Positions 1-64,000 of a stretch of DNA of 64,000 nucleotides are shown here, in pieces (within the stretch, counting starts at the first letter, position 1; every line of letters begins with the position of its first letter). The notes under the pieces were generated by a model that saw only the letters and a program-made list of their open reading frames with translations, made no database searches and was not told where the DNA came from. The translations under genes were made by a program, and so were the position numbers. Source of the stretch: Protoeuglena noctilucae (taxonomy: Eukaryota); NCBI GenBank assembly GCA_958009085.1, contig OY253683.1, positions 682,001 to 746,000 on the forward strand, given 5' to 3'.

Positions 1-413
1 CGCAAGGAGGGCATCTTCGCGGGGGTGAGTGCTGAATGGGACGAGGGTCAGGGGTGTATGTGTGATGATCATCAGTAGTAGAAGCTGTACTGAGTAACTG
101 TACTGAGTGCTTTAGATAATATCATCAGAAGCCTGTGTCCGTTCCTGGTCCTCGGTTGCGCAGGCTGGCCCGACTGTCTGCGCCTGCGTCTCAGAGCCTG
201 GTGTACATTTCTCGTATGATGAGTGCGGTAGTGCCATGCTTTACACAATGACGGACCGTGTTCTCAGGTGTCGTCGGGAGGGGCCATCTCCGCGGCCCTG
301 CGCCTGTCCGCTGAGGTCGACGACGCCGTCATCGTGGTCATCGTGTGCGACCGGGGAGACCGGTACCTCTCCAGCGGACTCTTCTCCTCTGAAGCCGCCA
401 AGCACGACCCCAG
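1..413 (+). CDS. cysM: Cysteine synthase, CysM (O-acetylserine sulfhydrylase B) type, C-terminal part; gene begins upstream of the window
   Basis: Exons 1-24 and 268-413 (GT-AG intron 25-267) translate to RKEGIFAG|VSSGGAISAALRLSAEVDDAVIVVIVCDRGDRYLSSGLF, matching the CysM C-terminal motif EGIFxGVSSGG...CDRGDRYLS. It ends either at TGA 415-417 or by splicing at GT 414. Confidence 0.88.
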
Positions 414-549
414 GTGACACTGGCGTGATGGAAGGGTCGCGTCACTCTCAGCGGTTGCGGGTGGTGGTTGTGCACGCTCCCAGGCGACAACGCATCTCAA
501 CCCTTCTAAGCCTCTCAATGATGACAGCTCGTTGGGTGTCACCGCGCAG

Positions 550-1062
550 GCCCACGGGCGTGGAGACCTTCGCGTCCTCTCTCGCGCGCATGTCCGCGTA
601 CCCGGCGCCCCACTACGTCCTCTTCACCACCGACATCGACCCTCAGACGCAGCAGCTGTGGTGCCCCGACTGCGCGCGCAGCGTCGACGCCGTCCGGGCG
701 GCTGTCTGGGCCACGGGGGGGACGCTGCTTGAGGCCAGCGTGGGGCAACGGCCCGCATGGAAGAGCCCAGACCACCCCTTCCGGTGAGGGGCACGGGGCA
801 GCTGGGCAACGGTGGCATGAGAGCTGAGCAAGCGTGGCTCATGTAGGGGCACGTCCCATCACCGGCGGTGGCTCGCAGGCACCTCCGGGGCTTTGAGATC
901 AAGGGCGTGCCGACGTTGGTGCGGTGGGGCGTGCGCGAGACGGGGGACGGGGAGATCCTGGCCCGCGTGCAGGGGCCTCTGGAGAACGCAGCAACCGAAG
1001 CGGAGGCGGCGCGGGTGGCACAGGAGTTTGTGGCACGGACCAAGGACCTGCGCCTGGACTGA
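550..1062 (+). CDS. TXNDC17: TRP14/TXNDC17 (Clot, DUF953) thioredoxin-like domain, probably the C-terminal domain of the CysM gene
   Basis: Exons 550-783 and 879-1062 give PTGVETF...YVLFTTDIDPQTQQLWCPDC...VGQRPAWKSPDHPFR|HLRGFEIKGVPTLVRW. WCPDC, VGxRxxWK, PFR and VPTL are TRP14 hallmarks. Confidence 0.9.
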
Positions 1063-2169
1063 TGGGGCCCGTGCGTGGGCTTTGGTTTAGGTCATGCACT
1101 TTCCTCTCTGCGCTTTTGCTAGCTCTTGGATTTGCTTTTAGCTGGAAACTTGCTCTGGCTCATCTACATGCCGATGGCTTGGCGCGCTATTGTGGAACGT
1201 CCACCGCTTTCGAAGCGATGAATCGGGCTGTCCATCCATGCGTTTGGAGCCGCATTGGGCCCCTGACTGCGGTGCTCTTAGGGTACCCCTGGCTGTCAGC
1301 CGCGTTTCTTCAGCCAGGTTGGCTCCGCGCATCGCGGACAGACACTGGCCTTCGGAGTGATTGCTAGGCAGGCAGCCATGCAGGGCGCGCTTGCGGAGGA
1401 AGGCTCCAATGCCTTCCCGGAGGGGGACGCAGCCGGCAGTACAAGGAACAGCCCCCTGAGCGGGTCTTCAGCCCGGAACATGATGCCGGCCAAGGACGCC
1501 ATCTTGGAAGAGGAGGCGATGAAGGCGAGCTGCCGCGCGGAGGGGACGGGCACGTTTGATTGGGAGTTTCAACTGGAGCCCTGGACGCGGCGAGGCGTCG
1601 CGCGGGGCTTCCGTCGCACGATGGCATTGTCTTCGCGTTCAGTTTTGTATTTATATTTCCCGGCCGTATCTTGGGGCCGGAAAACCCCGTCGCCGGCCGC
1701 CGTTCGCGGCGTTGTTGCCTCGGCCCCCTTCCGGGGCCTCCCTCAGCCACGGCTGGGTCTCTTGGCGCTAACATCCATTAATCTGCGTGAGAGATAGCGA
1801 ATAAGCCCCCCGGATCAATGGCCGGGCCCAGGGATCTCGGGAACTCGGCGGGCAACAACAGGGCCCCCCCGCCGCCCCCGGAAGTCCCGCACTTGCTCGC
1901 ACGCGGCCCGCCACCCGTGCAGCGCCCGTGCATTGCGATCCCACGGCTTTCATGCGTGCCGCAGCCTGTGTGGATGGCCCTTATCGCGGCTGGCCGATCA
2001 GGATATCGGCCCTAGGGTCGCCCGCGTCTTTCCGGCCCTCCCTGCGCGGCATGACGCCCTCACGGTCGCTGGTTCCTGCCAGCTGCTTGGGAATGGGTAT
2101 CCACACGTTTTGCGCTCCCCCATCGTTCGTTGTTGCCTCCGGCTCGCGCGCTCAGCCTCCAACACGCCC

Positions 2170-5100
2170 ATGCCACCATCTGAACGTGGTTTCCTCCGAC
2201 GTGTGAGCATCCCATTCCTTCCGCCGCACCCGCAGGCCACCAACAACGATGACGCGTCCTCGCAGGCGCGCGGGCAGAACCTGGCGCAGCGGGTCTGGTG
2301 AGGCGTGGTCGTGCGAGCATCGGTGGACGGCCGCCGCGCCGACCGCGGGCCGCTCGCCGCGCTTTCCGCTTCCTCCGATGCCATTCGTTCGCACACATCT
2401 CCACGCTGGAGCTGCGCCAGGGTTCCGCGACCGGGCGCGCGCGGCGCAGGTCCCTGGAGCCCTGGTCACAGACGCTCCCCTCCCCAAGGAAGCCCTCCCT
2501 CCCGCACCCCGCAGGAGCTTCGTGCGCCGCCCTCCCAGCGGCCGTTCGACTCCCGGCTGGAACACGCAGGAGCACAGCCCCACCTCGGCCCGCGACGACA
2601 ACCGCCTGCAGTCGGCTCTGCGTGACCGGGAGGAGGAGGCCGAGCACCTGCGCAGCCAGGCGAGGGGGGAGAGGGAGGAGCGGAGAGAGTCTCGCGAATG
2701 AGATAATTGAGAACCATGGATTCGATTCGAAAAGTCTTTATTCTATTTCATGGAAAGCTTCCATCGACCGGCCTGCACTTGACGTGACGGTCGCGAGCAG
2801 GGATCGGGGTGTCCCTTGGGGCCCTGCCCACCTCACCCTGCCGCGTCTCCTGCCCTCGCCTCGCAGGTCCGCCTGGACGCCGCCGAGAAGGCCCGCCTCC
2901 GCGACCAGCTGCGGAAGCGCGACGTGGCGCTGGCGGCGGCCGAGGCAGACGCCGTGGTGCGGCAGGCGGAGGTGGACCGCCTGGAGAGGGCGCTGCAGGT
3001 CAAGGCACTCGAGATGGCCAGGGCGGGGCAGGGTGAGTGGCGACGGGTTCAGGCGTGGGTGTGGGGATGGTGGGGGAGAGGGGTCGGGGGGGCAGGGTGA
3101 GCTGCAGTGAGGTCGAGGTGGGGGTGTTGGGGGATAGGGATGCGGCTGTGCTGTGGGCGCTGTCAGCTCTGGCCGTGGAGTTGTTAACACGAGAGGACCA
3201 ATTCATCGGCACTTTGCTTGACGTGTGGCCGCAGCGGGGTCCGAGGGGTCGAAGGATCCCCTGGCGGTGATGGCGGCCCAGGCGCAGCGAGTGGAGGAGG
3301 AGCTGAGGGCCGTGCGCGCCGACCTGGCTGACAAGTCCAAGGCGAGTCATGCAATGAGTGCCATCGGGTCTCTGTTAGGTAGCCTGAGGGTGTGACGTGG
3401 ATGGTGTTTAACAAGCCGACAGGTGCACGGCGAGGGATGATCGCGTGTCGCCAGCGCGGCCAGCGCAATGTGCGTGGCGTGACACACACAGCAGGAGGAA
3501 GCTGGCACGCGCCCGACACGCTCGCCCTTCTCTCACCTCCCCTCCCTTCCCCTCCCCGCCCGCAGCAACTGGCAGAACAGTCGTCGCACCTGGCGGAGGC
3601 GCGTGCGGGCCTGGAGGCGGCCTTAACGGAGGCCTCCGATGCTCGGGACCGCGCGGAGGCCCTGGAGGCAGCGCTGCGTCGCCACCAGGACGAGAGCAAG
3701 ACCGCGGGGGGGTCGCGTGCCGCCATGACCATGCACGTGTCGCGTCTGACCAAGGAGTCCGCGGCGCTCAAGAGCGACAACGCGGCTTTGAAGGCGGAGG
3801 CGGAGGCCGCCAACCGGGCGCTGGTCAAGGTGGGGGGGTGGCGGTGATGGGGGCTGACAGCGACGTGTGGGGTGCGGGGGAGGGGAGTGATGGATCGGAG
3901 TCATGCTATAGCACTTCATTTGTGACTTCACTCCGCATGGCTCGGCAGCAGCTGCGTCGCTCACTCTTCACCCCTGCCTCTGAACCCCCGCAGGCCAAGG
4001 CGGAGCTGGCGGCTCTGATGGACCAGCACAAGCGGGCGCGGGACGAGGGGAAGAGCATGCAGATGCAGACGTCCTTCATGCAGTAAGGGGGCGTGGCGTA
4101 ATAATGCTTCACGCATGGTCTGTGCGCCCATTCACACTCACATCCACGGTACCCAATACATTGCTCATCTCCACATCATTGTGCGCCTTTTCTTATCAGG
4201 AAAACCATAACACTCCACACCAATCGCTCATCTCCACCCCCATCTCTCTTTCTCTCTTTCCTTCCCAGGAAGCGTGAGGAGGAGTTGACTTCTCAGCGTG
4301 ACCGCGCTGACCAGAGGGCCAATGAGGCAGAGAGGGACCTAAGGGAGGCCCGGGCGCAGCTGGAGGGGATGCAGGCGGAGAGGGCGTCTTTGATGAAGCG
4401 GGTCAGGGACGCTGAGGCGGCCGTCAGGTGCGGTGGGGGCAGGGGGGGTGGGGAGTGGGTGCGGTGGGGGTAGGGGATAAGTAGGGGGTGCACGAACGTC
4501 TGAGGCTCTTTCATACCTTTGTCGCCCAGTCACGCAGTGTTGTCTCTGTGGCCACCTTGTTTTAGAAAAACACCCTGCCATCCCGCCCAACCCCACCCTC
4601 GCTACCACCGCACCCCCCACCCCCACACCCTGTGCTGCACCCCCCACCCCTGCCAGCCCCACTACTACCACCCCAGGATGCTCGAGGCCTCTCTGTCGGA
4701 GGCGGGCGAGGCGGTGACGGAGCTAGAGTCTGCGCGGGAGGGCGCCCTGCAGAGGGACGCGCGCATCACCTACCTGGAGAGGGCGGTGCGGGAGAGGGAG
4801 GAGGAGCTGGGGAGGGCCAGGGAGATGCTGGAGGGACTCAAGGTGACTTGGAGGGAGGGGGGGTGGGCAGTGTTGTGGACAGGTGACGACAGACGGCGCG
4901 GTGGGGTGGGAAAGCGCCTTCTGTTGCCTTTCCTCTCATCTTTCCTTCCCGCATCTCGCTTGGTCAACCGCCCTCACGTCTCCCACAAACCCGTTCCGAC
5001 CCCGCCGTCACCGCCTGCCCCACAATCACGGCACCCCAATCGATCCCCGCCGCCCCCCCTTTCCGCAGTCCGCCGACCGCCTGGACCGCGAGCGCCAGTC

Positions 5101-8100
5101 GCTGATTGAGTCCCTGGAGCGCGACCTGGCCGATTCCCGACGCCGGCACCACCAGGAGGTGTTGGAGCTGAAGCTGGCTTTGGAAGCAAGGGAGGAGGAC
5201 GCGAGGGCGGCGGCGAGGGAGGCGGAGGGGCTGCGGGCGAGGGTGGAGAGGGCGGGGGAGGAGCTGAAGGAGGCGGAGGTGAGGGGTGGGGTGGGAATGA
5301 GGTTGAGGTGGAGGGTGGGCATGAGTGCGGTGGCTGGGGTGCAGATGAGAACCTGTTCAAACTGCATCGTCGCATTGATCAAACATCACATCGTCCATCT
5401 CCCGCCCGCAGCTGTCGCTGGACGCCACGCGCCGGGAGCTGTCCGAGACGCAGCAGGCCTTGCAGGAGAGCGACGCGCGGGGGGAGCTGCTGTCCGCGGA
5501 TCTGTCGGCGGCGCGGCGCGAGGCGGCAGCGGCGGGGGAGGACCTGGCGAGGGTGGAGGCGCTGGCCAGGGACCGGCACAGGGAGGCGGAGGCGGCGCGG
5601 GCCCGGCTGCACGCGCTGGAGGGGGAGGTGAGGAAGAGGAGTGGGATGGAATGTGATGGGGTGTGGGAGGTGGGAGTGCACGCACTCAAGGGGGGGGTGA
5701 GGGGTGGTGGGGTGGGAGTGGATGAGGTGTGGGGGTGCAGGCGCTGGAGGGGGAGGTGAGGGGTTGGAGAAATGGGTTGGGTGGGGTGTGATGGGGTGTA
5801 GGACTGCACTCACTCTGCCCTCTCTGTCTGCCACAGCTCGAGGCGAACACGCAGCAGTACCGCTCCATGTATCTCCCTATCATGTTTACCACCCCACCCC
5901 CACCTGACCCCCACAGCTGGAGGCCGGCACCCAGCAGTACCGCTCCGTGCTGTCGGGCCAGGAATCCCTCGCCCAGGAGCTGGCACGGGCCAAGGACGCG
6001 CTGAGGTCCGCCATCGGGGACTGCGACGCCAGGGACGCCGTCATTGCTGACCTCAACCGGCAGGTGAGGGGGTGGATGGGGGGGAAGGGGGGTGTGAATG
6101 TCAAAGCCACAGGTGTGGAGGGTAGCAGGAACTTGTTAATACAATGCTACGTTTCCCTCGCATCCCGCTCTATCATATCTCGTTGCCCCTCTATCGTGCA
6201 CAACTCTATATGCGATCGAATCCCCCCAGGTGTCTGACCTGGAGGCGCGTGCGGCGCGGCTGGGGGCGGAGGCGGACGACGCGCGGCTGGTGGCCGAGGA
6301 GGCGAGGAGGCACGCCAAGGCACAGGCGAGCGATAGGGTCGACTTTTTTTATGGATGGAAGTGATGGGGGGTTAGCGAGAAGGTGTGGGTGGCTGAGGAG
6401 GCGAGGAGGCACGCCAAGGCACAGGCGAGTGGTGATATGGGAGGTGGAGAGATGTGATGGGGTGCAGGGTGTGATGAGCGGACTGCTGAAGGGGTGGGGT
6501 GGGGTGGGGGTTACTGGAAGAGGCACACAGCGCACTGCTCTTTGTCCCTCTACCTCTTACCTTTGCTGCCGCTGACCCTTCATGACTCCCCTCCATCACC
6601 CCCCTCCTCTGCCTCTCTACAGGGGGAGGAGTCTGCGTCCCTCCGCGCTGCCCTGGCGGAGGCCCGCAGCAGCGCGGGGGAGTGGGAGCGGGAGGCACGC
6701 GACGCGGCCGCCAGACTGGCGCAGGCGAGATGCCGGGGGATGCAGATGGGAAGACATTGGGGTCGCATACATGATGAATGCTATATGTCATATTAACTAT
6801 GCATCTACATCCATCTTCCTTCTCGACCTCAGATGGAGGACGAGATGTCTGCGGTCAAATCCCACTCGCGCGACATCCACGGGGAGTGCTTCACGCTGCA
6901 GAAGATGCTCGAGGAGGCGGCGGACAGGTGAGATGGATGGGGATGGTGGGGAGAGATGGGTATCTAGAGCATGGCAGGCCTCTTGAATTTGATGAGCTTC
7001 CTTCCACACCCACCTCACCCTCATCTCTCTACCCTCACCATATACTGCCACCCTATACCCTCGTCTCCCACGCAGGGAGGAGTCCCTGGCCTCTCGCCTG
7101 GCCGCGGCCGAGGCCGACTTTGCCTCGGCGCGGGTGCGGGCGCAGGAGGCGGATCTCACGGCGGAGGCGGCGCGGCTCGAGGCGGCAGACGCCAGGGCGG
7201 CGGCGGACGAGGCGCGGGCGGCGGCGGAGGCGGCGGGGGCAGCGAGGGAGGCCGCGGAGAGGCGGGCGGGGGAGGGGCAGGAGGAGGTGGAGCGGCTGGG
7301 GAAGGAGGTGAGGGGAGGAGGGTGGGTGGGATGGGATGGGATGTGCGGGTTAGTGGGGAGGGTGGGGTGGGATGGGGCAGGTAGGGATATGTTGATGGAG
7401 GTGAGAGGGCAGGGATGTGGGAAAGGCTGGACTGTGAAGGTTGAAGAGACGAGGATGTTAGGGGAAAGGTGGAAGATACGCCACTTACCATGCGTACAAC
7501 TCACCCACCCCGCATCCCTGCCTTTCTCTCAGCTGGCGGACGTGGCCTTCCAGGCCCAGGAGTCCCGGGGTGCCTTGGAGGAGGCACGCGCCCACATCGC
7601 ACAGCTGGAGGAGCAGCTGCAGCAAGTGGCGGTGCTGCAGGTGAGGGAGAGCCAATTCTGCTGCATTCTCACTTCGTCTGCCTTTAGATAGATTAGATAG
7701 CAGCCAACGTCATTGCTATTCTGTCAGCCCAGGCATGGCAGCCAGCGAGACCACATGCACTCACCCGTGCCCCTCTCTCCAGGTCAAGCTCACGGCCGCC
7801 GAGGACCGCCTGCGCGAGACGGAGGCAGACCTGGAGCGCGAGCGGCAGTCGCTGCGGGCCACGCAGGACAGCCTCCGCGCGGCGCAGCGGGGCAGGGAGG
7901 ACGCCGAGCGTGTCGCGGTCAAGGCCACCGCCGACGCCGAGGGCCAGCGCAAGCGCGCGGACCTGCTTGCAAAGGACGCGGAGGGCAAGGGCCGCGCCGC
8001 CAAGGAGGCCGCGGGGCAGGTGGCCAAGCTGGAGGGGCTGCTGCGGGCGAGGGGGGAGGAGCTTGAGCGGGCGCTCAAGGAGATTCGGTGAGTGCAACAT

Positions 8101-9937
8101 TCGAATCACATGTGATATTGATTGCATGAGGAGATAGTGAAGGGCTGTCGCTGCCACCGGATGGAGTACATGATTGGAAGGCGCGGGTGTTGCGCATGAC
8201 ATGACGGGCGATGGCGTTGACCCACCAGCGGCTGACCCCATCCCCCGCCACCCTCGCAGTTCCCGGCGCGCTCGCGGCGACGAGGAGCTGTCCGAGGAGC
8301 AGGTGGCCCTGATGCACCGCCTCCGCATGGAGACGCGGTCCAAGGAGGCGGAGCTGGGGCGGCTGCGGAGTGCCCTGGAGGCCGTGCGGGCCGAGGCGGC
8401 GGAGCAGGGTGCGCTGATCGAGGAGCTGCAGGCGGAGCTGGAGGCGAACGTGGCCGAGATGGAGAGGCGCATGGAGGCGGGGACGCGGGCGGAGGCCGAG
8501 GTGGCCAGGCTCAAGTGAGTGGGGGAGGGGGGCACGATGCGATTGAGGTTTGCAGTTACTCGATTGGCGTGCGAATGCACCGTACACCTCGCAGCACACC
8601 CATTCATGCCGTCAGTTGCCAATGCATGGTCCTATCCGGTCTTGCCATCGCAGGGTCGAGCTGGAGGACAAGGCCGACGCGCTGTCCCAGGCGGCCCGGC
8701 AGCTGGTGGAGCTGCAGCAGTCGCGGCGGCTCTCCCTGGACCCCATGTCGCCCGCGCGTGGCGGGCGGGTGCCCTCCGCGGCGCCCTCGCTGCCGGAGAC
8801 CCCCGCGCAGCGCCGGCGGGCGGCGCAGGCCCAGGCGAGGCTGGCGGAGGTGCTGCTGGGTGCGACGGTGGTGTACGCGGGCGCGGCGCTGGGCCTAGAG
8901 CAGCGGGCGGCGGAGGCGGAGGCGGCGCGGATGCGCGCGGGGGAGGCCAAGGCCGCGGCGATGGATCAGCTGGCGGCGGCGCGGCGCGAGGCGGCGGCGG
9001 CCGAGGGGGCGCTTCAGTATTACGAGGACCGGTCGGGTGAGAGAGGGATGAGAAGAGTGGTGGTGGGGCAGTGTGGGTGGAGCAGAGGTGCGAGGTAGCA
9101 AATTGAGACACCTGTAGACCCACCCATGGTGCTTGTCAACGATGTCCTTGCTCCCTCGCTCGCCCCCCCAGGCATCGCGCACGTCCCCCGCGCCCTGGGC
9201 GCCCGCGTGGCGACGCTGGTGGACGACGTGGGGAGGGTGCGGGCGAGGGCCGCGGAGGCGGAGAGCACGCGTGCCGACGCCGAGCACGCCCTGCGTGGTG
9301 CGCGGGCACGCATGGAGCAGCTCTCCGGCGTCGTCGCCGAGATGCACGAGCAGGGCATCCCCATGACGGACGCCCACGCCCGGCTCATCCGGGGCTTGCT
9401 GGCCTTTGGGCCGGAGGACGAGGCTGTGGCGCCCACGCTGCCGGGGTCGCCGGGGGACGGCGACGCGCACAGCCACAGCCACGCCCGGGGCAAGGGCAAG
9501 GGACTGGGCAAGGGAGACGTCGGGACCGAGTTTAAGGTAAAGGGCGGGGCGTGATGTGGGTGTAACATGGTTTGGATGTGCTTGACTGTCACCTTGGAAG
9601 CCCAAGTTGACGAGGGGCCACATGACTACTGGCACTGTCGCGCCCTCACACTTGGCAGGACCGTGCAACTTGTCCGTTCCATTCCGCGCGTGCGCAGGGC
9701 TCGTCGGGCGGTGGGTTCCCGAACCCCGTCCGCTTCCTGGCGCGCGTGGCAGGGCCGGTCGCGGCCGTGCTCCTCGGGGCGTCGGCCCTGGCCGCCAAGG
9801 GCGTCGTCTTCGACGCCGCGAAGGGGCAGCCGGAGGCGACCCCCGACCGTGCCGCGAAGCCTCGCGTGCGCAAGTCGTCGTCGTCGCCCAGGCGTAGCAC
9901 GAGCCGCACCGGGGACGGCATCGTTGCGCAGGCTTGA
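2170..9937 (+). CDS. Large multi-exon coiled-coil protein with a C-terminal hydrophobic segment (golgin-like or cytoskeletal; family unknown)
   Basis: About 20 short E/A/R/L-rich heptad exons in consistent phase (e.g. 2867-3031, 3566-3828, 5917-6063, 7783-8087, 8654-9036). The last exon, from 9698, encodes FLARVAGPVAAVLLGASALAAKGVVF, with TGA ending at 9937. The start is uncertain. Confidence 0.75.
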
Positions 9938-10132
9938 CGAGCGAGGGGCTTAGCTGACCGATGTGAAGTGTGAAGATAACGCGTGACGAACCGGCGGGAA
10001 AAGGATTTGTTGCGCCTGGTGCACGGATACCCTCGACGATGCCAGTGCCAGATGCGCCCCCTGCCTGACAGAATGGGTGGCCGCGGCCGTATCGCTCACG
10101 CCGTCCTGCAGGGCGGAGATAATCGTGCAACC

Positions 10133-11837
10133 ATGACGGTCGAAGGCGAGTGGAGGGGTGCTTGCCACGATGTAAATCTTTGCTGAAACCCAGGGTGCAA
10201 TCTCGGCAGTCCGCGGCCTGTTGCAGATCGCGCGCGGTCGCCGGTCGCGTTCGAGAAGGAGGATGCGGAGGCCAGCGTGAGAGCGGTGGCGGTGCCGCGG
10301 ACGGGCGACGCGTCCCCGGCGTCCCCAGCGGAAGGTGACGTTTGGGTATCAGCGCCCATGCCGGCCACTCGAGAGAGCTGAGGGGCTCCTGAGGTTGTTT
10401 CCTGTTCGTAACGCGAATTGTCTTTCTGTTTACGCCATCGAATCTCTGCTTTTCGACCTCACGGCGCTGTTCCAGCACGTGCATAAACAAATTTAATACA
10501 TGCGCTGTGTCGTCGCAGGAGCCGGGCTCCAGGCTGCCGATGTGGCCGCGGAACAGAACGATGCCATCGCGGAGCTCTACCACGTGAGCGCCCGGGACAA
10601 GATACGCTGTCGTTGCCTCGATCCCTGCCACTGCGCCTGCAGCGGACCTGCACGCACAGCCCTGCACCACGCCCGCGCACCGGACGATTGCGCCCCGCTG
10701 AGGTACGCGCCCGGCACGCGAGCACTCGCCCACCAGTGTCCCTGCGCCTCCCCGCAGCGCTGCAAGGAGATGCATTCCTGGCGAAGGGACGTGGAGGAGC
10801 ACTCCCTCATGAAGCTCGCGGGAGACCTGCGGGGCCTGAAGGTGGCCGACCTTGCGTGCGGGTCCGGGCACTACACGCGCAAGCTGCAAGCGGCGGGTGC
10901 AGCACAAGTCGTTGGCGTGGACATCTCGCCAGAGATGGTGGCAATCGCACGTGGTATTGAGAGCCGTGAGCCTCTCGGGGTGGAGTACCTGTGCCTGGAC
11001 GCCACGCAGCCCCTGCCCTTTGGCGACCGGTGAGGGCGGCTGTGCCTGGCACATCCGCATGCACCCATGCAACACCTCTGCATCAGTGCCACTCATGCAG
11101 CCCAAGCCCCGTCCCTGTCACTCCATTGCAGTGACCTGGTCTTCGCGGCGTTCCTCCTCAACTACGCCGACTCGTATTCCATGCTCGCGGCCTTCGTGCG
11201 GACCATCCACCAGGCCCTCCGGGACGGCGGCCGGTTCGTCTCCGTCAACGGTGCGCGGTGTGGTGTGGTGTGGTGTGGTGTCATCAGATGCCATGTCCTA
11301 TAATCACATCACCCAGCGACCCATCTGATGGCCTCGTTCGACTCCCTGCTTGTAGACAACCCCCTTGGTATCATTCATTCCACTCCCACCTCGCTCGCTG
11401 TTCGCTGCTCGCAGACAACTTTGCCCAGGACCCCTCGCGGTACGCCGACTGCCGCCGCCACCTGTTCGAGAAGACCCTGCCTCAGGGCAGCCGGTTTTCG
11501 GGCGCGACCATCCGCTACACCCTCATGGACGCCCTCACGGGTGCGTACACGGCATGGCTGCTACCCTCAGTGTTTGTATCCCATACAAGCGGTACAAGCT
11601 GCCAGGTGCCGGCGTGTGCCCCGCTTCAAACACGCATCTGTCTCCTTCTCCTCATCAGGCCGCGAGTTTGGATTCGACAACTACTGGCTCCCGGAGGAGG
11701 ACTACCGCCGCGCTTTCCGAGAGGCCGGGTTTCGCTCCGTGCGCTTCGTGCCCCTCAGCGCATCTCCCGACGCGGAGGACAACTACGACGACCTCATCGA
11801 GGCGCAGCCATTCGTGCTGATCGAGGCCTGCAAATGA
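10133..11837 (+). CDS. Class I SAM-dependent methyltransferase, similar to bacterial ToxA-like small-molecule methyltransferases
   Basis: Motif I VADLACGSGHYTR, followed by VVGVDISPEM, FLLNYA, LRDGGRFV and FDNYWL...YRRAFREAGF. Exons are phase-consistent from ATG 10133 to TGA ending 11837. Confidence 0.85.
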
Positions 11838-12121
11838 TCCGACAAGTGCTTGCAAGTCAGAAGCAAGTCCACATCCCCAGCATCGGGATTCCAGGGCCCC
11901 GCGCCCGAACCGCCCGGACTGCCCAAAAAGGGTAGTAAAACTCCGAACTGGCGCAGTTCGGGCGTTTCGGGCGCGGGGCCGGAACCCCGATGAGTGTCGA
12001 TGTTATTGCCAGACCTTCGTATAAACAGCTTAGTGTAGACTTGTTTAGTGCAGCTCTGCCACTCCAGGCCGGCGAGGCCCGCAGGATACGTAGTAAAAGT
12101 GAGTTTTCGTACCTGCACATA

Positions 12122-15100
12122 ATGGCGAGGAAGCTCCCAGCCAGCCGGCCTCCTGCCAAGGATGTCGATCCTGATCGCGCCGAGTATGATCTGCGGAGCC
12201 TCCGAGCGCCTGCGCTGGTCGGCATCTGGCTCTGGTGAGAGGCGAGAGCCTCACTTGACGTGCCACGACCGATCGCAGAGCTTCATCTATTTCGTCCCGA
12301 TCGATCTCGTGCAGGCTCTTCGTGCGATTGATTCTTCAGACGGTCCTCGCTCGCCTGGTCGTCCCGAAGCTCCTCCGCGACAGCGGCTTCGCGCAACTGG
12401 ACGCGGCGTGCCCCGAGGCCCCTTTGCCAAAGCCCCGATGCGACGCGCCTCGAACTTTCAACCTTGCGCGGCTGCCTCTCACCCCATCCGCGATCTCCGG
12501 GCTCTCTTCTCCCGCCCAGCTCCTCCGCCGGTCGCTCCCGCGCTTGTCGCAGGGCCTGGCCCCCGTCGCTGCAGGCCAGCCCCGCATTCGCGACTTCCAC
12601 GAGGCGTTCCGCGCCCGCCGCACCACTCCCGTCGGTGAGGTAGCCTGGTGTACATCTGCAGATGTGCTCACTATGGATGGAAAGAGTAACACGCACCACT
12701 ACGCACCCTGCCCTCCTCTCGCCCTCTACGCATGCATCCTATGCCCCCCTGGCACGCAGAGGTGGCCGAGACGGCCATCGCCTTCCTCAAAGACTACGAG
12801 CGGCGCGTGGGCCCTGCACGCCGCCAGTCGCTCCTCTGCTCGTGGGATGAGGAGGACATTCGGAAGCAGGCACGCCAGTCCGCTGCCCGGTGGGCTGCGG
12901 TGAGTGAGCTAGACGCAACGGGCTGTGCTGTGAGCGAGTGAGTACTTTCCATGAGCTGTGCAGTGAGTGAGTGAGTGCTACCGATGGCTATGCAGTGAGT
13001 TAGTCGTGGTGGGCTGTGCAGGGAGTCAGAACTGATAACATGCTACGCAGTGAGTGGGCTGTGCAGACTGTGAGTCTTGCTGACCTGTCCTACCCTCCCA
13101 GAGCCGTCCCCTGTCTCTTTTGGACGGCGTCCCCGTGGCAGTGAAGGACGAGTCGGACGTCCAGGGCCACCCCACCTCGCACGGCACGCGGTTCTGGCAG
13201 AGCGACGGAGTGGCAGTCAAGGACAAGGCGAGAGGTGGGGTGGGGTGCTGTTGTTGTTGGTTGGGTGGAGAGCCGTTGTCGCTGGGTGAAGTGCTGTTGG
13301 GTGGTTGGCTGGGGTGCTGTGGTTGGTTGGGTGAAGTGCTGTTGGGTGGGCGCCATGAGATATGTGCAATCTCTCATGTCACGTGCACGCATCGCTTCTT
13401 CATTTCGTCCGCGGATCGCAGGACTCGGCCGTGGCCCTGGCCCTGCGCAGTGCAGGCGCCATCCTACTAGGCAAGGCCAGCATGCATGAGCTGGGCATGG
13501 ACAGCCGTGGCATCAATCCGTGGTTTGGGACGCCCGACAACCCCGCTAAGCCGGGGCACGTGACGGGGGGGTCCAGCAGCGGGTCTGCGGCGGCGGTGGG
13601 GCTGGGGCTGTGGTGAGGGGCGGTTTGGGAGGTGTTGCCAGTGTGGGTGTGGGGCTGTGGTGAGGGACGATGCGGGAGGTGTCAACTTCGCCCATCCAGC
13701 GTTCACTTGCCATCGTCAGCCTTAACGATGGTTAAAGCGGGTAATGCAACTTTTTAAGCCCCCCCGCAGCCCCCTGACGGTCGGCACGGATGGAGGTGGG
13801 TCCATTCGCATCCCCTCGGGGCTGTGTGGGGTGGTGGGATTGAAGACGACGCATGGCAGGCTGTTACAGGAGTCTCGGCCAGACACGAGCGTCGTGGTGC
13901 AGGGGCCCATCGCGGGTGAGGGAGATTGTGAAGTGGTGTTTTTAGTAGTACTGTGAAGGTGCGGGTGCATTGAGGGTGACGATGGTGGCATGAGGGACGA
14001 CAATAGCAGGGGAGGGCGAGTGATGGCAGGCAGTGACCCCACTGGCGCCTATACTGGCACCCGCAGCGTCGGTGGAGGATGCGGCCATTGGCATCGCAGT
14101 CATGGCCGCCTCCGCATCACCCAAGGACGCACCCCGGTACACGCCTCCCTCACTGTGGCGATGCAAGGCACACGCGCCTCTCACTGGGCTGCGGGTCGGG
14201 GTGTACGGGGCGTGGACTGACTCGGCATCGCCTGAAGTGCGGTCCAAGGCTGGGCGGGCGATGGAGGCACTGCGGGAGCTGGGGGCGCGGGAAGTGGAGA
14301 TCCGCATACCCGGTGAGATGAGAGGGGATGGGAGACAACAGGTGAGGGTTGAGCAGGGTTGTGAGTGACAAAGCAATGAGGCACCCCTCGCTTTCACTGC
14401 GCAGAGTTGGAGGCGATGCGCGTGGCGCTGACGGTGGTGTTTGGGATTGAGGCGCTGGCTTTCGTCGAGGTGAGTCAGACACCCTGCGGCCACCCCCACT
14501 GCCGCCCTCACAGCCACCCGCACGGCCACCCTCACTGCCGCCCTCAAAGCCACCCCCACCGCTACCCTTAGAGATCAACAAAGCAATGCCCATCTTTTCA
14601 TCTCTGCAGTCTCTCGGTGGGCTCCAGAAGCGCCTCCCCTGGGTGGACGGCAACACGGCCGCCTGCCTGCTCGCGGCGCACGTGGGCAAATTCAGAGAAC
14701 GATACCTGGACAGGCGAGCGTGGCGTTGATGATACAGTCAGAGCATTGATGCATGTGCACAACCACTCGCCATGGAGACCATTCATTGGCAATGCCTTGA
14801 TAACGCTGCTAACATGCAATCAATCGCACTGGCTCATGGCTGCTGCCCGTCCCACTCCCACTTCGAAGGGCCAATGCGATGCGTGCGAGGGGCACCGTTT
14901 ACCTTGACCGGGTGTTTGAGCGTTGCGACATCGTGCTCACCCCCACCACGCCCATCACCGCGCCCCGCATCCCGACTGGGTCGGAATGGTTCGGGTCCAG
15001 CGATCTCCAGCAAACGGGAGACTTGATGCGGTGAGGGAGTGGGGCTGGTGACGTGAGGGAGTGGGGCTGGTGACGTGAGAGAGTAGCAACGCCTTGCGAC

Positions 15101-15392
15101 ATGCACGTTACTTGCGCAGGCACAGCGCAACATCCATCATGTAGTAACAAACATCCCTGCTCTGTCTCTCCACAGGTACGTCTTCCCAGCCAACTTCCTG
15201 GGCCTCCCCGCCCTGTCTATTAACGCGGGCTTCTCACGAGAGGGTCTGCCCATCGGGGTGCAGCTGATGGGGCCTCATTGGTCGGAGAACGCACTGCTCT
15301 ACGTCGGCGCGTGCCTGGAGGCCCGACTGGCGGATACCGTGCTGCGGGAGAAGCCCCCCTCGTTCGTGCCGCACTGCCGGTACAAACTGTGA
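12122..15392 (+). CDS. FAAH: Amidase-signature enzyme, plant/algal fatty acid amide hydrolase type
   Basis: LDGVPVAVKDE, GKASMHELG, GGSSSGSAAAVG, GTDGGGSIRIPSGLCGVVGLKTT, DIVLTPTT, NFLGLPALS and GLPIGVQLMG; the Lys-Ser-Ser triad motifs are present. Confidence 0.9.
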
Positions 15393-15500
15393 GCGTCGTG
15401 CTGTGAGAGAGCTCCCGTACTTGTTTTCCGTGTTCAGAATCCATTTTTGAACTAGCGTGAGTGAGATAGCTAAGATGTGCACACACTTGTACCGCTGGCC

Positions 15501-17638
15501 TCACTCAGTCTTATGGGCTCTTTCGTCCCCGATTGGATGTTTGGGGTTCGCTGTGCCTGTCATGGCTTGGCTGTGAATTCGAAGTGAGCTGAGACCCGAG
15601 ACGACGCCGGCGGGCAGCGTGAACAGAACGATGCTGCTCAGAGCTGGGAGTGACCAGAAGCAAGGGAACACTGCTGCGTGGGCAGGCGAACTGGGCTCAT
15701 GCAGTCCATGCTGTCTTGGTGCTACCACGTAGCTCATCTACTCTGGCTGTCAGCCCTTGCCTGCGAAGCTCGCAGCGACCAGGGTGTGGCGCGCCGTCCC
15801 AGTCGCCACAGTCAGTGCGGGACGCCCAACGCAGCGCCTCTGTGCATAGCTCAGCTGCGAAGGAAAGAACATGGGCGCTAGGAGTTCGATGGCAACACGT
15901 GTACCCGTGCTCATATGCGACGCACCGTGGGCACTCACACACTCACCCATCGGTCCACCCCCAGTGCCATCCCAGTGACTGCCCCCCACCGTAGCCACTC
16001 CGCAGACCACCCCGTGACGTGGAGACCCACGGACACGACCACGACGGCGGCTGTGCCGTACACGCCACCACCCAGGGGAGAGTAAACGTGCCTGCGGAGC
16101 CAATCGTGCCATGACCGGTGGAACCCTCGCCAAAAAGCAGACACGTCGCCGGTGATGTCCAGATACTGAGGGTCTTCTCGGGGCACTTGGACGCTCCTGC
16201 CAAGGCCTGAGTGGTTCAAGAGGAGAAGGGGCTGTCATGTTGATTGTCGGATGAGCTAACTGTCGGGTGGATAGGATTAGCAGGCTCACAGCACGCTTGC
16301 AAGAGCATATCTCACCGGACATCCGTGCCAGTCCCGCCTGCCAGTCCCACCAGCACTGGGCCTGGCCGAACAGGAAGGCGGCCCCCGTATGAAACAGCAG
16401 CCACCGGCACGCGGCACCGCCAAGCACCCCGACGCCCGCGCTCGCGAGCGTGCTCTCCAGAACCTCGCGGGGCATCGCGAGAAGCAGTGCCGTGCGGGAG
16501 GTGCACGCGAGCCCTGCCATGGCCACAGCACGAAGCACGGCCGTGGTGAGGAGGCATCGTGCTTCGCGCACGTGCTGCTCGGAACGATCCCTGCCGGCGG
16601 CGTCCGCAACGTCTCGAAAGCGAAGGACCGGGCCCATGAGAAAGAGGGGAGCATCGAACAGATATGCACCCAGCAAAGCCCATGACCGATGCACACTTGC
16701 ACAGGAGCGAGCAACATCGCCACCGGCATCGGCACCACTGGGAGACGTGCCATGGGTGCCTTCGTCAATGACCTGTGAGCAGCACTCGCGATCGAATAGA
16801 TAGTCCGCCAGTCGCATGGAGTGGTACCGCAGGGCGACCACGGCGCTGAAGGTTGCGGGTGCCGGGAGTATTGCAGGGAGCAGGGGCTGGCGACGCAGGG
16901 CCAGGAGGGAGGCGACGTGCTGCGGATGACAAGAGAAGGATATGCACATTACTTGGAGCACAGAGCGCAGAGTTGCGTCCTTGGGTAATGCTGCCAGCAG
17001 CCTGGTAGCGGTGTTACCGTGGCGGCTACGACGGCCCACAGCGTCGCGGTGCGTGTTGCACCTGACAGACGGCGGATGGCGCTCGGCACAACGAACGCGA
17101 TGATGGCTGAGGACGAAGATGCAAGGGTCTGTTTACTCGGAGAGCGCAGCCATGGCAGGTGCTGGTGGTGCCTGCCTGCTGCGGCCTCACCTGTGCCGAG
17201 AAAAACGAACGCGTGGCTTCCGTGCAGGACCAGTGTGTGAACGAAGCCAACTATTGCCACCGTCAGCTCCCCGCGAGGCCCCGGCAGTCGGGGAAAGCAG
17301 GCAGCACTCGCGAGCGCAAAGCAGAGCTCGATCGGCGCCGCAAAGAACAGCCATTCGGCGAACCGCTTGGTGACCGGCGCGTTCGGAAGCAGCTTTGCTG
17401 TGATGGAGAGCTGCGGGGGCGCAGCGTGCGGCGCTCGAGGCGCGGCAGGGCCTGATGGCACTACCCCTGCATTCGTTTGCAAATACTCGCCCGCTGGAGC
17501 TCCGCCCACGCTGACTCGTTCGGGCATCCGTGGAGACTCTTCTCGACGGCGATAAGGGATGGGATGGTCGCGACAAAGATGCACAGGAGGTAGGCACGGT
17601 AGAAGCGCGACAGGGAGAGCGGGCCCGGGCTTATACAT
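15501..17638 (-). CDS. MBOAT family membrane-bound O-acyltransferase (GUP1/HHAT-like)
   Basis: Exon near 15950-16190 encodes SAFWRGFHRSWHDWLRRHVYSPLGG...VGLH. Upstream is YLFDAPLFLMGPVLRF, plus several hydrophobic segments. Both ends are approximate. Confidence 0.78.
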
Positions 17639-18036
17639 GCCATGAAGCTGCGCATCGCATCGATAGCGGTGCCAAGCTTCGTGGCTTGATCGGTGCTTTC
17701 AGATAGCAGCGCCCGTAACCATAAAGCCTTGCCGTTCGGCGGCAGGTGTGACGCCGCAAGCAGGCGCGACCAGCACCCTCAAAAGGATCGCATTTTCTAG
17801 GCCCTTCTTCAGCCGTTCCATCACAGCTACTGACATATTGTATCAGTCAGTTCTTCTGCCCGTCTCTGCGTGCAGTTGAGGAGAAACATCGAAAAACCCT
17901 AAAACTTCAGATGCGCGCTGGCCGACAATCCAATGCAGGCTCCGACGTCCCTCACGCTTCCTACAACGCAATTGGAATCAATTTGTACATACGTCTACCG
18001 CCCAGCGTCCCTGACAGCGCTGCGGAGAGGCCGAGG

Positions 18037-18854
18037 ATGGTGAGCGTCACCTTGCCCATACGCTCCGTGGTGGCCCTCGGGTCACTGTTCGGAGGCGCAG
18101 CTATACTATTCGGGATCTATCGAGCTGTTCGCGCAAGGATCCGGATCGCTAAACAGCGCGGACGAGCTGCGTTCCCTGAGGCGCGAGTGCTGACCTCCGG
18201 GGTGAGTCGTGAGCCCCGTGTGCCACAGATTCAGACACTTCACGACAATATCAAGCTGCAGAAGAAACGGCGGCTAGCTTCGTGTAGCCTGTGCGTGAGG
18301 CCGCCCCTGTGAGTGTGTCGACGCCTAGCCACACCTTCCTCTACCGCAGCTGAGCGAAATTTCGACTCGACTGGCGCTTTCGATCACGATACCCAAGAGT
18401 CATCTCCCGGGGACCGAGCTGAGCCCGTGCGGCGCGTCGCCGCTTCGCGAGGTGGGCAAGCGCATCACGAGAGCGCAGTGCAGCTGCCCGGGCGAGTTAA
18501 TCCGATGCGCATATCAATCCCCAACAGCGGCGGTGCATTACCAACGTCTAAGATATGCACCTCGTGACATGAGCAAGCACGTTCGGTCGTCGTGCGCAAT
18601 CGCAGGGCGACGTGAAGGAGTGCGACCTGGAGGCCGGGACCGAAGCCCACCCTTCGCCCAGCACCACTGTCACCAGTGAGGTCCCTTTCAACGCATCCGA
18701 CAGCTTCAGTCCGAAACGCAATACCGCTTTCTACGAGGGCCAGGCAAGGCTTGCTTGTGCCCCACACAGCCTAATCAAGGCAACTGCGCTTGTGCATATC
18801 TGAGCCCAAGCATTTCCTTTTCTGCAGGGCTGCGGGACCTCTACTGTGAGCTGA
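18037..18854 (+). CDS. Small hypothetical single-pass membrane protein
   Basis: MVSVTLPIRSVVALGSLFGGAAILFGIYRAVR (hydrophobic segment then basic residues). Four phase-0 exons can be joined: 18037-18201, 18350-18451, 18606-18743, 18828-18854. Confidence 0.45.
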
Positions 18855-19171
18855 TTGAGTGCGGCACAGGCAGGCCATGCAGGCCATGTTCGCGTCAGGC
18901 CATGCGCACATGCCCGTCCCAGACCGGAGCGGGGCAGTGATGCAAGAGCACCAGGTGACGCACGGTGCGATCTGAAGAGACACTTCTGGCAATGCCGGTA
19001 TCCTATCACTGACTCGCCTGACCCAGCCTTTGCCCCAGCAGATGACAGCCGTAGCAATCCCTCGTTTGACCATCATGACCACAGATTCCGTGCACCCCGC
19101 AGGCTGACCAGAGCTCCCACACACATGAACACTCTTCTGTCGAGTCCGAGTCGCCACCTGTCCCCGCGAGC

Positions 19172-21267
19172 GTGTTCGACGGCGCGGGGTGGCTCCAGCC
19201 GCCGTCTCCCGACACGCCCCACCTCGCCCCGCTCCTCGCTCACTCAAGTTTGGGCCACCCCTCAACCCGCCGGTCTCCTGCCGGCAGCTCCGGTCCTCTC
19301 GACCCGCTCCACGCCATCAGTCCGACGGACCGACCGCTACCCTGGCCCCGTGCCGGCCCCGTGTTGGCAACCGGCACTGACAGGTCGTCCCTCAGTGGCT
19401 CGACCGACCCTTTGACGACGAGCCTCGACAGGGCCACCCATGCTGCAGCGGTCGCCACGGGGGCGCAGCCCTGGACGCCCCAGGCCCTCCGCCGTCGCAC
19501 GACTGTGGTCTCTGGCAGCCACGCCGGGGTGCCAGGATCCGGGCCGTCTGTCGGTGCAGCGGCGGGGACCAGCGTGGGAGACGTGATGTCCCTGGGGATG
19601 ATGCCGGGCCTGGGCGCCCTCAGGGACCCGCCCATGAGTGGCTTGGGCCGTGATCGTGATCGTGACCGTGACCAGATGAGCGATGAGGAGATGCGGAGGA
19701 AGGGACTGGCGGCCCACGCGCGGCTGTGGGACTTCCTCCGGGGCAAGGAGCGTGACTTGCGGAAATGCACTGGTGAGACCTGCCGGGAGTGCTGGCTCTG
19801 CGCTTGAGCTGGGGGGCTTAGGTGCTGACAAGGCCCCTCGTGAGCCCTGCTGTGTTTTGCAACAACCCTTCGCAACTGCCCCGCAGGCTTTCTGCCCAGG
19901 AAGAAGACGGACGAGTCGACCGGCTCCTTCTCGGTGCTCTCCCGGAAGACCACATGGCCGCAGCGGCAGGCATTCAGCAGCGATGATGCGGACGAGGAGG
20001 CGGGGATGGGGGCAGCTCGGTCGACACCCAGCCACAAACCCACCGCTGCGGGGGGCGCAGCCGTGTCACGGTACCTGCAGGCCGCCGCGTGGGTGGCGGC
20101 TGCGGTGGTGGCGGCGCTGGTGTTCGGGTTTGCGAGTTACAAGGTGGCTGCGTGGGCGGTGGGGCGTCAGTCGTCACCGGTGGTGGCCCCCGGCGATGCA
20201 TCGATGGAAAGGGGCTGGAGGAGCTCGATGACGGCCATGTGGCGATCGGTGCGAGACATGAGGGACGTGGCAATGCGGGGCGGCACGGGTGGCATTGGCG
20301 ATGGCTCGCAGGCGGCAGTCCCTTCCAGACCCAAGTGAGGCGCCTGCGATGTGCCATAAATGGTGAATGGTATCTGTAAGGCTTGGATACTTAGTATGAC
20401 GACAGCCTGGCTCCTTGTGCTTGTGATGGTATGTGATCATATCAGCTGCCTTGACACCCTCCCTGAGCCGTTGCCATTCACAGATCCTTGGCCGGGGCAG
20501 TCGACGGCATCCCAAGCATGCCGTGGATCGGGATCCCGAGTGCCGATGCCGGGAAAGACACGACTGAGTCGGTGCCAGAGACGATGGGAGGAGACGGTGG
20601 CAACGGTGCCGGTGTGCAGGGCGCTGTCAGTTTGCGAGGCCTGGGCCGCATCACGGGGCTGACCGACGGAGCAGGGCCACAGGGTTCTGCACCCCAGGGT
20701 TCTTCAGACCAGCCGCTGCCTTCCGTGGGGTCCATCGCACGACGGCACGCCAGCGCGGGTGCCAGAAACGCAGCCCTTGGCGACGCGGCGTCGACGCCTG
20801 CCTATCAATCGGCCTTTGGCGCCGATGAGGGCTCTGGGCTGGGCAGCGCGGGGGCTGAGGCAGCGCCGCCAGTTAGCGGTGACACCAGCGGTGGGGGGCC
20901 TGGTGCGACAAGTGCGGCTGGGGCCGGCATGGCAACGCCCGCGTCGACGTGTGAGGGAGACTCTTGCGAGTCTATCGTGTACAACATGCCCCACAATGCA
21001 CTTGAGCTCCACCTCTACCACCGCGGCCCTGCATCTGCGGGTGACCTGGTGTGGATGGCCCAGCACGCGACCCACGTGAGGGCAGCGGAGCCCGACACAG
21101 CGCAGGCGCGGCGGCTGGGCGAGGAGGGCGGCGGGCAGGGTCTCTCCGGCACTGTCGCGGAGTGCGGGGGCGGGGGCGCTTGCAGCAACGGGGAAGGCGG
21201 GGGCGTGGACAGCCTGGCTGGGCGGCTCCGGGATCGACGCGAGGCCCTGGAGAGGGCGCAGGGCTAA
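19172..21267 (+). CDS. Hypothetical low-complexity protein with one transmembrane helix
   Basis: Long ORFs 19172-19772, 19888-20334 (YLQAAAWVAAAVVAALVFGFASY) and 20484-21267 are separated by GT-AG introns. The start codon was not identified. Confidence 0.5.
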
Positions 21268-22738
21268 GGCGATTGTCCCTCAGTGTTGCCACCCTCTCAT
21301 TTCTTCGGCTTGCCCACGTGGCGTGATCTGCGTTCTAGCCAAGACACTTCCCTTGTTCGTGACTCGCGACATTGCCCCAGCGACAATTTCGTTGTTCGTG
21401 GCGTGTTCCTTTGATCTAGTGGCTGCACCTTCAACGTCACATTCGCCAGGCCTTGCGAGAATGCGCTTAAAGTAAGAGGAAAGAAGAGCGAGCGTCACAT
21501 GGGTGGCCCATGGGGCTGCGGGCCTAGGAGAGACCGTTCTGGGAAGCGCGAGAGGTCGCGGGGCGCGGGCCACCGAAATCGGGCCTGGGGTGGCGCCTGC
21601 GCTCGCACCGGGGTCACAGCGACGGTCCACGACGCCGCCCCGGGCACCGCGGGGTGGGTGGCGGCGCTCGGGCGCGGCCGGGAGCCCAGGCGACAAATCG
21701 GGGCGCCCGCTGCCCACGCGCACTGCCGCACGTGGCACGAGACATGAGACATGAGGAGGGAACCGACAGGGCTACGCATTGGTTGCTGGGCCCGGGGAGC
21801 TGCGCAGGGCGGATGGATGTCTAGGGAGGGAACGCGACGCACGACACACGAGGGAAGGGGAACGATGCTCGCCGGCCCAGGGAGGCTGGGGCGGACGGGA
21901 CAGGGCGCAGCCCAACAGGCCAGCATGCCCCGTCTGCAGGCCGGGCAAGGGCGATCGGGAGGCAAGCGGGTGGGGCAAAGGGGCTGGCATGGGCACGAAC
22001 GGCGCCCGGTGCCCGCATGGGAGCGCGAGTGAAAAGGCGTTGTTGCGGGCATGGGGTTGGGTGCGGCGCGCCGGCCGTGCGCCCAGCGAGTGGGGGTAGG
22101 GCACACCTACGCAACAGAAAGGACGTCGACGAGCGGCGGCGCGAGCAACCCGGCGACAAGCAGGGGCGCCCGCGGAGCTCGGCTGCCTAAGAGCACTGGC
22201 TACATGGCGATGGCGACAGCAGACGGGGCACAGTGCGATCATGGGAATGGAGAGTTGGCTGGGGCTTGTGTGATGACGAGACCCGCAGACACTCCTTGCT
22301 GACGAGGCTGGGGCGTGAGACTGGGGCGGGCGGGCCGCTGCGGAGGTCACCGCGTGGGCTGGCCCGATGGAGAGATGATGCTAGAGAGAGAGAGAAAGGT
22401 TGTGCATGGGACGCAGGCCCATGGCCGCCCATGTGATGCACGGCGCGCTACGACACATGATGGCAAGGCTGCGTCGTGGGCCGCAGTAGGGGGGCCCACA
22501 CGAGCCGAGAGGGTGAGTCTCACACAAGGTCCATCGCCCCAGGCTTGCGGCGCCCCTCAGGCATCCGCCGTGCATGGGAATTGTGACCCTGAGCAAGCAC
22601 CCCTTGTATTGATGCCATGACACCCCTCGGTTGGATGCCACAGCTGTTGGACGAGGGCGCAGCAGACACCGCCACGCCGGCTCTAATATCGTCCGACAGG
22701 TGACGGGCAAAGGACGAGCGTCGGCGGCCCTCGGCGCG

Positions 22739-24823
22739 TCACTGCTCCGTCCGCTCGTCGAGGGGCGGCCATACCGGCCCGCCCCGACGCCCCGCACCGC
22801 CCCCCGCAGGCTCGTCGCCCTGGGTGCGCGTGCTGTCGGAGCTGGGCCGCCAGGCCTTGTGCCGGGCGAGGGCTGCCGTCAGCGCCGCCGCCCCGCCGTC
22901 ACCCCCGGCCCCGTCCCCCCCGAGCGGGCGGCCCCGGTCGGCCGAGTAGCGCTCGCTCCTCCTGTCGTGGTCCACCGACCCCGCCGCCACGCTGTCCATC
23001 GACGGGCGCTCATTGAGCTCCGCCGACCCCAGCTCGGCGGACGGCCGGCGGGGCCCCACGCTGGGCGGCACGGCGTTGAGGGCGACCAGTGCGTCGTACA
23101 TGGCCGCGTGCTCCGCAAGGACTTGCTCGTGCACGCGGCGGAGGCCCAGGTGGTCCAAGGTGAGCTTGTCCAGGCGCTGCGGGGGGCGGGGGGCCAGTGG
23201 GGCCATGAGGGAGGTGTGGTGTGGTGGAGGAGTGGCAGCGAGCGTGGGCGGGGTTGGAGTGGGGTGGGTTGGTGGGGAAGTGGGCTGACCAGAGAGCGTG
23301 CGAGGCCTGGGTCAGGTGTCGGCGTCGGGGGGCGGGAGAGGCTCTCAGAAGTGGGTAACATAAGCTACGCTGCTTGCCTGGGAGACGACGACCAGTTGCT
23401 GGGACGACTTGTTGAGGGCGTCTGCCAAAGCTTCGGACTCTCCCCACAGGGACGCGCGCTCCTGGGTGACGCGGGCATGCTCCGCCTGCAGTGGGGGAGG
23501 TGGGGATGGGTTATACGGGGTCGCACGGGGTCGGGTGGGTGTCACACTCTTATGTGGTCGGGGTCGTCTATGTGGGTCTCACATGTGAAGCACCGGTCGC
23601 CTGCAGCGTGCGCACCATCTGCTCCCGCTAACCAATGCGTGACCATCAAACATTCCCATGAGCATGTCTTGTTTCTCTCACCTGCAGCGTGCGCACCATC
23701 TGCTCCAGCTGCGCGATGCGTGACTCCAGGACTCTCTTGTGCTCGCCCATGGCACGCACGGACGCCTCCGCAGACTGCTTCGCCACCATCGACGCCTGCA
23801 GGCGGGCCTTGTGCTTGGCGGCGCGGGCAGCTGAGGGCAAGCGAGGGGAGTTGACGGAAGAATTGGTGGCAAGGAATCACGAAAAGGGTTACCCTTACTG
23901 GCAGGTGTGGGGTGTGGGGCGTGCGTGGTGCTGCCCCACCCCCCGCCCCGCATCCTCACCCATCACCGCCGCCTCGTTCCTGGCAATCTCGACTTCGGTG
24001 ATCCAGTCAACGTCCGGCGGCGCTGTGGCGCTCCGCGTCTGGCCCGCGCCGGGCGGGGCGTCCAGGGCAGCGGTCGTGGTGGCGAGCCCTTGGGACGCCG
24101 GGGCTCCGAAACCGCTCGCCGGCGTCGGGGGCGGGGTCAGAACTCCGAAACCGCTCGCCGGCGTCGGAGGGGGCGTCGTGGCGCTGAGTTCTCGAGAGGC
24201 CGGCCCCGTGGCGGGCGCGGGGGCCGGCGCGGGGGTGCGGGCTAACGGCGTGGCCCGGGGCATGCTCATGGCCTGCGGCATCGCCCCGGCCTGCGACTGC
24301 GGGTGCGCCTGCGCGTTGCCTGCCCATTGCGGGAGCGCGGCCGACAGCGCGCGGGCGAAGAGGCTGTTCTCCCCGCTCTCGGCTGTTTGCAGCGCCCCCG
24401 GCGCCAGCTGCGGGGCGGACGAGAGCTGGGCGCCTGCGAAGAGGTGCGGAGGGTGTTGCTATCATCGAACGTGTGGCAGCGGGCGGGTCGCGGCGCGGCG
24501 TGCTGTCGCTGGGCGAGCTCACCTGTGGCGCGGGCAGTTAAAGCCGGCGCGGGCGGGGGGCCGGCGGGGGGGCCCGGCATGCGGTCCGGAGGGGCGGAAG
24601 GGAAGGCGCCGATTGGAGGCCACGAAGAAAAGGGCCGATCGAAACCCGGAGGACGCGCGGCGCCATCGAAAGAGTGGGGGCCCGGGAGGACGACGGGGCG
24701 CGGGCCCTGTAAAGCTCCTCCGGGGGGCATCCCAGGCGGAAACGGTGGCCGAGTATCAGAGGAATTGGCAAAGTGCATCTGCGCGGGCCGCCCCGGCAGG
24801 CCCGCCCCGCGGTCCGACGCCAT
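22739..24823 (-). CDS. Hypothetical protein with a Pro-rich N-terminus and a central coiled coil
   Basis: Exons with canonical GTGAG donors encode MASDRGAG..., DWITEVEIARNEAAVM, KHKARLQASM...LEQMVRTLQ, AEHARVTQERASLW and RLDKLTLDHLGL...DERTEQ*. Confidence 0.6.
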
Positions 24824-26450
24824 CGACAGCCTGGCGTGACCTGCGCGGACAACGGAGGACATTGGCCTTGCGAACGCGGTCCTAGGCATAACAAGCATCG
24901 CGTGAATCCAGGCGATCGACGACAAGGGCGGGGCGGGGCCCAGGATACGGTTGTGGGGCACGCGGGTCGGTCGGCAGGGTGGCACGGGCCGTCCAAAGCG
25001 TGCGGCATCGTGCGCTTTCCACGCTCGTGCAAAAGATAGACCAAAGAATGCAGAGAGGCTCGTTGGGCGGCCTCGGTGGCAAGCGGTGGGGCCACAGCTG
25101 TCGCCCCTGGACCCTCCCGCTCGAAAGCAGCCTGGGCCAAGCCGAGCCGCCCGCCATCGACATTGTCATTGCCAATGTACAAGCGCACGCCAGCTGGGCG
25201 ACGTCGGACACGCAGGAGCGCGAGGACGCCCAAACCGACCGCCGTTTGCCGCTCTCACCACCGCGGGGGCTCGTCTGGCTCCGGTGCAATGCACACTATA
25301 AGGTTCAGAGTCTCGGCGACGCGCAATGGCGTTCGGCGGAGGCGGAGTGCGCGTCCCGGGACGACGGAGAGCCCCGCTTGCACAACGAAGCGTCGGGGCG
25401 GGTGCGGAGGGGAAAGCGAGACGAAGTAGTTCGGTGGGAGGCCGCAGCGGTCCGTTGAATCGCGCGCGATCGAAACGATTTTATCAGAATTACAGTTTTG
25501 AGGGTGTTCAAGTTTCGCACAAAGCAATGCACGTCGTGGGCCTCGTCGGCGCTAACGCGAAAGCGTATGTTTCACTTAGCCCCCCGCTCTCCTTTCCTCG
25601 CCGCAACCTGAAGTCAGCCATACGCACGCCTCTCCTGTCCCCGCGCACGCCTCCCTTGGTCCCACGCAGTGTCCAAGGTCCGCAGTTGGCTCCGTAGATG
25701 ATCGCGCCGGGTTCTGTGTGCCAGCTGCGAGCCCCCCACGCCAGCAGCCCCAGCCGGCGGCTGCACGCGCATGGAAGCCGCGGCGTCGACGCCCAGGCCG
25801 CCCGTGTGCCCCACGCAAACCTCACTCTGGCTGAAAGACGGGTCGCGACGCTGTCCGAAGCCCTTGGCGAGGCGGCCGCGCTGCACAAAGCCGCCCGGCG
25901 GCAGCAACGGCAGCGACGAGCGATGCAAGCGCACAGGGCGCGCAGCGCAGGCACAGGGGCTAACGAGCGGCAGCTCTCCACGGCCCTTGCATCGGGTCGG
26001 ATGCCCTTGGGCGGGAGGGGTGGGGGGGGATCAGACGGGTAAGGTGGCCTAACGTAACAAGGTTGAGGGCCACCTCTTCACCGATGGACGGTGTTGGACC
26101 CAGTCATCATGCTTCTTAAAACCAAGAAGGATCGACCTGGGCCACCCTGGCTGGGGGGATTTGAGGCCCGGCCTGGGCCCTCTGGCGCGGCCGCCAGTGC
26201 CCCCCCGGGCCACGCAAGAACAGCCTAGCTAGGGCGCAGGAGGCAACCCAGCTGTCCCCAGACCGAGATTCGGCGCCACAGGCTGCAACGCGCTGGCACT
26301 TGGCATTGACGTCGAGCTGCAATTCGTGGCTGGAGTGCAAGTCATCGCAGCCCCTGCGCTGGAGCTCCCGAACTCGGCGCCCCGCGCGTGCTGCTGTAGA
26401 CTAAGGAACAAGCGGTCACCACACTGCGCGCCGTCCCCCGGGGGAGGCCG

Positions 26451-27892
26451 ATGGTGTTCTTCTTCGTGCCACGCGGCTCGACAAACGTGCGCCGCTGCGC
26501 CGCGCCGCTGCCTCTGCTGACGCCGGCGGACCGCGTCACCGTCGCTGTCGCCGCGCATCGCCTGCGATGACATCTGATGGCCGGCACCCGCGCGAATCGC
26601 GGACATCATCATGGGACGGCGTGCGTCATCCGATGCTTCTCCCCCCTCCTCGCAGGAGCGGCGCATCCATATGTTCATGGGTCGTGACAAGTTCGAGAAC
26701 GAGGACCTGATCAAATACGGCTTCCCGGAGGACGTCTGGTTCCACGTCGACAACCTCTCGTCCGCGCACGTCTACCTCCGCCTCCCCGCGGTGCGATGCG
26801 AAAGGCGCGCCGCCCGCGGCTACGCTGCACCTTGTTCCTGCGCACGTGCTGTCTGATGATGCTTTTTTCGCGTGCTGATTCCCAGGGGATGGACTGGACA
26901 GAGATCCCAGAAGAGACACTGGAGGACTGCGCCCAGGTGGGTGGGCGAGGGCGTGGGGAAGCTGCTAAAGCCAGTGGAGCATTCTCACATTGCAAGGCTG
27001 ACCTCTGATAACGAGGGCTGCGATTGTCAGGCGTTGCGCTGCAGAGCCGCGCCCCAGGGAGCGAGCATTTGCAAGCGAGGGCCACAGCAGTTGGCACGGC
27101 TCATTCTCCACCTTCCCTCTCCTCCCTGTCTTTTGCCCGCAGCTGGTGAAGCAGAACTCAATCCAGGGATGCAAGCAGAACAACGTTGACATCGTCTACA
27201 CGCCTTGGTCCAACCTCAAGAAGACGAACGCCATGGAGATCGGACAGGCGAGGGAGATTACTTTGAACTTGCGTCCCTTCCCTTCTCAGCTGCTGCATGC
27301 TCATGTCACTTGCTGCTACTGCCGCTGTCGCTACCTCCCATGCAAGCCCCGTCACGCCGGCGCTCGCAGATCGGCTTCCACAACGCCAAGCTGGTGAAGA
27401 AGCTGTTTGTGGAGCGCAAGAACAACGACATCATCAACAGGCTCAACAAGACGCGGACGGAGCCGCAGGTGGACCTGAGGGCCGAGCGGGAGGCATACGA
27501 CAAGCAGATGCAGGTGGGCGCGGAAGAGGCGAGGGGCGCCGAGAGCGGGCGCAAGGATGATATGTTTGTAATATATACTCTGCGATCCTCGCGCAGATGG
27601 AGCGCAAGGCGCAGAAGCGTCAGATGGAGCAGCAGAGGACCGAGGAGGCACGGCAGCACAAGGCGGAGCAGGAGATCAAAGAATACCGGGTACTGGTGAG
27701 CGCAGATGAGCGATAATTTCAAGCTCGCCGCTGCTTCGGTGGTAACGGTCGTCCCGACTCGCTGCAGCAGCATCCCATTTCACGTACAATTTGCGTGATG
27801 CTCAGATGGACAAGGACCACATGGAGGCGACCAACAAGAAGATGGAGCAGTATGAGAACAATTACGTGGGGTACGAGGACGATTTTATGTGA
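26451..27892 (+). CDS. CCDC25: Coiled-coil domain-containing protein 25 (NFACT-R/DUF814 family)
   Basis: MVFFF...[64 protein letters not shown] and C-terminal EDDFM*. Confidence 0.96.
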
Positions 27893-28075
27893 CTGGCACC
27901 GTCTCTGGGTCCATTTCCTGTTTCTCTCCGTACGCACATATCTCTTTTCACTGCTGCCGCGCACGATGCGGCCACTGCGCAAGCGCCATAGCAAAGCGAG
28001 GTGGGATCGAAACCACAGGACAATGGAGGATGTGATCACAACGATGGGCGCCCGTCCTACCGCGGGTGCCAATCA

Positions 28076-31000
28076 TCACGGCTCTGCTGCGGGTTTCTTG
28101 CCCTTGCGTTTGTTGCGCTGGGCGTGCCCGGGCGCAGCATGCAGCTGCCTCCGGCGCACAGGGGTGTCGCCGGCCACGGGAGACGTGCGCTCGCCGGACC
28201 GCGACTCCAGCGACCTCGCAATGAGGGGCCTGCGTGCAGAGGATTGGCACTCCATCCACCACAGGGTCGCTCCACTTTCTGCAATAACATTTCGTGAAAG
28301 TCACTGCCTCACCTCGTCTCCGGGACCACCCCTGCCTCGTCCTCGGCGTCCTCGTCGACGTGCACGCGCATGCCCTTGCGAGGTCGCACCACGCCCCTCG
28401 CGGGCGACATCCCCGGAGCCCCACTCGGCCCGGCCTCACCCCCCGCCTCCGCCACCCGCACCGCACTCTCGCTGCGGCGCCCCCGCGCTGGCACAAAGCC
28501 ACCCCCGCCGCCACCGCCGCTGCCGCTGCCACCCCACTCCACCTCGCCCGCCCCCGTCCCCGTCGCACCCCCCGCTCCAGGCACTGGGCCCCCGTGATGC
28601 CCTGGGCTGTGCGGCCCGTGGCCCGCCCCACGCACCCCGCTGGGCCCCGGGCTGCCTCCGCCCCCGGACATGCCCCTCTCGAGTATCGTGTGGTCCAAAC
28701 TCTGCCTCATCAGCAGCAGTGGGTCTGGCTCCGGCGCGTTGCGGCGCCGCTGGGAGGCGTCGCGCCACTGCCGCCTGCGGTGAAACGTCGGCGGAGAGAA
28801 GAGTGTTGCTTTTGGCATTCGAGGAGAGTGCTGCTCGCAGCATGAAAGGGAAGGGGTGTTCTCAGCACCCTACCAACACCCACATCCCCACCCCCCACGC
28901 CCCCCAACATCACCACCTCAGTCAGCATAGCCAGCCATCGTCACCTGAGGTCCCCAATCTCCTTGACCAACAGCTTGGTCAAGAGCAGCCCCGCCATGGC
29001 CGCTGAGCCGTACAGCATAAGGAACACGTTGGTGAAACCCCCGGGGAGCTCTGAGATGTAGCCGGTGGCCAGGGGACCGATGGCGGCCCCCACCGACCCC
29101 ATCCCGTCGATGATGGCCGTGACGGTCGCCAGGGCCTTCTCTGTTAAGACACAGAGACGAGGGGTGGTGCTATGAGGCAGTAAGACATGCAGTGGGTAGT
29201 CTACCAAAGAGAGACGTGAGCGCTCCACCCTTGACGGCGGCTGTTATTAGGGTGGTGCATCTTTGGTACTACTCATGCCAGCCCGCCCCCTACCCTCACC
29301 CGACCCCTTGAGGCTGTCGTGGGTGCCCAGGTCTGCCGACACGGCCGTGGTGATCAAGGCATAAGGGCCGTTGACGAAGAACCCAGCGGCCATCATGAGG
29401 GCGATGTTGACGAAGAAGGACCGGTGGCCGTACGTCCTGTAGAGGTACAGAGCAGGCACGGACGCATACACGAACAGCGTCGACACGACCGACGACGCCC
29501 CCAATCGGTCCGACAGGTGCCCCGCCGCCACCCCCCCCAGGATGCCCCCGATGTCGAAGAGCACGCTCAGGTCACCCGCCTCCTTGGCGGTCAGCTTGCG
29601 CCCCCCGATCTCCGTCTCGCGGATGTAGTAGGGGAGCCAGTAGAGGAACGTGTAGGCGATGAGCTTGCAGAAGAAGAGGCAGAGGGAGAAGGCCGCGACG
29701 CCGGGAATGGCCCACGCCTGCGCCAGGCCCACGCCGTGGCTGCCCTCCACCTCGCGCTGCCGGACCTCCTGGTCGGCACCGATGCGGCGCTTCAGGTCGG
29801 CATCTGCGGTGGCGGGAGGGGAGCCGTGTGTGCGGGGGTGTCTGCCGAGAGTGGGTGGGAGTGGGGGGGTGGCACATGGGGGTAAGTAAGTGGCAGGAGG
29901 AAGGGTGCGTGACAGGCGAGGTGCTTGGCACATGGGGCTCAGTGAGTAGCAGGTGAGGTGCGTGGCAGGCCCTGCGGCCATCGCCCTGCGGTACTCGCCT
30001 GTGTGGATGTCACACAGCTGCGAGGCGACGGACATGCCGTGGTAGAGGCTCCTGTGCTGCACGTCGCTGGGGTCGGGAGTGAGGAAGAGGAACACGAGGA
30101 TCCCCACGCCAGCCACGAGGGCCCCCGGGAGCACGAAAGACCAACCCCAGCCGTACTGGAGGGCAGCCGCGGCCAGGACGGTTCCGGCGATGTTGCCGAT
30201 GCTCGTGTGGGCGTTCCACACGCCCATGATGAGCCCGCGCTTGCCCTGCGGAGGTACCAAAGTGCGCAGCTGTGTCTTGGAGGGTCAGGACCTACGCGGT
30301 AGAAACAGATGCACATTGCATTTACTCCATCATTGCAGTCATGGCACTCACCCCGTGATGAACCACGACCCCACGAAATGACAGCCACCCCAGCCACCCC
30401 ATAACCGCTCTCACCTTGCCGAACTACGACCCCATGACCGCCACCATCGCCCCCTCAACCGCTCTTACCTTGCCGAACCACGACCCCATGACCGCCACCA
30501 TCGCCCCCTCAACCGCTCTCACCTTGCCGAACCACGACCCCATGACCGCCACCACCGAGGGCCATCCTGTGGACTGGAACAGCCCCCCTGCGATCTGGAC
30601 CGCCACGAAGTACCAGAAACTGTGGATCTTCCAGAACATGCCCATGCCGAAGAGCGCCGTGAAGAGGCCGGACCCGAGCATGCCGACGGTGAGGAAGAGG
30701 CGAAGGTCCGTGTTGTCCCCCAGGTGCCCCGAGAAGAACATGCCCAGGGCGTAGGCCCCGAGGAACGCGAGGTCGCACTGGCCGAGGCGGCTGCGGCCGT
30801 AGGTGACGCTGTTGAAGGGCCACCAGCCCTGGGGGCGGGGGTCGTCCCCGTTGGCTGCTGGGGACGCGGGCGGGGGCCCCGCGGACCTCGGAGGGCCCCT
30901 GGGGGAGCCGAGAGGGACGCATTGAGATGAGAATAGCGATGGGAGACGATGGCGCCGGGCGTGGGCGCGGGCGCGGCTCACCAGGAGAGGTAATTGAGTG

Positions 31001-31680
31001 CGCGGACGTCCGGACCGGGCATGGCTGCCCCGACGGAGCGGTCCGGGAGCCCGGCGACGAGCTCGGGCGCACCGGCGATACCGCCGAGATACATGTCGCC
31101 GACGACAGACCCTGGGAAGGGCGAGGAGTCGAACGCGGACATCAAAGCGCGCCCCTCCGCCATCCGCGCTGCGTCCCTCCAGCCGGTAGAAGCCGCGGGC
31201 GTGGACCCGGCGTCCGTGTCGCCATGCAGCGTCGACTTGACGATCGACGGGGGCTTGCGGGACGCATGGTAGGCCGCATACGTCAGGAACGTCACAATAA
31301 GCACAGACGCTTTGTAAAGGCCCTGCGGGGGGGAGGCAGGGCGGGGAAATCCCGGCTGCGGCCCTATCTACGCGTAGAGAATGCGGATCCTGCGCGGCGG
31401 ATGGGACGGCTGGCGGAAGGGCCTGGAGACCGCGCGGCGGGAGCCTGCGGTACTGGAGGCGCCGGGGGCCGCGGCCCCGCCGGCCGCCGGCCGCGCGCCA
31501 TGCCGCCAGAAGCAGGTGTTGTGACCAGCAATGTCTACGAGACTCGTGGGCGTGCGCGCGGTCCGGAATGGGATGCGCGCTCGCCGCTTTGCCCCCTATC
31601 CAAATCAACCCGCCCACCTTGCGAAAGTTGCGGCCGCCCCGACACTTGATGATGAGGGCGATCCCCGGAGGAATCGCCAT
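28076..31680 (-). CDS. MFS sugar-phosphate/glycerol-3-phosphate transporter (SLC37/G3Pp family)
   Basis: TFLTYAAYHASRKPPSIVKS, QSTGWPSVVAVMGSWFGK|GKRGLIMGVWNAHTSIGNI, FFCKLIAYTFLYWLP, NGPYALITTAVSADLG and ALATVTAIIDGMGSVGAA. The last exon (to 28076) is less certain. Confidence 0.93.
30404..30555 (-). repeat. About 3 x 54-bp tandem repeat spanning an exon/intron junction of the MFS gene
   Basis: Unit starts at 30404, 30458 and 30512; a diverged fourth copy lies near 30345-30395. Confidence 0.92.
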
Positions 31681-32214
31681 CCTAGCAACGCAACAATGCC
31701 GAGAGCCCAGACGAGCTCATGCTGGCCAAAGCATCCAGCGCACTCCGCCACTCCGCCGGCCCGCTACCTGCGGGGGAGGCCGCAGCGGCAGGAAAGGTGT
31801 GACGATCCATTGCGGCATCAGCTGCTGGCGCGAGCGTGGGGGGAGCGCAGGGCGGCGCTGGTTGTCCAAACGATGGCAACGCACCGGCGCAGGGACGAGG
31901 AGGGACAGCGCTGGGCCGGAGCCGTCTTGCAGGCAGCTTGCGATTGCCGCACTGACCGCAAATTATGCGTGCAAAGCGCCCCTTACACTCTCAGCCTCGG
32001 ACAGGGGCAGCAACTCGTCGCTGCTAGTGCGCGGGCTCGGTGGCACGGACCACGCGCGTGTCGGGCAGGATAATTGTTTAACAAAGATGGCAGAGTGGAG
32101 AGACGTTCGAGCCGGCCATCTGCAAGAAACGTTGGCGTCAAGCGGCTCCCGCTTCGAGCCAGAGCCCAGCCGCTTCTAACGCAGGTGATGCGGGTGCTGT
32201 CTAGCGGATGGCTG

Positions 32215-32878
32215 TCACAGGATGGACCGGGTGCGCTCGGTGGTGTACTCATGCTGCGCAACCCGCTGCTTCATCCACTGCTCCCGAGAGGGGACCAGTC
32301 CCTTGGCCGCCTTCTTGTCCTGCACGCAATCCAGTCACCATGGGACACGCTGGCGCTGCGAGCGCGCCCAAGCTGCCGCACTCAGAGGCGCGCAAGGTCT
32401 CACCCACTCCTTCTCGATCATCCGCCACCTCTCGGCCTCCTTCTTGTGGTGCATGCACTCGTAGTAGTCATCCATGTAGTCGTTGCACTTCTTCCGGTCC
32501 ACGGAGTCCGCCATGCACCCCTGGAAGTTGAGGAAGAACTCGAAACACCTGCGGAGGATGCGACAGGCGCTCCCGGCTCCGTCTTTAACCATTTCGGGGC
32601 GCAGCACGCAGGCATGTAGCTCGTTCAGCAGCAAAAGGCCTCCCAGCGGCTGCCGGACGCCAGGCCAAAGCAGCGCCTTGCGCGAGTCCTCCTCCCCGGC
32701 CGCTCGGGCGGCTCAGCAAGCCATCGCCACCGGGAATTCAGCAGCTAGGTTCGCAAAGACAGTGGTCACGCCACAGCGGAGCGCTTCATGGCACGCAGCG
32801 CGCCCAGAGACACCGGCGCGCAGGGACGCACTTGTTCAGCCCGCCATAGAGGTTCTTCCCCGTGGCGACGGTCGCCAT
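32215..32878 (-). CDS. NDUFS5: Mitochondrial complex I 15 kDa accessory subunit (twin CX9C)
   Basis: Three exons: MATVATGKNLYGGLNK|CFEFFLNFQGCMADSVDRKKCNDYMDDYYECMHHKKE...EKEW|DKKAAK...SIL*. It has two CX9C motifs and the DYxEC(L/M)HH signature. Confidence 0.88.
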
Positions 32879-33335
32879 GGCGATACCGGGCCCGACGGCA
32901 GTCCCACTGCCGAAGGACGGCTCGAGCCGCCCGCGCGCGGGCGAGGTCCAGCGGTTCGGGGTCCCAAGCTCCAGAGCAGGAGGCGATCCGGACCGCTCTG
33001 ACGTCGCGACGCTCGCTGTGCAAAGGGATTCAAAGTATGCGAGGCGCTGGCGCCATCCTGCCCTCCTCACGGTCGTCAGACGGTGCGGTTTCGGGCGTCA
33101 GCGAGGGCGGGAAGGGAAACGGAGCGCCAGGCGCGAGGAACAGACACGCCGCGTCACGACCGGTGCAGCGGCAGTGTTGGCATCGCTTGGATTGGAAACC
33201 CTGGCGTCGTTGCACCCGAGGGGCCCCAAACCTGAACCTAAATCTGCTCTAAACGCGTTGCCTTGACGGGAACGTGCAGGGTGGGGCATGGGTTTCTCGC
33301 CGGCGGGCGCAGCGTTGTGAAGGGACGGGGGACCC

Positions 33336-36300
33336 ATGGCGGTGCGTTTACTCAGCATGCCGCATGCCGCCCTCGCGTGCCGCCTTCCCCTAAAATAGCA
33401 CACTCGCTGGCAACTGGATGGCGCTGCCATTCCGTGTCGGCGATGGCCGGGCGTGATGCTGCGCCCTTATGTGAGCATGGTGTTTTTCGGCTGCCCCCTG
33501 CAGTCTGCAGCGGGAGGAGGAGCCGGCGCGCCGGACTTACTCGGGGCGCTGCTATCGCTCTTGAGATGGACATGCGCGCTGTTGAGGTGAGCACACGAGG
33601 CGCGCTCGCGCGCGGGCTCTCTGCCCCGCGCTCCCGACTGTTCGCACACTGCGTAGCGCGAGGCCGGGCCTCGCGGCCGCGGCAGGCGTGGCACGGCCTC
33701 CCTGTTCTTTTTGCAGCTGGATGCTCGTGCCGCTGCGCGTCTTGCTGCGGTGGGTCGCGGCCCTGTTCCCCTCGCCCGTCCACATCATCGCCTGGACGCT
33801 TTTGGCGGGCACGGGAATGTACGTGTCTGCCTACGTGGTGCAGCGGAGGCGGGAGAGGGAGATTGCCATGTCCGAGGTGCGGGCCCGCTCCGGGAGTGCC
33901 CGGCGCGCTGCCTGCCCTGGGAGCGCGACCGCCGGGGTCCCTACTGCGCTCCGCGACGCCTCCCCTGGCCCCTCACTCGCCGCAGGAGCGGTGGAAGCCA
34001 CTCGAGGAGGACTCCCAGAAGTTCGTGCAGGCCGAGGTCGTCTCCGCGCAGGCGACTGTTGGCATGGCCTTTCGCCCGCACGCAAGCGCCTTTCCTCGCG
34101 CGCCCGGGAGAGCGAACGCCCCGCTACCTGCCCCGCTACCTGCAGTGGTTCAATCTCCTCCTCAAGAACATCTGGCCGACGTATTTGGAGCAGGAGGCAT
34201 CGCACGCGATGGCGGAATCCATCCAGGGTGCCTTAGACCGCGCCGTGGCCAAGCTCCCCGCCATCATCCGCTCGGCCGTGCAGCGCATGGGTGAGATATT
34301 CGCGCAGTCGACAGACGCGACCGTAACCTCAGCTTGCGCAACTGCAGCAGGTCGAGGGCTGCCCTGCAGCATCCGGGCCTGCATGTCCATCGCCCCCCCT
34401 CCCCCCGCAGAGTTGGAGGAGTTCACCCTGGGCGTCAACCCGCCGCTGTTCGGCAACACCACGGCCCTCTTCGACGCCCAGACCAACTACCTGCGCTTCG
34501 AGACGCAGCTGTCGTTCGTGTCGAGCGGCATGCAGGCCATCCTGCGCCCGGTGCTGGCGGGGCTGCCCGACGTGGTGCAGGCGAGCGAGCGGCCAAAGCA
34601 CCGGGACCCTCTCTGACTGCTCCGGCCCTCCCATCTCACCACCTCACCCCCGGCCCCACCCACCTTATCTCTTCCCAAGCCACCTTACACCCCGCCCCTC
34701 CCCACCTCATCCCACCCCACCCCGTCCTCTCCCACTTCAGGGCCTGATGGGCCGCATCGAGATTTCCCAGCTCTCGGTGCGCGGGACCCTCCGCGTGGGC
34801 CTGGCATTGGCCCCCGTCCACCCCGGCGTCAAGTCCATCGACGTCTCGTTCAAATCCATGCCCACCGTCAACATGAGGCTCACGCCCCACGGCGCGCCCA
34901 TCTCGGACCTGCCCGCCCTGTTCGCGCCCATCAAGGAGATGATGCAGGAGAAACTGGCCCAGGACCTGGTGGACCCCAAGAGGCTCAAGATCGACATGGT
35001 GCGGATATTCGAGGAGAGGAGGTGAGACTGGGGTGGGAGTAGGCGTGGGGAGTTGGGGTTAGTGTGTGTGCGGGGGTGGGTATGAGGGCGTGAGGAGTGG
35101 GGGCCAGGTCATGTCGCGAGTTGCCTGTATACACTGCCAACGTCTCCTTATCCTCTCCTCATCTTCTCCCTCACTCGACTCCCTCACCCCACGCCCGCCC
35201 TCACCTGTCCCCAGGCACCGCCAGCGTGGCGGCCCCGGGGGTCTCTTGCTCGTGACGGTGCTGTCGGGGTCGGGAATCCCGGTATCGCGACGACAGCGGC
35301 AAGGAGGGTCGGACCTGCTCACGTGAGTTTGCAAGGGGAAGGGGATTGCAAGTTAATAGGGGTGTTGGTGGGGTTCGATGCGGGGACGCGTGGTCACAGC
35401 AATCAATGAGCCAACCCGCGCATATCTGCAGTTCCATCTTCAGCGCCGGCCAGGGCAGCACCCGCGCCGTGCGTACGTTCGTGGAGGCCGCGTATGTCAC
35501 GGCCCAGGACGGGGGGGACCCCTTCACCACGCAGATCTTCCGCACGCCCGTCGCCGCCGCGTCCTCGCACCCCGTGTGGGGAAGGTAAGTGGCTGTCAAA
35601 GGCACGGGTCCCTCTCCCCATAGCCCACCACTCGCACTACCATCCACCGTCCCCGCGCACGTCCATCCACCCCATGACATCCCCACGACATCCATCCGTC
35701 CCATCACAACCCACACCATCGTTCCCCTTTCTGTACAACAGGGAATTCGACCTGGCGCTGGACGACCCCCTGAACAAGGGCATGCACGTGCTGCGGGTGC
35801 GCATACGGGACATCATGACCGGCCCGGACCCGGCCGTCATCGCGGAAGAAGAGGTGGACCTCACCAAGCAGGGAATCGAGGCCAACGGCGCCAAACAGCA
35901 CGTCTGGGTGCCGCTGACCAAGCTGAGCCACTTGGATGTGCGGGCGGGGCTGCTGCTCGAGGTGCGGTGGGTGCTGCCCAAGCCCCGCCGCGCCAGGCAC
36001 CTGGGGGGTAGCGTGCACGTCACCAGCATGCTCAACCGCGTCCCCGACGTGCCGCCGCCGTCCGCGCGGCCGGGGCACAGCCGGGGCCACACCCGCACTG
36101 GGTCGCGGGCCATGAGCGGGGCGGAGGCGTTGGCGGGGAATGGGGCAAACGGGGCGACGTCATCGGGGCAAGTCACGGCGCGGGGCAGCGAGGGGCTGCA
36201 CGCGAACGGCCCGCTGGGTCCGCTGGGCGTGGGGGCGGGGAAGGGGGAGGGGGTGCCGCCTGTGAGGGGTGGCAGCGTGCCTGAGGGTGCGGGTGCGGGT

Positions 36301-37240
36301 GGGGTTGGGGGTGTCAATGGGGGTTCGTGGGGCGGTGCGACGCACAGGAGGGAGAGCTCGGTGGTGCTGTCGGGGCGGCCTGTGGTGGGCATTGCGGGGC
36401 GGCGTGGGGTGGACCTGAGGGAGCTGACGGCGGAGGCGCAGCACCGGGCGGTGGAGATCACGCCGCTGCCCCTCAGCCGCGTCATCCAGCAGGTGAGGAT
36501 ACGGGGTGCTGTTGCTGAGATGCGTCATTCAGCTGGTGAGGGTATGGGGTTATGGGGTGCTGCTGACAATGAGCACTGACAGCCTCCGCTGGATGGCCGT
36601 CCTGCTGCATGACTGTCCCACTACTGCATCACTCCCTCACTCCATGACCGTCTCACTACTGCACCACTCCCTCACTGCACCACTGTGTCTCACTGCTCCC
36701 CTTCCCCGTTATTGCAGACACCCCTGGCGGGCGCGGGCGGCACCGCGGATGTGTCCCCCTCTGGCAGCTCTCACACGGCGGTGCTGGACGTGCGCATGGG
36801 GGACCAGCAGCAAGTGTCGGCTTTAGTGGCGCAGGTGAGGGGGAGATGGGAGGGTGATGGTGGGTGTAGCAATTGCAAGTGTCGGCGCAAGTGGCGCAAG
36901 TTGGGGCAGTCGCTCTTGAGTGAGTTACTGCTCGAGTTAACTGTGATGACCTTACGCGTTACCTCATCTGACTCATCTCCGTTCCCCTCGCAGGTCCAGG
37001 CACTGGAGGAGGCTTTGGAGGCCACGCAGCGTCGCCTGCAGTTCGAGCAGGGCCTGGCCACGCAGGAGATCGACCGGCTGAAGAGGAAGGTGGAGGCGCA
37101 GCAGCAGGTGAGGGGATGGAGATGGGGGTGGCTGTCACATGGGGCAGCAGCAGGTGAGGGGGTGGGGGCGATGGCATCAGTTCTTGTGACGCGCAACAGC
37201 TGGTAGAACCTAGAGCATTACAACACTCTCGATCCATTCC

Positions 37241-37339
<99 letters not shown>

Positions 37340-38249
37340 CACCACACTGCACACCCCACCCCCCCCTCACCACCACACTGCACACCCCACCCCCCCCTCA
37401 CCACCACCCCCACCCTCACCCTCACCCTCACCACCACCCTCACATCCAACCCCCCCCAGCGTCGCTTGCTCGAGGAGGCCCGTGCCCTGACCGAGGGCGC
37501 CCCCTTCGTGTTCCACTCCTGGGCTCGGTCGGGCCAGGTGGGGCGCACCACGCTGCACCTGTGGCTGGTGCCCCGGTCCGAGATCCTCATGTACGGAAGG
37601 GAGGGCGTGCGGAGGAGGAACAAGAAGTCCAGGTGAGAGATGGATACAGTGTGATAATGGTGATCAACAGCCAGGAATCTCGTAAATGCTCACCCTCTCG
37701 CTCGCCACCGCAACCCCCCTTCTCACTCACTGCATCAACAAGACCCCAGACACACACACAAACCCTTCAACCGCCCCCTATTTCGCCCTCTCCGCAGGAC
37801 CAAGGCGACGGTGAGCGGCAAGGCTGAGGCCATCACCGCCCGCGAGATAAAGGGGGTGGTGCTGGGTCCCGAGCTGTTCCCCACCAAGCAGGGGGGCATC
37901 TTCTCGATGCTGGGGCTCACGGGGAACACCAAGGAGCGGCAGGACGACCAGTGCTTCAGCATATGCCTCAAGTGAGTGACTTGCACCACCCCTGCCACCC
38001 TCACCCTCACCACCCTCACCACCCCTCTCTTTCCCCCCAGCAACAACACCTCGCTGATCCTCACCGCCCCCACCCCTCTTCCTCCTCCCTCCCAGCAACG
38101 ACACGACGCTGAACCTGGAGATCCCTCCCGAGGGCAACGGCCGTTCCCGCGAGGAGTGGGTCTCCGCCATCCGCAGCCTCACCTCGGGCAAGATCGCAGA
38201 CCTGTTCGGCCTCGACCACGCCGGCCACGCACGCACCGGGTCGGGATGA
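33336..38249 (+). CDS. Synaptotagmin-like membrane-contact protein: N-terminal TM, SMP, C2, coiled coil, PH-like domain
   Basis: Hydrophobic N-terminus; WFNLLLKNIWP and LEEFTLGVNPP (SMP); LLVTVLSGSGI...HPVWGREFDL...LRVRIRD (C2); coiled coil; C-terminal CFSICL...LNLE...SREEWVSAIRSL (PH-like). The start is uncertain. Confidence 0.82.
37241..37336. repeat. (CACCCT)16 hexanucleotide microsatellite in an intron
   Basis: Perfect tandem array read directly, followed by degenerate CACC/CCCTCAC copies to about 37445. Confidence 0.95.
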
Positions 38250-39324
38250 CTCTCTGCCTGACGCAACGCAGCGGCCCTGGGTCGGGCCGACGCTGCGCTT
38301 GTGGGTCCATCGACCGACCTCGGTCCGAGGGGAGCTGAGTCAGCTGAGTCGCGTCAGCAGGATAGGGTCGTCCCTGACGCAGTATGGGATGCCCTTAGGG
38401 CAGATACCCCACCCGACCGTCGCCCCCTCTCCGCCTTTCCACTTGCCCTGCGGAGCGATCCGCCACCCACCACCAGTACCACTGGATGAGTGGTTGAGTG
38501 AGTGCCGGGCCATTGCCATTGCCCGAGACTCTCTTTCTCTCTACATGCTACATGACCCTGTCCACACAGCGCGTGCACGCCTACTTGTGCGCGTCTCTGC
38601 GCCTCTTGCGCTTCTGCGCTCTTGCGCGCCCTTGCGCCGCGCCCCCCGTTGCGGCCCTTCCGCTCTCACGCCCGCCCCCTTTGCCAGGCGAGGTGCTCTC
38701 TAGGACCGCGTTTCGGTTCGAATCCCGCCGGCGCCGCGGGGTTTCCGCCCTTTCCGGCGGCTGCTGTTGAGGCAACCGCCACAGCGCCTGCTGATCTGTG
38801 CTGCGCCCACGAGGTTTGGCAGCTGCCCTTGAAGCCTGATCAAGCATGGAGTTGTAGTCGAATCATTACAAGTCTATTGATAACCAGGGTCACGACATGT
38901 TACCATCAGCTGTGTTATGAGATGAATTCAGAGCTCATCGTGCTGAGCTGCCACTCAGGGTCACAGCACTCGCTTCCAGCTGCCCCTCTTATTGTGCGTA
39001 ATCGCGATCGTGATTGTCCGTCTTTTGCAACATGGCTCGCACGGCTTTCAAAGTGGCCCGATCTGGCAGTAGCGCACCGCCAGTAGCGCGGGGCTCGCAT
39101 GACAAGAGCGCAGCGGATCACAGAACACACGACGGCCCGAGTGCCACGCGCCCACTTGACACAGGCCCGACTCAGACCGCACACCCGTCTAACCAAGACA
39201 GGCCAGACGCCACGGGTGCCACTGCACCCGGGCGCCCACCCTGCTACCCCACCGACGGGCACGCAGCTGGCCAGACCCAGGTCACGTGGCTCGCGTGAGC
39301 GACCCCGGTCCCCTCGACACCGTC

Positions 39325-41492
39325 TCACGCGCTGGGCGATGAGGCGGTGCTCGGGGCCGCGGAGGTGCCAGGAGCAGTCGAACCCGTGGTGGTCGTGGTC
39401 GTGGTGGTGGTCGTCGAGCCGCTGGTCGTCGTGGTCGTCGTGGGCGTGGGCTGGGGACCCTGTGAGTGGGGCGGGAGGGCGAGGGCGTTGCGGTGTAGTG
39501 ACGCGCTGTGGAGGGTTAGGGCAAGCCTGTAGGGCGTCATGGGTGGTAGGGACTGGCCAGAAAGATGGGATGCGATGGAGATCAAGTCAGGATGAACATG
39601 CTGTGATGAGGGAGGCTGGCCCAGCTGGCCCAGCCAGGCGTGCATGCTCACCGTCAGCGAGATGCGGTGGGAGTTGTTGAGGAGAGACCCCGCGTACTGC
39701 TGCCCGATGCTGCCGAGGAGACCCGAGGCAGAGTACTGCGACTGCTCCTGGGCGATCAGGGCCTGCGGGCGTGGCGAGGAGGGCAGTGAGGGTATGGCAT
39801 GTTGTGGCGGGCGGGACAACGAGGGCGAACGTGCGGGAATCGGGGCGGTGTAAGCGCAGAGCCATCCCATGACATCCCAGTTGCACGCAGCGTCATAGAT
39901 GATATGCACTCAGCATCACAGAGCTTCATGCTCCATGCGCCTGCTGCCCTCCCACCTGGAGCTTGGCGGTGATCTGGGCGACGGCCTGGGCCGGGTCAAA
40001 GGGCTGGCTCTTGTCGAAGGTGTAGAGCACCTCCGTGATGGGCGTGCCGAACTGCTTCTCGATCGCGCAGGCCTGCGGGGGAGCGGACGTCGCGAGAAAG
40101 GGTCAGACAGTCAGGCACCGTGAGTGTGTTGCTCATCGTCGCAACACACGCCCCATATCCACCGCCTCACCTTGGTCTGGTACTGGACGGGGGCGATGTA
40201 CTTGGACGAGTAGACAGCCGACAGCTTCAGGATCTCAACCTTGGGCTTCTCGCAAGCCAGGGAGAGGACCTGCGGGGGAACACAGCACGAGGTGCGTGAG
40301 GGTGCGGGACGGGCGATGCAAGCCGCGTCATGCGGCGTGGATCGCAAAGCCGATGCCCCGGGGTCCTGTGGAACCATTAAACATCTCAGTCAGGCTGGTA
40401 AGCAGAGGTATCGGGTGCGCGGGGAGGGCTACTGCGGGCTGAAAGGTCCACCTTGGTGGTCTCGTCGAAGACCAGGGCGCAGAGACCGGTGGTGACGAGC
40501 ATGGAGGCCGCCGGGCCGACGAAGGTGGGGGGGATGAGCGCGGGCTCCACGAACGCCGGCTCTGGGGTCGCGAGGCGGAGAGATGGGGAGATCAGCGCGT
40601 CGCCTCGGGCGCGCCCGCACTGGCGTGGCGGAGGCGCGCTGCAGGCACGTCGCAGGCCCACCACGCTCACCAGTGCAGTACTGGGCGATCAGGTCCTGCA
40701 GGTTGCCGCCGCTCCAGAGGCTGGAGGAGGAGAAGGCGCTGGAGGGCAGGCCCGTGAGGAAGCCCGCGCTGTTCGAGTTGGTGTTGGGGCCGAGCTGCGA
40801 GCGGACAGGCGATGGCGATTGACGCAAAATGATCCGGCGGACGCACGAGCGGCCCGGCACGCGCACGGTCGAGCGAACGCGGGCAGGGGGCAGGTGGCGT
40901 CGGCCCCCTCGCCCCCGCGCTGCGCCCGCCGCACCTACCGCCGCGCACCTGCCACCGCGCGACGTAGCGAACACTCACCATGGTCTGGAGCCCCTGCATG
41001 GCCTGCTGCATGTACTCCCCGTACGTCCAGGTGGTCGTGGTGGTCGAGGTCCCCGTCGGGGCGCCCGCGCCCCCGGTCGGGACCGGCCCGCCTGCGTTGA
41101 CACGGACGCGTGCCTCTAGTTACAAGGAAAGCAATGGCGATGGGCTGGCTGCTCGGGGAGGGCGGCGCGCGCTGCATCGAGGGCGGCCAGGCCCAGGCCG
41201 TGCAGACGCGCAATCAGTCCACAAGCAACGCTACCTCGCGCGTTCGCGCGCGAAAGAAGCCAGCTGTGGCGCGCACGAGAGATGCTGCAAGCCTTGGGCG
41301 CGCCAGGGAGTGGCTGCCGATTCGACTCGCTCCGGCCCCGCCGCCCGCCCCCCGGCGCCCAGCGCGCGCCAGCGCCTCACCGAGCGGGACCGTGTAGGTA
41401 GAAGACGACGGGGTGGACCCCGACTGGGCGACCGCCATCCCCACGACGGCGGCGAGCGCGCCGAGCGCCACCGCGGCCCTGCGCATGATCAT
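39325..41492 (-). CDS. Secreted Thr/Ser-rich putative cell-surface glycoprotein
   Basis: Signal peptide MIMRRAAVALGALAAVVGMAVA; Cys-containing core (AQYCT, GLCALV, LACEKPK, ACAIEK); poly-Thr tail ending SSPSA*. About 8 GT-AG-bounded exons. Confidence 0.72.
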
Positions 41493-42088
41493 GGCTCTCC
41501 CTGCGGCAGTCGGAACGCTAGCAAGCGACGAATGCGGTAGGATCGCGTCTGGGCGACTGACGGCTGCGACTCGCGCCCTTGTGGCGCGGCGTTCGACCTC
41601 GTCATGTCGTTTCCCTGCAGCTGGCAGCTGGCCTCGGCTGGCCCGCCTCGAATGGAACGACGGCGCGCAGCGCTGCGGCCAGTCGAGATCTTAGACTGCT
41701 AATCGCGCCGCAATCCGGGTCCCGACCCACACTGCGGCTCGCCGCACTGCATCACAGCGGCACGGACGCGACTCATCCAGTCCCTCCGCGCCTGCCGCGA
41801 GCCGTGCGGCCCCCGCTGTAGCGACGTTTGATATCATTCAATGCGAAACGTCAGCAGGCCGCTCCGCCATGCATCAAGACCTCAGGGGGACGCCCCAAGG
41901 AGCCAATGCCCGAAAAGGCACACGCATCCGAGCCACCGCGGGCCCCCACAGCCCACGCAGCTAGCGCGATGTCGCAACTACGGAACCGCACGCGCGCCGC
42001 GTCCCGGTCCCACCCCTCCGCCCGCTCCCATCGCGACCCTGCGCGCCCCGTCGCGACGCAGGCGCCGCGCACCGCAGGCTCTGCCTGC

Positions 42089-44679
42089 TTAGTAGACCTC
42101 CACCCTCCAGCGCCCCGCCTCCTTGATCTCGGTGAAGAACTTCTCCCAGTCCATGCCCTTCTCCTTGGCCACGCGCTCCAGCGTCTCCTGGACGAGCACA
42201 TAGGCGCACCGCACGTGAGATGAGGGACTGGCTGACCACAGCTGAGCCTCTCAAGCAGACCAGGAGGCCCAGATCAGAAGGGCAAGCGGGGCCGGCGACA
42301 AATTCAAGCGCCGACCGCAAACAAAGGGACCTGGCAGCCTGGCTGCCCTTTGCAACGCGACCAGCGTTGCACCGCCTGCCAGTCACCTGGATGCCGGGCA
42401 TCATGCCCTTGAGGCCGCAGAAGTAGATGTAGGCGCCGTTCTCGAGGAGGTCAAAGATCTCGTCGGAGTACTCGGCGAGCTTGTCCTGCAAGTGGGAGTG
42501 AGGGGTGGGGCACTGAGACATGGGCCAGTGCATGATGCGGCATGGGCAGCTGGGATGTGGGCAGCGGAGGAAAGCAGTGGTGCAGTTGACATATGCAGCG
42601 GAGGATGAGCCGCAGGCCAGTGGAGCCCGCTACATCGCCGCCACGCGCCCCACGCGCAACACGCACGCTCCCTCCGCCTCTGCCCCGCCTCTCGCCTGGA
42701 TGTACATCTTGCCGCCGTCCTTGTTCTTCATCTCGCGCGACAGGGCGTAGTCGCAGCGGAAGTTGTCGGGGTAGGTGGCGAGGATCTCGTTGATCTCGTT
42801 GTCGTACAGCGTGGCGTCGCGGTTGGCCACGCCCATGAAGAGCCACGCCAGGCCCGTGAACTTGTAGTTGGGCACGTCCTCAAAGAACATGCGGCGCCAG
42901 AAGGAGCTGGGAGACACGAGGGCGGGTGGGGTGTGGGTGGGGCGCGACGGAGCGGCCAAGGGAGGGAAGGTGCTTAGGAGCCAGCACAGCGGGGCTGGAG
43001 CAAGGGCGGGGCGGCAGTGCCAGTGTTACAAATGCGCTGACATGCCATTCTGTCGAACAGAGTGACCCTAAGGGTCCCTCGCCCACCCTTCAGTCCCTGC
43101 CCTCACCGGAAGGGGGCGATGCCCGTGCCCGTGGCGACCATGATGACGGCCGCGTTGGGGTCCTCAGGCATGAGGAGGATCTTGCCCGTGGGGCCCGTCA
43201 TGAGGATCTCGGTGCCGGGCTTGGCGTCGCAGAGGAAGTTGGAGCAGATGCCCTTCTTGGCGGGGTCCTCCTTGCCCGTCTCGGGGTCGGTGTAGGTGGC
43301 GCGGCGCACGCACAGCGTCGTCGTCTTGCCGTCGAACGCGTCGCCGTAGCGGGACGCGGCGATCGAGTACAGGCGCACGCCGTGGGGGACCTGCGGCGGT
43401 GCAGCATCAGGGGCCAGGTGGTGCGGGGTGGGTGGCGCGGAGTGGCACCTGCAGGGTGGCGACGGGTCGCCTGCCGACGGAGCGAACAGTAGCACGAGTC
43501 GTGGCGAGAAAGCGACGCTCGCGCCAGGTGGGGAGCTTGAGGGCGAGCTGTTGGGCACCCAAGGCCACCGCACCTCTCACGAGGTCGCCAGCGTCGTAAA
43601 TCTGGTAGAGCTCGCTTTCCGGGCAATCGACAGGCGCGGAAAGCATGCTCTACCGGATCTACAACGCAGACGACCTCGCGAGAAGTGGGGGCGTGGCCTT
43701 GGGTGCGAGGGGCTCACTGCAGGGAGGCAAGCTCACGGCATCCAAGTGAAATCCCGCCCAGGCCGGTCACCTCCTTGCCCTTCGAGTTGATCTTGGTGCC
43801 CGGCGGGATCACACCGTACGACTGCCCCTCGACGTACGGGATGTCGCCGAACGTCTCCACGATGATGTTGCACACCTCACCCGCCGCCTTGGGGCCCACA
43901 ATGCGCTCCACCGACCTGCGCGCCGGGCGATGGAGGCGCAGTCACGCGAAATGCCATCGGGCGGACCGGGGCCGGGATCGGGGCAGCGAGCGCCGCGGCG
44001 GGGCGGGCACGAGGCCCACCGCCCATTCCCTCACTTGACCCGGGCCTTGAAGGGGGCCTTGCTGTTGAAGGTGTTCATCGGCAGGTTGTCCATGTTGTTG
44101 AACTCCTCGAGCTTGGTCGGCACCGGCTTGCGCGAGATCTTCTGCGCCTGCGCAGCGGCCTTCACGGCCGCGCGCCGGGGCAGGCGGATCGCCGGGCGCG
44201 CGGCGAACGGCTGCGGGCAGGGCGGCGATCAGCTGCGAGTCGGCAACGTGCGCTATCGGAGGAGACTGTCCCAGACGCCCGGAGCCCTCGCAGGCGGGGG
44301 GCTGGGCTGGATTCTGCCCCTCGTGGCCGACGGCCGCTCCGGGGGCGGAAGGCGGGACCGATTTCGCTCCAGCCGTCGGAAAGAGATTCTTCCGCAATGG
44401 GGCCCCCCGCTCGCCCACCCGGGCCCCGGGCGGGCGGCGCGGGCCCGACGCCCCTCGAGGCCCCAAGTTCGCCCATGAGCGCGGGGGGCTCGTCCGTCGG
44501 GCGCGCATCCGTCGCCCTCGCACGGATAGCGCATTTCAAAGCCCCGGAATCGGTGCGGGGGCCCCCGCCGCGGCCCCGTCGGCGCCCGGCGCGCCATGTC
44601 GCCCCACCTGGCGGTTGCCAGCCGTCCCCTGCGCCGCGACATGCGCGGAGGTCGAGAGAGCGGCAGCGCACGCGGCCAT
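42089..44679 (-). CDS. FNR: Plastid ferredoxin-NADP+ reductase
   Basis: Transit peptide, [62 protein letters not shown] and C-terminal WRVEVY*. Confidence 0.98.
43555..43706 (-). repeat. Imperfect inverted repeat (hairpin) inside an FNR intron
   Basis: Arms 43555-43620 and 43638-43706 are reverse complements with a few substitutions and a short indel; the loop is 17 nt. Confidence 0.9.
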
Positions 44680-45184
44680 CTTTTCCTACGCGACCCGAGG
44701 GAGTCCACCCGATGCATACATGGAGCGCCCAACGAGCAAGGCGCGACAGATAAATCGCCTTGACACCGCTGACACTGGCAGCCCGGCCGGCACCGGATCG
44801 GCCCCTCAGGGATAGAAATTGATGTACAGAGAAAACATGTGGCAGCTGGCGATCGCTCCAAGGACGCTGGGTGCGACTGCGCTGGTGGCTCCACGCGTCA
44901 ATCGGGCAGGAAAGCAGCCTTTCTTGCACGCATTTGATGCAGCAACACGCACGGTTTACGGGGTGTGGGCATCGCGCACCCGGCCCCCCCTTGCTGAGTG
45001 TGCCAGGCACCGCTGTGCTGCAGCTGCCCCTTTAGAGGCCAGGTCGCGCGAGTACGCCCGCAGTCTCATCGGTCGAACTTGGCACGTAAAGTAGGAACAC
45101 AGCACTGCGTGAACACAAACATTTTCCACAAATCTTGCTCGGGGCCAGGGACAGGAGGGCAGCAGGGCGGTGCAGCGTGGCGAG

Positions 45185-48100
45185 ATGTCGACCGCCCTCG
45201 CGCAGCAGCTTCACCAGCTGCAGGTCGCGCGGGCGACATCGGACCATCGGCCGCGGGGGAAGCCGTCGCTCGTCTTCACGCCTCAGGAAGCGGCCGACCT
45301 CGACGCCGAGGTGGGGCGTGCCAGGGTCATGAAGGACGCGTTTTCATTTATCTTTCGATTGTGTAGCTGCAGTTGGTGGTGGCGAGCTGACATGTGACGG
45401 CGGCTGTGGACCCGGCCGCCGCGCGAACGGCCCGGCCGGCGTGCGGGCGGGTGCGCCCCGCACCGTCGCGAGGCTGCGACGTTATAGTTGCCGCGAGCCT
45501 GTTCAGCGACGTGCATAATGTATGTGATACCTTGGCAGTGTCGCGTGCTCCTGGGACGGCAGGAGCCGGCGCGAGGGGCGCCCCAAACCCGTTGTGCCGC
45601 AGACCATCCTTGAGCTCGCCACGCACGGCCTGCAGCAGCTCCTTCGCCTCGATGGAAGATTTCAGCGCTTTCAGAGCACCCTCTTCGCGCCAGCCACGAC
45701 CGCCCTCGACCGGTGAGCCGCCCGTGCGCCGGGAGACAGTGCTCGGCAGCCCGCCGCGTCCCCGGGGGCCCATGACCGCGCCCGCTGCCCGGCTGCAGGT
45801 CACAGCTGACGAGGGAGGAGAATGAGTCGAAGGATGTGGAAATCGGCGCATTCCTCCTGGCACTCGCGCCGCACTTCCTGCATCCTGCGGCCTTCAAGGT
45901 CCTGGAGTACCTCGTCCGCGTCTACAGGTGCCCGCCGCGCGCCCGCATTAGTGCGATAACCTCGATTAGTATCTGCTCCGCGCATCACCGGCCCCCTCTA
46001 CCATTCCCGCAGCGCGCACGAGCGCAACGTGGGCGCGTTGGTCTCCACGTTCCTCCCGTTCCACCAGACGCCGGAGTTTGTGCGCGTCGTGCAGCTATGC
46101 CACCTCGAGGGGTCCATATGGTCGTTTCTCAAGGGCATGCACTCCACCGGCGCGACGCTCCCGCGCGCGGCACTTGTCGACCGCTGCGTCCGCGACCGGG
46201 CCGTCCTGGACGCCGTCTGCGCCGCTGCGCAGGTGAGGCGGGCAGTTGCGACTCTATCCGCCGCAACCCTTGCGATGACTTGAGCTCCTGGCTCGCTGGC
46301 GGCATGATGCGACCTGCACCTGCTAATAGCCGGGGCGCCTCCTTTGCCACGGCCTCTCGGTTACAAAGGGTGCAAGAGAACTCCGCTGCGCTCCTGCATC
46401 CTGACCCGGGCCGGCCGCGCGAGCCTCTCGGGTCCTTCGGGGCAGCTGGCACATCCTGCAGCACTCATCATGCGGCGTCCACTCCACCCCGTCACACCTG
46501 CCTCCTCCCCTCTCCTTCTCAGGCCCAAGGCCGCCCCGACTGCAACTCGGCCCTGTTCCAGTCATTTTTCGCCGTTCTGCTCGCCGAGGTCATCGCGACT
46601 GCACCACGCATGGGCGAGGACGCCATCCAAGCCCTCGTGCCCGTCCTGACTCAGGGTCTCTCCCGGGAGTCTTCCGAAGATCACAGGGCCGCGTGCTTCG
46701 TCGCGTTCGGGGCGCTGTGCAGCCGAGTGCCGCTGGAGCCGTCAGTGGCGGGGGCGCTGCTGGCAGCGGCATGCGCGGGGGCCGGTGCGGCTTTGGCTCC
46801 GCAGGCGGCCATGCTGGCTTGCGTGGTGGCGCACACGCAGCGTGGCATGCGGGAGCTCCCGGACCCCGCGTTCCGGGCTCTGGTGCGCCTGCCTGGCTTT
46901 GCAACGGAGCTGGCGGGGCTGGCCAAGAGGGGCGCCAATGTGGCGGAGCTGGTGGGGCTGCTGACGCCCGCGTTGGTGCGGGGGGCCGTGCAGCGCCACG
47001 AATGCCAAACGCTGGTGAGAGGGCGGCGCAAGAGGGTGTGCAATGCTTAGCAGTGACTAGTATGCGAATTGGAGATCTGGGGTGTGCAGTGCATTGCACT
47101 TTGTGCCTGTGAAGTGTGCCACATTACTGACGTGTATTCACTTTCCCTTCGCTCTCCCGCTCACTCTTTCGCTCTTACCCATCCCCTCTACTGCCATCAC
47201 CGCCCTGCCACCCTTTCTCCCCCGCAGCTGCGCGACATCATCGACGCCCTGCCCCTGCCCCCCGCCCAAGCGACCGACCTGGCCTGGCAGCTCCTCTCCG
47301 CGGCCGCCGACGCCGCCCAGTCAGATGCGCGTGCCATCGACACCACAGGCGCCCTCGCCTCTCTGGTATGGGCCATGGATCGTCGGCACCCTGACGCGCT
47401 AGACCAAGCCATCACGCGCGCCCTGCGGGGGCAAGCCGGGGCCAAGGGCCGGGCCAGCACGGACGCCCCCGACGCATCCGACTCTGGCACCGACTCTGAC
47501 ACCGAGTCTGACAGCGACGTGGGGCCCGGGGCAGGGGTTGGTGGGGTGGGTCAGGCAAAAGCCGACGGCGGGGCGCTCCCAGCCGCCGCCGCGGCGCAGG
47601 TGTCATCGTTTCTGACGGCGGCTTTGTCAGGGTCACCCCGTGCTCCGTTGGCGGGCAGCCACGTGACGTTGGCGCAGGCGGCGGACGGTCCTAACGCGGA
47701 GTTGCGGAGGCGGGCGATGGTGGCTTTGGACGAGGCTGCTCGCGATGGCAAGGGTGGTAACGAGGACGGTGCCAAGGGTGGCGATAGGGGCGGTGACGGT
47801 AGGACCGACGGTGTCCACTTGCCCGCCTATGTCTCTGCCTTGGTTCTTCGTCGCATTCGGGACGACGACCCCGCGGTGGTGATCGCGGCGCTATCCACAA
47901 ACGCCTGCGCGTCGCTGCCGGCGGCGTCGCTGGGGCCGGAGGTTGAGTCGGCCCTTCGCATGCGCCTGTCTGCCGCGATCACACGCAAGCCCGGCAAGGG
48001 TGCCAACGTGGACGGGTGGCGAGGGGCGTGCAAACGCATGGTCAAGGCGCTGGGGCGGGCCGTGCGTGAGGCGGTGGCGGAGAGTGGGGTTGGGGCGGCG

Positions 48101-51100
48101 GAGCGCGACTGGGTGCAGAGCGTGGTGGGGTGCTTGATGGGTGTGATGGGGGCGGAGGGGGGCTCATCGGCGAGGAAATTGGCGGTGGCGGCGGCAGAAG
48201 CGTGCGCGGGGACGGGGCTGCCGGTGTTTGGGGGGCTGCGGGGCGTGGGGGAGAGGTGAGGGGCTGCGGTGGTCTTGTCGTCGGCTGGCCTGGCGGTGTG
48301 GGTGAGAGGGCTCTCAACTGTGTCGGGGGAGCATGGAAGCATGTTAGGTCTTCAGCATCTTTACAGCGCTTAGTACCCTTGTCTGTAATGCCATCTAATA
48401 TGTCTCGTATCTCGTCCTCCCAGGTACGAGGCCATGCGGTCCGCCAAGTCCGGGGACGGGGAGCCGGGGTCGTCCGGCAAGGCGCCCAAGCGGGAGAAAG
48501 GGGAGAAGAAGAAAGGCAAGAAGTCCAAGGAACGTGCTGTGGCTGAGGACGCGGGTGGCGAGAAGGGGCGTAAGGGGGCGGTGGGGGACAGCGACAGCGA
48601 TGGCACGTCGGTGGGGGCGGTGATCGCGGAAGGGATCGCAAGCGGCGTCGTGGCGGATCCCGAAGGAGGCGCGGCGCTGCTGAGCCGCGCAGCGGGGCGC
48701 GGGGGTGCGCGCGCGGCAGCAGTGGCGGCGGGGGCGCTGGCGGTGGCAGCGGAGCGGCTGCCGGCGGGGGCTGCCGTGCGCGCATCGTGCCTCAGCGCAG
48801 CGGCGGAGGCCGTGCGCGGCAAGTGGGGCGTCATGGAGTGGCTGGGCCGCGAGGACCGCCCGGCCCCCCACGCCGCTGGATCTGACGTTTCATTGCCTGA
48901 CCCCGGTGCTGCCGCGGCCCTCTCCTCGGCCCTCTCGCGTTGCCTGCGGGCCTGCGAGGACGGTGAATCGCTGCGATCCTCTGTATCCACTCGTCTCCTC
49001 GTCTTTACGGAGTGCGCCGCGTTTGGGGGCACGGACGCGCTGCTGCGGGACGCCAGTCGCGTTTCTGGCACCAGACCCTCCCCGCTTTCGGCCCTGGGGT
49101 TCCTCACCGCCGTGGCGGGACTGGCGCCGGGAGATGGGCTTGCACCTGGTGCGGACGGGACTGGTATTGCCAACAATGGTGATGGGTTGCCTGGGTTCGT
49201 GCGTGCACGTGCTCTGGTGCTGGCAGTCGAGGCGGTGCGGGCTTGCCCCAACTGGGCTTCGCAAGGTGGCAATAGCGACGGTGACATGACGGGCGTTAGT
49301 GGGGCGCGGCTGCTGGCTAGGGTGCTGGGTGCGCTTGCAGACGACGATCGCGGTGTGAGGGCGTCGGCGGTGGGGTTGCTCGAGGCGATGGCGACCGGGG
49401 CTGGGACTGAGAAGGACGGTCCGGGTGCGGAGGCGGCGGTGCGTGGCTTGGCAAGGATGTTGGCTGCGGAGGCGCGTGGCATGGCAGGCGATGGGGCGGC
49501 GGTGGTGGCGAGCCTGCGGCGAGCCCTGGCGATGGAAGGCGGGCAGGGGAAGAAGAGAAAGGGTTTGTCTGGGGAGGACCGGAAGGCGACGGTCGGCGTT
49601 CTGGCAGACGCGCTGAGTCAGGTGCCAGAGACGGCGTCAGACGCGGCGGGGGCGCGGGCGGTGCTTGCGGCGATGGTGGGGGACGGCGGGGCGGAGGCGG
49701 GGGCGGGTGCGGCGCGGGCGTCGGTGCTGGGGGCGTGCGCGGGGGTGGCTGCGTGCGTGGACCTGGCGGGCAGGGCTGGGAGCGACGGGCGGGTGGCAAG
49801 TGCAGCTGGGCCCCTCACGCTGTCCTGGGCAACTGCCTCTGGGTCGGCGCGGCTGGCGAGCTACTGCATAGCGATGCTTGGATCGCTGGCCGAGTACGGT
49901 GACGGTGGGACTGGGGCGGAGTGGGACGGGGAGGTGGCAGCGGCGGGGGTGCGAGCGGTGCTGGCGGGGCTGCGTGCAGGGCTGGGAGCGAAGGGCGCAG
50001 GGGTGGGTGGTGACGCAGACACTGTGACGCCGAGTGCCGATGAAGTGGTTGTGACGCCAAGTGGCGATGCGGGAGCCAAGGCAGTGGCGTCAGCGCTGGG
50101 TGACGTGCGGGCGGCGGCGGCTGCGGCCGTGACACCCCCGCTGTTCGCGGCGCTGCCCGAGGAGCAGCGGCACAAGGTGCTGTGCGCGCTGCTGCGGAGT
50201 GCGACGACGGACTGGCACGATGCGGGTGCGAGGGGCGCCCGGCACGCTTTGTCCCGCGTTCCCTTGCGTGCTTCGGACGTCATCGGTCTCATGAGGCGCG
50301 CCCTGGGAGGGTCAGGGTCAGCTGGGGTTGAATCGACTCGGGCGACCAAGCGCGGGCGGAGAGGGGCGGCGGAGGGGGCAAGTGGGTCGGGGGTGGGGTA
50401 CGAGGCAGCAGTGCGGTCACGGGCTGGGATGGAGGCGCTGATTGGGGCTCTGGAGGTGCTGCAGGGTGCGGAGAGGGTGGAGGGCGAGGCGGAGGTGGTG
50501 AGGGAGGTGTGCGAGGTGCTGACCGCAGTGCTGGGGGCGTGGGGTGCGGGGGGTGGGGACGGGGAGGGTGGCGTGGGCGTCGCGGTGGGGATGGGTCCCT
50601 ACGCAGCGCAGCTGGCATTGCAGGCGCTGCGGGGCGCGGTGGAGCGTGGGGGCGAGGCGGGTGCGAGGGTGGATGTGGCGGTGGCGGTGGCGGCGGCGAG
50701 AGGTGCTATGGACCCTGCCACTCGCAATGCGGCATTGGAGTTGCTGGGGGCACTGGCGCGCGCGAGGCCCGAGGACACCCTGGGGCATACCCTGGAGGTG
50801 AGAGAGGGTGAAGTGGGTTACTATATGAACTATATATACTATATAGCTCAGTTATCCAATTAATGTCTCTGCCTCTCCGTGCTTACTGTGACTGCCACTC
50901 CGCACCTTCTGTTCTCATCGTCTCTCCATCTGCAACATCGCCTCTGCCCTTACTCCCCCGCAGGTGCTGTCCGTAGTGGGTGCGTCCGCCCAAGCGACTG
51001 ACGACAGCCACTCGCACGCCGTGGCGGCCGCGGCACTGAGGGCCCTGGCACCCGCGTGGGTGGCGTCTGGCAGGAGCATGGGGGACCTGGTGGGGGCGAT

Positions 51101-54100
51101 CGTGGGGCAGCTGCCGAGCGTCTCTGCGCACCGCCGCTCCGCCCTGGTGGAGGCGCTGGTGGGGGCGGTGGGGGTGGAGGAGGGGCTGCCGGCCGTGGCG
51201 GGGGCGCTGATTGCCCGGGATGTGGGGGCGGGGGCAGAGGGGGACGAGGAGTGGGGGGTGGAGCTGGCGAGGGAGGCGATGGACGATGCGGACGGTGAGT
51301 GGGACGATGAGAGAGTGGGGTTGATGATGGTGATGGCGTGGTTGTGGATGTTGTGATGGTATCATGGTGTGGCAGTCGGTCTTTCTGTCGATATCCGTTG
51401 TCTTGTCTTGCAGCGACGGTGACATCATATCTGCTGTTGCGCGCCTTTCCTGCCAACAAGCACAACCATCCACGCACCTCAACGGCACCACTCCATCCCA
51501 ACCACTGCACGCGCCCCTGCACCACACCCATCACTCCCCTTGCCCACTCCACCTTCCCTCTTCCCCTTCCCCGCAGGCCCCGCGAGGATTCGGGCTCTCA
51601 CCCGCCTGCTGCAGACAACCTCAGAGTCCCACGAGGACCTCTCAGCGCCCGTGGTCCGGGTCACTGCGGCGTTCGCCGCGGATGCTCTGAGGGACATGGC
51701 CGGCCGTGGCGCGAGGGCCGCCGCGGCGTCAATCGTCGAGCGGGGCGCGGCTACCGCGGACGCTTCGTTGCAATCCGCGTATAGCGGACTGATCCGGCAG
51801 GTCCTATCGACGCTGCAGGCGGCGGGCGCGCAGGCCCACCGCTGCGCCAAGAAGCGCCAGCCCGTGCAGGCGCACCAGGCCCTGGCCGACGCCCTGCACG
51901 ACTGCCTCGAGTCGCTGCAATTATTGATGGACGCCGCGGCGTTCCTGCGGGCCGCAGCGGAGCTCGCGGCGTCGCGGGACGCCCAGATCTGCCGACGTGC
52001 GCTCCGGCTCTTCACGCGCCGCGTGGTCGCGCTCAGCGGGGCGGCGGAGGAGGAGCGTCGCGCAGCTGAAGCGGCGCTGCTGACGCGGGCGGAGCGGCGG
52101 GCCAAGGAGGAGGCCCTGTGCGAGGCGGCGCTGGGCGTGCTGGGCACGCTGCGCGAGGTCATGGCCGGCGGGGTCCGGCCGGGCCGCATGGTGGCGGGCG
52201 GCGGCGCGGATACCACAGCAGAAAGCGCGCCGGGGTCGCTGGCGGCGGTGGACTCCGGGTTCGGGGAGCGGAGCGCCAAGGACGCCGCGACCGTGCAGGC
52301 GGCACTGCTGGCCATGGACGCCATCGCAAAGAGATTCGGCGCCGAGCACGGCGCGCGGATGGGCGAGGTGGCGGCGGCAGCGGCGGCGTGCGCGCGCGAC
52401 GCGCGGCCGGGCGTGCGGGGCAGCGCCCTGGTGGCTTTGGCTGCCACCCTGCTGGCGGCACGGGGCAAGGTGGTGACCGTGGTGCCAACAGCGGCGGACG
52501 CTGCGATGGCTGCGGCGGAGGAGGCGATCGGGGCACTGAGTGGCGACGGCACGGGAGCGGATAAGGCGGCGGCAGGAACGGATAAGGGCGCCACTGTCGC
52601 TGCAACGGAAGGTTCTTACAGTCTCGCGCTCGCCAGTGCCCTGGCCGCCATGGGTGCCTTGGTGGACGCTCTCCCGCAGTTCGTCAGCCCTTACCTGGGC
52701 CGGCTGCTGGGCGTGGCGCTGCACCCGGCAGTGCTGGGGCGCAGTGCGGACGGGTGAGGGAGGGGTGCGGGGGTAGGCATGGGTGTGTGCGGTGGGGCGA
52801 GGGGGCATGTGCGCCGGTGGTGGGTCAGGGCACCCCCCTCACATGCCATCTCTTGCCCCTCTATACACCCGCACTAACCTCACATACCCCCTCCTCTCTG
52901 CACCTGCACCTGCACTTACCTCACATACCCCCTCCTGTCCACCCCTGCAGCTGCGCTGACCTCGCCTCCCGCATCCGCCATTCCGTCTGTGCCCTCGTGG
53001 CCCCTCGCCACGTGGTCCCTTCACTGGCAGGCGCATTCGACACGTGCCTCGCGAGGGGGGCGCAGGTGAGTCGTGATGATGAGCATAGAACAATACAGCC
53101 GCAGAACGCAGCATAGCGACCCACACCGCTACCTCCTCTCTCCACCCCACACTGGTACTCCCTTTCTCCTCCCGACACCCCTACCTCCTCTTCCCTCCCA
53201 ATACCCCTCCCCACACCCTTTCCCCCCCTCTCTGCCCCCCCAGCCCGCCTCCCTCGCCCTCCACATGCTGGCCGACGTTCTGGCAAACGCCGACTCTGAC
53301 ACCGTCGCCGGCCTCCTCGACCCCTCCTTCGCCCTCATCCTCCGCGGCCTGGACGTGCCAAGAGCACCGCCCCAGTCCATGATATCATCCCAATCGGGAA
53401 CATCCCAACCCCAATCCAATCGTGACCTGGGAGTGGGAATGGGATCGACATCCCAATCGGGGACAACCCCATCCCGTCCTCGTTCCCTCAAGAAGGTCCA
53501 CGGTCCCGCCGACAGCACGTTCATCGCTGACAGCACGATCGGCCTTGCCGTTTCTGGCACGGCTCTGGCGGTCGAGGCGGGGGCGGTGCGGGCGTTCGTG
53601 GAGCTGACAATGAAACTGCCGGAACGCAAGTTCAAGCCCATGTTCCTGCGGCTGACGGAGTGGGCGGGGGCACGCGTGGGGCCGGCGGAGGGCGGCGTGG
53701 GCGACGGTGGTGGCGGCAGCGAGTATGGTGCCGCTGCGGTGTCCCCCGCCCGGCAGGCAGCGATGTTCGCCGTCGCCGTCGCTCTCTCTGCCCGCCTGCG
53801 TGCCGTCTTCGTCCCCTACTACAGCTACCTGTGGGATTCGATCCTTTTCGCGCTGACGGGTGCCGACCGGGGGGTGGGTGGGGCCAAGGGCGGGGGCATG
53901 AAGAGCGCAAAGCGGAGGAAAGCCGAGCATCCTGTTGCCGGTTCCGATCACTTAACCACGGGTGCGGGTGGCAGTGCGGTGGATGGCGCGGGCGGTGGGG
54001 CGGGGGCGGACGGGTCGGGTGTCGACCATGTGTGGCGGCTCAGGTTCCGTGCATTGCGTGCGCTGCTGGGGTGTCTGCTGTCCGACTCTGTGGGCTTCGT

Positions 54101-55001
54101 GACGGCGGAGAGGGCGGGCGTGGTGGCGCCTGGGGTGGTGCTCCAGCTGGGGGAGGAGCTGCCCGAGCACTTGAGGGGGGAGCTGGCGGGTGAGGGGGTG
54201 GGGTGTGGGGGTGGGGGTGGGGGTTGTAATGGTTGATGGGGGGTGAGGGGTGGGGGTGTGGAGGTAGATGGGGTTAGGGGGGAGCTGGCGGGTGAGGGGG
54301 TGGGTGGGGTGTTAATGGTAGCTGGGAGTGGAGTGAATGCAGCATTATCAACGTCACCCACTTTATCATCCATTTACACCCACTCTACCGCTCGCTCTGT
54401 TTTATCACCCACCGTCACCCACTCCATCATCACCTCTTACCATCACCCCCACCCCCGCAGACGACGGCACCTCGGCCTTTATCCGCGAGTCCGCCCCCGA
54501 ATGCACGGCCCCCATCCCCGACGGATTCGCGGCCGCCGCCGTCGAGGCTGCTATGCAACTGGCGGTTTCGATGCCAGACGACGCGACCCGCAAGCCCCTT
54601 GTCCACAAGTGCCTCATGGCCACGAGGAGTGTTCTGAAGAGGCCGCGGGTGCTGGGGATCGAGTGCGTGGCGAGGATCGCCGACCGGTGAGGATGGGTGG
54701 GGTGGTTGGGGTGTGGGGGTGGGTGGGGGAGTGGGTGGGCGTGGGGGTGGGGGTGTGGGTGTGGGTGTGAGTGCGCTTTTATGCTTCTTACCACGATTGC
54801 ATCTACTGTATATAAATGCATATTCCGTTACATGCTCGCAGCCTGAGGGACGAGTTCCTGGTCTTCATCCCCGAGTGCGTGCCCTTCCTGTCGGAGCTTC
54901 TAGAGGACCCGGAGTTTGAGGTGGAAAGGCGGGCGCAGGAGGCGGTGAGGCAGCTGGAGGGGATCAGCGGAGAGAGCCTGGAGCCGTACCTGAAGACGTG
55001 A
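45185..55001 (+). CDS. UTP10: U3 snoRNP protein UTP10 / HEATR1 (HEAT repeat, BP28CT)
   Basis: MSTALAQQL...PSLVFTPQEAADLD, FLLALAPHFLHPAAFKVLEYLVR, FLPFHQTPEF, KLPERKFKPMFLRLTEWA and C-terminal IPECVPFLSELLEDPEFEVE...GESLEPYL. Confidence 0.95.
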
Positions 55002-55533
55002 GGTTGGGGGAGATAGGGGGATGATGGAGAGGACATGGGGGGTGGTGGTGGTGAGGGTGGTGGTGATGGGGTCGGGGATGAGGGGAGAGCCTGGAGCCGT
55101 ACCTGAGGACGTGAGGGGGGTGGGAAGTGAGGGGTGGTGAAGAGGAGATGGGGTGGTGGTGGTGAGGGGTGGATGAGGGGTGGATGAGGGGTGATGGGGT
55201 GATGGGGAGAGCCTGGAGCCGTACGTAAAACGTGAGGGGGTGGGGGTGATGGGGGTGGTTGGTGATGGGGGGTGGTGATGGGGGGGGGTGGGCGATGAGG
55301 GTGGAGATGGAGATGGGGAAGTGACTGGTAGTCACTTCGGTTACCCACTTTGGCTGCCTGTTTGTTGCTTTGAAAAAGGAGATGAAAGCTTGAAACCATG
55401 CGACGGAACAGCGCTCGTTGCCCCATCCGCCGCCTGAACTTTTCAACAATTGATCGATTATTCCATCGATTAAGGTATGTTCGCATGCACCATGAACGCA
55501 GTTCCGAACCCACACTCAACAAACCCTCAGCTC

Positions 55534-56664
55534 TCAGCTCTGCTGCCCCCCGCCCCTCTCCCCGCCCTCTTTGGGCTTCTTGCCCAGCAGCTGGGCGACG
55601 ACGGGGGTCAGCGCGACCGTGGGAGGGAAGCGGATGGGGGAAGCGGCCTTGTGGGCGGCATAGGCCAGGGCTGCCGTGCCCACCTGCACGACACAGCATC
55701 AAAACACAACATAGGGCCAGGGTTGGGGCTAGAGTTACACATTGCATCGGTCGAAGCATGGCGCAGGTGAACATGCCCCTAGTAGACGCCAACGCGAGTT
55801 CCGAAGATGACCGCACTCCACCAATGCCACCACTGCACGTTGCTTCCCCGACCCATTGCTACCCCGATCCAAGCCCAACGCTCGCCTTCTCGCTCGTGGC
55901 CGACACCTCGATCCCGAACTTGGCCAGGAGCGCCGCCACGTCGACGCCGCTGTCGATCAGCGCGTAGAAGGTGCCGAACGAAATGAGGGACAGCGTGATG
56001 GACGTCGCCAAGTAGGCCGAGCCGTAGCGCGCGAGGAGGTCCTTGGCCGTCGAGACCTGCGATAGAGTTGCAAAAAGCGAATGCGCTCGTCGGCACCGGT
56101 AGGCACGGCTCCGCGCGGTGCAGCGAAGCGTGAGAAGCGCAGAGATGCCGCGCGTGCAGTGCCGCCGGTTGCGCTTGCAATCACAGCGGCGGAAAGCAGC
56201 ACCGGTACATTGGAAGAAAGCATAGTGTCACAGCTGCGGGCGACAGCTGCTCGGCATCGCCCGCGCTCGCCTTGTCCTCCGTGGATACATCCTTGCGAGA
56301 CACCGTCTTCAGCAGGCCCGCCTCCAGGCCAAACTTCCGCGTCACGTCCTCCGCGGACTGAGAGGAAGACGATTGGCGGGCGGTGATGCCACTCGCACAC
56401 TGCGCACGCACCCGGCTCGACGTCACCACGCTTGGGACGCTTCCGCCACGTGTGCAGGCGCCTCACCTCGGTCGCGGCAATCTCCTCGCGTTCCTTGGTC
56501 CGCCCATGAGCGCGCACGACCCTCGCGGGCGCCCGACAGCGCGCGGCCGCCCCGCCGGAACTGCGGGCACGGAGACGTCTGGAGGCCTCGCGCCCAGTGA
56601 GCCACGCGGGGGGTCCTGGATCGACAGCCCCTCGCAATACTTCCTTTGAGACGCAGCAAGCCAC
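55534..56664 (-). CDS. DUF1279 (FAM210-like) membrane protein, probably organelle-targeted
   Basis: EDVTRKFGLEAGL, AKDLLARYGSAYLATSITLSLISF...GVDVAALL and LAYAAHKAASPIRFPPTVALTPVVA. The start is approximate. Confidence 0.85.
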
Positions 56665-57393
56665 AGCCTCAAGCTCAGCCGGGGCGCGCGGACGTTGAGG
56701 CGCACAGGCGTCCAGACGCTGCCTTGCCAGGCGTCGCCTCCCGCGGCGTCGAGGGCACCGTCAATGGCGCGACACGGCTCCACGGGTTGCAACAGGAGCA
56801 GTCAAAGGGAGCGGTTGGGGTCGAGACGACAATATACGCGCGCATGGAGGAAAGCGGCCTCGCCAAAGCCCGGCCACGGAGGTGGTCGTCGCGCCGGCAG
56901 GACGACTTAGCGCCGCAGGCGTGTGGACCAGACGATGAGGATGCGCAGTAGTATGGCAAGCGACGAATCATATACGCGGGACGTGCACTGTGCTCGCCGG
57001 GCCGCCCATCCTCCAATCCGCGAGACATCGACTCACCCCCGCAGGACTCCGGCGCGCGTCCCCACACAAACGGCCTCAACCACCATTTGCACGCAAAGCG
57101 TCCTCTCCTGTCCACCGCAACGCTCTCAGGGACCTTCCGCAAGGCAGGACGCTCAGCACCGAGCTTGGAAGTCCTTCCCAAAAGCGCTGCGGTCTTCGAA
57201 AAGAGCCTTCGTCACAGCGATCGTTGCTTCAAAGTGATTCTGAAGAACAAGCTGGGGAACCTAGGACCGCGGTGCTACGCGTGTGACCGGCAGCGCTCGT
57301 GCCAGTGCATGGGACACCCGCGCCGCGGCGGCGGGGCTGCTCGAGTGAATAAGAGGAGGAACAGGATGATGCATGTGGTGCGCGCTTCTCACG

Positions 57394-59478
57394 TCACGCG
57401 TACTTGGCCAGTGGCGGTGCAGCTGCCTGCCACGACACGGCGCGAATCAGAACCGAGACCGCGATCCCGATTGCCAATACGGCCAGGTGCGGCAACCCCA
57501 ACTGCGGTCAGGAAGCGCGCAGCAAACACCATAAAGCAACGCGCACGCGGGCAGGGCTCTCGCAACGCACAGCCAGGCGACCGCAGCAGGGTGGCTCACC
57601 GGCGGCATGGGCCTCCAGACCACGTGCACCACGATGCGCGCGACCGAGTAGACTCCCCACATCATCGCCGCGAAGAGGGCGATGCTCGCCGTGCATATCG
57701 CCGCCTGCTGCACCCGCATCTGCAAAGGGTGGGGGGTATCTGCAATGGTCGCGCCATCTGGTGGCGCACCTGACGTTGGCATGCTGTCTGCCCCTACACA
57801 TCCTGACGCAAGCGCAGTTCTGCCGGGGGCTACTTGTCGCTGCCGAGACGCATAGCCCACAGCAATGCATGCACAGTCGGCCTGCATGCTCACCGCGAAG
57901 GAGTAGTGAAGGAACGTCGCTGACGCGTCCTTGCTCTCCTCCTGGCAGTCCTTGTCCTCCGCGGAGTAAACCCGCTTCCACTGCGGGACGCAGGGCACAG
58001 CAGCGTCATGGCAGCAGTGACCTAGTGGCGCCCTTCCTGCCATGCCTACCTCGCAACCAATCCTCTGTCATCAAGCAAACTTCCCGGACACACGTCACAC
58101 CGGCCCCCTCACGCACCTCCGCGAGCCACATCTCATTGACGCGCGACACAAACTCGTCCGCTGTTGGGAAGTCCTTGGGATCGAGCGTCTCGGAGTATCC
58201 GCACCGCAGGCGGTGGCCAAACTCGGCAGCCATGTGCTTCTCGTCCCCCAGCACTGCAAGCGAGCCGAAAAAGAACTCGCTCAGGGCGCAGCAGGTGCAC
58301 AGCAGGACGCACTGCACGCCACCCTCTCCCAGACCTGCACGCGAGATCCGACAGCACGGGACAGCTAGTTGCAATCAAAGTTGCTGCATCCGCATCATCG
58401 CTCGCCTTTCTCCTTCCCCGCCGTGATCACGGCCTGCACGGGGACTTGCCGCGTGTACGCCCACATGAGCATCCCGCGCTTGAGGGGCAGCGAGTCGTCC
58501 TTGCGCGAACGCGTGCCCTCCGGATACACGAGAAGCTTCTCGGAAGGCGCCCCCGCGAGGCCCGCGTCGATCCATCGGTTGAAGGCCTCCTTGTCTTTCA
58601 CGGCTGCGACGACGGCGCGGACAGCCGCTGCGATGCCCGCCGGGGTCCGGAGGCAGCCGCGGCACTTGGAGAACACGGTAACGCGCGAGCCTGACGCCGG
58701 CGCATCCGCTCACCGGTGCGCTTGAAGAGGAGGATGCCGCGGATGGCGAGTGCCGACGTGATGAACACCGGGAACGTGGCGTACACGGCCCGCCGGGACA
58801 AGAACTGCGCGTCGCCCTCCGTGAGGAACATGTCGACGAAGAAGTCGCCCCAGCAGCGGTGGTTGCAGAGGTACATCATCTGCGTTGGGTCGGGGCGGGG
58901 GGAAGGGGCACGCTGCGGCGATGGCGAGGCCGGAACGGCAGCAGAGAGGGCCGCAAGGAAGACATAGCGTCGCACTATCAGAGGCGGGGCGCGGATGTCC
59001 AGCAACGGCACCTGGCGGCGCGACTTGTCGAGCCCCCGCGGCCCCACTCGTGCTACGGTCGTGCCCGTCACGGCCATCATGAAAGACGACCACTCGAACA
59101 TGTCCCGCCTCTTGTTCAAAAAGTCCAGCCACTTGATCCTGCAAAGGCCCGTCTGGCTCGCTGGGTTCGGCGGGCGAGACGATGGCGAGCCGCACCGATT
59201 CACGCAGCCCAGCGGCGGGTCCAGAGGTGTCCTCTCGGCGAATTGACGGCATCCAGCTCTCTTTCCGACCATAATCGGTGCATCATGCTGTCTCAAAGTG
59301 CACGGCGGTGGTCGCGCGACGCCCACGGGGCACGAGAGCTGGTTGGGGCCCCTTGCGGCATCGGCAAGTCGGCCGCCGGACCCATGCGACACTTCCCTCA
59401 CCTATAGAAGAGCGAGATGAACGGCAGCGACCAATACATCACGAAGATGACGTACCAGAAGCGGAGGAACTTGAGCAT
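57394..59478 (-). CDS. LPAAT2: Lysophosphatidic acid acyltransferase, chlorophyte ER-type (PlsC domain)
   Basis: YWSLP, YLCNHRCWGDFFVD (NHxxxxD motif), LFKR...DKEAFNRW and LLVYPEGTRS...LPLKRGML, as recalled for Chlamydomonas LPAAT2; C-terminal TM helices. Confidence 0.9.
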
Positions 59479-59853
59479 CGGGCTCCGTGGAATGAAGATT
59501 TCGCGGGGACGCGAAAGGCTTCCACGAGGCCCGCTCAGCCGGCAAGCGGGCGCCCTCGTGCGCCGAGCAGCCGGATGATGTTTAGGGATCCGTTTGCCCT
59601 GACAGCTCCCCGCCGCCGGAAAGGCAGCGTCAACAGGCTGTAAACGACGTGCACATCATTGTTCTCATCGCGCAACTGGGTGGGCGACTGCTGGTTTCGC
59701 GCATGGCTCGCTGTTGCTCCTGGAGACGCAGACTCGTTGCGACACCCAAATTTGCGAGCTGGAAGCGCACTGCTGCGCGCGGAGGAGTTCAAGCTACCAT
59801 CTCGGTGACTGTATTGATCGGGCTGACAGGCCGCACGGCGTGACATTGCCCCG

Positions 59854-62760
59854 ATGCGGCACGTCGTGGTCGGGGGCGGCATCGCCGGCTTCTGCTGTGC
59901 CGAGGAGCTCTGCCGGCTCTGCCCAAACGACCAGGGTGCGTATATTGCTGCCGACGAAACCCCGGAAGCGCTTCTAAATTCCCGATCCACCCCATCTCGC
60001 CGCATCCGACCCTTTCCCACTGCAGTCCCACTGCAGCATCCTCCGAGCAGCTCCCATCTCCCTTGCCCGCAGTCACGCTCGTGTCCCCTACCCGCGTCCT
60101 GAAGGGAATCGCGAACGTGGTGCGCCTGACTCAGAACCTCGAATCTTTTGACGTGGTGGAGAGAGAGCTGGATGACCCAAACCTCACGACCGTGTTGGGG
60201 GAAGCGCGGGCACTGGACACCCAGTCGCGGACGCTGCTGCTGGCATCGGGAGAGGAGCTGGGATACGACCGGTGAGAGGCTGGGTGCACGGGGGTGGGTG
60301 CGAGGGGGAGTGGTGCCCTTGCACTCATTCCCAAGCCAACTGCCACCTGCAATGCCACCCTCATTGCCACCCCCCACTCCCACCCTCAACACCACCCCCA
60401 TTGCCACCCCCACTGCCACCCTTAACACCACCCTCACTGCCACCCCCACTGCCACCCCCATGGCCACCCCCACTGCCACCCCCACACTCCCCCCCAGTCT
60501 CTGCATCGCCACGGGTACCCGCCCCCGCCTGGTGTCTGACCACCCCTGTTTACTGGCACTGAGGGACACCGACAGCGTCGAGGATCTCAAAGCGAGGCTA
60601 AAGGGGGCAAGGCGCGTGGTGAGGACACCGCATGAGAATAGAGCATGTGATGTACTGACCTGCAAGTGTCGATCAGCATGCATACTAATAGCATGCAGTG
60701 CAGCATAGTGCATCATTCGATGCAATATATGCAGTTACTACACATTCCTCCTTTCTCCTAATCCCAGGCGATCGTGGGCAACGGCGGCATTGCTTTGGAG
60801 CTGGCGGCAATGCTGACGGGCGTAGAGGTGGTGTGGTCGATGCGTCATGACCACATCGGTGACGCTTTCTTTGACAAAGACGCTGCGGAGTTTTTGCTTT
60901 CTGCCCTGGCAAGGCAGGGAGATGGGGGGTCGACAGATGGGGGTGCAGGGGGTGGTACGGGGGCGGGGACGGTGGGGGAAGGGAGTGGGGGAGGTGGGGA
61001 TGGGGATGGAGGGGCAACGGAGGGGCAGGGAGTGGGGGTAGGGAGCGAGGGTGACGGGGCTGGGGTGGAGGCGGGGGCAGAGGGGGCAGCGGGGGTAGGG
61101 CGTGCGAGGGGTGGCGGGGCGATGGGGCATGCGGTGGGGCCTCGGTGGGCAGAGGCGCTGGCGGGTATTCGGGCCATGCGGCAAGGACTGGGGGTGAGTG
61201 TGCGACAGTGGAGATGGGTTGTGATGGGCAGGGGTGGGTGGTGCAGAGGGGTGGTAGGGTGAGATGGGCAGCAGTGGGCATTGTCTCTCCCTCACAACAC
61301 CCCGCCCTGCCTTTCACCATCTGCAGGATGACTCAGCGCCCGCAAATGGGGCCGACGCCACCCACACCGGTGCCACTGACACCGCCCCCGACACTGACAC
61401 GGGCATTCCGGCACAGTCCCCCCTTGCCAGAGCGCCCCGGGCCCCGTCCGGCGCCGTGCTCGGTCGCCCCGGGCTGGTTTTGGAGCCCCAAACGGAGCTG
61501 GCGGGGATCGAACCCGACCCTCTTGGGTCGTACCCCGCCGTGGCGCGGTTGACCAACGGGCGTGCCTACCCGGTAGATGTGGTCATTTGCGCTGTGGGGG
61601 TAATGCCGAACACGGAGTGGCTCGCGGGGGCGGTGGAGCTGTGCGAGGAGGGCGGGGTGCTGGTGGATGAAGACATGCAGAGTTCGGTGGAGGGGGTGTA
61701 TGCGGCGGGTGACGCATGCATGGTGCGGGAGGGTGCCAGGGGCGCGCAGTGGTTCCCGATGCGGCTGTGGACGCAAGCGCGGGCGATGGGGATGTGCGCG
61801 GGGCGGTGCATGGCGGGAAGGGGGGCGGACTTGGCGGTGGGGATGCGTCTGGAAGTGTTTGCGCACGTGACAAGGTGAGGAGGGGGGTGATGGGTGGCAG
61901 GCGTGTGGTGACTGACGGACAATCATGCGCCTTTTGCGCAACTGTTCTACATCTATCTGTTCTGCTTAGCACCAAAACATCAAGCACCCACCTCACCAGT
62001 CACCAACCATTATCCCCATCTATCCCCACCCCAGGTTCTGCGGATTAAAAGTGGTTTTGCTGGGCCTGTACAACGGTCAGCGACTGGAGGGTGTGCCTGC
62101 GAGTGACGTGGCCTTGTATGCAAGGGAGGGGGAGGACGAGGGGGGGAGGGCCACCTTTGTGAGGGTGCTGCTGGTGCGGTGAGTGGATAGGAGTGGTGGG
62201 GGTGGAGTGAGAGGGGCTAGTGATGGGATGGGTGTGTGTTGATGAGGGTGTTGTTGGTGCGGTGAGAGCAGTGCTGGTGGTGGAGTGGAGTGTGGGGGTG
62301 GTGATGGGATGGGTCGATGTGTGTGCGGGTGCTGTTGCTGCCGTGAGGGGCAGTGATGGTGGAGTGGAGTGTGGGGGTGGTGTGGGGCTGATAAGATGGG
62401 TTTCTGTATGTGTGAGGGTGCTGTTGTTGCAATAAAGTGTCAAACGCCCACCTTTCCCCCCGCGCAGTGGCCGCATGCAGGGGGCGGTGCTGATTGGGGA
62501 GACGGGGCTGGAGGAGACCTTCGAGAACCTCATACTGGTGAGGGGATGTGGTCATTTAGATTATGTGAAGTTTTCGATGTTGGTGAGGGGATACGGTGCC
62601 TTGTCAGAAGTGATGAAAGACGTCCACGCTCGCTCGATGCTGTGGGGGTTCACCAATCGCTGCGATTACTCGATTATCATCCCAGGACCAGTTGGATCTG
62701 ACCGACTACGGCCCGCAGCTGTTGGACCCGGAGTTCGACGTCGACCACCACTTCGACTGA
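59854..62760 (+). CDS. PYROXD1: Pyridine nucleotide-disulfide oxidoreductase domain-containing protein 1
   Basis: VVVGGGIAG..CAE, LRDTDSV, VGNGGIALEL, IGDAFFD, VYAAGDAC, WFPMRLWTQA, FAHVTRF, KVVLLGLYNGQ, GETGLEETFENLIL and LLDPEFDVDHHFD*. Confidence 0.96.
60340..60490. repeat. Degenerate 12-bp minisatellite (GCCACCCCCACT)n in a PYROXD1 intron
   Basis: Read directly; a similar array is at 14488-14567. Confidence 0.8.
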
Positions 62761-62791
62761 ATATGACTGACATATGTATGACATGTGATTG

Positions 62792-62882
62792 TGAGCCATG
62801 GTCGATGGTACGGTCGTCACCGACGACTGACTGTGAGTGATGTATGGTATATGACATCTGACTATGAGCCATGGTCGATGGT
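62792..62882. repeat. Direct duplication with a 73-bp period in the PYROXD1 3' region
   Basis: TGAGCCATGGTCGATGGT occurs at 62792 and 62865 with similar upstream flanks. Confidence 0.8.
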
Positions 62883-62898
62883 CACCACTCGCTTTGAT

Positions 62899-62903
62899 TG
62901 TAA
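62899..62903 (+). promoter_or_regulatory. Candidate TGTAA polyadenylation signal for PYROXD1
   Basis: TGTAA is the established chlorophyte poly(A) signal. Sense-strand copies also lie downstream of NDUFS5 (31983-31987, minus) and the Thr-rich gene (38866-38870, minus). Confidence 0.45.
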
Positions 62904-63387
62904 GGCGATGCTCCCACATGCCATCTCTTCACATCCATGCAGCTGCCCAAGGCTGCTAGCCTCATCAATCAGCACACTCCCACTCACATTTGCAATCATC
63001 TACCCCAAAGCGCGGTGCGTGCGACACTCAAGTAGAGTAGAAAATGAAAGCAACCGATTTACAAAGAACAGCACATACAGCAAAGCACGTTCTGTAACCT
63101 ACTTCCCAGTCTATGCCAATCCCCGCCAATCCATAGCCCCCCAACACCACCCACCCCACCCCACGCACCCAACCACCCCACTTCACCCCTCCCCCTCGCT
63201 CTCTGCACTGTATAAGCTCCCCATATCCCCACCCATATCCCCACCCTCCTCCACGCTCGCATATATCCCCGAGTCATCCCATGGACTCCCAACATCCCCA
63301 CCACCACCACCACCACCACCACCATGCAAGAGTAACCCCCCCAACCCCCGGCTATGAGGCGACAGTGGCAGCCCACCCCCACCCTTC

Positions 63388-64000
63388 CTATCTCGCAAAC
63401 CCCCCCCCCACCGCCGCTGCCGCCGACGGTGACCAGAACTCGTCTTGATCGTTTTCGACTGCCCCGTTTTCGAATTCCTCATCATAGGGCAAGTCGACTT
63501 CGTCTGCACCCCTTTCGCCACCCCACCCCACCACCCCACGGTCGCCCCCACCCCACTCCCCGCCGCCCACACCACCGAACCGCAGCTGCCGCCGCGCGCT
63601 GTCCGGCCGCCCGCCATCGACGCTGTCACCCGCATCGACGCTTTGGTCCATTCTGGCACCCACTCTGGCATCGATTCTGGCGCCGCCCCCGCCGTCGGAA
63701 ACGGCGACGGGGGAGAGGGACCCGAATTCGCCAATGACAACCCTCGGCTCTGTTTCGAATCCAGTATTCCCCGTCTGGGTATCAACCCCACCCCCACCCC
63801 CACCCCCCGCCTGCCTCCTCATCAGCTCTTGCATCACAGCTCCCCGCATTTGCTGCCCCGCGCTCCGCACCGCCGCTGTCATAGCTGCCTGTTCCCGCCC
63901 CACCCTCGCCTTCCGCCATTCTGCAATGTCGTCCTCAGTCACACAAGACCAGCCGAGCACTGCCGGGGGCACTGGGGCAACTGAGGAGGTGGATGAGGCA
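63388..64000 (-). CDS. C-terminal exon of a hypothetical protein (gene continues beyond the window)
   Basis: Open frame of more than 190 codons with protein-like content (VTEDDIAEWRKAR...LPYDEEFENG); TGTAA on the minus strand at 63059-63063 lies downstream. Confidence 0.5.
   Translation of the reverse strand, partial: ASSTSSVAPVPPAVLGWSCVTEDDIAEWRKARVGREQAAMTAAVRSAGQQMRGAVMQELMRRQAGGGGGGGVDTQTGNTGFETEPRVVIGEFGSLSPVAVSDGGGGARIDARVGARMDQSVDAGDSVDGGRPDSARRQLRFGGVGGGEWGGGDRGVVGWGGERGADEVDLPYDEEFENGAVENDQDEFWSPSAAAAVGGGFAR

Follow-up and report, generated by a model that had tools for sequence, protein, structure and literature searches.

The first kilobase of the 64,000-nucleotide stretch of Protoeuglena noctilucae DNA analysed here (the window) raises the question of whether a cysteine synthase of the CysM type and a thioredoxin of the TRP14 type are encoded side by side by two genes, or by one gene whose product carries both domains, and of what the thioredoxin half would then do for the enzyme to which it is attached. 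A preliminary description, made from the letters alone, had proposed a single polypeptide, with the apparent stop of the CysM frame hidden within a splice donor, and had suggested that the attached thioredoxin reduces the product of CysM. The coordinates on which that proposal was built all proved correct on re-checking against the letters of the window.

The gene lies on the forward strand and extends upstream beyond window base 1, with the window opening on the last eight codons of an upstream CysM exon (1..24, ...KEGIFAG), followed by a GTGAGT donor; RNA contigs cover 1-23 of this exon and run past the window start. An intron of 243 nt (25..267, GT..AG, with the AG at 266-267) leads to an exon at 268..413, which encodes the C-terminal core of CysM (...CDRGDRYLSSGLF) and most of a 12-residue linker. 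Of the CysM half, the window contains no more than the final ~57 residues, with 34–39 of 47 core residues identical to each of the nine fused homologues described below. The second intron (414..549, 136 nt, GT..AG) sits at the domain boundary, and the exon beyond it (550..783) completes the linker and encodes the first two thirds of a TXD17/TRP14-like thioredoxin domain (Pfam PF06110; PDB 1wou). This exon includes the active-site codons W-C-P-D-C (659..673), a motif found unchanged at the aligned positions of the TRP14 structure 1wou_A. Following a third intron (784..878, 95 nt, GT..AG), the last coding exon (879..1062) provides the rest of the thioredoxin domain, with a GVPTL loop (Pro codon 910-912), the C-terminal helix, and the stop TGA 1060-1062, and aligns to the C-termini of all nine fused homologues. 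The 3' untranslated region is placed at 1063..1227, its end being approximate, with RNA contigs ending at 1184, 1199, 1219, and 1227, and contig ends giving a weak hint of the end of the RNA.

Read without splicing, the CysM frame runs through codons 268..414, reaching an Arg codon (412-414) and then TGA at 415-417, while ATGs are available at 518, 521, and 590 and the downstream frame terminates at TGA 1060-1062. The TGA at 415-417 had been claimed to lie within a donor, AG/GTGAC, and does so, the GT of the donor being G414-T415 on the evidence of both the sequence and the RNA joint. These two letters open a GTGACA donor after CAG, the acceptor A548-G549 closes ...CGCAG, and both the TGA and the ATGs at 518 and 521 fall inside the resulting intron. 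Excision of 414-549 joins AG (412-413) to G (550) as an Arg codon, from which the frame goes on into TXD17. The joining of the two frames in phase, as originally proposed, is borne out by the exons 1-24, 268-413, 550-783, and 879-1062, which together give 588 nt and 195 codons with the sole stop at the end, and by RNA contigs with exactly that joint. Since the donor overlaps the TGA, the unspliced DNA reads as two genes, and the spliced mRNA as one.

A search of sequencing runs for this stretch of the window returned 14 rows, five of them recorded as RNA, from runs labelled as marine metagenome. Four RNA runs were compared over 1-1600, with X9, X11, and X12 (samples S7, S1, and S8 respectively) belonging to one study and X13 to another. 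A single contig in each of X9, X11, and X12 (1301, 1732, and 748 nt respectively) covers 1-23, 267-410, 547-782, and 878-~1200 with no other letters, and the GT..AG joints of these contigs place introns at 25-267, 414-549, and 784-878. The first joint (23 to 267, cut +1) occurs in three of the four runs, the boundary joint (410 to 547, cut +3) in a single contig from each of X9, X11, and X12, and the last (782 to 878, cut +1) in all four runs and hence in two studies, with the X13 contigs spanning only 670-987 and 1041-1219, confirming the third intron alone and stopping short of junction 413/550. The contigs prove that the spliced form exists, and it is this form that was assembled. RNA across junction 413/550, proposed at the outset as a check on the fusion, was thus found in contigs of three of the four runs, and as single contigs carry the joint in each of these, the splice reading is more than a chance match to splice sites. 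The X11 contig also reaches 1007 nt upstream of window base 1, which is about enough for the missing ~270 CysM residues and a leader. Assembled contigs drop rare variants and give no isoform ratios, and the evidence for the boundary splice comes from one study; a minor intron-retaining form, with a CysM-only product, may exist beside the spliced mRNA.

The appearance of the unspliced DNA is the main attraction of a reading with two separate genes, in which CysM would end at TGA 415-417, TRP14 would start from ATG 518/521 or 590, and the spliced form would be a minor read-through transcript. The gene of this organism is represented in public collections only by a mis-called ORF of 119 aa (P0173, 428-787) with PF06110 only, which agrees with such a reading, and the contigs are compatible with rare unspliced RNA. 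However, this ORF starts inside the intron and its 41 residues there match nothing, and the only RNA contigs over the region, in three of the four runs, are spliced. Among the contigs of the four runs, none lies over 433-540, the contigs instead joining across that stretch, and none starts at ATG 518/521/590, such that the case named beforehand as fatal to the fusion, polyadenylation after 417 together with a separate TRP14 start, has no example among them. The TRP14-like N-terminal stretch was correctly noted to lie upstream of ATG 590, with the PF06110 match starting there, at profile position 5, and the fused orthologues are colinear through the linker, with one of them, the metagenome locus L002, having the junction inside one exon. 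Taken with these observations, two separate genes are very improbable. The preliminary description had also regarded the ~170 nt between the CysM stop and ATG 590 as tight for a terminator and a promoter, which stands as a fair hint, but does not decide the case. A prokaryote-style terminator and promoter in 418-589 is itself ruled out, the locus having RNA-confirmed spliceosomal introns.

Fused orthologues in relatives, looked for as a further check, were recovered as nine colinear PALP+TXD17 proteins and the L002 locus. Comparison of the thioredoxin exon (78 aa) with longer proteins gave two matches among 94 candidates, both with PF00291 and PF06110, and the C-terminal 133 residues of the best match, used as query, gave 10 proteins among 235 candidates, nine of which have both domains. 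The fused proteins are 427-510 aa in length, and the spliced window product aligns unbroken to all nine, with 47.8–60.5% identity over 182–192 columns. Several members of the family are extended by 40-70 residues at the N-terminus. The named carriers are only three, all chlorophyte green algae, comprising [Myrmecia] bisecta (443 aa, labelled 'hypothetical protein' / 'Cysteine synthase'), Tetraselmis striata (470 aa), and Trebouxia sp. C0006 (509 aa), with the remaining six being transcriptome or metagenome entries. A profile of seven full-length proteins, searched against 1.84 billion representatives, gave 39,890 matches at E<=0.001; among the best 150 of these, five have the C-terminal domain by our own HMM (P0014, P0015, P0032, P0109, and P0112), Pfam finding PF06110 in four of the five, and the P0015 cluster contains a 487-aa MMETSP transcript. 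The sequences collected here indicate that the CysM-TXD17 fusion family is real but small.

A metagenome scan yielded 382 pattern matches and two confirmed loci, L001 and L002. L002 (2771 nt) has CysM exons and then thioredoxin exons, with the exon at ~947-1099 running from ...YLSTGVF through the linker to ...PHYVFF... and flanked by CAG/ and /GTGAGC. The junction of L002 therefore sits inside a single exon and needs no splicing, the introns of this locus lying elsewhere. The boundary intron of the window is accordingly lineage-specific, and does not mark the point at which the two halves were fused. L001 (10,273 nt) carries a TXD17-like gene, with no CysM match in the ~7.9 kb upstream of it. 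Similarly, in P0006 from Acetabularia acetabulum this thioredoxin subtype follows a hydrophobic N-terminal segment, with no PALP domain, and together with L001 this implies that the subtype is not exclusively a partner of CysM. A midpoint-rooted tree of 102 CysM domains with at least 260 profile positions, which omits the P0001 isoforms P0003-P0005 (two of the three having passed the length filter), places eight of nine fused proteins in one clade. The ninth, P0015, is found beside the E. coli-like CysM P0017, with the common node having a support of only 0.61, and the fusion may thus have arisen once or twice. On the combined evidence of transcripts and relatives, there is hardly any doubt that the CysM-TRP14 fusion is real, expressed, and conserved, a single nuclear gene encoding a two-domain enzyme.

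The linker between the two domains is itself conserved, with the D-P-x-P of the 12-residue window linker recurring in the fused proteins and prolines P323 and P325 invariant in all seven full-length homologues. An AlphaFold2 model of P0001, the closest full-length homologue, built from a 32-row alignment, has a pTM of 0.91 and a mean pLDDT of 94.2, with values of 95-96 over the blocks containing the linker. The model predicts that the two domains are docked in a fixed way, and are not loosely tethered.

The assignment of the PALP half to the CysM type had been part of the original proposal, and it is upheld in the homologues. The window segment 268-414 is too short for the CysM model, and no Pfam family was found for it. 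The seven full-length fused homologues all score above the curated cut-offs of the NCBIfam CysM equivalog models NF008735 (490–521 bits, cut-off 413) and TIGR01138 (443–474 bits, cut-off 394), and all remain under that of the NCBIfam CysK model TIGR01139, which also has a curated cut-off (281–291 bits, cut-off 351). The best PDB matches of a fused homologue are the CysM enzymes of Salmonella and E. coli (421 bits, E 5e-125, residues 26-317 against 3-295 of 303), and these are also the matches returned by Foldseek with the P0001 model (target TM 0.97–0.98, 66% identity), with the whole model finding cysteine-synthase-fold chains only, among the matches listed. K64, which aligns to the PLP lysine of CysM (Lys41 in E. 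coli numbering, SVKDR motif), is invariant in all seven homologues, as are R232 and W234, the equivalents of E. coli Arg210 and Trp212, with R233 present in six of the seven and replaced by Lys in P0008. The segment Arg210-Arg211-Trp212, together with a three-residue insertion, is described as specific to CysM and as enlarging the active site, where thiosulfate or another of the larger sulfur donors is most likely bound by Arg210 (PMC9547175). The PLP-lysine and Arg210 segments of the window gene lie upstream of the window, both being seen in the homologues only, and it is from these relatives that we infer the CysM identity of the window's own gene.

For the C-terminal half, the expectation of a TRP14-like domain was confirmed within the window itself. 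Positions 551-784 match Pfam PF06110 with 43.7 bits (cut-off 23.1; E 2.6e-11) over profile positions 5-80 of 119, and the thioredoxin exon matches the TRP14 structure 1wou with an E value of 2.2e-5, sharing an identical WCPDC and a conserved ...WK.P.H/N.FR stretch. The nearest Atlas clusters to this half are all TXD17. The GVPTL of the window, recurring as [GSC][IV]PTL in all 10 aligned relatives, contains a V/I-P-T element that we take to be the conserved cis-proline loop opposite the thioredoxin active site. The profile match, the WCPDC, and this loop all mark the C-terminal half, by its sequence, as a member of the TXD17/TRP14 family, although it departs from the stand-alone form of ~14 kDa in being the C-terminal part of a spliced fusion. 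Among the active sites of 15 fused sequences, WCPDC occurs in 10 and WCGDC in two, with two more retaining the first Cys only and one having no Cys. The incomplete CxxC of three of the 15 (P0112 with ACPET, L002 with WCPDV, and P0032 without any Cys) means that the domain cannot act as a dithiol reductase in at least one lineage. P0112 and L002 could still act as monothiols with glutathione, whilst P0032 cannot.

In the mechanism that we propose, the CysM half would condense O-acetylserine and thiosulfate to S-sulfocysteine, the first Cys of WCPDC would attack the S-S bond of this product with release of sulfite, and the second Cys would resolve the mixed disulfide with release of cysteine. 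The oxidised domain would then be re-reduced by an external NADPH- or ferredoxin-dependent thioredoxin reductase, or by glutathione in variants retaining the first Cys only, with the sulfite returning to the normal sulfite reductase route, and the fusion would thereby give CysM a built-in reductase, which in bacteria is a separate protein. In vitro, cysteine is reported to be formed from S-sulfocysteine by recombinant thioredoxins and glutaredoxins of E. coli, by every one tested apart from Grx4, and the sulfite freed from S-sulfocysteine is reported to be reused (PMC3528435). According to a 2022 review, how S-sulfocysteine is reduced in vivo is not known (PMC9547175), and for general thioredoxins and glutaredoxins acting on S-sulfocysteine the data that were found come from in vitro and overexpression work only (PMC3528435). 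TRP14 has been reported to be rate-limiting for cystine reduction and to reduce persulfides (PMC11217419, PMC4737208), and so acts on small cysteine-based S-S compounds. We consider the chances to be even that S-sulfocysteine formed by CysM is reduced by its attached thioredoxin domain, and slightly better than even that the explanation as a whole, one fused CysM-TRP14 gene with a thioredoxin half that reduces the CysM product, is correct. The fuller picture is offered more tentatively and may well prove too strong: a self-contained enzyme converting thiosulfate to cysteine and sulfite, in whose TRP14-like half an S-sulfocysteine reductase dedicated to that task would be identified for the first time, and whose rigidly docked domains would deliver the product of the PLP site to WCPDC.

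Two other roles for the thioredoxin half would leave the fusion itself intact. Thioredoxin-type domains often regulate enzymes, and the domain could serve the CysM half in redox regulation or protection, keeping it in an active state or acting as a light/redox switch, in place of reducing its product. A confidently docked model (pTM 0.91) would suit a permanent intramolecular partner of this kind, and the variants without a full CxxC (P0112, L002, and P0032) are easier to tolerate in a structural or regulatory module than in a reductase. However, the alignment of seven sequences revealed no obvious regulatory disulfide partner, with the sole invariant Cys listed outside the thioredoxin domain being C302 in the CDRGDRYLS core motif. 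Furthermore, the reported activity of TRP14-type proteins is to reduce small S-S compounds of cysteine (PMC11217419, PMC4737208), and the product of CysM is reported to be one that specifically requires such a reductase (PMC3528435, PMC9547175), making regulation an unlikely role. Alternatively, the CysM half may use a persulfide, a polysulfide, or another large donor to form cysteine persulfide or a mixed disulfide, from which the TRP14-like half would produce cysteine and sulfide. The persulfide option was also allowed for in the preliminary description, and persulfides and polysulfides are among the reported substrates of TRP14 (PMC4737208), but the fused proteins pass equivalog models built on thiosulfate-using CysM, keep the Arg210 equivalent, and have nothing that was seen to set their site apart from that of E. 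coli CysM, such that a donor of this type appears improbable. Reduction of S-sulfocysteine by the attached thioredoxin is the role that we favour.

The nearest comparisons illustrate how the fusion is put together. In the fused homologues, the PALP half shows ~66% identity to bacterial CysM of E. coli and Salmonella (PDB 2bhs and 2jc3), with target TM values of 0.97–0.98, and resembles it in exceeding the CysM equivalog cut-offs and in keeping the Arg210 and Trp212 equivalents. In E. coli, S-sulfocysteine is reported to be reduced by separate, general thioredoxin and glutaredoxin proteins (PMC3528435), whereas here a TRP14-type domain is covalently attached via a conserved linker. The fusion differs further from bacterial CysM in its host, a eukaryote with spliceosomal introns. 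Human TRP14/TXNDC17 (PDB 1wou) shares with the window exon PF06110, WCPDC, and the ...WK.P.H/N.FR stretch, but is a stand-alone protein of ~14 kDa, with PDB chains of 122-130 residues, whereas the domain forms the C-terminal part of a protein of ~450 aa in the fusion, and some fused relatives have lost the second Cys or both. In plants, TRP14/TXNDC17 is named 'Clot'. The Arabidopsis enzyme CS26 is a plastid-associated S-sulfocysteine synthase that uses thiosulfate, and is a CysK/OASTL-family paralogue without a reductase domain; the fused proteins are likewise eukaryotic, but are CysM-type and possess a thioredoxin domain.

A precedent for the design is found in the APS reductase (APR) of plants and green algae, reported to have a thioredoxin-like domain fused C-terminally to a sulfur-assimilation enzyme (PMC2275785). 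The CysM-TRP14 fusion follows the same logic, with a thiol reductant at the C-terminus of a sulfur-assimilation enzyme, but involves another catalytic domain, another step of the pathway, and another thioredoxin subfamily. The relevant passages of a review of sulfate-assimilation fusions mention no OASTL or CysM fusion (PMC2275785). Other fusions of cysteine synthases do occur among the 42 long representatives of the best 150 profile matches, namely PALP+CysRS, PALP+PALP+SAT, PALP+C_GCAxxG_C_C, and PALP+CBS, with PF06110 in none of these 42; the TXD17 fusion (five of the best 150) forms a separate small group apart from them. Cysteine synthases are evidently prone to fusing with pathway partners or redox modules, and the present fusion combines known kinds (CysM, TRP14, and reductant-fused sulfur enzymes) without constituting a new category.

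The architecture was first put forward as one not known to have been described. No paper describing a fusion of CysM or cysteine synthase with TRP14 was found in a literature search, most subscription journals lying outside its coverage, and to that extent the claim stands; fused gene models are, however, already deposited in public databases under the uninformative names 'hypothetical protein' or 'Cysteine synthase'. Where splicing is ignored in gene calling, the CysM-TRP14 gene is split, as in P0173, such that the architecture is under-counted in metagenome-derived protein sets. APS reductase is joined here by another sulfur-assimilation enzyme that carries its thiol reductant in the same polypeptide, and the fusion names a specific candidate S-sulfocysteine reductase and offers a single recombinant protein for testing. 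The sequences show that some green algae carry a bacterial-type CysM, which suggests an ability to draw on thiosulfate as a sulfur source that would bear on marine sulfur cycling. Were the enzyme indeed self-contained, Rosetta-stone logic would suggest that free TRP14/Clot reduces S-sulfocysteine elsewhere. Likewise, if the proposal holds, the stop inside the donor of the boundary intron could allow this organism to choose, by regulated retention of that intron, between making CysM alone and making CysM with its reductase.

Regarding the surroundings of the gene, the window has the character of eukaryotic nuclear DNA, with a G+C content of about 0.60–0.71 and RNA-confirmed introns. No tRNA gene was found in the window. 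Pfam searches with 13 long ORFs of the window gave eukaryotic housekeeping matches only, including a UTP10/HEATR1-type gene and an MFS transporter.

The fusion of a CysM half to a TXD17/TRP14-like thioredoxin half is hidden in a public protein collection by P0173, a 119 aa ORF present on 7 contigs and corresponding to window positions 428–787 of the + strand. Its ATG lies within the intron at the domain boundary (414–549) and its stop codon inside the donor of the following intron (784–878), and P0173 is a gene call blind to splicing. An AG|GTGA intron donor is found in both genomes, at 413–417 of the window and at 820–829 of L002, a metagenome locus carrying a fused relative, with an in-frame TGA directly after the exon in each case. 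The position of this donor in the gene differs, following the linker residues D-P in the window and a stretch ending in CDRGD in L002. In either gene, retention of the intron at this site would give a clean truncation of the protein.

Some of the fused relatives lack active-site cysteines, with the WCPDC of the window replaced by WCPDV in L002 (1281–1295) and ACPET in P0112, and the thioredoxin domain of P0032 devoid of Cys, still recognisable and below Pfam detection. These three domains are possibly monothiol or non-catalytic variants. The same TXD17 subtype, identical to the thioredoxin domain of the window at 61 of 131 positions, also occurs without CysM, in P0006 of Acetabularia acetabulum (EukProt) and at metagenome locus L001 (7856–8565). 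In P0006 the domain is preceded by a hydrophobic, membrane-anchor-like N-terminal segment, and no CysM was found in the ~7.9 kb upstream of the L001 gene.

Other cysteine synthase fusions are present among the best 150 representatives matching the fused-family profile (P0018, P0024, P0046, P0057, P0062–P0065, P0081, P0082, P0110, P0126, and P0163), comprising PALP+PALP+serine acetyltransferase, PALP+cysteinyl-tRNA synthetase, and PALP+C_GCAxxG_C_C redox domain types. Additionally, the fused proteins P0002, P0009, P0013, and P0164 carry Ser/Ala/Arg-rich extensions of 40–70 residues N-terminal to the CysM core, which look like putative organelle-targeting peptides.

The 32 nt around the stop codon (1050–1081) also match, with two letters different, far commoner RNA contigs that diverge from the window on either side, and constitute a short motif in common with these abundant contigs. 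Elsewhere, a long open stretch with U3snoRNP10 and BP28CT domains (45776–54236, + strand), a nucleolar gene of UTP10/HEATR1 type, and another encoding an MFS transporter fragment (30424–31716, − strand) confirm a eukaryotic nuclear context.
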